Below are positions 1 to 64,000 of a DNA stretch of 64,000 nt, one piece after another. The position numbers were made by a program, and so were the translations under genes. The notes below the pieces were generated by a model, which worked only from the letters and a program-made list of their open reading frames with translations, made no database searches and was not told the DNA's origin. The stretch's first letter is position 1; each line of letters starts with the position of its first letter. Source of the DNA: Geosiphon pyriformis uo1 (taxonomy: Eukaryota > Fungi > Glomeromycota); assembly GCA_016748015.1 (NCBI GenBank), contig JAAOMT010000219.1:238436-302435 (forward strand), read 5' to 3'.

Positions 1-220
1 TTTTTGAGAATTCTTTGATGAATTTTCAGTAATAGGAAGCTAATTCAATAAATCCTCTCAATTCTGTGGTATTTCGTGGAGTTTTGAAGTTTTTAATAAT
101 GCTAATTTTTCCAGGGTCTGGTTTAATTCTATCTTGGCTAACAATGTGACCAAGAAAGGCCAAACTTGTTTTTTCAAAGTAGCATTTTTTGATATTCAGT
201 TTCAATCCTGCTTTTTGTAA

Positions 221-631
221 TTATTGAAAAACTTTATGCAGGTGTTTTAAGTGTAATTCAAAAGATGGTAAATAAACATTAGTATCATCGAGATAGACAA
301 CTACTGATTTCCAAAGGAAGCCTTTGTAAACAATATCCATGAGTCTTTGGAATGTTGCTGGAGCATTGCATAATTCGAAAGGCATTACATTGAACTTGTA
401 ATTTCCTTCTTGAGTGGTAAATGCTGTTTTGGGGCAATCTTTGGAATCCATGGCAACTTGCCAGTATCCACTTTCTAAATCTAATGTCAAAAAGTATTTG
501 GACTTCCCAAGAGCATCTAGCATGTCATTAATTTGGAGAAGAGGGTAGGCATCTCCAATGGTAACACTGTTGAGTTGTCGATAATCAACACAAAATCGTA
601 TCTTTTTATTTTTCTTTTTAATTAAGACCAC
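221..631 (-). pseudogene. Gypsy reverse transcriptase fragment (element A)
   Basis: Motifs FCVDYRQLN, LDLESGYWQV, KTAF and VYLDD; flanked by in-frame stops. Confidence 0.95.
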
Positions 632-1327
632 AGGTGAAGTCTATGGACTCATTAATAGTTGAATAAGCCTATTGTTGAGCATCCATTGTACTTCTTTGTG
701 GATAAATTGGTGACTTTCTGGAGCAACTCGGTAGGCTTGCTGTCACCTTGGTTTGGCATCTCCTGTATAGATTTGGTGTTGAACCAAATTAGTTCTTCTT
801 AAGTTATTGTTGTTTTTGGCAAAGATATCAGCAAATTCTGCAATTAGTTCTTTGAGCTGGCTCTGTTGTTGTGGTTCAAGTTGTCTCATGTTGATTTGAG
901 ATAGTTTTTCCATGACAACATGATAGTTTTCAGAGCTAGGGTTTGGGTTGATTTTTGGTAGTGAATGTTCAATGATTTCCGAGAAATTGGGAACTATTTG
1001 GGGTAGTTCTTGTTAAAAGATATTACTGTAAATAACTCCAATTTCTAAGTTATTTAATAAAACTATGGGGAAATTGTTGGGATTGTAAAAAGTAACTCGG
1101 ATTTTCTTTGTTCCTTTTGGAATGTAAATATTTGGGATCAAGATATTATGTTCTAAGCAGATTTGTTCATTGGACTCAAAAATTTGTTGTGTGGTTGTTG
1201 GCTTTTTACAAGTATAAATTTCAGGGTGTTTTCTAAAGAGTGAAATGGTAATTGGTTGTAGAAGTCGTAAAATCTGGTGAGATTCTTTCTGTTTATTGAG
1301 GGCTATGTTTACTAAAACTGTGAATCG

Positions 1328-1759
1328 TCCAGTTGAACCAAAACCTTGGGTTTCTCTTTTACTTTTTCCCAATAGATCTCTTTGATTGACTAATTGTAAA
1401 CCCAAAATGTTGATTAAGAATAAATAAATAGCTTGAGCAATTTTTTTGGCATGTTCAATCTGAAAAGGTTTATTGGTTTTATTTTGTAACATGATAGTAA
1501 TGTCTCCTGTATATCCAGCATTTATAATTTCTCCTCTAACATTGATTTCTTTGCTTGCCAATGATGATTGTGAAGTGATTTGGACTATTGCTCCTGATGG
1601 GATTTTGAGAGCAATTTTGAGGTTGATCTTAGTAAGGGAATTTGGTTGAAGAACCAAAGTGTCTTTTCTTGGATATTGTAGATCATATTTAGCATCAATT
1701 TCATGTGCTTTTTCAGGCTTTATTTTTTGTCCGTTGTTGTTGAAGTATTTGAGCTGTAA
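1328..1759 (-). pseudogene. Trimeric dUTPase domain inside the pol of element A
   Basis: All five dUTPase motifs are recognisable in order: DAKYDL, QSSLA, IINAGYTGDI, KIAQAI, RETQGFGSTG. Several conserved residues are altered by G>A changes. Confidence 0.9.
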
Positions 1760-4700
1760 AGCAGGCTGACTTTTGATAAGATAAACAGATGTCGTTTCAA
1801 TTTTTTCTGTTGTTTTAGGTTCACCAAATTTGATTTCATATTCATTACTTTTGTTGGGTAATGGAATGCTAAGGGCATAGCATTCAGGACACCATTGTTC
1901 ATCACAAGGCATTATGCATTCCTTACATAATTTAATGTTCATTTGCTCTAACCATTAAGCTTGAGCTTCTTTGGTCGAGTAGATGTGACTTGTGATTTGA
2001 TGGTACACTTCTACTTCATTTTCATAATCAAATCCAGCTAATTCTATAGTATATTCAATGTATTCTGCTTCTTTCATTTGACAAACATCTTCTTTGGTAG
2101 CTCTATTAACTAATGCCATTGTTAGGTTGAAAATCATCTCAGCATCATTGGGGTAGTGATAAAGTTTGTTGAAAGCATTGTTGTATGCTGCATCAAAAGG
2201 TGTTCCTCTTTTGACAATTTCTGAAATTGATAAAGCATATTGGCAGGTTTGATCGCAGACTCCTCTTCTCATTACTACATCAATCCAATTGCATTTTTCT
2301 GGTAGCATATCTCCACAAGTCAAACAAGAGATGTTGTCTCATTTTTTGCTTCTTTTTATTAAATGGCCCCATCATTCTCTGTGGCAAGCCTTGCAGTAAT
2401 AACAAGTATGATTTTCATATTCTTCTTCAGGTGAAATGCAGGCTCTCATTGAAGAAAGTTTTTTGTGGCAGTCCTTGCATTTGAGCGGAATGTAAGGGTG
2501 TTGTTTTTTTGGTTCTGGTTTAGAATATGGAATGTTCTATTCTGGGATTTCTGGTTCCTCTGAATATGAGTTTGTTGCAAAATATGTTTGCTCAGTTTCT
2601 TCAGCCCAGTTAGATGTTGATTCAATTGCCATAAATGTTTTGACTACAGGTTTTTCTTTCTCTTCTTTAAATTCAAAGACAGGGGCTTTCTCTGATCGTT
2701 TGTTGAATGTACTACAAGTAGCAGATACTCAGGCATGTTGTCCTTAATAGGAGAGTTGTAATTCTTGGGTTTTCTAGTCTAATTTTGCATTGGCTTTTTG
2801 GAGCCAATCATTTCTGACAAGGGCTTGATACTGGGGCGTGTCTATTACAAGAACTTTAACTAGAATGGTGATTCCATCAAGAGTGAATGGAAAATTGTCA
2901 ATTTCTCCTACTGAAGTTTTTTTTATGTCATTGGCAGTGATGATTACTGTTTAAGCTGGTCAGTCAATATTTCTCTTTAATTGTTGCATTAACTGGTAGG
3001 TGATGATGCTTCCAGTGGATCCACTGTTTAGGATCAAGCAAATTGCCTTTTCTTTGACTTCTGCTTCAGTGTACATAGCAGTGATTGCTTTTTGTTTGTT
3101 GGCGGCTGCATTGCTAAGCAGGAATAGTGACTCATTTGCTTCGAACTCAAAAGAGAATATATCTGAAAGGTTGGCATTTTCAGCAATTCTGGCTGGTGGG
3201 ATTGTGGTAAGAGTATAAGAAAGGTTTTGTTGTCATGCTGCAGCTCTATCTTTTGAGAGTGCAATATGGTAAAAATCCTGTTCTTCAGGTATTGTAAGAT
3301 AGCTAGATTGAGTATGATAATAGATACGTCTTGGCTGAACTGAATTTTGGGGAACTAATTGGTTATTTGAGTTGATTCTGTTGTTGTTTGTTGCAAATTG
3401 GTTTTGTGGTGCCAATTGGTTTTGTTGAACCAATTTTCGAGCAGGTACTTGGTAATATTGAATGGGTTGTCGATACTGTTGTTGCATTGGCTGTGGAGCA
3501 GGTTGATAGTAGTTGGTTTGATATTGTGGTCTTGGTAGATAGTAAGCTAGTAGTAGTGGTAGTTGGTAATAAGATTGTTGTGGTGAAGGGTAATGTTGAT
3601 TATTCCTGTTTTGTTGGTCTTATTGTAGCTTTCTGCAATCTCTTTTCCAGTGGCCAGAAATTCCACAGTAATGGCAATTCTGAGACTGGTTATTAGAGGA
3701 TGATGTGAAGTTGTTTTGATTCCGTTTTTGGGGTGGTTGATATCTTTGGGGTTGCTGTTGTTGTTGGTTGGTGAAATAGTTTTTGACTTTTTTTGTAAGT
3801 TAGTCAATTTTCTTTTCAGCTGCTAAGCTGGTCTCTCCAATGGTTAAGTTCATGAGTTTTGTATGATTGGCTTCTTCTATGGCCATTTCATATTTCTTTG
3901 CATGCTGAATGGCAGAGTTTAAATCTTCTGGGGTATGTGGGCAAACCTTTTTAATCAGTTTATTCTTTAAACCAGCAATAAATTGATCCAAGATTTGAGC
4001 ATCGAAATAATAATCATTAGTTTCAAGTTGGCGAATTTGTCTGAGGAGTTTGTTGAATTTCCCAATATAAGTCATAACAGATTTGGAGGGTTCTTGTTTG
4101 ATATTGCAAAAACAATTTTGAAGTGTGATTGAGGTGTTGTTATCAGTGAATTGTTCTAAGAAGGCAGTTTTGAAAGCTGTCCAGTCATTAAAAGGGGTGG
4201 TCAAGTTTTCAAATTATTCGCCTGCTGTTCCTTTGAGAAAATAGGGAATTGTTCTTAACATTCTGACAACATTCCATCTATTTGCATCTCCAGCTTTAGT
4301 AACTTGGTTGAGCCATTCTTGGGGACTGGTTTCAATGTCTTTTTTATTAAATTCAGGGATTTTTGTGATGTATGCTGTCATTTCATTTTCTTCGTTTTCA
4401 CTGTCTATTGATTCTTCTTCAGATATTTCAGAGTTGTTTTCTTCATTCGTTACTGTCTCAGAGTGTTCACTTCAATTTTCAGCTAGAAAGTTAAGGAGAT
4501 TGGAACTAGTTTGAAGGAGTTCTTGTTGTCTGGTGGGACTTCTGAGTAATGTAAAATCTTCTAGTCTTGCAAAATCAATTTAAGGGTGAATTAAGTGTTT
4601 GTGCTTGTGCAAGTGAAGCTGGAAAAGATGTGATAGTAAGTGAAAGTTTTGAACTGGTTTCTTGTTCAGGTGTTTGTAAGTGTTTGGCAGTTGTTTTTGG

Positions 4701-6142
4701 TAGTATTGGAGTATTTGGGGTGGTTTTTGAGTATTGCTTCAATTTTTGTTTGCCTTTGTTGCTTGTTTCTGTTACTGATTCAAAATCAATAGAGTATTGA
4801 GACTGTACTGGATATGTTTCTTCACAGTACTTAATAATGTTTAAATTAAGTTCTTGAAAGTAAGTGACAAGTGTTTCACTGTTAAGGTCTTCAGTTCCCA
4901 ATTGTGAATAGTGTACTAAATTATTGTAAAAGTTGCTTCTAACTTCTGAGATATTGTAATTTCCAAAAAGATAATTGTTGATGTGGTTTTCAATGTATTG
5001 GTATACTGCTTTCTTGACAACTTCAATTCCGTCTGGAATGTTGAATCTTTGCTTGCAGTGGGTGTAAATTGACTGGTAATACTTTAGAGTTGTTGCATTT
5101 GGTGTGGTCACTACTTTGAAGTTGTTTTTGCTGTGTTGTTTCCATGGGAAAGCACCAAATGTTACTGGAGGTTTTTGGTCTCTTCTTAGCTCTTGTATGT
5201 TTGTTGTAATGCTGTTAATTCACGACTATGGGAAGTGCTTGAACCTCTGATAACTGAATTTTTATCTTCAAATTATCTTCTATAATTTGAACTGCTGGGC
5301 TTATAAGTGGAATGACCAATTCCGTGCCAGTTGCTTTGTGTAGTTACATTGTAGTAAATGTCAACTCTTTCCCAGGAATTGCTCATTTAGAAGCTCACTA
5401 AAAATGTGTAGTTACTTTGCTGTAAAAGTCAACTTTTCTACAGGAATCTTGTCTGTAGACTACCCTAATGATTATAATAAGAAAATAAAAGAAAAGTAAA
5501 AGAAAAGTAAAAGAAATTGAATTCTGTCAAGGGAAACGTTTTCTATCCAGGCCTGGAGTCACTAACAGTTTTACTGAAATTGGTAGCTAATTAATTTCAA
5601 AATGTTAGTTGGGTTTTGGGGATTTTCCAAGTGCAATAATTAAAGAATTTGGTTTTTTGAATTATTTGATATTTATTTCTTTTTGTGTGTGTAGAAAATG
5701 GTTCTAAGTAATAAATCTAAAGTAAAATATATTTTCTCAAAAAAAAAAGCTCTTCTTTTATACAATTTGTCGTAACACTATTCTATGAACCTGAACTTTG
5801 CTATTTTCTACAATTTCGCTGAACTAGAGATACATTTTGGCAAACTACAAGTTATTTTTGCAAACTATTAGATATTTCGGTGAACTATCAATTATTTTGG
5901 TGAATTTCTACAAATTTCAGCAAACTTTTGAATGTTACATAGTTTGGGGTATTGCATAATTGATAATCACAATTAGGTTACATTTATGTTATGTACAAAT
6001 TGGGTTATTAATTAAATGATAATTTCGGACATTTTGCTAATGTAATAAGTGATAATTTAAAATGATAATATATGCTAATTAATGATAGGAATTATAAAGA
6101 TAATTTCATGCTAAATAATATCTCTAATTTCGTCTGGTAACA

Positions 6143-9100
6143 GTGCTAATAATGTCAAATAGGCCAAATTTAAAGAAGTTACAGTAGCAAATGCTGTTAT
6201 GTTTTCTAATGAGTTTATTGTGTCTAAGAAATTCTCAGATTTGGATACAATATAAAATGCTATTTACAAAGCTATGTGTCTGTTAGCTAATAAGATTTTT
6301 AAAAAAAAATAATTCAAGGATTACAATAGTGTCTTTACCAAAAAATTGTCTAAATTTCACAAACTGGAACTGTTGGTATCTGAAATTGTTAAGTCCTTTT
6401 ACATAAGGTCGAATAATGTGTTTATATTTTTGATGTGCTGCTGAATGTTTCTGAATAATAAAAAAACTTTGACCATTAAGGTTTTGCTGAATTCAGGTGT
6501 TGATTTTGATGGTATAAAATCTGCTTTTTCTAATGTAAAAAAATTATATCAGGCATTTAAACTTGCCAAATTTTTAAAAACTGAAAAATCAAACATTAGG
6601 TTGGTTATTAATAAGAGAATAGAAAGTTTTGTAGTCAATAAAGATCACATTATTAGAAATATTCTAAAATACTCTTTTCATAAAGTGGTCTTGAACTATT
6701 TAGTAGTCAATAATAAGCTGAGTCTGGATCCTAGTAAAATCAAATCCAAAGTTGATGTAATTATAAAAAATTAGATGAAAAAAAGATTAGTAGTAAATAA
6801 GATTTCTGATCTGTAAAGTTATTAATATTAACCCTTAACTTATGTTAATAATCAGACTTTTTTTGGTGTTATAAGTGTTATCTTTTTTAATAAATTACTG
6901 CCAATAATAGAAAATTTGCTTGAGAGAAAAGCTATTGGTCTGTCTAGTATTGTTAAAACATTGTGGTATTACTATTTTTATAATGTTTTTAGATCTTTTG
7001 AACTTGTGTTTGGTAAGTGAATTTGTGTTTTAACCATAAAAAAAAGCTTAGATGTTAATGATTTTTAAGTCTTATGAATGAGAAAAAGTTTTAACTAATA
7101 CCAGACTGATTGCTTTAATTAAGACTGCTTGAAAATTTTTTTCTAAAATACTTTTAGATAGAATATTATTGGTCTGTAACAAATTTGATGTTTTTTATGG
7201 TAACAATTTTTCTGTATTAAAGGGCACTATCATACAGTTTTCTATTTTTGCAGTGAATTTGATTATTGAAAATGTTTTGAAAAAGAATTGTGAACTGTAG
7301 CTAGTTTTACAGAATATGTAAAAGATCTATAACTCTGTTAATTAGTATTATCTAAAAAATAGCTTGGTTTAAATTAAAATATGTAAACATTTTATTAGGT
7401 TTTTTGGTAGTATTTACAATAATAAAATTAACCAGATAATGACAAATTATGGACTTACTGATAGGTATTGTGTGCATGATGGCCTGAATTAGGATAAGAT
7501 TTTTTTTTTCTGCTTTAGAGAATATTTTACAACTCTTTCTTGTGTGAAGTTAAAAGCCATAAGAGTTTGTGTAATTACTGTATTGATATTAGGTTTGTTG
7601 CCAAATCAGGCAAAATTAAGATTCAAGATAGATTGATTTCATATCTAATGGCTGAAGTGTTTGTTGATAACACAATTTAAATGAGTAGTAATCAGACTAC
7701 TACTTAGTATATTTTGAATATTGCTAGTAATTTCTTTAGATTAAATAACATTTCAATAAACAATGAGAAAATAGTGGCCATTTTTATTAATCAAAGAGTT
7801 AAAAATGTCTTACTTTTGATAAGCAGTTTGCCAATATCTGTTGTGTATAAAAGAAAATCTCATAGATATCTTAGTATCTTTTTGTTTTCTGTAGGTTTGT
7901 TTAAGCCTAATTTGGTAAAAACTTATTCAGATGTCAGATTTTTTGCTAATTTGGTTTTAAAAAAAACTATCTCAGATAAGCAGTTTTTTTATTTGGTTTT
8001 GGTAGTATTACAGTCTATAGTTAATTACAAAACACAGTTCAGTTTTGTTTCTAATAGTGTGTACAATAAATGAAATATACTGGTTAGAAAAAATTTAAGG
8101 ATAAAGGCTGGCTTGCCAAGAAATTTTCCCAATAAGGCTTTTTATCATCCATTATTATATGGTTTAAAGTTATTTAAGCAAGTGCAGATTAAAAGTAAAA
8201 TGGCTATAGTGTTGAGTTTTGTAAATGCTAATAGTATTCTCAGCCATTTTTTTAATTATAGATATCCAAATTTGCAGATTTTGAGTTGGTTTCCTGTTTA
8301 CTCTTTGCACAATTTGATTAGACTAAAAGTTAGTCTGATTGAAAACTTTTTGGCTAGTGTAGTTAAAATTTTTTTGAACTATGATTTTTTTTGAACAATG
8401 TTTTTTTATCTGTATTTTGTTTTTTTAATGACACTCTAATGCACTTTATTTTAAGGGATTTAGTGTTTTTTAATGTTTTTTACTTGTTTAAGAAATATAA
8501 TATTGCTTTTGTGAAACAATTATATAATAAAAAAGAATTGGTTTTTAACTGGAAATGTTTTTGCTATTAGAAGAGACTCAATCCTAGGGACCTAGTTTCT
8601 GTCTGATTTAGATTGGCATGTGGCTTTTTGGTTGGTACTGTTCTCTGTTTTGGTGTTTATTCTCTTAATGTTGGCTCTCAACCTTCAAACATTTTGGATA
8701 ATAATGGCTTTTTTAAGATAAAACTCTGCCTCTTTAATGTTAATTTGAATGTTGTTAATGTCTACACAAATGGGTCTTTGATGAACTTAGATACATGTAA
8801 AATAAGATGTAATGCAGCTGCCTTTTTTTCTAATCTGAATATGGGTGTTAGTATTGAAATTGGTGGTTTGGTATCTTCAACAATAGTAGAATCACAAGCA
8901 ATTGTTCTGGCTTTAAAGTGTATTCCAGTTTATAGTGCTATTGTGATATATTTAGACAATTAAGCTGTTTTGAATGCTTGTGCTATAGAATTAAATATGG
9001 CTTTGCTAAATTTTTGCAATAGTTGTTGGCTTAAAAAATGTTGTGTTGTGAACTTAATCAAAAATAAAGAACTTAGTGTTTTTTGAAATAAGGTCAAAAA

Positions 9101-10116
9101 ACATTTGGTCATAATAGACAATAAATATGCTGATAAGCTGGCCAGTTTGGCTTTATGTTTGAATTTGGTTCTTTTTGTATTAGTCAATAAAAAACATTTT
9201 AATGTTAATAAAATAGTAGTGTCTGATAATGTTTGCCATTTTGTTCAAAGTGTTTTTAAGACTGTTTATTGTATGTATTGAGAGATTGAATTTGAATTTG
9301 ATGTTATTGATACAAGTATAATAAAAAATGTGGATTGAATTTGGACCTTCTTGGTTTGGCACCCTAATTCACATATGGCAGCTGGTTTTATAAATAAGTT
9401 TATTACTGGTTTGTGTTCATATTTTATGAAAGCTCTGCATTATTACTTGTCAGTTACTGTTTGGAAATGTTTGTACAATAAAAAACATTCTTATGTATTA
9501 TGTTTTTATTATGAAGAAGTAGAAACTTTTGATTACTTCTTTATGTATTTAATAAACTCTAATGCTCATATGAACCTACTTAGATTATGTTTGGTTTAGT
9601 GAAATGCCATATTGGATTTGAGCTTGTAATTGTTTTGCATTTTGCAGATGTTTTTTTTGTGTGTTTCTAATAGTGCTATGTATACTGCTTTGTGTAAAAG
9701 TTTTATGTTTAAGAAATAGTGCTTAAAGACTGTATTTACTTTCTATAATATCAAAGTTGCCAATAGTAAAATAACCAATTTGGTGTGGTGTTTAAAAATG
9801 GTCTATTGTGCTGATATATAATCAATAAGAGCTAAATACAGAGTGGTAATAAAAAGAAAAAGCATAATTGTACATAATAGTTTAGTGTTTTTTAAAATTC
9901 ATGGTATGTTGTTTTTGTTTTCTGATAGTATTATTAAGTTGCTTGGAATCTTGGAGGCACATAATATTAGGTTTGGTTTTCATAAGCTCTGCAGTTTTTT
10001 TTTGATATTAATAATACAGTAACTGTTAAAATAAATTTATAGTGTTGTTTTAATTGGCTTGAGTGGCTAGTTACATTGTTATCTGAATAGAAAACCAATC
10101 CAAAGTTATAAAAAAA
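6143..10116 (+). mobile_element. Degenerate non-LTR (LINE-like) retrotransposon with RT, RNase H and C-terminal Cys/His zinc motif; 5' part cut off by element A
   Basis: Decayed RT ('VLTNTRLIALI', 'VFVDNTI' ~7660, 'HRYLSIF'), RNase H 'VYTNGSL...VESQAIVLAL...YLDN...KVKKH...ADKLA' (8750-9150), zf-like 'CFYYEEVETFDYFF' (~9500); many stops; short A-run at 10110-10116. Confidence 0.8.
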
Positions 10117-10124
10117 CATGACCA

Positions 10125-10270
10125 AAACATGACATAACACAAAATAGCATACAATAATGTTGAATAATACATTATAACTTAGAATAACACAGAATAATGC
10201 TTTATAATGTGGGATAACACAGAATAATATATAATAACACCAGATAATGTGTTATAACATAGAATAACTA
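10125..10270. repeat. Degenerate short tandem repeat (ATAACACAGAATAAT-like units)
   Basis: Repeated ataacac/agaataa motifs with roughly 10- and 20-bp spacing. Confidence 0.55.
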
Positions 10271-10799
10271 GTAAAAATATAGAAGAACAAAGCAATAGTT
10301 AGCAAAAATAAAACAGTCAAAAAGCAATTCTGTAAACCAAAAGAATGTATAAAAATAAGTAGTTGAAGAAATTAGAAAAGAAGACAGCTAGATACAAACT
10401 ACTAAACAAGAAGCAATTTTTTTATTTTCTATTATTTCTTACCTACTTTTATATCCTAAAATAAATCAATTATTCAAAATCAAACTCACAAATATATGTT
10501 TTTAAAACTTTTATATTCAAATTGAATCAAATTATTGTTCATATCTTTATTTTCGGCCAGATGCTTTTAGTATAAACACTTCAAATCACTAATGACTTGA
10601 ACCAATTCCTTTTGATCATGATGATTAATGATATTAATTTTTTATTTTTTATTTTTTATTCTTTTTTTTATTTCTTTTGTGGAGCAACAATAGTAAAATC
10701 AACTGTTTAAAAATAGACTTTGTAATAGACTGGTAAAAAAGAAAAACTTTTTCTAAGTTTTGGATATTAATATTATCTTAATAGCTTATCAGAAAGGTA

Positions 10800-12000
10800 A
10801 AAAAAAAATGCCAGACCCTAATGACTATGCTTATTAGCTCAGAGAAAATAGCTCATATTTATAAGAAGTTGCAATTAGTAAAAGCCAAATCTCTGTGTTT
10901 TATAACCAAAAAACCCAATAAGTAAATTTACAATCAGTAAATAAGACTTTTAAAGACTAATAATCAAAAATAAATTAATAAAATTATGCAAACCATGTAT
11001 TATTGATAATTGAAAGCACCAAACATTACTATTTTTCTATCTTACCAAGTTTATCTATAACAATATGTAAAAAATACATGATTTATACTTAGTTTAGATT
11101 ACTTAGTTTAATGTATTGTGCTAAATAGTATTTGGATCTCACTTGTAAAATAAATAAAATATATATATATATTTAAAATTTAAGATTTAATTTGTTAAAT
11201 TACAATATTATTGGTTTTTGTATTTATTTTATAAAAATTTTGTGTAAAAAATTGTTTATTATTAAAAAAATATCATATAATTTTAATTATATTAGTATAA
11301 ATTATATTTGTTACAATTTTAAAAAAACTCTAATTATATTTTTTTATGTACTTTTAATTTTATTGTAAAAAAAAATTATTATTAATAATTGTTTTAATAA
11401 AGAAATTGTCTTAATTAAAAAGTTAATTACAAATTTATATTTTTTTAATTATTATAATATTTATGTTAATAATTATATATACATACTTATTATTAAAAAT
11501 ATTGTTTTTAAAAATTAATTTTTTAAATTATCTATAATGCTTAAAAATATTGTTAAAATTAATTTATATATTATAAAATAAATATTTGATTATTAAATTT
11601 TAAGCTAAAACTGATTATAAAAAAAAGATTTAATTATTAATAATATAATTTTAGTTAATATTCTTAATTTAATAATACTTAATTTTAAGAAATTTGTATA
11701 TAAAATGATTTTTGCTTAAGATTGGCTTATTAATTTTGGTTTTATTATTAATTCATAATTGATTTTTGTTAATTTGTAAATATTTTTAGCATTTTTATTA
11801 TATAGTGTATTTTGATTAACTTAAATTACTGATTACATATAAAAAAACATGAATTATACTTGTTTTAAAATTTTTTATAAATATATTGTAATAAGTAATA
11901 ATTATAACAATTTTAACAAAACAAGAGCTTTAATAATATTTAATGTAATTTGTTTAATTATTAAAATTTAAAAACCAATTTTTTTTTAATCAAGTTTTTT
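10800..12000. other. Extremely AT-rich, CpG-free relic DNA (probably eroded transposon)
   Basis: Almost no G/C and no ORF of 60 aa or more; ends sharply where CpG-rich genic flank starts near 12060. Confidence 0.5.
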
Positions 12001-12658
12001 GGTGTTATCTACAGCCAATAAAAATCACCATCTCAATCAAATCTTGTATAAATTCAACTGGAGCCCCCGAAAAAATTTTTCTCTTGTGAACAAATACATG
12101 AGAACAAAATAGTTCGCGAGCAAAACTTTCTCATTTCGTTCGCGCGTTCCCGTTCTCAAGAAAAAAGATTTTTCGGTCGATTCTTTATTTATTTTCCTCG
12201 GACATTCGTCTCTTCATGGAAGACAAGAAGGACCCAACACAAGTGAAACAATTTCTGGGAGATTCTAGAAATAGTTTCAAGTTCAAACCATTCATATTTA
12301 TCTTGACTCGTTTCAGCTGTTTTTAACTAGTGATTTAGGTGATGCTTGAGCTATCTTCGAATTTTCCTTGTCCACTTTTTGAAAAACGATTAAAGAAAAT
12401 TGGGAATGTATTTTCTGTAAAGTTTGATCAAATGAAGCATGAATAAATTGGTAATATTTCTCCAAATAATACATTTTGGCTCGATTACCAAATAAGATAT
12501 CCCAAAATTATAATAAATCATAAGATGATAGGAGACAAGATAAAATAATTGCTTCAAAGAAAGGTAATATCAAAATCGAAGGCGAAGCATCGTTAGTAAT
12601 TACTCGTGTTCACTCCTTTTCGCCTCCGAAGTCTGGTTAATCTATCATCCAGAATATT

Positions 12659-14271
12659 CTATAGTGTTAGTTGTTTAGGCTTCTCCCAAGGAAACTATAT
12701 TAGTTAAAAGTGACTTGAAGTTATCGATTGATATTATCAGAGTTGAAAATTCCCTCCAATGAAAATATACCTCGTTTCGCCCAAAATGACCATAGGCAGC
12801 AGTCTGTTCGTAGTTCCAACCGTTTGGTTTATGCAGTCCAAGTTCTTGCACAATAACACCTGGACGCAAATCCCAATTCTTTTTTATAATGTCTAATAAT
12901 TCGGCATTAGATTTTGTTGAGGATTCATAAGTATCGACAAAGATGGACAGAGGTTCAGCAACACCGATAGCATAAGAAAGTTGAACAAGAGCGCGCCTCG
13001 CGAGTTTTGCATGTACAAGTGATTTCGCAATCCAGCGTGCTTAATTTATATGTGAAAGAAACTTTAAAATTTTCTCAAGCAATCGAACTTTATTATTTAT
13101 TAAAAAATTACCCGTGTAGGCAGCAGAACGATCGACCTTTGACCAATCCTTTCCTGAAAAGGCCCCACCGCCGTGTGCGCCATGACCTCCATACTAATGC
13201 AATAATTAAATTAGCCTTACAAACTATCCACCCAATATAAATGGAAAGAGAAATTACCGTGTCAACAATGATTTTACGGCCTGTGAGACCAGCATCTCCT
13301 TGAGGCCCACCGATGATGAATCTACCAGAAGGCTGAATATGATAAACAGTTCTATCAGTGATATACTTCGCTGGTATGACTTTTTTAACCACGTGTTCTT
13401 TTATTTGACGTCTAAGTTCTTCTGTCTCGATCTCAGGCCCATGTTGTATTGAAATAACAATAGTATCAACTTCCACAGGAATAAGAGCCCCTTTTTCATT
13501 TCTGTAACGAACGGTCACCTGGGTTTTAGAGTCTGGGCGAAGCCTGAAGAAAGGATATTAGCTACTAGTCAAATGAGAATCTGGTAACTCAAAATACGTG
13601 ATTTGTCTGTGGCACGATTATACTTGTTTGATTGAAAATATTGAAATAGGTAAAAACAGAATCTATCATGCGTCTTAGACCTTACCATGAAAGAGTACCA
13701 TCCCGCCTAAGTTCGGCCATTTTACGATTTAATTGATGCGCGAGAATCAATGTCAACGGCATTAATTCAGGCGTCTCATCAGTGGCATATCCAAACATAA
13801 TACCTTGATCGCCAGCACCGATTTTTTCTAATGCCTCCCCTTGCTGTATGAGCCCCTGAGCAATGTCTGGTGATTGCTGCTCTATTGCGACCAAAACATT
13901 ACATGTGTTATAATCAAACCCTTTGGCGGAGTCATCATAGCCGATACGCTTAATAGTATCGCGAACAACTCGTTGATAATCTACTGAGGATCTGGTTGTG
14001 ATTTCACCAAAAACAAGAACCAGTCCCGTTTTTGTCGCTGTTTCACAAGCAACCTTAGAAAAAGGATCGTCTTTTAAGCAAGCGTCTAAAATGGCGTCGG
14101 AGACTTGGTCGGCAATTTTATCTGCACCAAAAATCAAAATATCCGTTCTTTTGTTTTAGAATGTCATGCTTGTCCTCAGAAATAGTTATTAAATAATTTA
14201 TAGCATTTACCTGGATGACCTTCGCCAACTGACTCTGAAGTAAAAAGAAAAGTGTCACCGTAATGTGTCAT
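12659..14271 (-). CDS. SAM2: S-adenosylmethionine synthetase (multi-exon)
   Basis: [53 protein letters not shown], and C-terminal FPWEKPK; GT-AG introns. Confidence 0.97.
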
Positions 14272-14491
14272 GATATCAATAGAATTAAAAGTTTTTGAAA
14301 AAGGGTGAATATAAAAATTGAAGTCGAACTCTTATATAATTTGCACATTATCAAGATTGAAAATTTGTGTAGCCAATCTTGGGAGAGATGAGATGTTGAG
14401 AAATATTCCGGATTTATACAAAAAATTGCGCAATCGCACATCCGCTTAAAGATCATGGGCATAATCTGAGTACAGTAGAAGATCGAAGGGA

Positions 14492-14497
14492 ACGCGT
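14492..14497. promoter_or_regulatory. ACGCGT (MluI/MCB-type G1/S element) in the SAM2-PCNA divergent promoter
   Basis: Exact ACGCGT about 110 bp upstream of the PCNA ATG; PCNA is a classic MCB target in yeasts. Confidence 0.45.
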
Positions 14498-14596
14498 CCT
14501 TAACAATTTTTTTTAATTAACCCGAGATTTCTAAGGCTTTAACTTACTGCCCCCACTAAGTTTTCAAAAACGAGTCAAGCGTGTATAAGCTTCTAA

Positions 14597-15637
<1,041 letters not shown>

Positions 15638-15846
15638 AAAAGTACTTTGTACTATCCAGTTTAATTATAAAGGCATCAACCTGATGACCTAATCTTAATA
15701 TTGGTACATAATAAAAGGTAGAAGGAGCTAATAGCACCCATAATCAGTATTTGTTGGAAAAACTTTTGTAAACTAAAAGTACTATATTAATAAATGCCCA
15801 ACTATTTAAAGGGAAGTTCAATTTCTTTGTTTTTCTTTCAAAAGCT

Positions 15847-18559
15847 TCAATTTTCGTGTATATAGGGATATACCTATAATTTTGAATACCCGATTAACCT
15901 TGGATTAATGTGAAAGACTTAATCAAAAGTGAAGTAAATTCTATACCTTAAAATTCCCAAAAAGTAGATTCCCGTCCTCCGCATAGTGAAAAAGTTCAAA
16001 ACAAGGGCGACAATAATAAAAAGGTGTTTCCCCAGCTAAAACATCGTCCAGCGTGACCAAACTAGAAAGAACAAGGTTCGATTTATTTAATATTCATCCT
16101 TGAAAATAAATAAAAGCATTGCATCAATTCCGATTACTGACTCCGCTGGACGTTGAGAGCACATGCGACATTTATTGCGTTGGATCCGATTGCGGAATAT
16201 AGCCCTCGGGTATTTCTTCAGGTCCAGCCAATCATAGCCAAGTTGAAGTAGTCTAAAAATAAATTGAAATTCTGCCAGAAAGGCCTTGAAAAGAGTAGAT
16301 TAATACTTTTAAAAAGCCTATTTGACTTACCGAAGATCTCGAAATATTACTGCGTGTTGACAGTCACCTTGATGACAAAAAATATATGGTTTGTTCAATT
16401 GAATAGTAAGCTCAAGGAATGTCGTCTGGTCCATTACTTTGCTCTCATACTGGGCTAATCTGGCATGAGAAACGCGATCATTCTCGTTGGCCCAATTTAT
16501 AATTATCCTATAAGTTACTCAATAATTGAGGGTCTGAAAACTTGAAGAACTTTAAAATTAATAAATTGCAATAACATATACATTACTTGCTATAATCTAA
16601 AGCGGCCGGATGCCTTTTATCATTATAAAAAGTATTTTCTATAAAGAAATAACTGGATGACAGTTTTTTGGTTGTAGTGTTTAAGTTCGTTATCGGGTTG
16701 TCCAGCTCGGCGACATCATAAGTTTGAAAATCTTGTTTGCAGTAGAATGCATCTCTTAATTCTCCCAAGGTCTGATTTCCTAATACCAAAAACTCTTGCA
16801 TACGATGGGCTGGTTTATGCTGATCATAGAACGCGACAGAGAGAACGACCATAGGTTGTTCAATAGGTGTAGCTGTTTCTTCCTCCAACTTGGGCTGGTT
16901 TTATAAAAAACTTTCATTGAATTAAGCAGAAGGGAATAATAAGGTGGAGTTTATGATAACTATTATATACCAGTTCTGCCGCTACGTAATTCATTTCTTG
17001 CCGTTTCTTGGCTGGCGCGTTAACACGGTTGACTTGCCTGGAAGAAATGAGGGTAAGTAACTATTAATTAGTGAGAAAATATGCGCATTTTTTAACTTAT
17101 TTACTTTAGGCTGGCTAAGCATGAATTATCCAACTTTTTCGCCATCTCCCAAAATCGCTTATGCATCGCCGAAGGTTCAGGCTCTCTCTCGGATTCTTCT
17201 TCAGGAGATTGGGGGGAGCTCCTATGCGAAGCTACTGTTTCACATGGGGATGATGGGCAAGATAAAGATTCATACGAATGTAATTCAAGTGGCGAGGAAG
17301 GACCGGATGGCATCGAGCTGACTGAGGTAGATGTTCTATGTAATCCACCTCTAATAAAAGATTCTGAAACATTATCTAAATTTGAATCGTTGGGATCTAA
17401 TGTTAATGGAGTCGGCTGAGAGGTTGAGCTCGAATCGGAAGGTAAAGGCGTGAATGTTGCGGAATTTTTCGAATTAAAATTCTCGTCTGGTGAATTATCT
17501 CGAGAACTAATGCGTGAATCAAACCAAGCGTGATAAAGGTAACCAAGCGATTGGTATCAAAAAAGCTTTCACTAAAAGCAGCAAGAAAGAACCTTTCCAC
17601 TGCCAATTCTGCACGCCTTATTTTTGGGCAATCTTGATCAATTGAGATGGTGGAATCACCGTTTATGGATGTATCCCCATTGACAATAGTAGTTGTGGCA
17701 TAGGAGCATAAATTAATATCATTGTAACTAGCAGTATCTTGGTTTTTTGATTTCTCTTTTGATGTTAAATTTTCTTCTAATCTTACTCTTTTAGAGCTTT
17801 CATTGGAAGTGATTGTGGCCGATAATTCCAGAGGCATTTCATCCTCGTAATCACCCGAGCGATATTTACGAAGGAGAGAAAAAATAGTTGGATCGGCAAA
17901 GAATTGATGGGAAATTTTGAAAACCTCCTCAACACTAAAATAAAAATCCACAAATGATCTCAAAATAATGATCAAATTCTTGAGCAGAAATGAAATCGTG
18001 AGCATCTTCAATAGAATCAAATATACCTGCAGTTTTTAGCAATCCTTTCCTCTTCTTCAGGAGACAAAAAATTGGTTTCAATATCTTGCGCCCACATATT
18101 ATCCTCTTGGGCAGTCTTTTGAATAAAAGAATCTAAGAATTCACGAACATTTATTAACGGGGAGGGATCCCCTGGCACAAGGTACCAGTACTTTTGGTGA
18201 GAGGCTGAAGGCCTGGGTTTTGGAGGAGATTGCACGTAGGGAGGGGGTTTAATGAAACTTCGTAGACGAGGAATGGCATTCCTCACAAGATCTGAATTAA
18301 AATATTCTTCTAAGTGATCCAAGGAGAGCTCGTATGAATCCAAGTAATCTGGGTCGGTTATGGCATTGTCATCACTTGACCAACTAAGTTCCCTTGTTAA
18401 ATCGGGTGCGTCCCCAGTCAACGAGCCTTGATCCATTGTTGGGTCGCCTTCGTTTTCGGGATTAGGTTCCAATACTGGTTCATTTGCATTCGAAGCACTA
18501 GGACCACTTGTTGCCTCATTTATGTTGAGCCCTTGTGCATTTAACATACTAGGTTCCAT
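15847..18559 (-). CDS. SNAPC3: snRNA-activating protein complex subunit 3 (SNAPC3/SNAP50), multi-exon
   Basis: QEFLVLGNQTLGELRDAFYC, SSYFFIENTFYND, HQGDCQH, CRMC...YCRPCFELFHY...VYPY zinc-binding region; long divergent N-terminus, so internal exon limits are approximate. Confidence 0.85.
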
Positions 18560-19221
18560 TTTAATGAGGTTTCTACTCAACTTTTATTTTTCAATGTATT
18601 TTGTTTTTAAAAATACATATTAACTTGAAATATTTTCAAAATATATTTTTCGCATTTTGATTAATTAATGATTATATCATTTTTGTAAATAAATATTTTT
18701 AAGAAACAAAATAATTTCGCATTTCAATGTCAAAAATTTAGAATCAGAGAATATTTCATACTTTTTATTATATTATATCCCCACTTCAAAAACTAGTAAA
18801 AAAAAAAACTCAACATGATCAACGTTTTTATATGGAGGTGGTAAAATTAGATATATTACATTTAAGGATTGTTTTGAAAATGGTAATTTAACCCTTCTAT
18901 GAAGTTTTGTTGGTAATTATGAATAATTTCTAAAAAGGAAAGATTTTGTTATCCAGAAAATTTGCATTATTTATACGATAACAAATTAAATAAGGATATT
19001 TCACGAATTACTCTGAAGGATAAATAATAAAACGTGCGAGATAAAAGTAGCCGGGTTAAGTTTTTGGCATCCAAAGTCTGTCGAGGATTTTTGAAGGTGG
19101 GTATGAAGCATTGCGCTTTTACGTGAAATACAAGGGATAAATTAGATCATAACTATAAGTCGGGAATAAAATCCTTAAAAGAATGAAATTAGCTCATTTC
19201 AGCTATTCCGCATTGTAGCTT

Positions 19222-20135
19222 TTATACTACACGTTTCACCTCGAAGAACCTCTTGAGATAAAACACCTGCCAGAAACAAACAGAGACTAAAACAATAAAC
19301 TGAAACAAAGACCACCATTTTACACGATCATTAGTACTTTCCGCGGCTAATAAAGTAATGAATATGTAGTGTAAGCGCTCTGAAAATTTTATGAAATCAG
19401 TTAGAAAATCAAAAATAAATCTACTAACTGTCGCGATGTACACGTTCTCGGATCACTATATACTCTTGTTCGTCACGGATCGCCGCTAAACCGTCGGCCA
19501 ATTCACGAATCTCTTTCTCTAGCGGGTCAGTATGTGCTAATAATGAAAACAAAGATCAAGTAAAATGATAGATTTAATGAGTTGGGATTGTTTAATTTCT
19601 AATTCTAATTTTTTCCAGGCTTATTTCTTACCCACTAAATTTAAACGAAATACAAGGCCAGTCATCCCTTAATACTCACATCCATCATCCACAGAATAAA
19701 CCACACCATGAACGTTAAAACTAATAATTTTCTCAGTAACAGTGGAAAACTGATTACTAAAGCAATAGGTATATCGTCCCTCAAGCTCGGCCTGCAAACT
19801 ATAGGTGCCAGTCGACTGACGAGCAGCAGTCTCCAAAACATGATCGGCAGGATCTGTTATCTATTTATTGAACGATATAGCCCAAGCTCATAGGTTATTT
19901 AGGGCAGCTGAATCGCTTCCATCCTTAAAAAAGTTTAAATATTAGATTCTCTTGCCCAAAAATCAATGTCCATGTTCCCCCCGTCTCCCACTTGGAACGT
20001 AATAGTAATTTTGTCATCTTTGTGAAGCTCCTCAAAGAAGCACTCTTTTCCATAGGGCACCAAATTGATTGTGTGAGCCACTGCCACGCATATGAAAGTC
20101 AAAAGAGCATAAAATGGTAATAGTAAAGGCCGCAT
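19222..20135 (-). CDS. EMP24: p24/emp24 (TMED2-like) ER-Golgi cargo receptor
   Basis: Signal peptide, GOLD domain (ECFFE, YTYCFSN), [14 protein letters not shown] segment and RFFEVKRVV tail. Confidence 0.95.
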
Positions 20136-20330
20136 GGTATGGTCAGAATGAAATTTAGAGAGTGAAATATTAAATTTTAACTTCTGTCTTTCTATCTCTA
20201 CCAATCAAAATATGCCGTACACGTGCATTTTCGTGTGATTTGTTAAATAATAATATGACGTTTAAGTATCCCGATATAGTGTGCCCGTAACAGCTCCTCG
20301 ACTCTCGACAACTCTAAGGTGTCGACAAAG

Positions 20331-23300
20331 ATGGAGCTTTTGGGCCATAAATTTCTGACATGCTACATAATTTATTATTACAAATTCAATATAGTATTGT
20401 TCTTGCTATTTTCAACAATACCCCTTTCAAATTGCATGAATGAGACGAGGCTTTTGGAGTTGAGGTATTGTTATTAATAACTGCATTTTTAACCTTGGCA
20501 GTTTTGAACCATAAATAAAAGTTAACTTTTGCAAACCAAAAGACAAACCCTCTACACTTTCCTTTCGTTATAATACTTGTTAGGTGGGCAGCTAAGGTAT
20601 ATTACCGAACTTTTTATTTAGAAGTAAATAAAAAGAAAATCACCTGGATGCGATAATTTAAATGATGGAACACTTTGTCACGTCTACCTATTTAGGAAAT
20701 GTTTTATCATGGTTTCGATAATTATATGAAATATGCTTTTCCGAAAGACGAGGTGATTTTATTCATTGAAATAACGAACGATCTGTAAAATGATTTACTA
20801 TAACGCAAACTAAATTCTTATTTTCTTTTTTTGTTTCAGTTAAACCCGATCCAGTGTGACGGTCGAGGAAGTGATAAGAAAAATCCGCAAGTATCCATTT
20901 TCTTTATCGGAGGCTCTATAATAAAGTGAATTTATGATGAATTAAAGGTCTCCCTCTTCTGATGAAATATTTGAAGATTTTGACCAATCCGGAATCATAA
21001 TTTCTGAGCATATCTCTTAGTTCAACTTGAATTTTATGATTTTATTCCATAAACTCAACTGATATTTTTTGATTTGATAAACTTAGCAACAATATAGAAA
21101 TAAATGATGTCTTGGGTGATTATTCCTTGACCCTAGTTGATTCCTTAGACACTTTTGTGGTATATTTACGATTAAGTTATTTTCTTTAATCCCCCTATCA
21201 ATATAATCAAGAAATAACAACTTTCTGCTGCAATGACCGTTTTATATGTTCCCCTAGGTTTTGCGTGACAAAGAAAAGTTTGAAAAGGCAGTACGTCAAG
21301 TTATTGATTACGTCTCTTTCAATGTTGATAGTAAAGTACAGGTGTTTGAATCAAATATTCGTGGGTTAGGAGGTTTGGTAATGCAGATCCTATTTCTATT
21401 ATCTAATAATTTAGCCACTTTATATAAAGCTGATTGTTTTTGTGGACAATAGTTGTCGGCGCATTTATTCGCCACGGATTCCCGGTTTGGTTTCACCATA
21501 GACTGGTACAAAAATGAATTACTAGAGCTAGCCCTTGATTTGGGTGAACGATTACTGATCGCCTTTCAAAATTCAAAGACTGGCCTCCCATTTCCAAGGG
21601 TGAGATATTATTAAACATTTAAAATAAATTTCCAAACATTCAGGCTAATAAAATTTTTGGTATTCCTAGGTAAATTTAAAGTATGGTATTCCGCGGAGCG
21701 AGACACACGAAACATGCACAGCTGGAGCTGGTACATTAATTTTAGAATTTGGAGTCCTTAGTCGGCTAACTAACGACTCGCGTTTTGAGGTGAACCTATG
21801 TTTCAATAATTGGTGTTTAGAAATTAACGTGTAATAACCCATTTCGTATCGAAGAACGCCGCCCGAGGTTCACTGTTTGGTTTATGGAATCGAAGAACCG
21901 ACTTAGATCTCGTGGGGAACGTCATTGATATACAAACTGGCCATTGGATTCATACTGCATCAAGCACAGGCGCCGGAATCGATTCTTTCTTTGAGTACCT
22001 GCTTAAGGCATATGTGCTTTTTGGAGAGTCTGAATATCTTGAAGTATTTAAACAGGCCTATTCTGCAATCTTACGGCATATACGTGACGAAAGTGGTTAC
22101 CTCTATCGAAATGTAAACATTTTCAATGGGGGTATTATGTCGTTTTGGGTTGATAGCCTATCAGCCTATTTTCCCGGATTACAGGTAATCATTGAAAAAA
22201 AGCGACCAAGTTTAATATTTAATTTTCCTATTTTTATCACACTCGGTCTTAATTACTATCTCACATACTCTCAGGTATTAGCTGGTGATTTGGAAAGTGC
22301 GATTAAATCACATTTTCTATATTATAATATCTGGCGGAAGTATCACGCGCTTCCTGAACGATTCAATTACCAGTTGAAAAACGTTGAAATCGGATCTTAT
22401 CCTTTGCGTCCGGAATTTATAGAATCAACATATTTTCTTTACAGAGTATGTGTTTTTTGTATTTTAATTTCGATTTTCCTGTAACCCACCTAAATTCACA
22501 TTTCCCGAAAGGCAACGCGTGATCCTTTTTATCTTCAAGTGGGAGAAATGGTGCTTCAAGACCTAGAAAAATACACTCGTGTTAAATGCGGATACGCTAG
22601 TATCCGGAACGTTCTCACAAAAGCAGTTGATGAGCGGATGGAGAGCTTTGCCTTGAGCGAGACCTTCAAATATTTGTATTTGCTCTTTGACACAAGTAAA
22701 TCTTCAAAAACGGGGGTGGTTTTATTTGAAATAACTCAGTTCACAAAAATCCATAATTTATTTTTAGATAATCCTTTCAATAAACTTGACGATAATTTTG
22801 TTTTTACGACAGGTATTTATTTTAATAAACACAAGTTTTGTGTAACTATAACCTACTAAAGTCCCATTATTCTCAAATAGAGGCCCATATCTTTCCGTTA
22901 TCTCATGAATATTTGAAACCACCATCAGTATCTCGTCGCAAATCACAAGTAATCGATAATTCAGTGTGTCAGGTTTATGAACCCCGTAAAAATCTTGTTA
23001 ATTCCGTGTCAGCTCGTCCAGATGCTGATTTTGCCAAAGAATTGGTGGGATATGAGGAATACACAATTCCGCTGTTGGATCCCCATGGTTTTTGTGAGGT
23101 ACCACAAACAGATCCGCCTGTAATGGAAATCAATTTTGGGGAGCCGCTTCCTGAAAAATACCGCTCATTACAGATTACAAAAGTCCTTGATAGATTAATT
23201 GTGAATAACCTTCAAGGGTTGAAGTTAGAATTGACCAAATTGGGAGATCGGAAAGGTTACCAAGCAACCAAGGGTATGTAAAATTATAGTGGATCAATTT

Positions 23301-24210
23301 TTGCCTATTGAGCTTCTGTATGTCAATTCATTTGGTTTTTTGCTATTCACCAAATCAATTGGCTGACAGTGGACAATTATAGGTATGGTCCTTCTCACAG
23401 CTTCTTCTGATGAACCTCCTAACTTCATTTCGATGCTTTTATCGGGTCCAGACCTGCAAAACGCCTTCCCAACCGTATATAACTAATACTCTTTCAATTA
23501 TCACTCTGATTTTAAATATTATCAGAATATCTCCTGGACAAATTCTTGAGATTCGAGACCCAGCTGTCAAAGAATTTTGGATAAAGCAACAAACTTATAA
23601 TTTAATTATTTTAAGAGTACATGGCACTTGTAAAGATGATTATAAAGAATATCTGGCTGCTGCTGCGACTTTTGGACCAAAGGTAATGAAAGAGCTGCCC
23701 ATATCGAAACTTGCTCAGATAATTTCATCTCCTTTTGGCTGTAACGATTTTTCAGCTGCCGAGCAAGAAATAATTCATGATCAAATTATTATGCTGAAAC
23801 GTGGCGGGTGCACGTTTGTTGAAAAAGTTATACATGCCCAAAAAGCGGGCGTAAGAGCCGTCATTATTGTCAGTGATGAAAATTATTTATTTCAACCCGC
23901 ACCGCCTTCGGAAAATGATGCTGCAATGGTTCAAATTCCTTGTGCGTTGATAACACAAGAATCTGGAATGGAACTGGAACGACGTTTATCACTTATAACT
24001 ATTGAGGAAACGCAAAGAGGACAATTAAATAGCAATGGCTCGTATCGAACTCATATTGTTCCCGCTATACATGCCAGTTTATTACCGGAACGAGTTGAGG
24101 TGCCGACCTTGATCATAAATGAAGGTGAAAAAGACGTACGATTGACTATTAACGGCCATGTTATACATAATATCCGGCTAAACGTGGAAGGAAATGAGAG
24201 TCAAGTATGA
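20331..24210 (+). CDS. MNL1: EDEM/Mnl1-type GH47 alpha-1,2-mannosidase-like ERAD protein with C-terminal PA domain
   Basis: Signal peptide; [65 protein letters not shown]; PA domain '[18 protein letters not shown]'; many introns. Confidence 0.93.
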
Positions 24211-24327
24211 AATTCGAATGACATTGTACAAAGCTTTCTGCTTCGAGATTTATAGAGTTATCCTTATAGTATATTCTTAGATTTAATTAATGGCTTAGAT
24301 TATTTTAATAAAAAAAAGTGCCACAGT

Positions 24328-25098
24328 TCAAAATTGTAGCATAGAATATAAAGGAGCATTCAAAACGGCGCTTCCTTTCAAATCGCTCAACTCGATAATA
24401 AATAAATATTTCAATAATCTACCACTAGCTTGTTGAACAAGACTACCAGTTGCAGCAGCGCTTCCACCTGTTAAAGAGAAGAGAAACGTTGCATGAGCAT
24501 ATCATGTAACAATTTCAAATCACAGATAACGCTGAACAAAATAAATATCGTACCAGTCGCGATCAGATCGTCGACCACAATCACATTTTGTCCAGGCTTA
24601 ATCGAATTTTTCTGAATTTCGAAAATATCCTTTAAAAATTGCCAATCATTGTATAATTATGTGTGGGAATTTGATTGAATAAAATATTAGTCAATGAATC
24701 CAAACACATTACCATGCCATACTCTTTAACGTACTCGGCTCGTAACACTTCACCGGGTAATTTTCCATGTTTACGCACAGGAACGAACGCCGCCCCCAGC
24801 CGTAACGCGATCAATGGTCCAAACAAGAATCCACGCGCATCGAGACCTGAATTACAGAAAGGGAAAGGGTCAATGATCTCATAATTCTTGTTATTAGGGT
24901 TTTCCAAACGTACTCACCGACCACCACATCAACTTTCTCACTTATCTGCGATGTTACATGATATACTAAATGGGTGATCAACGCTTCCACGGCTATCGGA
25001 TCCTGAAAAATTGATAGGATGTCTTGGAAAATGATACCAGGTTTCGGAAAATTGGGGGTGGCCTGTATAAAGCTACGGATACGCTGTATGTCGGCCAT
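24328..25098 (-). CDS. APT1: Adenine phosphoribosyltransferase
   Basis: [46 protein letters not shown]-binding motif. Confidence 0.97.
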
Positions 25099-25487
25099 TT
25101 TTAAGTTAAACTCACAAATTTAGGCCTGAAAATTTAAATTTGAAATGAACCTATTATAATATAAGAAGCATATCCACCAATCAAAGTGTCAAGGATTTTG
25201 GAGATGCTTTCTGAAAACATATCTTACGATTTATGATGATTAAAAATAAGTAATTGAATCCCCTTTCAATACAAAGGTAAAACTTCAAAAGTATATCAGC
25301 ACATTTAGGGAATTATACATAATGTCAATGTATAAAATAGTTGCCAGCTATATCCTTTATTTTAATGATAAATTGAATTCAGATTTTATTCTGTTTAGAG
25401 GGTTCCATGAAGTATGATAATTAAGATGTTCTCACCCTCCTCACTCTAATGAATATTGCGGCTTAAAAAGTTACCTATCTTGTTGAA

Positions 25488-27731
25488 TTAGAGGTCATCA
25501 TCACTGTCATTTAAAGGAGGCATGACCGAGTTAACTATTAAAAGGCATTCTAAAACTTGACATTGAAGATCGGTCAAACGTTTGCCAGCCAACTGTATTT
25601 TTTGAGCATCCTTGATTTCCTCACAATAACCTCGGGACGGTTGAGAAGGATCGAATGGAGGGAAAGGTGGTGCCATACTTATCATTTCAGTGGGGAGTGG
25701 TGAGGGCAGAGAGTGATCCTTAATAGAAGTTAATGTAGGTGATCTGGGACGTTTTTGACCACGGGCTTGCAATTCTGACTCTAGTTCATTGCGCGAACTT
25801 GTTTCTTCCAGAGGAAAAGTTTCTGGATTTTTCGCTAGTAGACGTATTTCTACCTCATTTCTCAGTAAAAAGCCAATATGAGCTTCCTTAAAAACTGCGA
25901 AACGCCCCTCAATCATCCATCCGGTGGAATTTGATAAAAGATTTCTAAGCGAATCATATCCGAAGTGACGAAAGTTTGGTAAGCTGCCATATAAATGCTG
26001 GTAAAGAAGACCGAGTTCATCTACAGGAATGCGAGTGGGAGGTACAGTAATATACCAAAGTTGAGCAAGAAGGATCTCTATAGAAAAAGCACGACAGCGA
26101 CGACGTGTGGATTGCTCAATACGCCTTCGAAGAATATCATCGTCGATTGGTCTATGGTTTTTTACATGAATCCAATTCATGCTGCCACTTCCAATTTGCA
26201 CAACTGCAAATGTTTCTACCCAATTATCAATCAAAAATTCATGTAATTTTAAACCCCGGGCAAGAACATTATCGCTTGTAAGATCTCTCCAGTCTAATTT
26301 GCGTCCATGAACTCTCTTATATTCGCATCTCAATTGTGCAGGTAAATAATAGAATGCATTATCGACTGAATGTAATGAAAGAGATCAGTAATAATCGAAA
26401 AAAAAACGACAGCTGGAGGTTCAAAATGACCGCAGACTCCAGGAGAAAAGTTGGCAGAGCTGATTAAAAGATATATACGAGAGTCAACGTGACTTACATA
26501 ACTCGAGGATTTCTTCACGCATAGTTTCATGTTGTTGGATACGTAACGCTATTGGTATTTTTGGAGACGATGATTGCGGCTCCAAGACTCTATTATCCTC
26601 CAGAGAAACTTCTTCCTGTTCGTGGAAAGCAATGTATCCAGTTCTGGCTGGTAGAGGCAACATAGGCTCAGTTGATGTCGATTTTTCGGGCGGTAAAACA
26701 CGTGGTGCAGACCTTAGTCTCTCTCTAACAATATATTGATAATTTTCAATGACAGGTTCATCTAATAATTTTTCTTTCGATAATATCGTCAAATAAAATT
26801 GTCCAACATCTAATCCATCAGAATCAATCTCATTCAATAGCGCCCTAATGGCCATATTAACATTTGGAATTTTTACATTTTCTCCCATAAAGATTTCTGG
26901 TAGAATTTTCTTCGGATCCAAGCTGTCATAAACACTATCGTACAATTCCCTTAAAAGATCAATACTCAATCGAGAATTATCCGGAACTAATGTCCTTACT
27001 CGCATCTCAAAATTATCAGAAGAAGGAAAATTGTTTGTTTGTCCATGTAATTCATCCTGAAGTATGTGAGAATGCTCATCAAGTAATTTAATAAAATATT
27101 GTGAGGGTTCCCATTGATTCGAATGGCATGTTCGATCATATAAATCTTTATAATGTGGAAACTGCTTACGGTCCAAAAGCCCACGTAAAGATTCCGGCAT
27201 ATTTTTATGTAATAATTCTCCACGTGAATCTAGCCATTGTAATTCGGTTCCAAACATATTTTTGAAAATAAGTGGAACCTGATTCAGATTCATATAGACA
27301 ATGTTCAGTTTGTAAAATATCCACAAAGTTTTTTCCTCATCAGTCCATTTAGAACGAATAAATCCTGCTAATGAATCATGGGAGCCCATAATCCCCGTTT
27401 CCAATGATCCAGCTTGTTCTTTAGCATTATACGGATTGGCATTATCATCAACCACATTGCGGTTTCGACGTCGGCTACTTAAATGCCGGGTAGCTTCAGT
27501 AAGGGGAATAGCTGTAAGTTCATCTTCCTCAATCTTAACATTAGTCAGGGGTTCAGCGCAGCCAATCTCTTGGCTATTGCTGTTACAAAAACCTTTTTTT
27601 ATTTTTAAAGGTATATCTATTAGCTCTTCAACCTTGACCATTTTGTCTTTTGGATCTTGCTCATTGCATGTGTCCGAACTATACGGACTTATAAAAAGTT
27701 TAGAAACATCCGTATTTTTATTAGTTTCCAT
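25488..27731 (-). CDS. Two-exon ~703-aa protein with OST-HTH/LOTUS-like repeats
   Basis: ORFs 27731-26484 and 26333-25488 join in frame through a GTAAGT...CAG intron (26497-26366). 'IPVDELGLLYQHLYGSLPNFRHFGYDSLRNLLSN' matches the LOTUS pattern, and up to three weaker repeats are present. Confidence 0.7.
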
Positions 27732-27922
27732 ATCCTTCTTAGGTTTGAAAAGGTATAGAATCCTTGTAGTTGTTGGATACCGGTGTTATCTGATAATCTC
27801 TCTTCATTGACTATGATAACGAGGACCTCACGACTATAAGTAATAATACACATTTATTTTTAACATTTTCTTTTTTTATTATATTAATATTCTCAATGAG
27901 ATAGATTTGTTTTAATAATTCT

Positions 27923-29094
27923 ATGTCGTCGTTGTTGTTGTTAACTACCGCGGCTTATTTTTTGGCCGCTTTCGCCTTTTTTACTTTCATTTTTTATTTT
28001 TATTTTCTCTATTTTGTTATTAAAAACGATGGATTAAAAAGTATTATACGAGATAGAAGAATTTTATTGTTGGTAGCCCACCCAGACGATGAGTGTATGT
28101 TTTTTGCCCCTACTTTATTGTCTTTAAAGGAAAAAAATGATGTTATGGTCTTGTGTCTATCATCTGGTAAGTTGCCCGTTTTCCTTTCTTTTAACTTATT
28201 CTCTAATTCCTTGTTTTTTAATTTTTGAATCATCACCCTATAAACCTGAACAGGCAACGAAAAAGGCCTCGGAGAAGTTCGACGAAAAGAACTCGTGAAA
28301 AGTTGTCAAGTGTTGGGAATAGACGAATTTCTAGTCGATGTTGAAGAACACCCGTTAGTTTTATTTTCCTGGCCTTTAACATATAAGTCAAATGTTTTTG
28401 TTTCTCATACCAGTGCTCTATATCAAAGCTCCTTACAAGATAACCCATCAGAAATTTGGAATTCCGATGTAATTTTCAATATCTTGAAAGAGTACATTGA
28501 AAAAAACTCCATTGACACGGTATTTAATACGTAATTTATCAGAATAATTTTATGTCCACTTACTAATCCTTTAAAATTTCCACGTATTTTGCAAAAGATT
28601 ATTACTTTTGATGACCGAGGTATTTCTGGCCACCTAAACCATATTTCTGCCTTCAATGGAGCAAAGTAACTGTCTTCATCCAATTAAACTTTTATTTATT
28701 AAATGAGCTCTTGATAACTTATTTTTTGTTATATTTATTATTATTATTTAGGAAATTCATGGAATTTTACAGTAAAACCACTTCAGATATTCATATTTAT
28801 GTGCTCAAAACTGTTAATATCATTCGAAAGTATATATCGCTATTTGACCTTCCTTGGACTTATTACAAACATCATTATTCGTTACACCTGGTGCATCAAA
28901 ATCTTCGAAACCACGCCTCAGGAAATCGAAATAAAGAATGGAAAAGTAAATATTTATTGTTTGTCTCCTCCCCCGATTCGGTGAACCAAGCTCGCACCGC
29001 CATGAAATGTCACAAAAGTCAACTAGTCTGGTTTCGGTATTTGTACGTCTTTTTCTCACGATATATGCTCATTAACGAATTGGAAAAAATATAA
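27923..29094 (+). CDS. GPI12: N-acetylglucosaminyl-PI de-N-acetylase (PIG-L)
   Basis: N-terminal TM, AHPDDECMFF, TFDDRGISGHLNH, HKSQLVWFRYLY. Confidence 0.96.
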
Positions 29095-29400
29095 TACAGC
29101 GATTAGGTTTATTTAACTAGTTTTAAGACTTCTGTAGATTTATTAGATACATATTGTAAATAAATAAAAGCAATTTTTGGAAACAGAAGACACCAATTTG
29201 AGGCATTCATCGTGGAATCCGACTTTTTGTCACTTCTCGTACAAAATTATTTTTAATTTGAGTGAAAAAATCTTAGTCGTTAACTGGATGAAAAAATCCC
29301 TCCTTTTTTTTACCTGAACGACTTGAAAAGCTGAGAGTTCAAGCCAACCAATTCCTCCAATCAACATAATATTCCTTAGAATAATCATTTATAATTTCAT

Positions 29401-30381
29401 TTAACCGGTTAATGTAGGATTCCTGAGAAGCTGTCGCGGCTCAGCTGAATTGAAACATTTGATTCTAAATGAACATTAAAAAATGGAAAGAAAAATCTCT
29501 TAATATATCTTAGAAATGCTTACTTGAATACCAAACTGGCATCGCAATTTCTCCGCCAGTTGTCCTTATGACAACCTTTTTGCGATTCCATTTTCGTGGT
29601 TTATTGCCTCTCGATTCTTCAGGAGTTGATTCAAAATTGACCGAAATATCGGAGGGAATTATGATAGCATTACGTTGTGGTTGATGGACTACTTTGTTGA
29701 AAATATGAATTTCACGAATATTAAAGAGGAATAGATGGTATAAACTTGTAAATACCATCAATCGGGTAAGTTTCTATCGGAGGTAATGATAGTTGTGGTT
29801 GGGGTGCTGCTGGCGGTTGAACGATTTTATTGATACGAAATTCTAAAAATTGTCCTGCACCGCTTACAGTGCTGCTTCCACTGCTACCACCGCTATAAGA
29901 TTTTTGTTCCTTTGTAAACTTTACGGTTGGGTCTATCCACTGCAAAGGCGCGTTTTCATATGTGCTTTGAGGAAAGAAAGTTTATTATATTTGGCTAGGC
30001 AAAGTGGCAAGAGAAAAAAGAGCTCCTTTCTTACTCTGTTCCTAGTCTAGCTTTCGTCTTGCCTTTAAAAGATTTGCTTTTGCTTCCAGCTGAAGTTTTT
30101 GGGATCTTAGCAGGAGAGGGAGGGGCTTCAGTGGTAGCAGAAGCTGAAGATGTCGCTGCATCTTCCTCAACAAAGTCGGCAGCTGTTGAACTTGAAGGTT
30201 TACGTGGTCGACCACGAATACGTTCCGCTTTTGTTGTCATGACTGATGCTTGTTTTTCTTGTTGGGTTTCTGGTGGGGTTGGTTCTCTGAGTTGTTGAAT
30301 AGACTCCGGAGCTGTGGGTGGCAGATCTACTTGGGGATCTGCGGGGGTTGTAGAATTGCGAAGCTTTCGCTTGATAGCCAT
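29401..30381 (-). CDS. Small nuclear protein with an AT-hook and an Ies4/Rtt102-like two-tryptophan hairpin (putative chromatin-remodeller subunit)
   Basis: RGRPRKP AT-hook; 'KPRKWNRKKVVIRTTGGEIAMPVWYS' resembles the Ies4 C-terminal motif; four exons inferred, last exon uncertain. Confidence 0.55.
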
Positions 30382-31089
30382 TGTGTATACTAACTCAACT
30401 TTGGATAGTCACAGAATGTGAAGGAAATAGGAGTGGCATGAATTTATAAACACGAAAATTGCGGATCATTTCGTCTTTTTTATAGGGATGAATTTGAGAA
30501 AATAGGATGCTAAATAATTAGCTTGAGGATGGTTGATAGAAGCTGTTCAGGTAACAGTTTTAATAAACCAAAGATGTGCGTCACACACATCAGTGCTATA
30601 TTTGCAGAATTCAGAAAATCAATTTGAAGATCGCACCCTTTCTAAATTCGATTTCATTGGCAGCTGGCATAATATGGGAGTTCAAAATTTCCAACTTTGC
30701 TTTCTGCGCAGTTTTCAACCGTAACACAAAAGGAAGATAAAATATACCATTCCAGAGGGAATTGAGGTTCAGTTTGCGATTCTTCCTATTCCGCGCTTGA
30801 CTTCTGGATTCGTGAACTGTCGCACTCTGAAAATAAAGTACTTTCAAACTTCTTACTTGAAATGCCCAATTTAACAAAATATTGGTTTTGTTCAAATTTA
30901 ACTTATTTTTTTTAGGAAATATACGTATTCAAATATTTATTAAAATAAATAAATAACACAAGATTTAGTAATTTAATGTAATTTAAAATTTTCCAAATAA
31001 CATAGTAATTGTTAAAAGTTTATGTAAGCAATAAATATATAATAAATTTTCAATTTGTATGATTTTTTCGCACTCAAAATTTATTCACA

Positions 31090-32443
31090 ATGTCCTCAAC
31101 ACCCTCTTATACAATGCGTCACCTTCCGCCACCTGCAAATGTTCATTATTCACACACCAGTTTGAAGACCACTTTAACAAACTCTGAGCACAATCAAAAT
31201 CTCTATAAGCTTGCCTTCCATTCCAGGTGTTTTCATCAAAGGGACCTTTGGGAAGAGGTTCTTGTCTTAGAACGACTCTTTTACAAAAACAAAAGTCAGC
31301 ACCAACACTCCGGCTACTTTCGAAGAGTTGTCGAGGTTTTTGATTTTTCCATCAAATTTCATCTTTTTTTGTTTTCCAACTCCTTGGGTTTAAATTAACA
31401 CCTTTTAGGTTCGTCGCATTCTAAAAAGGCTTAAAGAACTTGACCTTTGTCAACTTCTTGTCAACCTTCTTAATTGCTTCTATGGACAAGAGAGGTATTG
31501 TGATTGTTTTAGTCATTTCTCAAGGGGCATTGACTTTTACCTTTCACCAAACTTATTAGCAAGAAAGCAAAAGAGCATTTGGAGTATATACCTTCGCGTG
31601 AAATGATATTTTACTCTTTAAATCGTTTAGCTGGAGGTGCCATGCTTATGAATAAGGTATCATCTATATATACATTTCATTGTATTGTATTTGAAATTTC
31701 GATTTTTCACGATTTGATGATCTAGGCTCTCAAGTCTTATGTTCATACATTCATGTGAGTCTTGGATCTTCAATCAATTCAATTTTTATCTTAATTATAT
31801 AAGTCTATTCTTTCACAATACAAATATAGCGATTTCCATATGCTTCTCTCACGAATGGAATTTATGAATTTCTCTATGGTTATGATTTCGTTAATTGGCC
31901 GCTTGCACGAGCTAACTCGAGCGTGGTTAAGCGAAGTAAAGGAATGTTATTTTCTATTAATTAATTGGGCTGATTGTTTTCCAGTAAGCATTTGTTTATT
32001 CAGATCAATTTATTATTTTGATTTTAATATTAAAATAAATGCTTTTGGTTCGTTTAAATCACACCATAGATTTCATCGAATGACCCCAAAGAATTGTCTC
32101 ATGGCTTCGGTTTGCCCGATACGCTAGATTTCTTGTTATCTGAGGAGAACACAACAATGTTAATTTACTATATTTTGCTGAAGATTCATATTTTCAAAAC
32201 TTATACTAAAATTTTGTATTTCTTGTTAGACATCATGTATCTCAAGCAAATAAATTAACTTTCGAAACGATTGTACCAGAAACGGAGACCAGGAGTACGA
32301 CCAAAACTCTACTTAAGGCCGAGGTTAAACAAGGGACTGATCAAGCAAATGAAAGTTCCATAGTACCTCTATATTTGCAAGATTTGACTCTGATCGAACC
32401 AATTGTCGACATAAAAGAAACCCAAAAGAAAAAGTTCCTATAA
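31090..32443 (+). CDS. RNase MRP subunit Rmp1/NEPRO-like (DUF4477) protein
   Basis: 'LERLFYKNKSQHQHSGYFRRVVEVRRILKRL' and 'FMNFSMVMISLIGRL' match the Rmp1/Nepro pattern; 3' end uncertain. Confidence 0.7.
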
Positions 32444-32945
32444 TGGTACCAAAACAGGCTCAACTGATTCCAAAGGATCTAAACTCTCTGCAGCCAGCAA
32501 AAGAAAATTCTGTGTTAATAAATATGTCGATAAAACTTCATTTTCGGAAAGGAACTCTCAATTCTAAAAAAAAAAGGTTTGACAAATTTGCCAATGAAGA
32601 TTTTGATTATGCTCCATTAATCTTTAAGCAGTACTTTATATACATTGTGTTACAAAAGTTTGGACATTTGATGATCTAAATAAAATTTGTCCAATTAAGA
32701 CATAATATATTGATTAGTACAAGATTCTTTTTTTCATTAAATTAAATAATACATTTCAATAAAAAACTTTTGTAACACACTATACTTCATTATTTGCAAG
32801 TTTTATTTCTTATATTGTGGTTTATTCGTCATAATTTTTTTAAAACCGTCATTTTTCCAATTGCTGATTGAAAATATTGAGAAATCAAAAGTTAAAATTA
32901 AATCTCGCTGATATGAAAATTTTCCATTTATTTAAAAACCCACCT

Positions 32946-35687
32946 TCAAAGATGTCCATCATCAACCTTTTCCTCAAAATTTCCCATCACCACACCTAAA
33001 TGTAATATACGCTGTCCTGATTGACATACTGGATCCATCTCTTTACCAATTACAATTCCATCTTCAGGAGCATAATAAGTTTCCACAAGATGACCGAAAA
33101 CTGAATGAAGAGTAGCAATGGGCTCGCTCTTTCTTATCCACGTATTTACGTCGGGTAGAACTATGATAATTTATTTAAGATGATAAGAACTTGAATAAGC
33201 AAATATTTGAGGTAGCAAGTTTGACTTACCGTTTAAAATACCACCACGATTGCAAAAAATCCAATACTTTCCAAGCGTAATATGCTCTAAATGTTAATAG
33301 CCATATATGTGAATAAGGAAAATAACAGAGAAATAATGATTCTTACGCTTTTCGTGCATATCACAGGATCATGTTCCGGCAATAAATTTTCTTGGGGAAT
33401 CATCTTAAGGTTGCTCAAAATGTTAGTTACACCTTGGAGCGCATTTCTGACAAACCTTTTTTGAAAAGTAGATGGGTCTCCAATTTCAACTTTTAAAATG
33501 ATAATTAGTAGGCGAGAATTAGTAACATTAATAAAAACATTTCATTATTTAACTTAAAAATTCAAACCAGTAATAGCTAGAATTCCACGTTCCATTGCAG
33601 CACCTCGTAATGAGCCGTCTGGTGAGGTATTATGGACAATAATCTAATATTTTTGAATATATAGCACTTCTTAGCTTTTTATCCTAAATTGGGATTCATA
33701 ATAACATTAATAAGGCATATTGTTTACCTGCGGATTTTGTAGTCTTGCCATACGATTTGTTCGATTATCTTTCATGTTCGCTCTAACATATAACGAATTA
33801 GCTCGCCCTTTTGACGCTGTATGCAGGTCCAACAAATGTGTAAACTTGCTAACGATGCGATCTATAAGGTTAAATGCGTAGGTTTGGGATTCGGTGCCAT
33901 TAGGCTTTCCAGGCATGACACGGTTGAGATCGGTCCCATCACTGAATGTGCGACGTCCTGCCAAATATCCGGGCACATTTGCTACGGGGCATGCTACGAC
34001 AATCCCATGTAAATTCCCGGGATTTAATTCTTGAGATATTAAACGGTGTATCAATGGAATTCCATTCAATTCGTTGCCATGTAGAGCAGCAGTCTTTTAG
34101 GGATGATGATTATTATTTTGATAGTATTATGGTAACATGTATTGATTCAAGTATTTTCCACTTACCAAACCAACTACGGGACCTGGTTTCACACCCTTGG
34201 CAAGAAACCAAGATGAACGGACATAAACTCTTGCTGTGTCAGTCCAATATTTTTCGCGGGAAGTAAAGACAAAAATTCAAGGAGACCTTATAAACTAAGC
34301 TACTGTTGACCACCAGAAAGTAATTGCCAAAAACATACCTTAGCGACAATAACAGGAACTTTGATTGGTAGGTTCATACCATCCTCCGCCAATTCAACCC
34401 AAAGATAGGAGACTTGTCCATGAGGTAAGCCTTCCAAGTCTAAAGCTTGAACAGTCCGAAGGGAAATATCTTCTGTCAATACTTGGGTAAGATTCTGAGT
34501 TGTAGGAGAAAGACCCGGAGACAAAGGAACGCGTTTTCTCCAAATCTTTTGAAGCGTCATATTTTGAATAATTATGTTGTTTAACTCATTAAAAGATTTT
34601 AATTTATTTATTGCGGTTTCACTTACTTGTCTGGCTCTTGATAACAAGTTCTCATCGCTTTCACTAGTCACAAATTTATAGCTTGTAACCAAACTCCACA
34701 GTTCTTTGCCGATAGGGGTGAAAGTATATCGATTAAGGTTGTTGCTCGGTGATGCAGTAGATGTTCGAGAAGGGGGGCTGACAACTTTAAAAGATGATTT
34801 CAGAGGCTCAGGTAGCAAAAGCATTCCTGATCCAGAATTTGGCTTCAGTGTTTCCCGAGAAGCATCAGATATAGTTATTGTGGTAGTGAGTTGTTCTAGC
34901 TCTTCAGTACTTGATGTATTATAAAAATATTTGTCGAATTTTTTGAGAATTTTTTGAAAACCAGTGATATTGGTTTGAGTAAATTCTAGATATAAACATA
35001 ATTGTGGAATTTTGCAAGTCTTAATTAATATTAGATTTGGGATTTTCTATAAACAAATTAAGCTTGCCTTTTAATGACTCAAGTGACTGCAAAAGTTTGA
35101 GAATATTTTTTCTCCTGTATCAAGAATCAAATGGGATACTATCAAGAAATTTTTTTAACATATAAATGAAAAGTGAATCAACCAGGATCTGAATTTTTTA
35201 CCAGCTTTCATATTCCTCATCTGGCATTCCTTCGTACCACTAAAAAATGTTAATTTCCGCAAGGTTGAGAAATATTCAAAGATGCATAACTCGACTTGAG
35301 TTGATACTCGCGCTATCTCCAACATTAAAAAATTGAAAAGATTAAATACCTTTCCGTCGAGTTCTTCTAGAGCTTTTCTAGACTCCTTTTCTACCCGTTC
35401 GTAGCGACCGTCCACCTTTTGTAATTCGAGAACTAACATGCCACGAAATTCTTCTACGATACTTTTTAGAAAGAGGGGGTCATTTTCGTTGGCTATTTAC
35501 AGGCGTCATCAACAATTAATGTAAGATGAAAGCATAAAACTCAAGAGCAGTTTGGTAGATATGTAAGTTTCATACCTACAAGGTTCGCAGCATTTTCTTT
35601 TAAATACTTTTTTAACGTCCGATAGTCTATATAATAATCAGACCAAGTAGGAATTGTGCGCAAGGCCAACTGTTTCGCAAACTTCAT
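32946..35687 (-). CDS. SPX domain fused to a succinylglutamate desuccinylase/aspartoacylase-family (M14 AstE/AspA) zinc hydrolase
   Basis: SPX: MKFAKQL..IPTWSDYYIDYRTLKK, F..ML..ELQKVD..Y, EFTQTNITGFQKILKKFDK. M14: ALHGNELNG, DLNRVMPG, DLHT, ITVEIG, and C-terminal barrel-sandwich 'APEDGIVIG...G.RILHLG'. The SPX end and M14 start lie in one exon and frame. Confidence 0.9.
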
Positions 35688-35794
35688 GGAAAATGATATA
35701 TTTTCGGTGGCCTGTAGAATGATTTGCTTCAGAAGTTTGAATTGCTCATATATATGGACAAAAAAACTTGATCATAATCCAAAATTAGGCCTTT

Positions 35795-35800
35795 CACGTG
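35795..35800. promoter_or_regulatory. CACGTG E-box (Pho4-type bHLH site) in the SPX-M14 / MPC1 divergent promoter
   Basis: Exact CACGTG about 108 bp upstream of the SPX gene ATG; a single hexamer, so it could be chance. Confidence 0.3.
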
Positions 35801-35948
35801 TAGGAAAGGCTTTTTATTTAGAAATAAAAAAATTTCCGAGATTCTTCATTACTTGGACTTTAAGTTTTCTGCAATAGAGTTACAATAGAATAGTTTAATT
35901 CCTCTTTGCTTTTGTGCTTTTCTCTATCGCCTTTATTTCCTTCCGAAA

Positions 35949-36749
35949 ATGACTACTTCGTGGGGCTCGCGTTTATCACAATACATTACCACTCAGGAGT
36001 TTCGTAACTATCTAATGAGGTTGTTAGAGAGAGCAGATTGGCATTCATCTCTTTACACTCAATTTGATTACAATTTATTATTCCATACTTCAGGCTTGAA
36101 TATTATTAATACCTTTTTTTATGTTAATTATTTTTAGCACTGTGAGTATTTATATTTTATGTTAAAAAATGGGCTAAATTATTGTTAAATTACTCAAAAT
36201 TTCATTTTTTAATAGCATTTTTGGGGTCCAGGTATTATATTTTCAAATGGGAAATTAAATTCTTGATAAAATTTGTGTGTAATGAAAATTATTTATTTAT
36301 AGTTGCTAATTGGGGTTTACCACTCGCGGCCATTGCTGATTTTAAAAAGGATCCAGAATTCATATCACCAAAAATGACACCAGGTAAAAATTATTGGATA
36401 TATTTGTGGTTTGATTTTTATTTGAGGAGATCAATTTCTTTAAATCCCTTGTATGATTTTATTAGCAATGATGATTTATTCAGCAGCATTTATGAGATTT
36501 GCTTGGATGGTACAACCACGAAATTATCTTCTTTTTGCTTGTCATTTTGCTAACGAGTCGGCACAGATTGTTCAAGCTTACCGTTATATTGATTATTTCA
36601 AGTATGTACTAAATAGCTTTGTTTCAATTGCTCAAAATCTATTTGGAATTGCAACAAATTTTATCATTTTTATCAAATATAGAATGGGTGGTAAAGAGAA
36701 AGCTTTCAAGGCAAAACTGGAGACACCAAAAGTGGACACAGCATCTTAA
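35949..36749 (+). CDS. MPC1: Mitochondrial pyruvate carrier 1 (with a 4-nt micro-exon)
   Basis: Spliced product reads [23 protein letters not shown]...ISPKMT...[19 protein letters not shown]. Confidence 0.96.
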
Positions 36750-37180
36750 TCGTAGTTTAGGAAGATAAATAGATAATTAAATAAATTTTCGCTTTCGTTT
36801 TTATTTACACTAAGTTGTAGCCTTTATAAACTAAAGAAAAATATTAAATTATAACAACAATGAGATTGACAATATCCTGGAAATAAGATTTTGATAAGTC
36901 GATTAACTTACGCGTCGTTAGATTATCTTTGGTTGGGGGCGGAAGTTTTGTCATTTGTTTGCTTCAATTCCAAATACGACATCACAGTTACGTCACACGC
37001 TCCCGGTAGATAAAACTATAATAACTGACAAATGAAAAATTTGAATGTTTTTTCCAGGAGTACATGTTCTTCAAATTACGTTTTAGCTCACCTCCTTATT
37101 TCTTATCCGGGAAGATTCAATAAAAATACCTTGGGGTTATTTTCTTCCCAAACTACAAATAAACCTCTAAAAAATTTTCA

Positions 37181-38880
37181 ATGAACACCGAGAATTTTGA
37201 TGATACTGAGGATTTCTTTGAATCTTTTGATGGTTCTAATTACATTGAAAATGATGTTACTATAGAAGTTTCAGAAGCACTCCATGAATCTGGCGCCTTA
37301 TCCTCATACATTGCTTCTGCATTCGCTGGATATCCCGACCATTTACGCGTGCGTTTATCATTAAATCAAAAATCAATATGGCCCGACGTATCGTTGTGGT
37401 CAATACTAAAAAACTCAATTGGGAAAGATTTGAGTAAGATCACATTGCCTGTCTATTTCAATGAACCGACTTCCATGTTACAACGTATGGCCGAAGATAT
37501 GGAATATAGTGAATTATTGGATATTGCTGCTCGACATAAGGAGAGCACTGAACGCATTTTATATGTGGCCGCTTTTGCAATGAGCAATTATTCTAGCACC
37601 GTTGGACGAGTGGCAAAACCCTTTAATCCCTTATTGGTAGGCAATCTTTACGAGATGCGTGATTTAATTGAACTTTTCCATGATTCTAGAAATTTTTTTA
37701 TAGGGTGAAACATATGAATACGTCAGACCCGATAAGACCTTTCGCTATATTTCTGAACAAGTTAGTCATCATCCGGTAAAGTTTTCTATTTCATTTTTAC
37801 CTTGGTTTATTTATTGCTTGAGAAAATGTTTAATTTTATCTGAATGATTAGCCAATTAGTGCATGTTACTGTGAATCTCCACATTACGATTTTTTTTCTG
37901 AAGTAGATGTAAAGTCAAGGTTTTGGGGAAAATCTTTCGAAATATTACCAAAAGGAGTTTCCCACGTGAATTTAAAAGTTCCTAAAGAATATTGGCCAAA
38001 AGACCAGAAAGAACGAAATCCTAATTCTTTCCCAGCAAAAGGCAACCCTAAAGCATTTTCAGAACATTACTCATGGAAAAAGGTTACGACTTGCGTGAAC
38101 AATTTAATCGTTGGATCTCCTGTAATTGATCATTATGGTGATATGGTTATCACAAATCATTTGACTGGTGACAAGTGTACCTTAACATTTAAAGCTCGTG
38201 GGTGGCGTGGAAAAGATGCATATGAGATAAGGGGCGTAGTTAATGATGCACAAGGTACAGAAGTTTGGGAAATTGCCGGAAGATGGAATGAACGATTAGT
38301 TGCTCGAAGAAGTATCGGGGCTCGTCATTCATCAAATGAACATGATCTAGGGAGTGATGCAGCCGCAGAATCAGCTACCTTACCCAATGAAATAGATAAT
38401 AATGGGGCAATATCTCCGACAACCATAGAGAAACCAACAAATTCAAAATCATTAAGTCGTCGAACTATTCATTTATTATGGAAACGTGCAACTTTACCGG
38501 AAGAACCAATTCTGTTCAATCTTACCCCTTTCGCATTAACTCTTAATGATCTACCAGATTCTTTAAAGCCTTGGGTTGCACCTACTGATTCACGTATGAG
38601 GCCTGACCAACGTGCCATGGAAAATGGCAACTATGATTTAGCCAGTTCTGAGAAGACTCGTCTCGAAGAAAAACAACGCTCTAAACGAGCTGCGCGTGAA
38701 CAAGGAGAAATTGAAGAATGGAAACCACGTTGGTTTAAACGCGATGTTGAGCCTGATACCACCGAAGGATATTGGTTATTTAATCATGAGTATTGGCAAG
38801 AACGTGAACGGACTGGGAAAGAAAAAACCGAGGGAACTGGGCCTGGTAAATGGAATATCCAAGATGATGATATATTCTAA
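37181..38880 (+). CDS. Oxysterol-binding protein-related protein (short ORP/Osh, ORD only)
   Basis: [52 protein letters not shown] (split by an intron), [16 protein letters not shown]. Confidence 0.95.
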
Positions 38881-40026
38881 GTCAGTATTTATTAGCAAGG
38901 CAAAGATTGTGGATAAAGTAAAAAGTAAAAATTGTCGGTGCCTTAGAATTATATGAATTTTATTTTTAAATTATGTTTTGGATCATGACAGCATTATATT
39001 ATCCAAAAATAGTGAAATTTATTTTTGGTGGCAATTGTTGTAACATCGAATCAAAATTAAGCCAATGAAATTTTGACATTTACCATAATTCGCTGCATAA
39101 AACTCGGGGTGAGTGTATGGGTTAGAATCTAGTTTTTAACTTATGATTGCTTTATACAGTCAATATTTTTGTGGTATGCAATACAAGCAGTTAAAAACAA
39201 ACATGTAATATGCACAAAATATTACTTATTTAAACAAATTTCAATCTTGGGGATCTATTTCAATTTGCCAATAACTGTTAACCAAGTCTAAAGTTAAAAT
39301 CTATTTAGATTTTCCAAAAACATTTAACATATTGTTACAGTTGAAACCCATACTTTTTATTAGTTATTACATGTATTAGCCATTGATGTTATATAATTAG
39401 CCATCTTATTTTTAGATAGTGATTATTGATTACTTTCAATAGCTATATAAGCAATAAGTTCTTTAACTGTAAAAAGACATAATCAAAGTAATGAAATAAA
39501 ACACTATTAATTACTTTCTTTCATATTGCTTATTCTTTTTTTTCTACTTTTAAGTATCTGAACATCTTGGAATAAAAGATTATTTGTTGTCATTTATATA
39601 TCTTATCTTTTTCTTTTCTTGATTTGTATTTGTTAGAATTAGTCTAAGAAACAATTGCTTGCTTTTGTGATTCATTGAATAAAGAAATAATTAAAAAGCA
39701 CAATAATACTTGTTATTGATTTTAAGAATTGCTGAATTAAGACATAAAATAATAGCAGTAGTATTATTTTGTTAATAATTATGGACTATTCTTTTATTTT
39801 CAAATTTCCAAAAAAATTTTGCAACTGTAATTTTTATGAGACTAATCATGCATATTGAATTTATACATATTCAATTTGCTTCCTTATTGTAATTTTCTCT
39901 TTGATTATTTCCATTACCCTACAATTCTGTTTTCTTTTGCTATTCATTAACTTGTTATTTTAACCTATAACATAAAAGTAGTGTTCTTTATAAAATTGTT
40001 AAAATCAACTTTGTTTTTTATTATAT

Positions 40027-43000
40027 TGTTATGGTTGAAACTTATACTTTTTATTAATTATCACATGTATTAGCCACTGATGTCATATAAATTAGCCACT
40101 TTATTTTTAGATAGTAATTATTGACCTAGTTGTTGACCTGATTATTGACCACTTTTGATAGCTATATAAGCAATGAATTTTTTAGCTGTAAAAAAGCATA
40201 TAAGAATCAAAGAAATAAAAGAAATAAAATAACAACTTCATCTCAATCCTTTTCTTATTGCTAATTTCCCTTTCCCTACTTTTAAGTATCTAAACATCTT
40301 AAAGATAAAAGATTACTTGTTGGTTATTCTTTATCTTTTTCCTAAAATGTGTAATTACAGCATTTGAAAATTATTGAATAAAACATGACTGAAGAGCACA
40401 TCTGATACTTGATATTAAATTCTAAAAGTGCTGATATAAGGCATAAAATTATACCAAGTGTGATCATTTGTTGACAATACAGACTATTCCTCTACCTTCA
40501 GATTTTTCAGTTACCTTTTAAAAAGAATAGCAACTGAGATATTTTATGAAACTAATCTTGCACATTGAATCCATATTTATTCAATTCACTCTTTGAAGTT
40601 AAATTTCTTTTGATTCCTTTCATCATCTTACAATTCTGTTTTCCCTTGCTATCTGTTAGCTTGTTACTCCAACCTGTAATATAAAAGTGGTGCTTCTTGT
40701 GAAGTTGTTAAAATTCACTTTGTTTCTTATTGTATGAGTGATTATTCATACCTGCTAGAACAATTAGAAGAATACTTTGAAGCACACAACAAAAACAATC
40801 TAAACTTTATTGAACTCAATCTTTTGCTCTCCTGCTTAATTTGCTTCCCCATTGAAAAACAATCCAATAGACAATTCCAAGACTTTTGGAACTGGTTCCT
40901 GAACAAGCATTCCACTGAAATCTACACCACTTATATAATCTATTACTTTAACTAAGCTTATTTTGAAGACAACTTTGAAGAAAGAAACAACAGTATTAAT
41001 CAGCTCTTATATTTTACAATCTTTGAACAACAGCCCCCTAATTTCGAATATCTGAATTATCAAATCCATATTTGGATTGCTGCCCATCAATCAACTGAAA
41101 CTTCTCTTAAAACAGAAGAAGAAAACTATTAAACTGCTCCTATTTTTAATCTTTTTTCAAGTGAATTAGAACACTCTACACAAACAGTTATATCTGAACC
41201 AATGGCTCAAGACCCTTTATAACAAAACATTCTGATTGCCCTCCAAGATATACAGACTGCTTTAGGGTGAAAAAACAACACTCTATTACTATTATTCAGA
41301 AGTAATGCCCAAGATTCAATTGAATGGTTGGATAATTTTAAAAGAGCTGCCACAGCCAACCAGTATGATAAAAAATACAAGTTCTAAATTGTTAGTGGCT
41401 ACCTCCAAGGCTCTTCTGCTATCTGGTTTTCACAAGAAACAGATGCCAATGCTCAACACAGAATAATCAGATGGACACCAACCAATACTGAAGAAGAAAA
41501 TATCTTTTTTATTATCCAGTTTGAAACCAAGTTCAGAATTCCAATATTAATATCCAAATGATGCATAGCATTGAAAAAAAGAACCCAAGGCCCTGGAAAA
41601 GTAGTGACTGAATATGCCAAAGCTATCAGAAAGCTAATCAAACGTGTAGATTCTAGAAGAAACTGGACAGAAGAGCAAAAGATCTATTTCTTCACAAAAA
41701 GATTAAGAACTGATTTATTATATGCTCTTTGGCCTTTCTTGGCTTTAAAAGACAACCCAACAATGGACATGGTTATTGAACTTGCTCAACAAATTGAAGA
41801 CAACCAAAAGATGTACTTGGAATCCACGTTTCCAGTTTTTGCTCTTGTTTCTATTATGACTTCTGCTCCACAAATGGCTGCTACTTTTTTTGCTGCTCAA
41901 ACTCAAAATCCAAATGAACATTTAATAGATAGGCTTACAACAAATCTTGTCTGGCTATTAGAACCTTTGGCTCAAGCAGTTAGAGAGAATTAACAACCCC
42001 AAAGACCCAGATTTGAACTCCACTTCAATTAACTCCAACAATCACCATATCAAAGATAGCAAAATCATGGCCCACCTGTGTGCTATTACTATGGACTAAC
42101 TGAACACTTCTTAAGAGACTGTAACAATTCTCCATTGCCCTCTCTAGCTCCCAGAAATAATAACACCCAGAATAACAGACTCAACAATAATAATGTTCTC
42201 AATCAAAGACCCAATTATGCCAACATCAATTTCTTTGGAGAGAATCCCTTAGTTGAAGCTATTGTTTATTAGTCTTTAAACTAATAGGCACACTTCCAAA
42301 GGGTGAGAGTGCAAGCCAACCAGAAGAAAACCTCTTTTTTGCTTTTAATTTAACTGATAATAACTATGACATGGATGAATTAGCAATCAACACTTTTAAA
42401 TCAACAAGAAAAAAAAAAAAGCCAAGGTTGATTTCATTTTAGATTCAAAAAAAGCCTCTACATCAATTGCTAATAACAATGAACTACTAAAGGCTAAAGT
42501 TTTTAAAAATTCTCTAAAGTTGGAATTCCCAGAAATTGTACAAAAATCTGGATCCTATTTTGTTATCAAAAATCTTATGAAAACACCTGTACATATTACA
42601 TTTGGCCAACTAATGACCCATCCACAGTTCAGAAAAGATCTTTGTAAATTATTGATACCAAGAAAAAAACACCAAAAACCAACAAATGTCCTCACCAAGC
42701 TGGACTTACTGATAACAGCAATGTCACTCCTCTAATTTGTAAAGCCCAAGTGACTGGTTACTTCATTGACTTGATCCTAGACAGTAGATCATCTGTTAGT
42801 GTAATTGCCAAACACTTTTTTGAAGCAATTGGCAGAATAATTGATGAGTTTTCCACAAGACCAATGACCAACATACATAATGACAAGAAAAAAGACCTGG
42901 GCATAGCCAAAGCTATTTCTGTTCGCATCAATGATATCAGCATTGAAACAGATATGGAAATATCTGAAGCAAAAAAGTATACCATCATTGTTAGTAATAA

Positions 43001-46000
43001 GTGGCTTAAGAAAGCCAAAGCACTACTTGACTATGAACTGTGTAAGCTAACCATCAAATGTGGTGAAAAGTCTATTGTGGTTAAGTGCTATCATTAAACA
43101 ACCTCTCCAGTACCCAAGCAAACCAGAAAGAAAAACAATCAGATGAATCAGATGATGATAAGAGTGATAATGAAGATCAAGAAAAACAAGAAAAAACTGT
43201 TGAACTTGCTTATACTATTTTTACCAGCAATGGCAAGCCACTGGACAATGTTAAAGCTGACAAAGAAAAGATCATGGTAAATGGCAAGCTGATCTGTTGG
43301 CCTTACTATAATATTTTCAGAAAAACTTTTGACAGAAAACCTAGCAAGAAAGCCAAATACAATTATTGGTGGCATGGCTCTTATGCATGGTGTTAGTGCA
43401 ATAAATCTTTGTATTTACCAAGTGATGAATGCAAATTCTGCCTGATCTATTACAAAAATTGGAAGCCAATTAGTTTGATACCTAAAGAAGAACTAAAAGA
43501 AGTACAGAAGTTTTTTAAGAATAAACCACCTAAGATCCAATTTCTAGTTGTAAAACAAAAAAAGCCTTTATTTAAAGAAAAAAAAGTGGACATTGAAAAT
43601 CTGTTGGCTAGAAATGACTCAATTATCTCAAAAAAAGGTGATACTCCTGGATGAACTCATGTGATACAACATACCATCACCACAAAAAAAACTTGTCCCA
43701 TTTATTTAAAGCCTTATTAATTCAATCGATGTAATGATGAGTTTATCAAGAAAGAAATAAACCGGATGAAAGATCTTGAATTCATACAAGAAACCAAGAG
43801 TAAATAATCTTTCTCAGTTGTAGTGGTATCTAAGAAAGATAGAATTCTATGTTTTTGTGTTGACTATTGCCAATTAAATGCCATCATTATAAGAGACATG
43901 TACCCACTCTTCAAAATTGATGCAATGCTAGATAAATTCAATGGTGCTGCTTTTTTCTCAACCATTAACTTAACTACTGGATTCTGGCAAGTAGAAATGA
44001 ATCCAGAAAGCAAAAAGAAAACTGTCTTCATCACCAAGTATGGCATTTATAAATTTACAATCATGCCTTTTGGTTTCACCAATGCTCCTCCCATCTGTCA
44101 ATGTCTAATAGATAAAATGTTTGAATCAGTAAAAGAAAACTTTGTTCTGGTTTACTTAGATGACATAATGGTATATTCAAAAACCTGGAATGAACATCTT
44201 GAACATTTACAGAAGGTTTTTGACCTGCTCAAAAATACTGGTCTTAAGATCAACCCAATCAAATCTTTTTTTGGACATCAATCCACCCAGTTTCTTGGTT
44301 ATCTTATTATAAAAGATGAAATTTTCTCTGATCCAGATAAAGTTGAAAAAGTTCAAAACATTAGACAACCAATGAATGTTCCTGAATTATGCTTTTTCCT
44401 TGGTTTGGCCTCTTACTATTGCAAATTTATCAAAGATTTCTCCAAAATTGCCTTTTTTCTTAATCAGTTACTCAAAAAAAATGTCAATTATCACTGGAGC
44501 ACTCATTAACAAAAAGCTTTTAAATTTCTGAAGGAAAAACTTGTTACTGAACCAATTCTCAAACAACCTAATCTGACCCAATCTTTTATCTTCCACACTA
44601 ATGTATCTGGCTATGGACTTGGTGCTGTTCTTTTACAGAAAAATGAAAATGGCAGAAAACATGCCATAGCATATGCCAGTAGATCTCTCACACCAGCAGA
44701 AAAGAACTATTCACTTACTGAACAGAAATGCTTAGTAGTAGTTTGGGCTACTAGCTACTGGAATCAATATCTTCTTGGTGCAAAATTCTTAGTGGTAATA
44801 GATTATCAAGCCTTGGTTTGGCTGCACAAGAAAAAGAAGCTGGAACACAAACAAATAACTTGCTGGATACTTCACTTGGATGAATTTAACTATGATATTT
44901 AATACCACAAAGGAGCAAATCATTAAAATGCTAATGCTCTTTTTAGACTTACCATCCAGTAATAATACAATCTCTCAAACCAAACCAACTTAATTATTAA
45001 TAACTCCTTCATAAACAAACACAATAATGGATTTGAACAACTACTCTGCCTTAATAGAATTTTTGGGTAAAAGACAATACCCATCAGAATACACTTGACA
45101 GCAAAGAGAACATTTGCACAAACAATCAAATTTCTATTTGATCCGCCAGAACTAATTATACAAAAAAAAACAGAAAAAATTCTGACTGCTCTCAGAAAGT
45201 TATCAGATTTAAAGAAAAAGAAATTGTAATATACAACATGCACATTGACCCTTTAGCTGGACACTTTGAAAAAACAAAAACAATTCAGAAAACTTTAGCT
45301 CACTATTATTGGCCTACCTTGAAAAAAGACATTGCTGAATACATCAAAACCTGTGACATCTGCCAAAGAAGAGGCAAACCTAATCGCAAAGAAGATATCC
45401 ATCCAATCTCTGTTGATTAACCATTTGACAGAATTGGTATAAATGTTGTTGGACCTTTAACAATAACTCCTAATGGCAACAGATACATTATTATAGCTAC
45501 TAACTATCTTACAAAGTAGATAGAAGCAAGAGCCACCTCAGACCAAACAGCAGTCTCAATAGCCAATTTTATTTATAAAGATATTATCTGCCATTATGAC
45601 TGCCCAAAAGAACTTTTATCTGATAGAGGAAGAGCTTTTCTCAGTACACTGGTTGAAAAACTTTGTAGAAAAATGGGAATATGTCATAAACTTTCTTCCT
45701 TTTATTACCCATAAACAAATAGCCTAGTGGAATGTTTTAATAAAACACTATGTGAAACTCTAACCAAAACTAGTGAAAAAACAAACTTATGGGAAAAAGT
45801 ACTGCCCTCAGCTTTGTTTGCTTATAGAACTGTAAATTATAACATAACAAGTTATGAACTTTTTTATCTGCTCTATGAATGCATGGCAACACTACCAATA
45901 GAAACTAACATTGAAACAATACTCTTTAAAGAGATCACAATAGAAAATTACAAAGACATTTTGCAAAGAAAACTTGATACCATTCTTGATTCCCTGATAG

Positions 46001-47675
46001 AAGCATGAATAATTGCTTTTGAAAAGATAAAACAGTTTCAAGAAAAGCTTAAGAAAAAAAAAACCTATAAAATACTTTCTTTAAGTGTTAATGACTTGGT
46101 ACTAGAATACTATTCTAACAGAGACAATGTTTATAGTGATAAATTCTCTAGCTGATAGAAAAGACCCTTTATAGTCAACAAAGTTTTGAACAATGGTTCT
46201 TATATTCTTCAAAATCAATCCGAAACAATCTTCAATGATCATTCTGTTCATGATACACAACTCAAGAAATATCATAAACGACCTGATTGGCTGCCTGTTG
46301 TGGTAATACCGACTCAATTAATCAACAAAAATCAAGTATAAATAAATTCACCATTCCCAAAACAGAGGTATCTTCAATTGACATGAACAATTATTTTCTG
46401 GATCAAAACATTCAAAACACCTTCTATACTCTTCATGAGTATTGGATCAAAAACTATCCAAATACTATTCTGACCATTGAAAAACAAACCACCATAATTG
46501 ATAACAGTAGAACACATACTGTTATTAAACCAAAGAAAACTACTACCAGAAGAGAAAAAATTGGTAGTAAAATGGATAAATATCTGTTAGAAAGTATAAC
46601 AACAGCTATACTTCTACCTTCCAGCACAATTGGAAAAACACTCCAAAAAATCTTACTTATAGACAAAAACTTGTCATATGAAAGGCAATTAGAATTCTAT
46701 AATCACCTTGGTAAAATTATAGAGAATATGAAACTCATGAAGAAAACAACTTCAAAGATACAGACAGAAATTTTGGACATTATATTGTTAGATGTCCCAA
46801 GAGTTTTAACTATTGCTAGAAAAGCCAAAACTCTAATATAAAGATTTAGTCTTTTAGATACAAAACTCATTTTGTCTCAAGTGTTATATACCTTATTTAC
46901 AAAAGACTTCAACAAACTAGTTAGCTTTGAGTTAGATAAAACTCTTCAAATAGATTACCCCATGAATAGCTTGATTTTGCTAGAGCTCAATCTTTTTGGA
47001 AAGAATGATATTATAGTTGAAATTTATACTTCTTATTAATTATCACATGTATTAGCCACTGATATCATATAAATTAGCCACTTTATTTTTAGATAGTGAT
47101 CATTGATCTGATCATTGACCTAGTTGTTGACCTGATTATTGACCACTTTTAACAGCTATATAAGCAATGAATCTCTTAACTGTAGAAAAGCATATAAAAA
47201 TCAAAGAAATAAAAGAAATAAAATAACAACTTCATCTTAATTCTTCTCTTATTGCTAATTTTTCTTTTCCTACTTTCAAGTATCTGAACATCTTAAAGAT
47301 AAAAAATTACTTGTTGGTTATTCTTTATCTTTTTCCTAAAACATGTAATTGCAGTATTTGAAGATTATTGAATAAAATGTAATTGAAGAACACATCTGAT
47401 ACTTGATATTGAATTCTAAGAGCATTAATGTAAGGCATAGAATTATACCAAGTATGATCATTTGTTAATAGTACAGACTATCTCTTTACCTTCAGATTCT
47501 CCAGTTACTTTTTAAAAAGAATAGCAGCTGAGATATTTTATGAGACTGATCTCACACATTGAATCCATACTTATTTAATTCGCTCTTTGAAATTGAATTC
47601 CCTTTGATTTCTTTTATTACTCTACAATCCTGTTCTCCCTTACTATCTGTTAGCTTATTACTCCAATCCGTAACA
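40027..47675 (+). mobile_element. Ty3/Gypsy family B, copy B2 (LTR subtype 2), full length, nested in the 5' leader of B1
   Basis: 5' LTR 40027-40681, PBS 40688-40706, gag, protease (LILDSRS), RT 43823-44509 (YLDD), RNase H, integrase (HHCC, core), purine tract ~46998-47008, 3' LTR 47009-47675; ATAT TSD at 40023-40026 and 47676-47679. Confidence 0.93.
46383..47039 (+). pseudogene. Extra ORF3 downstream of integrase in family B (unknown function)
   Basis: ATG at 46383, one internal stop (46839) where B1 has CAA; homologous reading frame in B1 (~53269-53920, ORF 53473-53835). Confidence 0.6.
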
Positions 47676-50600
47676 ATATGAATAATTATTTATATCTGCC
47701 ACAACAATTAAAAAAACACTTTAAAACACACAACAAAAATAATCTAGATTTTATTGAACTCAATCTTTTGTTTTTCTGCTTGATTTGCTTTTCTATTGAA
47801 AAACAATTTAGCAGATAATTCCAAGCCTTTTAGAATTGGTTCCTGAACAAACATTTAGCTGAAACCTATATAGCCTATACAATCTATTTCTTTGAACAAG
47901 TTTATTTTAAAGACAACTTTAAAAAAAAAAAACAACAGCATCAATTAACTTTTATATTTCACAACCTTTGAACAACAGCCTTTTAATTTTGAATATTTGA
48001 ATTATCAAATTCACATCTGGATTGCTGTCCACCAATTAGTTAAAACCTTCTTTGAAACAGAAAAAAAAGTTATCAAACTGCTTCTGTTTTTGACTTCTTT
48101 TCAAGTAAATCAAAATATTCTACATAAATAGCTATTTCTGAACCAATGACTAATAATCTCATACAACAAAACATTCTGGCTGTTCTTCAAGACATACAAA
48201 CTGCTTTAAAGCAAAGAAATAACACTCCACTATCTTTATTTAAAGACAATACACAAAACCCAATTAAATAGTTAGATTTTAAAAAAGCAGTCACTGCTAA
48301 TTAATATGATGCTAAATATAAGTTCCAAATCATTGGTAGCTACCTTTAAAACTTTTCTGCTATCTGGTTCTTACAAAAAACCAATGCTGATGCTTATCAA
48401 AAAATTATTAAATGAACATCAACAAATGCTGAAAAAAAAAATACCTCTTTTACAATTCAGTTTAAAACTAAATTTAGAAAGAAAAACCCAAGATCCTAGT
48501 AAAGTTGTGACTAAATATGTCAAAGCAATCAAAAAACTAATCAAATAAATACACTTTGGAAGAAATTAGACAGAAAAACAAAAAATTTATTCCTTTACAA
48601 AAAAATTAAGAACTGATCTTTTCTATACTTTTTGGCCCCTTCTGGCTTTAAAAGATAATTCTACAATAAATATGGCTATTGAATTTGCCCAAAGAATGCA
48701 CCTAGAATTTATACTTTCAGTTTTTGCTCCTGTTTTTGTTATGGCCTCTGCTTTTCAAATAACTACTATCTCTTTTGCTGCCCAAATTCAAGACCCAAAT
48801 AAACAGTTAATAGATAAACTTACAGCAAATTTTGCCCAGTTATTGGAACTCTTAATTCAAGCAATTACAAATAATTAGCAACCACAAAAACCCAAATTTA
48901 AATCTTGTTTTAATCAGCTCCAACAACCTCCTTATTAAAGACAACAAAATCATGACTCACCTGTATATTATTATTGTGAATTAACTAAACATTTCTCCAG
49001 AAATTGCAACAATCTTTTTTTGTCTTCTCCAGCTCTTAAAAATAATGATAATTAAAACAACAGAATTAACAACAACAGTATTCCTAATTAAAGACCTAAT
49101 TATGCTAACATCAATTTCTTTGAAGAAAATCTTCTAGTTAAAGCTATTGTTTATTAGTTTTTAAACTAGTAGGCACACTTCCAAAGAATAAGAGTGCAAG
49201 CCAACCAGAAAAAAACCTCTTTTTTGCTTTTAACTTAACTAATAATGACTATAACATAAATAAATTAGCAATTAATATCTCTGAATCAACAAAAAAAAAA
49301 GAAAGCCAATTTTAATTTTGTTCTGAATCCAAATAAAACATTCATATCAACTGTTAATAACAATAAGCCACCAAAAACTAAAGTTTTTAAAAATTTTTCA
49401 AAGCTGGAATTTTCAAAAATTATACAAAAATTTGGTCCCTATTCTATTGTTAAAGATTTCATAAAAACTCCAGTTTATATTATCTTTGGCCAGTTAATAA
49501 TCCATTCACAATTCAGAAAAGATTTTTGCAAATCTTTGATCTCAAAGAAAAAAATACCAAAAACCAATAAACACTCTTGACAAACTGGACTTATTAACAA
49601 TAGTAATGTTATCTCTCTAATTTGCAAAGCCCAAGTGACTGGTTATTTTATTAACTTAATTTTAGACAGTAAATTATCTGTAAGTATAATTGCCAAACAC
49701 TTTCTAAAAGCCATTAGTAGAAAGCTTAATAAACTTTTAATCAGACTAATGACCAATGTGCATGATAACAAAAAAAAAAGCTTGGTATAACCAAAGCTGT
49801 TTTTGTCTGCATCAATAGCATTAGCATTAAAACTGACATGAAAGTATTCAAAGCAAAAAAATACACTATTATTGTTAACAATAAATGGTTTAAGAAAGCA
49901 AAAGTTTTGCTTAATTATGAATTTTATAAACTAACTATCAGATATGGTAAAAAACCCATTGTGGTTAAATATTACTATTGAACAACTTCTTTAGTACTCA
50001 AGCAGAATCAAAAAAATAAGCAATTAGATAAATCAAATGATAAAGAGAGTGATAAAAAAAAAAACAAAAAAAACAAAAAAAAACTGCTAAATTTACTTAT
50101 ACCATTTTTACCAACAATGACAAGCCATTAAATAATATTAAAGCTAACAGAGAAGAAATTATTGTAAATGACAAGCTGATCTGCTGGTCTTACTATGACA
50201 TACTTAAAAAAATTTTTGCCAGAAAACCTAACAATAAAGCCAAAAACAGCTATTGGTGATATAGTTCTTGTGCCAGGTGCTAATATAATAAACTTTTGTA
50301 TTCTCCTAGTAATAAATGCAAGTCTTGCCTAATCTATTACAAAGATTGAGAGTCAATTAGTTTGATATTCAGAGAAGAACTAAAAGAAGTACAAAAGTTC
50401 TTTGAAAATGAACCATCTGAAATCTAATTACTTATAGTAGAACAAAGAGAACTCTTTCCTAAAAAAAGAAAAATAGACATTGAAATCTGTTGGTTAGAAA
50501 TAGCCCAGTTATCTCAAAAAAAAGTAACACCTCTGGATGAACTTATGTAATACAACATATCATTACCATCAGAGAAACTTGCTTCATTTATTTAAAACCT

Positions 50601-53600
50601 TATCAATCTAATTAATATAATAATAAATTCATCAAGAAAGAAATAATCTGAATAAAAAATCTTAGATTCATACAAAAAACCAAGAGTAAATAGGCTTTTT
50701 TAGTTGTAGTGATATCTAAAAAAGATAAAAATCTATGCTTTTGTGTTAACTACTGCCAATTAAATGTTATTACTATAAGAGATATGTATTTACTCCTCAA
50801 AATTGATGCAATACTAGACAAATTCAATGGTGCTGCTTTTTTTTCAACTATTAACTTAACTGCTGAATTCTGGCAAGTAGAAATAAATTCAGAAAGTAGA
50901 AAAAAAACTGTTTTTATTACCAAATATGGCACCTACAAATTTACAGTCATGTCTTTTGGTCTCATCAATGCTCCTTCTATTTTTTAACACCTAATAGACA
51001 AAGTGTTTGAATCAGTAAAAAAAAATTTTGTTGTGGTCTATTTGAATGTTATAATAATATACTCAAAAACCTGGGATTGAATATCTTGAACACTTGCAAA
51101 AGGTTTTTGATCTCCTTAGAAATGCTGGTCTTAAAATAAATCCAATCAAATCTTTCTTTGAATAACAATTCACCCAGTTTTTTGGTTATTTTATTACAAA
51201 AGATGAAATCTTCTTTGATCCAGCCAAAGTTGAAAAAGTCTAAAACATTAGACAACTTATGAATATTCTTAAAACTACACTTTTTTCTTGGATTGGCTTC
51301 TTATTATTGCAAATTTATCAAGGATTTCTCTAAAATTACTTTTTCTTTCAATCAGCTACTAAAGAAAAATATCAATTATTATTGAAGCACTTATCAACAA
51401 AAAGCTTTTAAAACTTTAAAAAAAAAACTTGTCACTAAACCAATTCTTAAACAACTTGATCTGGACCAATTTTTTATTCTACATATTGATGTATCTGGTT
51501 ATAGACTTGGTGCTGTTCTTTTTCAAAAAAATGAAAATAGCAGGAAACATACTATAACATATACCAGTAGAACCCTCACATTAGCAGAAAAGAACTATTC
51601 AGTTACTAAACAAAAATACTTAGCAGTAGTATAGACTACTAATTACTGGAACCAATATTTTTTTGGCATAAAATTCTTAGTGATAACAGATTATTAAGCC
51701 TTGGTTTGACTGTGCAATAAAAATAAGCTAGAACACAAACAAATAACTCACTAAATATTCTATCTAGATAAATTCAACTATAACATTTAACATCACAAAA
51801 GAGCTAATTATCAAAATACTAATGTCCTTTTCAGACTTACTATTCAGTAATAATACAACCTCTTAAACCAAACTAATCTAATTATTAATAACTCTTTCAC
51901 AAACAAACACAATAATAGACTTAGACAACTACTTTGTTTTAATAGAATTTTTGGGTAAAAGACAATACTTATTGAATTATACTCAACAGCAAAGAGAACA
52001 TTTATGCAAACAATCAAATTTCTATTTGATTACCAGAACCAGTTATATAAAAAAAACAGAAAAAATCTTGATCATTCCCAAAAAGTTATCAGATTTGAAG
52101 AAAGAGAAATAATAATATACAACATGTATACTGACCCATTAGTTGAACACTTTGGAAAAACAAAAACAATTCAAAAAACCTTAGCTTGCTATTATTGACT
52201 TATCTTGAAAAAAAACATTACTAAGTACATCAAAACCTGTGACATCTGCCAAAGAAGAGGCTAATCCAATTGAAAAGAAGATATTTATTCAATTTCTGTT
52301 GGTCAACCATTTGACAGAATTGGTATAAATGTTGTTAAATCTTTGACAATAACTTCTGATGACAATAGATATATTATCACAACTACTAACTATTTTATAA
52401 AATAGGTAGAAACAAAAGCCACTTCAGATCAAATAGCAGTTTTAATAGCCAATTTTATTTATAAAGACATTATCTGCCATTATGACTGTTCCAAAGAACT
52501 TTTATTTAATAGAAAAAGAGCTTTTCTTAGTACATTGGTTAAGGAACTTTGTAGAAAAATGAGAATATATTATAAACTTTCTTTCTTTTACCATTTTTAA
52601 ACAAATGGCCTAGTAGAACATTTCAATAAAACACTATGTGAAATCTTAGCCAAAACCAGTAAAAAAACAAACTTATAAAATAAAGTACTGTCTTCAGCTT
52701 TGTTTACTTATAGAACTGTAAATTATTACATAATAAGTTATGAATTTTTTTATCTATTCTATCAATACATAACAACACTATTAATAGAAATTGACATTGA
52801 AATCACATCTTTTAAAAAAATTACAATAAGAAATTATAAAGACATTTTGCAAAAAAGACTTGGTACCATTCTTGATTTATTGGTAAAAGCATAAATAATT
52901 GCTTTTAAAAAGATAAAACAATTTCAAAAAAAGCTTAAGAAAAAGAAAACTTATAAAACATTTTTCTTAAGTATTGAGGACTTAGTATTTAAATACCATT
53001 TAGATAGAAATAATGTTTATGGTAATAAATTCTCTAGCCAATAAAAAAGACTCTTTATAATCAACAAAGTTTTGAACAATAGTTCTTATATTTTTCAAGA
53101 TCAATTCAAAACAATCTTCAATAATCATTTTGTTTATAGTACATGACTTAAAAAATATCATAAACGGCTTAATTGGTTGCCTGTTGTAATAATACCAACT
53201 CAAATAATTAGCAAAAATCAAGTATAAATAAATACATTATTCTTAAAACAGAAGTATCTTTAATCAACATAAATAATTATTTTCTGGATCAAAACATTTA
53301 AAACATTTTCTATACTCTTTATAATTATTGAATCAAAAACTATCCAAATACTACTCTAATCATTGGAAAACAGATTATCATAACTGATAACAGTAGAACA
53401 TATACTGCTATTAGACCCAAGAAAACCACTATCAGAAGAGAAAAAATTGGTAGCAAAATAGATAAATATCTGTTGAAAAGTATAATAACAATTATACTTC
53501 TACTTTTTAATATAATTGAAAAAACACTTCAAAAAATCTTGTCTATAGACAAAAACTTGTCATATGGAAGGCAATTAAAACTCTATGGTTGTTTTAGTAA

Positions 53601-54562
53601 AATCATAGAAGATATAAAACTCATAAAAAAAACAACTTCAGAGATACAGACAAAAATTTTGGGCATTATACAGTTAGATGTTTTAAGAGTTTTAACTATT
53701 GTTAAAAAAGCCAAAACTCTTATACAAAAATTTGGTTTTTTAGATACAAAACTTATTTTGTCTCAAGTATTATATACTCTATCCACAAAAAACTTTAACA
53801 AACTAATTAGCTTTGAGTTAAACAAAACTCTTTAAATAAATTATTTCATAAATAGCTTGATTTCATTAGAGCTCAATCTCTTTGGAGAGAATGATATTAT
53901 AGTTGAAATCCATACTTTTTATTAATTATTATATATATTAGCCATTAATGTCATATAATTAGCCACCATATTTTTAAATAATGATTATTGACCTGATTAT
54001 TGACTTAATTATTGATCATTTTCAATAGTTATATAAGTAATAAGTTCTTTAGCTGTAAAAAAACATGATCAAAGTAATAAAATAAAACACTATTAATTAC
54101 TTTTTCTTATATTGCTTATTTTCTTTTCTCTATTTTCAAGTATCTGAATATCTTGGAATAAAAAATTACTTGTTGGTATTTACATACCTTATTTTTTCTC
54201 CTTCTTGATTTGTATTTGTTAGAATTAGTCTGAAAAGTAATTGTTTGTTCTTGTAATTCATTGAATAAAGAAACAATTAAAAAGCATAATAATACCTATT
54301 ATTGATTCTAAAAATTGCTGAGTTAAGACATAGAATAATAGCAGTAGTATTATTTTGTTAACAATCATAAACTATTCCTTTATCTTCAGATTTCCAGAAA
54401 AAATTTGCAACTGTGATTTTTATGAGACTGATCATGCATATTGAATTTATACATATTTAATTCACTCTCTTATTATAATTCTCTTTTTGATTATTTCTAT
54501 TATTCTACAATCCTGTTTTCTTTTGTTATCCATTAGCTTGTTACTCTAATCCATAACAATAT

Positions 54563-55688
54563 CATCAATTTAAAATAAAAGATAAGCATTATTTTTTGTA
54601 ATATTGTTGAGTTTTCTGTAGTTAACACAAAATCTGATTTTGTTTTTTTTTGTAAATAAAATTCATAAACTGATTAAACAATTACTGTATTTTTTAATAA
54701 ATTAGTAATTGGTATTATTAAAGATTTTTTTGCTTTTTTTTGATATTGTTAATATTGTTAATTGTTAGTTCTATTGTTTAATAGAAGTTAGTAAATTTTT
54801 GATAATTAATTTATTTTCAAAGTATCTTTTTATACTTTGAATTATATGTTGTTGAACTTATAACAGAATGATCAATTCTATATTAATTATTTTTATATAA
54901 TTACTTTGTAATAAAAATTAATTTTTTACAAAAAATTTTGTTTGTAAATTACCTTAATAATATATTAGTTACTTTATTATAAAAGTTAATTTTTTTACAA
55001 AAATCTTAACTATAGACTATCTAATAATATAAAAATTAGAAAATTAAAAAATAAGAAAATTTTAAATTAAAAAAAATAAAATAAAATATGAGTATAATAA
55101 AGTTATTTTAAATTCAGACCTAAAAATATTAACAGTTATTAAAATTAATAACTAATTAATTTTAAGTTTATTAATTTAAAAATATGTAATTTTAAAATAA
55201 TAATAATTAAAAATTTTTAGTTTATAAATAATTTTATTAAATTAATTTGTAATTAATAATATTTAAATATAAGCTTAATTCTAAATAATATATATTTTCT
55301 TAAAAAAAAAAGCTTCTTTTTTATACAATTTGCTATAACACTATTTTATAATCTAGCATTTTTTTTTAATATTTTAGCAAACTAATATATATTTTGTTAA
55401 ATTACAAGTTACTTTTAAATTATTTTGGTAAACTATTAAATATTTTGTTGAATTTTTTAGTATTTTAGCAAATTTTAAATGTTATATAATTTAGAATATT
55501 GCATAATTTAATCATTACAATTTGATTATATTTGTTTTCTGTATAAATTAAATTATTAATTAAATAATAATTTGGTAATTTAATAAAATAATAAATGATA
55601 ATTTAAAATAATAATATATATTAATTAATAATAAGAATTATAAAAATAATTTTATGTTAATTAATAATTTAAATTTTTGTTAATAACA
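54563..55688 (-). mobile_element. Highly eroded 5' end of a family A-related element
   Basis: 54900-55688 is colinear with 5340-6142 (e.g. AAAAAAAAGCTyCTTTT.TACAATTTG and the terminal ...TAACA), with most G/C converted to A/T. Confidence 0.7.
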
Positions 55689-56459
55689 TAATTTTTTTTT
55701 AAAATTAAATTTTGTTAAAATCCAAGTATTGTCTATTATTTGAAAATAATAATCCAAACTTATTGAAAAAATTTGGTTTAAAAATTGTTAAAATTTTAGT
55801 TTTATAAGTTTTTTAATATATTAAATTTTTAAGAGTTGTAAAATTGGGTTTTATAAGATATTTTTACAAATATAAAATAAATTATAAAGTCTAAAAGCTG
55901 TTTTAATTTTGTAATAAGTGTTTATTGCTTTGGTTGTTGTCTTAAATTTATTATATATTGTTTTTAAATAGTTTTAAATGTAAAATTTGTTGCTTTAAAT
56001 GCCAATTTTTTTGTAAAGTGTTTTTTTAATATAAAAATATCTATAAATTAGAGAGTATTTACTGTTTTATTTATTAAAACACTATTAAAATTTTTGTTAA
56101 ACTGTAGTATTTAATAAAATATTAATAGAAACAAATAATAAATTTTTTCTTAAAGCTTATTTTAAAAGTTTTAACAAGTAAATTTTAGAATAATTTCTTG
56201 TTTTTTTTTATAAAAATAATAACTTTGTGTATTTTTTACTAAAATTATAGCAGATTTTTGTTGGTGTATAATTAATGTGTTTTTTTACTAATATAGTTAA
56301 ATCTAAGATAATCTATAACTTTTTACTATCAATATAAATTATTTTAGATGCTAGATTTAGTTTAAATTCTGCTAATTTTAGTACAATTACAATAAAACAA
56401 ATCAATATTTCTATAACTAAAAATGCTATATAATAATATAATATTACTTATTTAACAAA

Positions 56460-57085
56460 ATAATTATTAATTATATAAGTAATTAAATTAAAGTTTTAAA
56501 TTGTCCTAAATTTTAAATTATTATTGATTGTATAAATAATCAAGTCAGAGTTTTAAATTGTTTTAAGTTTTAAATTATTATTAACTTTATGAATAATTAT
56601 GTTAGAGTTTTAAATTGTCTTAAGTTCTAAATTATCATCAATTATATAAGTAATTAAGTCAGAGTTTTAAATTGTCCCAAGTTTTAAATTATTACTAATC
56701 TTATAAATAATCAAGTCAAAGTTTTAAATTGTTCCAAGTTTTAAATTATTATTAATTATATGAGTAATCAAATTAGAGTTTTAAATTGTTTCAAGTTTTA
56801 AATTATTATTAATTTTATAAGTAATTAAGTTGAAATTTTAAATTGTTTTAAGTTCTAAATTATTATTGATTATATAAATAATTAAGTCAGAGTTTCAAAT
56901 TGTTTTAAGTTCTAAATTATTATTAATTATATAAATAATTAAGTTGAAGTTTTGAATTGTTTCAAGTTCTAAATTATTATTAATTATATAAGTAATTAAG
57001 TCAAAGTTTTGATTTGGTTGAAATTTTAAATTATTATTAATTATATAAGTAATTAAGTTAGAGTTTTAAATTATTATTAATTATA
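56460..57085. repeat. 57-bp minisatellite, about 11 copies
   Basis: The TTG of AAATTG recurs at 56501, 56558, 56615 (period 57); consensus ~ATAAGTAATYAAGTCAGAGTTTTAAATTGTYYYAAGTTYTAAATTATTATTAATTAT. Confidence 0.9.
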
Positions 57086-57741
57086 TGTTATAAGTTAAAA
57101 CAACAAGCCAATAGATAGCAAAAAAAACAGAATTGTAAAGTAATAGAAATAATCAAAAAAAAATTTTCAATAAAAAAGTAAATTAAATAAGTAAAAATTT
57201 AATGTGTATAATTAGTTTCATAAAAATTACAGTTGCAAATTTTTTTGAAAATCTAAAAGTAGAAAAATATTCTATAATTGTCAACAAGATAATACTATTG
57301 CTATTATTTTATGTTTCAATTCAGCAATTTTTAAAATCAATAGCAAATATTATTGTGTTTTTCAATCATTTTTTTATTCAATAAATTATAAAAACAAAAA
57401 ATTGTTTTTTAAACTAATTCTAATAATACAAATTAAAAAAAAAAGATAAGATATATAAATATTAACAAGTAATTTTTTATTTTAAAATATTTAGATACTT
57501 GAAGATAGAAAAAAAAATAAGCAATATAAGAAAAAGTAATTAATAGTGGATTTTATTTTGTTATTTTGATCATAATTTTTTATAATTAAAGAACTTATTG
57601 CTTATATAGCTATTAAAAGTAGTTAATAACCAGATTAATAACTAAGTTAATAATCAAGTTAATAATCAAATCAATAATTAAATTAATAGTCAGATTATTA
57701 ATTATGTTAATAATTATTAAAAATAAAGTGGCTAATTATAT
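57086..57741 (-). mobile_element. Inverted family B LTR (subtype 1), interrupted by B3
   Basis: Reverse complement of the 39333-39972 LTR; no PBS beyond its end, so it is a 3' or solo LTR. Confidence 0.8.
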
Positions 57742-60065
57742 TGTTATAATTAAAACCCATACTTTTTATTAGTTATTATATGTATTACCCACTAATATTA
57801 TATAATTAGCCACACTATTTTTAAATAGTAATCATTAATCTGATTATTGACTTAGTTATTAACCACTTTTAATAGCTATATAAGTAATGGGTTTCTTAGC
57901 TATAAAAAAACATAATTAAAGTATTAAAATAAAAATCCACTATCAATTACTTTCTCTTATATTACTTATTTTTTTTTTTTTATCTTCAATTATCTGAATA
58001 TTTTAGAATAAAAGATTACTTGTTGGTATTAACATATTTTATTTTTTTCCTTTTTTGATTTATATTGTTAAAATTAGCCTAAAAAGTGATTACTTATTCT
58101 TGTAATTTATTGAATAAAAAAACAATTAAAAAACACAACAATATCTATTATTAATTCTAAAAATTACTAAGTTAAAACATAGAATAATAGTAGTGGTGTT
58201 ATCTTATTAACAATTATAAATTATTTTTCTATTTTCAGATTTTTAAAAAAGATTTGTAACTGTGATTTTTATGAAACTGATCATGCACATTGAATTCTTA
58301 TTCATTCAACTCACTCTTATATTGTAATTTTTTCTTTAATTATTTTTATTATCTTATAATTCTATTCTCCTTTGTTATTTGTTAGCTTGTTATTGTAACC
58401 CATAACATAAAAGTAGTGCTTTCTATAAAGTTGTCAAAATCTACTTTGTTTTTTATTATATGAGTGATTATTTATAACTGGCACAATAATCAAAAAAATA
58501 TTTTGAAGTACATAACAAAAATAACCTAAACTTTATTAAACTCAATTCTTTGTCTTTTTTCTTGATTTGCTTTTCCATTGAAAAACAATCTAGTAAACAA
58601 TTCCAAGACTTTTAGAACTGGCTTTTAAATAAGCATTTAGCTGAAACTTATATAGTCTATACAACTTATTACTTTAATCAAGCTTATTTTAAAGACAACT
58701 TTGAAGAAAGAAACAACAGCATCAATTAGCTTTTATATTCCATAATCTTTGAACAACAGTCTTCTGATTTCGAATATTTGAATTACCAAATTCACATCTG
58801 GATTGCTGCCTATCAGTTAGCTGAAACCCCTTTTAAAACAAAAGAAAAAAGTTATCAAACTGTTCCTGTTTTTAATCTTTTTTTAAGCAAATTAGAACAT
58901 TCTATACAAACAGCTATGCCTGAACCAATAGCTAATAATCTTATGTAAACAAACATTTTGGCCATCTTTCAGAGTATACAAATTGCTTTAGAGCAAAGAA
59001 ACAACACCTTATTACAACTATTTAAAAGTGAGGCTCAAGACTTAATTAAATGGTTAGATGATTTTGAAAGAACAGCCACTACAAATTAGTATGATACAGA
59101 ATACAAGTTCCAAATCATTGGTGGCTATCTCTAAGGCTTTTCTGCTACTTGGTTTTCACAAAAAACGAATGCCAATGTTCAACAAAAAATTATTAGATGA
59201 ACATCAGCAAATGTTAAAGAAGACAACACTTTTTTTACTACCCAGTTTGAAAACAAATTTAAAACTCCTATTTTAATCTCAAAATAGCATATGGAATTAA
59301 AAAAAAACCCAAGATCTTGGTAAAATTGTAACTAAGTATGCCAAAACAATCAAAAAGTTAATTAAGAAAATAGATTCTGGAAAAAACTAAACAGAAAGCA
59401 AAAAATTTATTCCTTTACAAAAAGATTGAGAATTAATTTTTTATATGTTCTTTGGCTCCTCTTGGCTTTAAAAAATAATTCAACAATAGATATGACTATT
59501 GAACTTGTTTAATGAATTGAAAACAATCAAAGAATACATTTGGGATTCACACTTCTAGTTTTTGTTCCTATTTTTGTTATGGCTCCTGTTCTTTAAATAG
59601 TTGCTACCTCTTTTGCTGCTCAAACTCAAAACCCAAATTAACAATTGATAAATAAATTCACAGCCAATCTTGTTTGGTTACTGGAACTCTTAGCTTAAGC
59701 AGTCAAAGATAACCAGCAACTACAAAGATTCAGATTTAAATCCCATTTTAATTAGTCCCAGCAACTCTTTTATCAAAAATGGCAAAATTGTGGCTCACTT
59801 ATATGCTACTACTGTAAATTAACTGAATACTTTTTCAGAAATTGCAACAATTTCTCATTATCCCTTCCAGCTTTTAGAAACAATAAAAATCAAAACAATA
59901 GACCCAACAACAATAATGCCCCTAATTAAAGACCTAATTATGCTAACATCAATTTCTTTGAAAAAGATCTCTTAATTAAAGCCATAATTTATCAATCTTT
60001 AAACTAATAACCACATCTTCAAAGAGTAAGAGTACAAGCCAACCAAAAGAAAACCTTTTTTATGC
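57742..60065 (+). mobile_element. Ty3/Gypsy family B, copy B3 (LTR subtype 1): 5' LTR and gag, interrupted by B4
   Basis: LTR 57742-58407, decayed PBS, and gag remnants homologous to B1/B2; preceded by ATAT. Confidence 0.85.
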
Positions 60066-60761
60066 TGTTTCAATTAAAATTTATACTTCTTATTAAATAT
60101 TATATGTATTAGTCATTGATTTCATATAAATTAGCCACTCTATTTTTAGAAAGTAATCATTGATCTAATCAATGACCTGATCGTTGACCTGATCATTAAC
60201 CTAGTTGTTGACCTGATCATTGACCACTTTTGATAACTATATAAGCAATGAATCTCTTAGCTATAGAAAAGTATGAAGAAATCAAGGAAATAAAATAAAT
60301 AAAATAATAACTTTCATCTCAATCATTCTCTTATTACTAATTTTTTTTTCCTTACCTTTAAGTATCTGAACATTTTGGGATAAAAAATTACTTGTTGGTT
60401 ATTTTTTACCCTTTTTCTGAAACGTGTAATTGCAGCATTTGAAGATTATTGAATAAAATGTGACTGAAGAGTACATTTAATAACTAATATTGAATTCTAA
60501 GAGCACCAATGTAAGGCATAAAATTATACCAGGCATAATCATTTGTTAATAGTATGGACTATTTCTTTACCTTCAGATTCTCTGGTTATTTTTGAAAAGT
60601 ATAGTAACTGAGATATTTTATGAGACTGATCTTGCATATTGAATCTATACTTATTTAATTCGCTCTTTGAAGTTGAATTCCTTTTGATTATTTCTATCAC
60701 CCTACAATCCTGTTTTTCCTTGCTATCTGTTAGCTTGTTACTCCAACTCATAACATAAAAG

Positions 60762-60780
60762 TGGTGCTCCTTGTGAGGTT
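60762..60780 (+). promoter_or_regulatory. Primer-binding site TGGTGCTCCTTGTGAGGTT
   Basis: Begins 6 nt after the LTR-terminal CA; its reverse complement AACCTCACAAGGAGCA-CCA has the form of a tRNA 3' end. Confidence 0.8.
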
Positions 60781-62348
60781 GTCAAAATCCACTTTGTTTT
60801 TTATTGTATGGGTGATTATTCATACTTGCCACAACAATCAGAAAAACACTTTGAAGCATACAACAAAAATGATCTAGACTTTATTAAACTTAATTCTTTG
60901 CCCTCCTGCTTGATTTGCTTTCTCATTGAAGAACAATCTAGCAGACAATTTCAAGACTTTTGGAACTGGTTTTTAAACAAGCATTCAGCTGAAACTTATA
61001 CAGCTTATACAATTTATTACTTTGACCAAGCTTATTTTGAAGACAACTTTGAAGGAAGAAACAACAGTATTAATTAGCTCTAATATTTTACAATCTTTAA
61101 ACAACAGCCCCCTAATTTCGAATATCTGAATTATCAAATTCATATTTGGATTGCTGCCCATCAATCAACTGAAACTTCTCTTAAAATAGAAGAAGAAAGC
61201 TATTAAACCACTTCTGTTTTTGATCTCTTTTTAAGTGAATCAGAACACTCCACACAAACAGTTACACCTGAACCAATGGCTTAAGACTTTTTACAACAAA
61301 ACATTCTGATTGCTCTCCAAGGTATACAGACTGCTTTAAGGCAAAAAAACAACATCCTATTACTATTATTCAGAGATAATGCCCAAAATCCAATTGAATG
61401 ACTGGATGATTTTGAGAAAGCTGTTACAGCAAACCAATATGATAATGAATACAAGTTCCAAATTGTTGGTGGCTACCTCCAAGACTCTCTTGCTATTTGG
61501 TTCTTACAAGAAACCAATGCCAATGCTTAGCAGAGAATTATTAGATAAACATCAGTAAATGCTGGAGAAGATAACACCTCTTTCACTATCCAGTTTGAAA
61601 CAAAATTTAGAACTCCTATCTTGATATCCAAATGGCACATGGAATTGGAAAGAAGAATTTAAGACCCAGGAAAAATAGTAATTAAATATGCTAAAGCCAT
61701 TAGAAAACTAATTAAGTGTGTAGACTCTGATAGAAATTGGACAGAAAAGCAAAAGATTTATTCTTTCACAAAAAGATTGAGAACTGATCTCTCATATGTT
61801 CTTTGGTCTCTCTTGGCTCTGAAAGATAATTTCACAATAGATATGGCCATTAAACTTGTCCAAAGAATAGAAAACAACCAAAGAATGCACCTAAGATCTA
61901 CTCTTCCAGTTTTTGCTTCTGCTCCTGCCAAGGTTTCAGCTTTACAAATGGCTGCTACCTCTTTTGCCACTCACACTCAAAACCCCAATGAACAATTAAT
62001 AGACAAACTTACTGCTAACCTTGCTTGGCTATTAGAACCATTAGCCCAAGCAGTCAGAGACAACCAGCAACCCCAAAGACCCAGATTTGAATCTCACTTC
62101 AATCAGTCCCAACAACCACTATATCAAAGACAACAAAATCATGGCCCACCTGTGTGCTATTACTGTGAACTAATTGAACACTTTTCTAGAGACTGCAACA
62201 ATTCTCCATTGCCTTCTCCAGCTCTTAGAAATAATGACACTCAGAATAACAGACCCAACAATAATAATGCTCCCAATCAAAGATCCAATCATGCCAACAT
62301 CAATTTCTTTGGAGAGGATCCCCTAGTTGAAACTACTGTTTATCAGCC

Positions 62349-62396
62349 TTTAAACTGGTAGGCACACCTCCAAAGAGTAAGAGTGCAAGCCAACCA
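62349..62396 (+). promoter_or_regulatory. -1 programmed ribosomal frameshift signal (T TTA AAC plus downstream GC-rich stem-loop) at the gag-pol junction
   Basis: Heptamer is in the correct phase 3 nt before the gag TAG; the -1 frame is the pol frame; conserved at 42275, 49160 and 59998. Confidence 0.8.
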
Positions 62397-64000
62397 AAAG
62401 AAAACTTTTTTTACACTTTTAATCTAACTGATAATGATCATGATATAAATGAACTGGCAATCAACACCTCTAACTTAACAAGAAAAAAGAAGAAAGCCAA
62501 GGTTGATTTCATTCTAAATCTCAATAAAGTCTCAACTTTTGCTGCTAACAACAATGAGCCACCAAAGGCTAAAGTTTTTAAAAATTCTCCAAAATTGAAA
62601 TCTCCAAAAATTGTACAAAAATTTGGACTCTATTTTGTTGTTAAAGATTTTATGGAAACCCCAGCACACATTATATTTGGCCAACTAATGACTCATCCAC
62701 AGTTCAGAAAAAATTTTCGCAAATCTTTAATACCAAAGAAGAAGACACCAAAAACCAACAAGTGCTCTTATCAAGCTAGATTTGCTGACAACAGCAATGT
62801 TACTTCTCTGATTTGTAAAGCCCAAGTGGCTGGTTACTTCATTGACTTGATCCTAGACAGTAGATCATCTGTTAGTGTAATTGCCAAACACTTTCTTGAA
62901 GCAATTGGCAGAAAGATTGATGAACCTTCTACAAGACTAATAACCAACATACATGGTGACAAGAAGAAAGGCCTAGGCATAGCCAAAGCTGTTCCTGTTC
63001 GCATCAATGGTATCAACATTAAAACAAACATGGAAGTATCTGAAACAAAAGAGTATACTATTATTGTTGGTAATGAGTGGCTTAAGAAAACCAAAGCACT
63101 ACTTGACTATAAACTTTGTGAGCTAACCATCAGATGTGGTGAAAAACTCATTGTGGTTAAATGCTGTCATTGGACAACTCCTCCAGCAACCCAACAGAAC
63201 CAGGAAGAAAAACAATCAGATGAATCAGATGATAATAAAAGTGATAATAAAGATCAAGAAGAACTAGAAAAAACTGCTAAACTTGCTTATATCATCTTCA
63301 CCAGCAATGGCAAACTACTGGACAATGTTAAAGCCAACAAAGAAGAAATTATGGTAAATGGCAAGCTGATCTGCTGGCCCTACTATAATATCCTTAGAAG
63401 AACTTTTGACAGAAAACCTGGCAAGAAAACCAAATACAGTTATTGGTGGCATGACCCTTGTACATAATGCTGGTGTAATAAACCTTTGTATTTACCAAGT
63501 AATGAATGCAAATCCTGTCTGATCTATTACAAAGATTGGGAACCAATTAGCTTGATACCTTAAAAAGAACTTAAAGAAGTACAAAAGTTTTTTAAGAATG
63601 AACAATCTGAAATCTAATCACTAGTTATAAAACAAAGAGAACTTTTTCCTAAAGAAAGAAAAATAGACATTGAAAATCTGTTGGCTAGAAATAGCCCAGT
63701 TATTTTAAAAGAAAATAACACTCCTGGACAAACCCATGTAATACAACAGACCATCATCACCAAAGAAACTCACCCCATCTATTTAAAGCCTTATCAATCC
63801 AATTGACATAATAATAAGTTTATTAAGAAAGAGATAAACCGGATGAAAGATCTTGGATTCATGTAAGAAACCAAGAATGAATGGGCTTTTTTAGTTGTAG
63901 TAGTATCCAAAAAAGGTAGAATCCTATGCTTCTGTGTTGACTACTACCAACTAAATACCATTACTATAAAAGACATATACCCATTTCCCAAAATTGATGC

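Follow-up and report, generated by a model that had tools for sequence, protein, structure and literature searches.

Characterised partners of the SPX domain move, store, scavenge or signal phosphate, and the SPX partners that have been reviewed either handle phosphate directly or signal it (PMC7381174). The SPX pocket is located between helices 1, 2 and 4, with Y19, Y22 and a lysine cluster (PMC10167327). For the zinc amidohydrolases of family M14, the residue roles used here (zinc triad, carboxylate clamp, catalytic Glu) are taken from CphZ (PMC9974463), and in A/B-type M14 enzymes an Arg at the base of the pocket confers acidic specificity (PMC9925722). We examined a gene of Geosiphon pyriformis lying in a window of 64 kb (the whole stretch of DNA analysed), in which a first-pass annotation had seen an SPX domain joined to an AstE/AspA-type hydrolase. 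A transcript contig spanning both domains, and Pfam matches for each of them, bear this out, and the SPX-hydrolase fusion is real and expressed.

The gene is on the minus strand, with its ATG at 35687 and its stop codon at 32948-32946, and its 12 coding exons, separated by 11 coding introns, encode a product of 590 aa (Table 1). The splice model, which keeps an open frame over canonical introns and one GC-AG intron, was read by hand from ATG 35687 to the stop, and transcript contigs were then compared over 32300-36300. All ten predicted introns were seen in public transcript contigs, and the start codon and minus-strand N-terminal exons of the first-pass annotation were confirmed by them. That annotation had also taken 34985-34339 as one stop-free exon and the fusion as independent of splicing, but an eleventh intron, in frame and 81 nt long (34626-34546), is removed in both runs that gave spliced contigs, and the fusion does rest on splices, which are now observed. 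In run X3, one spliced contig of 1815 nt, from 35694 to 32944, spans SPX through the stop codon, and in run X2, which belongs to another study, the same joints are spread over several contigs. Since run X3 and the probable source DNA share one sample, it is run X2 that provides independent support, and the contigs of both are assemblies rather than single molecules. A gene-prediction artefact, or two adjacent genes, was ruled out by the spliced contigs together with ~100 orthologous fusions. The public record of the gene is G9A89_008377, whose protein, KAG9301525.1, matched exon by exon at 585/585 residues and has six extra residues from another acceptor, 18 nt upstream at exon 11, which the contigs do not back. 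The spliced model was searched exon by exon, the exons being joined only for a check of frame and length, and KAG9301525.1 stood in for it in alignment and folding.

Table 1. Features of the SPX-hydrolase gene and its upstream region, in positions of the window
Feature	Position	Strand	Evidence
Divergent intergenic region, 261 nt, between fusion and mitochondrial pyruvate carrier gene	35688..35948	.	
Exon 1 (aa 1-37): SPX helices 1-2, Y19, Y22 (35624), K26 (35612)	35576..35687	-	Pfam SPX E 5e-10, contigs, public protein
Exon 2: SPX helix 3	35350..35492	-	contigs, public protein, AlphaFold model
Exon 3	35202..35239	-	contigs, public protein
Exon 4	35068..35114	-	contigs, public protein
GC-AG intron, 82 nt	34986..35067	-	contig joint, + strand ends CT..GC
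Exon 5: SPX helix 4, Ser/Thr-rich insert, helix 5, start of helix 6	34627..34985	-	Pfam, contigs, model, conservation
Exon 5 lysine cluster K125/K128/K129/K132	34953-34930	-	
Ser/Thr-rich low-confidence insertion, aa ~136-203	34717..34920	-	alignment, pLDDT, SPX structure match
GT-AG intron, 81 nt, in frame, stop-free, within SPX helix 6	34546..34626	-	skipped in X2 and X3 contigs; absent from public protein
Exon 6: SPX end, linker ~20 aa, hydrolase start (aa 263 at 34458)	34339..34545	-	contigs, public protein, structure match
Exon 7, 30 nt	34166..34195	-	contigs
Alternative longer intron, acceptor at 34030	34030..34165	-	run X2 only, depth 26 vs 41
Exon 8: H317, E320, H403 (Zn ligands), R360, N369, R370 (oxyanion/carboxylate binding), R409	33728..34093	-	Pfam E 3e-24, conservation
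Exon 9: invariant H438 and R447 (33607; candidate specificity residue)	33568..33643	-	conservation
Exon 10: catalytic E461 (33487-33485)	33347..33489	-	contigs, conservation
Exon 11	33230..33266	-	contigs, public protein
Exon 12: small beta domain, conserved R-I-L-H-L-G, eukaryote-specific tail D-D-G-H-L (32963-32949), stop	32946..33160	-	alignment, conservation
3' UTR intron, 80 nt, begins 2 nt past stop codon	32864..32943	-	run X2

The alternative acceptor at 34030, which was absent from run X3, drops HGNE, shifts the frame and leads to a stop after one codon, leaving SPX and a stub (~313 aa), and represents either unproductive splicing or a product with SPX alone. The 3' contig of run X2 (32944-34030) was about six times deeper than the 5' contig (34338-35720; 124 vs 21), which reflects either 3' bias or a shorter transcript; run X3 shows one even contig. 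The mitochondrial pyruvate carrier gene (35949-36749), also transcribed, stands head-to-head with the fusion and has an oxysterol-binding protein gene (37181-38880) beyond it, and the fusion is flanked on its opposite side by NEPRO-like and PIG-L genes. One CACGTG, a Pho4-type box, is found at 35795-35800, 108 nt upstream of the ATG. Regulation through this box was set aside, as the window holds six CACGTG, a number reached in 10/100 shuffles, and an exact match was found upstream in only 1/8 orthologue loci (Linderina); the motif is a weak lead.

In Pfam searches of single exons, SPX was matched in exon 1 (E 5e-10) and an SPX C-terminal segment at E 0.004, and the PF03105 score, 64.6 bits for KAG9301525.1 and 40.4 for exon 1 by itself, exceeds the curated cut-off of 27.8 in both cases. 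The AlphaFold model of KAG9301525.1 had a mean pLDDT of 86 and a pTM of 0.63, and because of the latter it leaves the contact between SPX and enzyme undefined. By structure search, residues 1-242 of the model align as a six-helix SPX fold to 8tyu, 5iiq and 5ijp, and the InsP6-bound SPX structures 5ijp and 5ijj are matched at Z 14.5-16. The fold thus extends to ~aa 240, and the true linker is ~20 aa. The Ser/Thr-rich stretch, previously taken for the linker, sits between SPX helices 4 and 5, is missing from many orthologues in the alignment and has a pLDDT under 50 at aa 156-195; since the SPX structures align over 1-242 around it, we regard it as a disordered insert inside SPX.

The basic patches quoted in the first-pass annotation are retained: the six pocket residues scored (Y22, K26, K125, K128, K129 and K132) are all present in Geosiphon and are under conservation, being intact in 62 of 72 complete orthologues. 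Judged from these residues, inositol pyrophosphates quite likely bind the SPX domain and gate the hydrolase. In several Coemansia and Kickxella orthologues (n=4 rows) the pocket is changed, with Glu at K128 and K132 lost, possibly as decay of a putative inositol-phosphate pocket in one lineage. A constitutive enzyme, with SPX serving as a docking module or as an inositol-pyrophosphate sensor acting on other partners, would suit this erosion, the control of VTC by SPX-SPX contacts (PMC10167327) and the case of the analogous Gde1, whose control by SPX still awaited confirmation in 2020 (PMC7381174), but we consider it highly unlikely, given that the same fusion keeps its pocket across Amoebozoa, Rhizaria and fungi in the alignment.

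Orthologues were sought first with the SPX-linker exon and then with the Ambispora orthologue as query, and about 100 proteins with both domains were found among the ranked matches; an ESM Atlas search with the SPX-linker exon gave nothing useful. The fungal carriers were Ambispora, Paraglomus, Mortierellales, Endogonales, Calcarisporiella, Basidiobolus, Entomophthorales, Kickxellomycotina, chytrids, Saitoella and Pneumocystis, and the non-fungal ones Acanthamoeba, Balamuthia, Spongospora and Fonticula, so that basal Glomeromycotina, Zoopagomycota and Amoebozoa are among the groups with the fusion. The Fonticula protein has a divergent SPX-like start, and the Entrophospora gene model begins within SPX. 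Among the ranked matches that precede the first bacterial proteins, none came from Rhizophagus or Gigaspora (Glomeraceae, Gigasporaceae), Mucorales, budding yeast, Pezizomycotina, Basidiomycota, plants or animals, and these absences suggest losses, among the matches listed. The combination of SPX and AstE/AspA is an ancient, patchily pan-eukaryotic architecture. In the hydrolase tree, the eukaryote-type rows all fall on one side of a branch with support 100/99, and the fungi group at 100/99 in a species-like order; this tree is midpoint-rooted with no outgroup, and the donor and timing of a transfer are outside its reach. A recent bacterial transfer into Geosiphon was ruled out by the 11 coding introns, the eukaryote branch and the species-like fungal grouping. 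A reading of the protein as a P/N node of AM symbiosis is not supported by a family that occurs in amoebae, chytrids and Pneumocystis, with none from Rhizophagus or Gigaspora among the ranked matches.

In the exon that carries HGNE, Pfam AstE_AspA_cat was matched at E 3e-24, and PF24827 (M14 AstE/AspA-like) scored 115.9 bits against a cut-off of 25. The motifs described earlier for zinc binding, carboxylate binding and catalysis (HGNE, DLHT, DLNR and VEIG) are all intact, and each of H317, E320, H403, E461, R360, N369 and R370 is retained in all or all but one of the 102 eukaryote-type rows. Residues 263-587 of the model match DoeB-type enzymes in the structure search, ranked by Z as 3cdx (36.3), DoeB (6twm, 34.6) and CphZ (8ein, 28.8), followed by AstE (19-20.5). 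At the level of named families, KAG9301525.1 gave no match to TIGR03242 (AstE) at E 0.01, and the bacterial kin reached 22 bits against a cut-off of 305.65; scores were 63.7 bits for TIGR02994 (DoeB/EutE; equivalog cut-off 402.7) and 26 bits for NF002601 (aspartoacylase; equivalog cut-off 180), both short of their thresholds. The domain is thus predicted to work like an M14 small-molecule amidohydrolase outside every characterised subfamily. The substrate of DoeB has a basic side chain. By sequence offset, the invariant R447 aligns with an Asp of DoeB, and because it sits where the basic-side-chain enzymes DoeB and CphZ carry acidic residues, an acidic side chain is the best guess for the substrate; N369-R370 imply a free alpha-carboxylate on it. 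The tail, D-G-H plus up to three residues, occurs in 92/98 eukaryote-type proteins and 0/8 bacterial rows; a peroxisomal signal in it is unlikely, since many orthologues end in D-G-H or D-G-H-T/K/Q.

The nearest stand-alone kin of the hydrolase are ~50% identical, mostly from Bacteroidota, and share an operon with two ATP-grasp genes, one for a protein of ~480-540 aa with no Pfam family (480-510 aa in the bacterial operon copies), here called lig500, and one for a glutathione-synthetase-like (GshB-like) protein that scores below its family cut-off. At least one of the two ligases was present in 61 of 62 bacterial loci with enough flank, and both in 51, in a set that is mostly from Saprospiraceae and so not independent, and in which gene order varies. 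In one bacterial locus, two M14 paralogues (locus positions 1858-2916 and 5001-6059) flank the ligases, and the gene order differs. Other neighbours, counted in 88 bacterial loci, were arginine decarboxylase (27), agmatinase (22), a deoxyhypusine/homospermidine-synthase-like gene (15), CorA (9) and MscS (8), and polyamine genes occurred in 40 of 162 loci; no ectoine genes were found among the frequent neighbours. No paper was found on this bacterial operon of lig500, GshB-like protein and M14 hydrolase of the N-H type. The carboxylate site reads N-H, not N-R, in 81 of the 89 nearest bacterial enzymes, and because of this replacement the bacterial substrate may differ from the eukaryotic one. 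A rule that N-R goes without GshB and N-H with it was dropped, the numbers (104/109 N-H loci with GshB vs 0/2 N-R loci with enough flank) being too few. As a guess, the N-H site in three-gene operons would fit a second ligase that caps the carboxylate, perhaps with polyamine.

The neighbours, as well as the fold, bear on the identity that had been put forward for the enzyme, that of an AstE-like succinylglutamate desuccinylase linking arginine catabolism to polyphosphate flux in glomeromycotan fungi. A site surrounded by basic residues would accommodate an acidic molecule such as N-succinyl-Glu, and arginine decarboxylase is near 27/88 bacterial loci, as just described. We nevertheless give this identity very little credence: there is no TIGR03242 match, AstE structures are remote (Z 19-20 vs 29-36 for DoeB/CphZ), ATP-grasp ligases recur beside the bacterial kin, with no ast genes or operon among the frequent neighbours, and the distribution of the family, with amoebae, chytrids and Pneumocystis in it and neither Rhizophagus nor Gigaspora among the ranked matches, speaks against it as well.

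The model of lig500 is a permuted ATP-grasp fold, nearest to 3k1t, a putative gamma-Glu-Cys synthetase (Z 14.6, rmsd 4.7, 325 aligned), and to glutathionylspermidine synthetases. Its homologues adjoin the SPX-hydrolase gene in eukaryotes as well: head-to-head at 331 nt in Acanthamoeba, in tandem at 477 nt in Balamuthia, and head-to-head on two environmental eukaryote contigs, one of 629 kb from ENA, whose hydrolase groups near Fonticula, and one from JGI, whose hydrolase belongs to a third branch of the tree. These four protist-type loci thus come from three branches of the hydrolase tree, the ATP-grasp motifs are kept in the eukaryotic ligase homologues, and a GshB-like gene is in none of the eukaryotic loci. 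No ligase was found within 10 kb in Saitoella, Linderina, Entomortierella, Calcarisporiella and Fonticula or in the 64-kb Geosiphon window, so that 4/10 informative eukaryotic loci are linked, and the six unlinked ones are five fungal loci (including Geosiphon) and Fonticula. We infer that this linkage is beyond chance where the genes are single-copy and the genomes measure tens of megabases. An ESM Atlas cluster with the lig500 fold (TM 0.81) holds 85 proteins, 86% of them eukaryotic, and is commonest in Mucoromycota; the fungal presence of the ligase rests on this one automatic taxon label, and in searches for a named fungal ligase every match was prokaryotic, environmental or from a giant virus. 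An intact lig500 homologue (572-1924 of its locus), 38-42% identical to the bacterial ones, is carried by a metagenome-assembled genome of a giant virus and belongs with a small clade of environmental relatives.

These data can be combined in a pathway of two enzymes, acquired from bacteria early in the history of eukaryotes, in which the M14 AstE/AspA-like zinc amidohydrolase (DoeB/CphZ fold) with its N-terminal SPX sensor would be the breakdown arm. The permuted ATP-grasp ligase lig500 would join a carboxylic acid and an amino acid, consuming ATP, and the SPX-hydrolase would cleave the resulting amide by means of a zinc-bound water activated by E461. Inositol pyrophosphates on SPX would set the activity of the hydrolase, in either direction, and the metabolite pool would then track phosphate status. 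We assign a probability of about 0.5 to this explanation as a whole, an SPX-gated hydrolase of the amide product of lig500. For its parts, we lean towards the hydrolase acting on the ligase product. That an ancient eukaryotic ligase/hydrolase pathway for an unknown small amide was co-inherited from a bacterial operon, with its breakdown directly controlled by inositol pyrophosphates, has slightly less than an even chance. An acidic acyl-amino acid, with its alpha-carboxylate free and its side chain acidic (for instance a gamma-glutamyl-glutamate-like isodipeptide), is a tentative proposal for the product from the aligned pocket residues, and an organic anion or osmolyte that accumulates when phosphate is scarce and is degraded as inositol pyrophosphates rise seems unlikely.

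Two other readings of the enzyme pair were weighed. Under SPX control, the protein could act generally on N-acyl-amino acids as a deacylase resembling DoeB or aspartoacylase, with the ligase link ancestral and functionless in fungi, as the top family and fold matches (DoeB and aspartoacylase-like proteins) and the lack of linkage in five fungal loci would allow. We think this rather unlikely, since the DoeB model gives 64 where 403 is required, the charge of the pocket is opposite to that of DoeB and the ligase cluster is commonest in Mucoromycota; unlinked pathway genes are also normal in fungi. Alternatively, the pair could act at the level of protein, the ligase adding glutamates to a protein C-terminus in the manner of RimK or TTL and the hydrolase removing them like a cytosolic carboxypeptidase, under phosphate control. 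The N-R carboxylate clamp with an Arg at the candidate specificity site, the weak RimK-family matches of the ligases and the presence of CCP5 among the fold matches agree with such a scheme, but the hydrolase fold is of the small-substrate DoeB/CphZ type (Z 29-36 vs 16 for CCP5), the ligase is nearest to small-molecule permuted ATP-grasp enzymes, and no recurring target-protein gene was seen among the frequent neighbours of the bacterial loci, making it very unlikely.

No paper combining SPX with the M14 AstE/AspA family was found in a literature search of papers open without subscription, supplementary figures excluded, which agrees with the first-pass annotation, and targeted reading of an SPX review, one survey of dinoflagellates and two of early fungi did not bring the fusion up. 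In UniRef these proteins carry the label 'SPX domain-containing protein', so that databases already show the architecture. What is new here is that the bacterial kin stand in operons with an uncharacterised permuted ATP-grasp ligase, and that a eukaryotic homologue of this ligase adjoins the fusion in four protist-type loci. With the ligase as its neighbour, an enzyme that was an orphan gains a pathway that can be tested, and in a soluble, single-chain protein SPX allostery on the enzyme is directly assayable, a question that was open for Gde1 in 2020 (PMC7381174). If SPX-gated hydrolysis of a ligase-made amide is correct, the inositol-pyrophosphate signal would steer amino-acid or solute metabolism, beyond phosphate handling, in early-diverging fungi, Pneumocystis and amoebae. 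That the reduced genome of Pneumocystis has kept the gene hints that its function matters, and the fusion may have been overlooked because budding yeast, plants and animals are missing from the ranked matches.

Among known systems, Gde1 (SPX-ankyrin-glycerophosphodiesterase), Vtc2-5, Pho81, Pho87/90/91 and Syg1/XPR1 share with the Geosiphon protein an N-terminal six-helix SPX fused to an effector, and Gde1 and other SPX proteins also share the pocket of Y19/Y22/K26 and helix-4 lysines (SPX structures at Z 14.5-19.5), but in Geosiphon the effector is an amide hydrolase, for which no substrate containing phosphate is evident. AstE and aspartoacylase have Pfam AstE_AspA_cat and the catalytic motifs in common with it, although their folds are more remote (Z 16.8-20.5) and no family-level match is above cut-off. 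Glutathionylspermidine synthetase/amidase, and ATP-grasp-type GshA with GshB, share the logic of the proposed pair, an ATP-grasp ligase with an amide hydrolase as its counterpart, and lig500 is structurally nearest to the group of glutathionylspermidine synthetase and ATP-grasp GshA at an identity of only 10-15%; unlike glutathionylspermidine amidase, the hydrolase here is M14, not CHAP, and the eukaryotic loci are without a GshB-like gene. DoeB/EutE (N-alpha-acetyl-diaminobutyrate deacetylase, 6twm) and the uncharacterised 3cdx share the two-domain fold, the H-E-H zinc site, the R/N-R clamp and the catalytic Glu (Z 34.6-36.3, rmsd 2.3-2.5), whereas the Geosiphon enzyme is 22% identical to DoeB, is far under the family cut-off and has Arg where DoeB, which is without SPX, has Asp. 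CphZ (beta-Asp-Arg dipeptide hydrolase, 8ein; PMC9974463) differs in its acidic D222/E223 pocket, which corresponds to L446/R447, and in D181, which corresponds to A405, as mapped by offset from the Zn histidine only, and its H573 may match K366 by end offset; at 15% identity it has the same fold (Z 28.8) and provides a family precedent for isopeptide cleavage.
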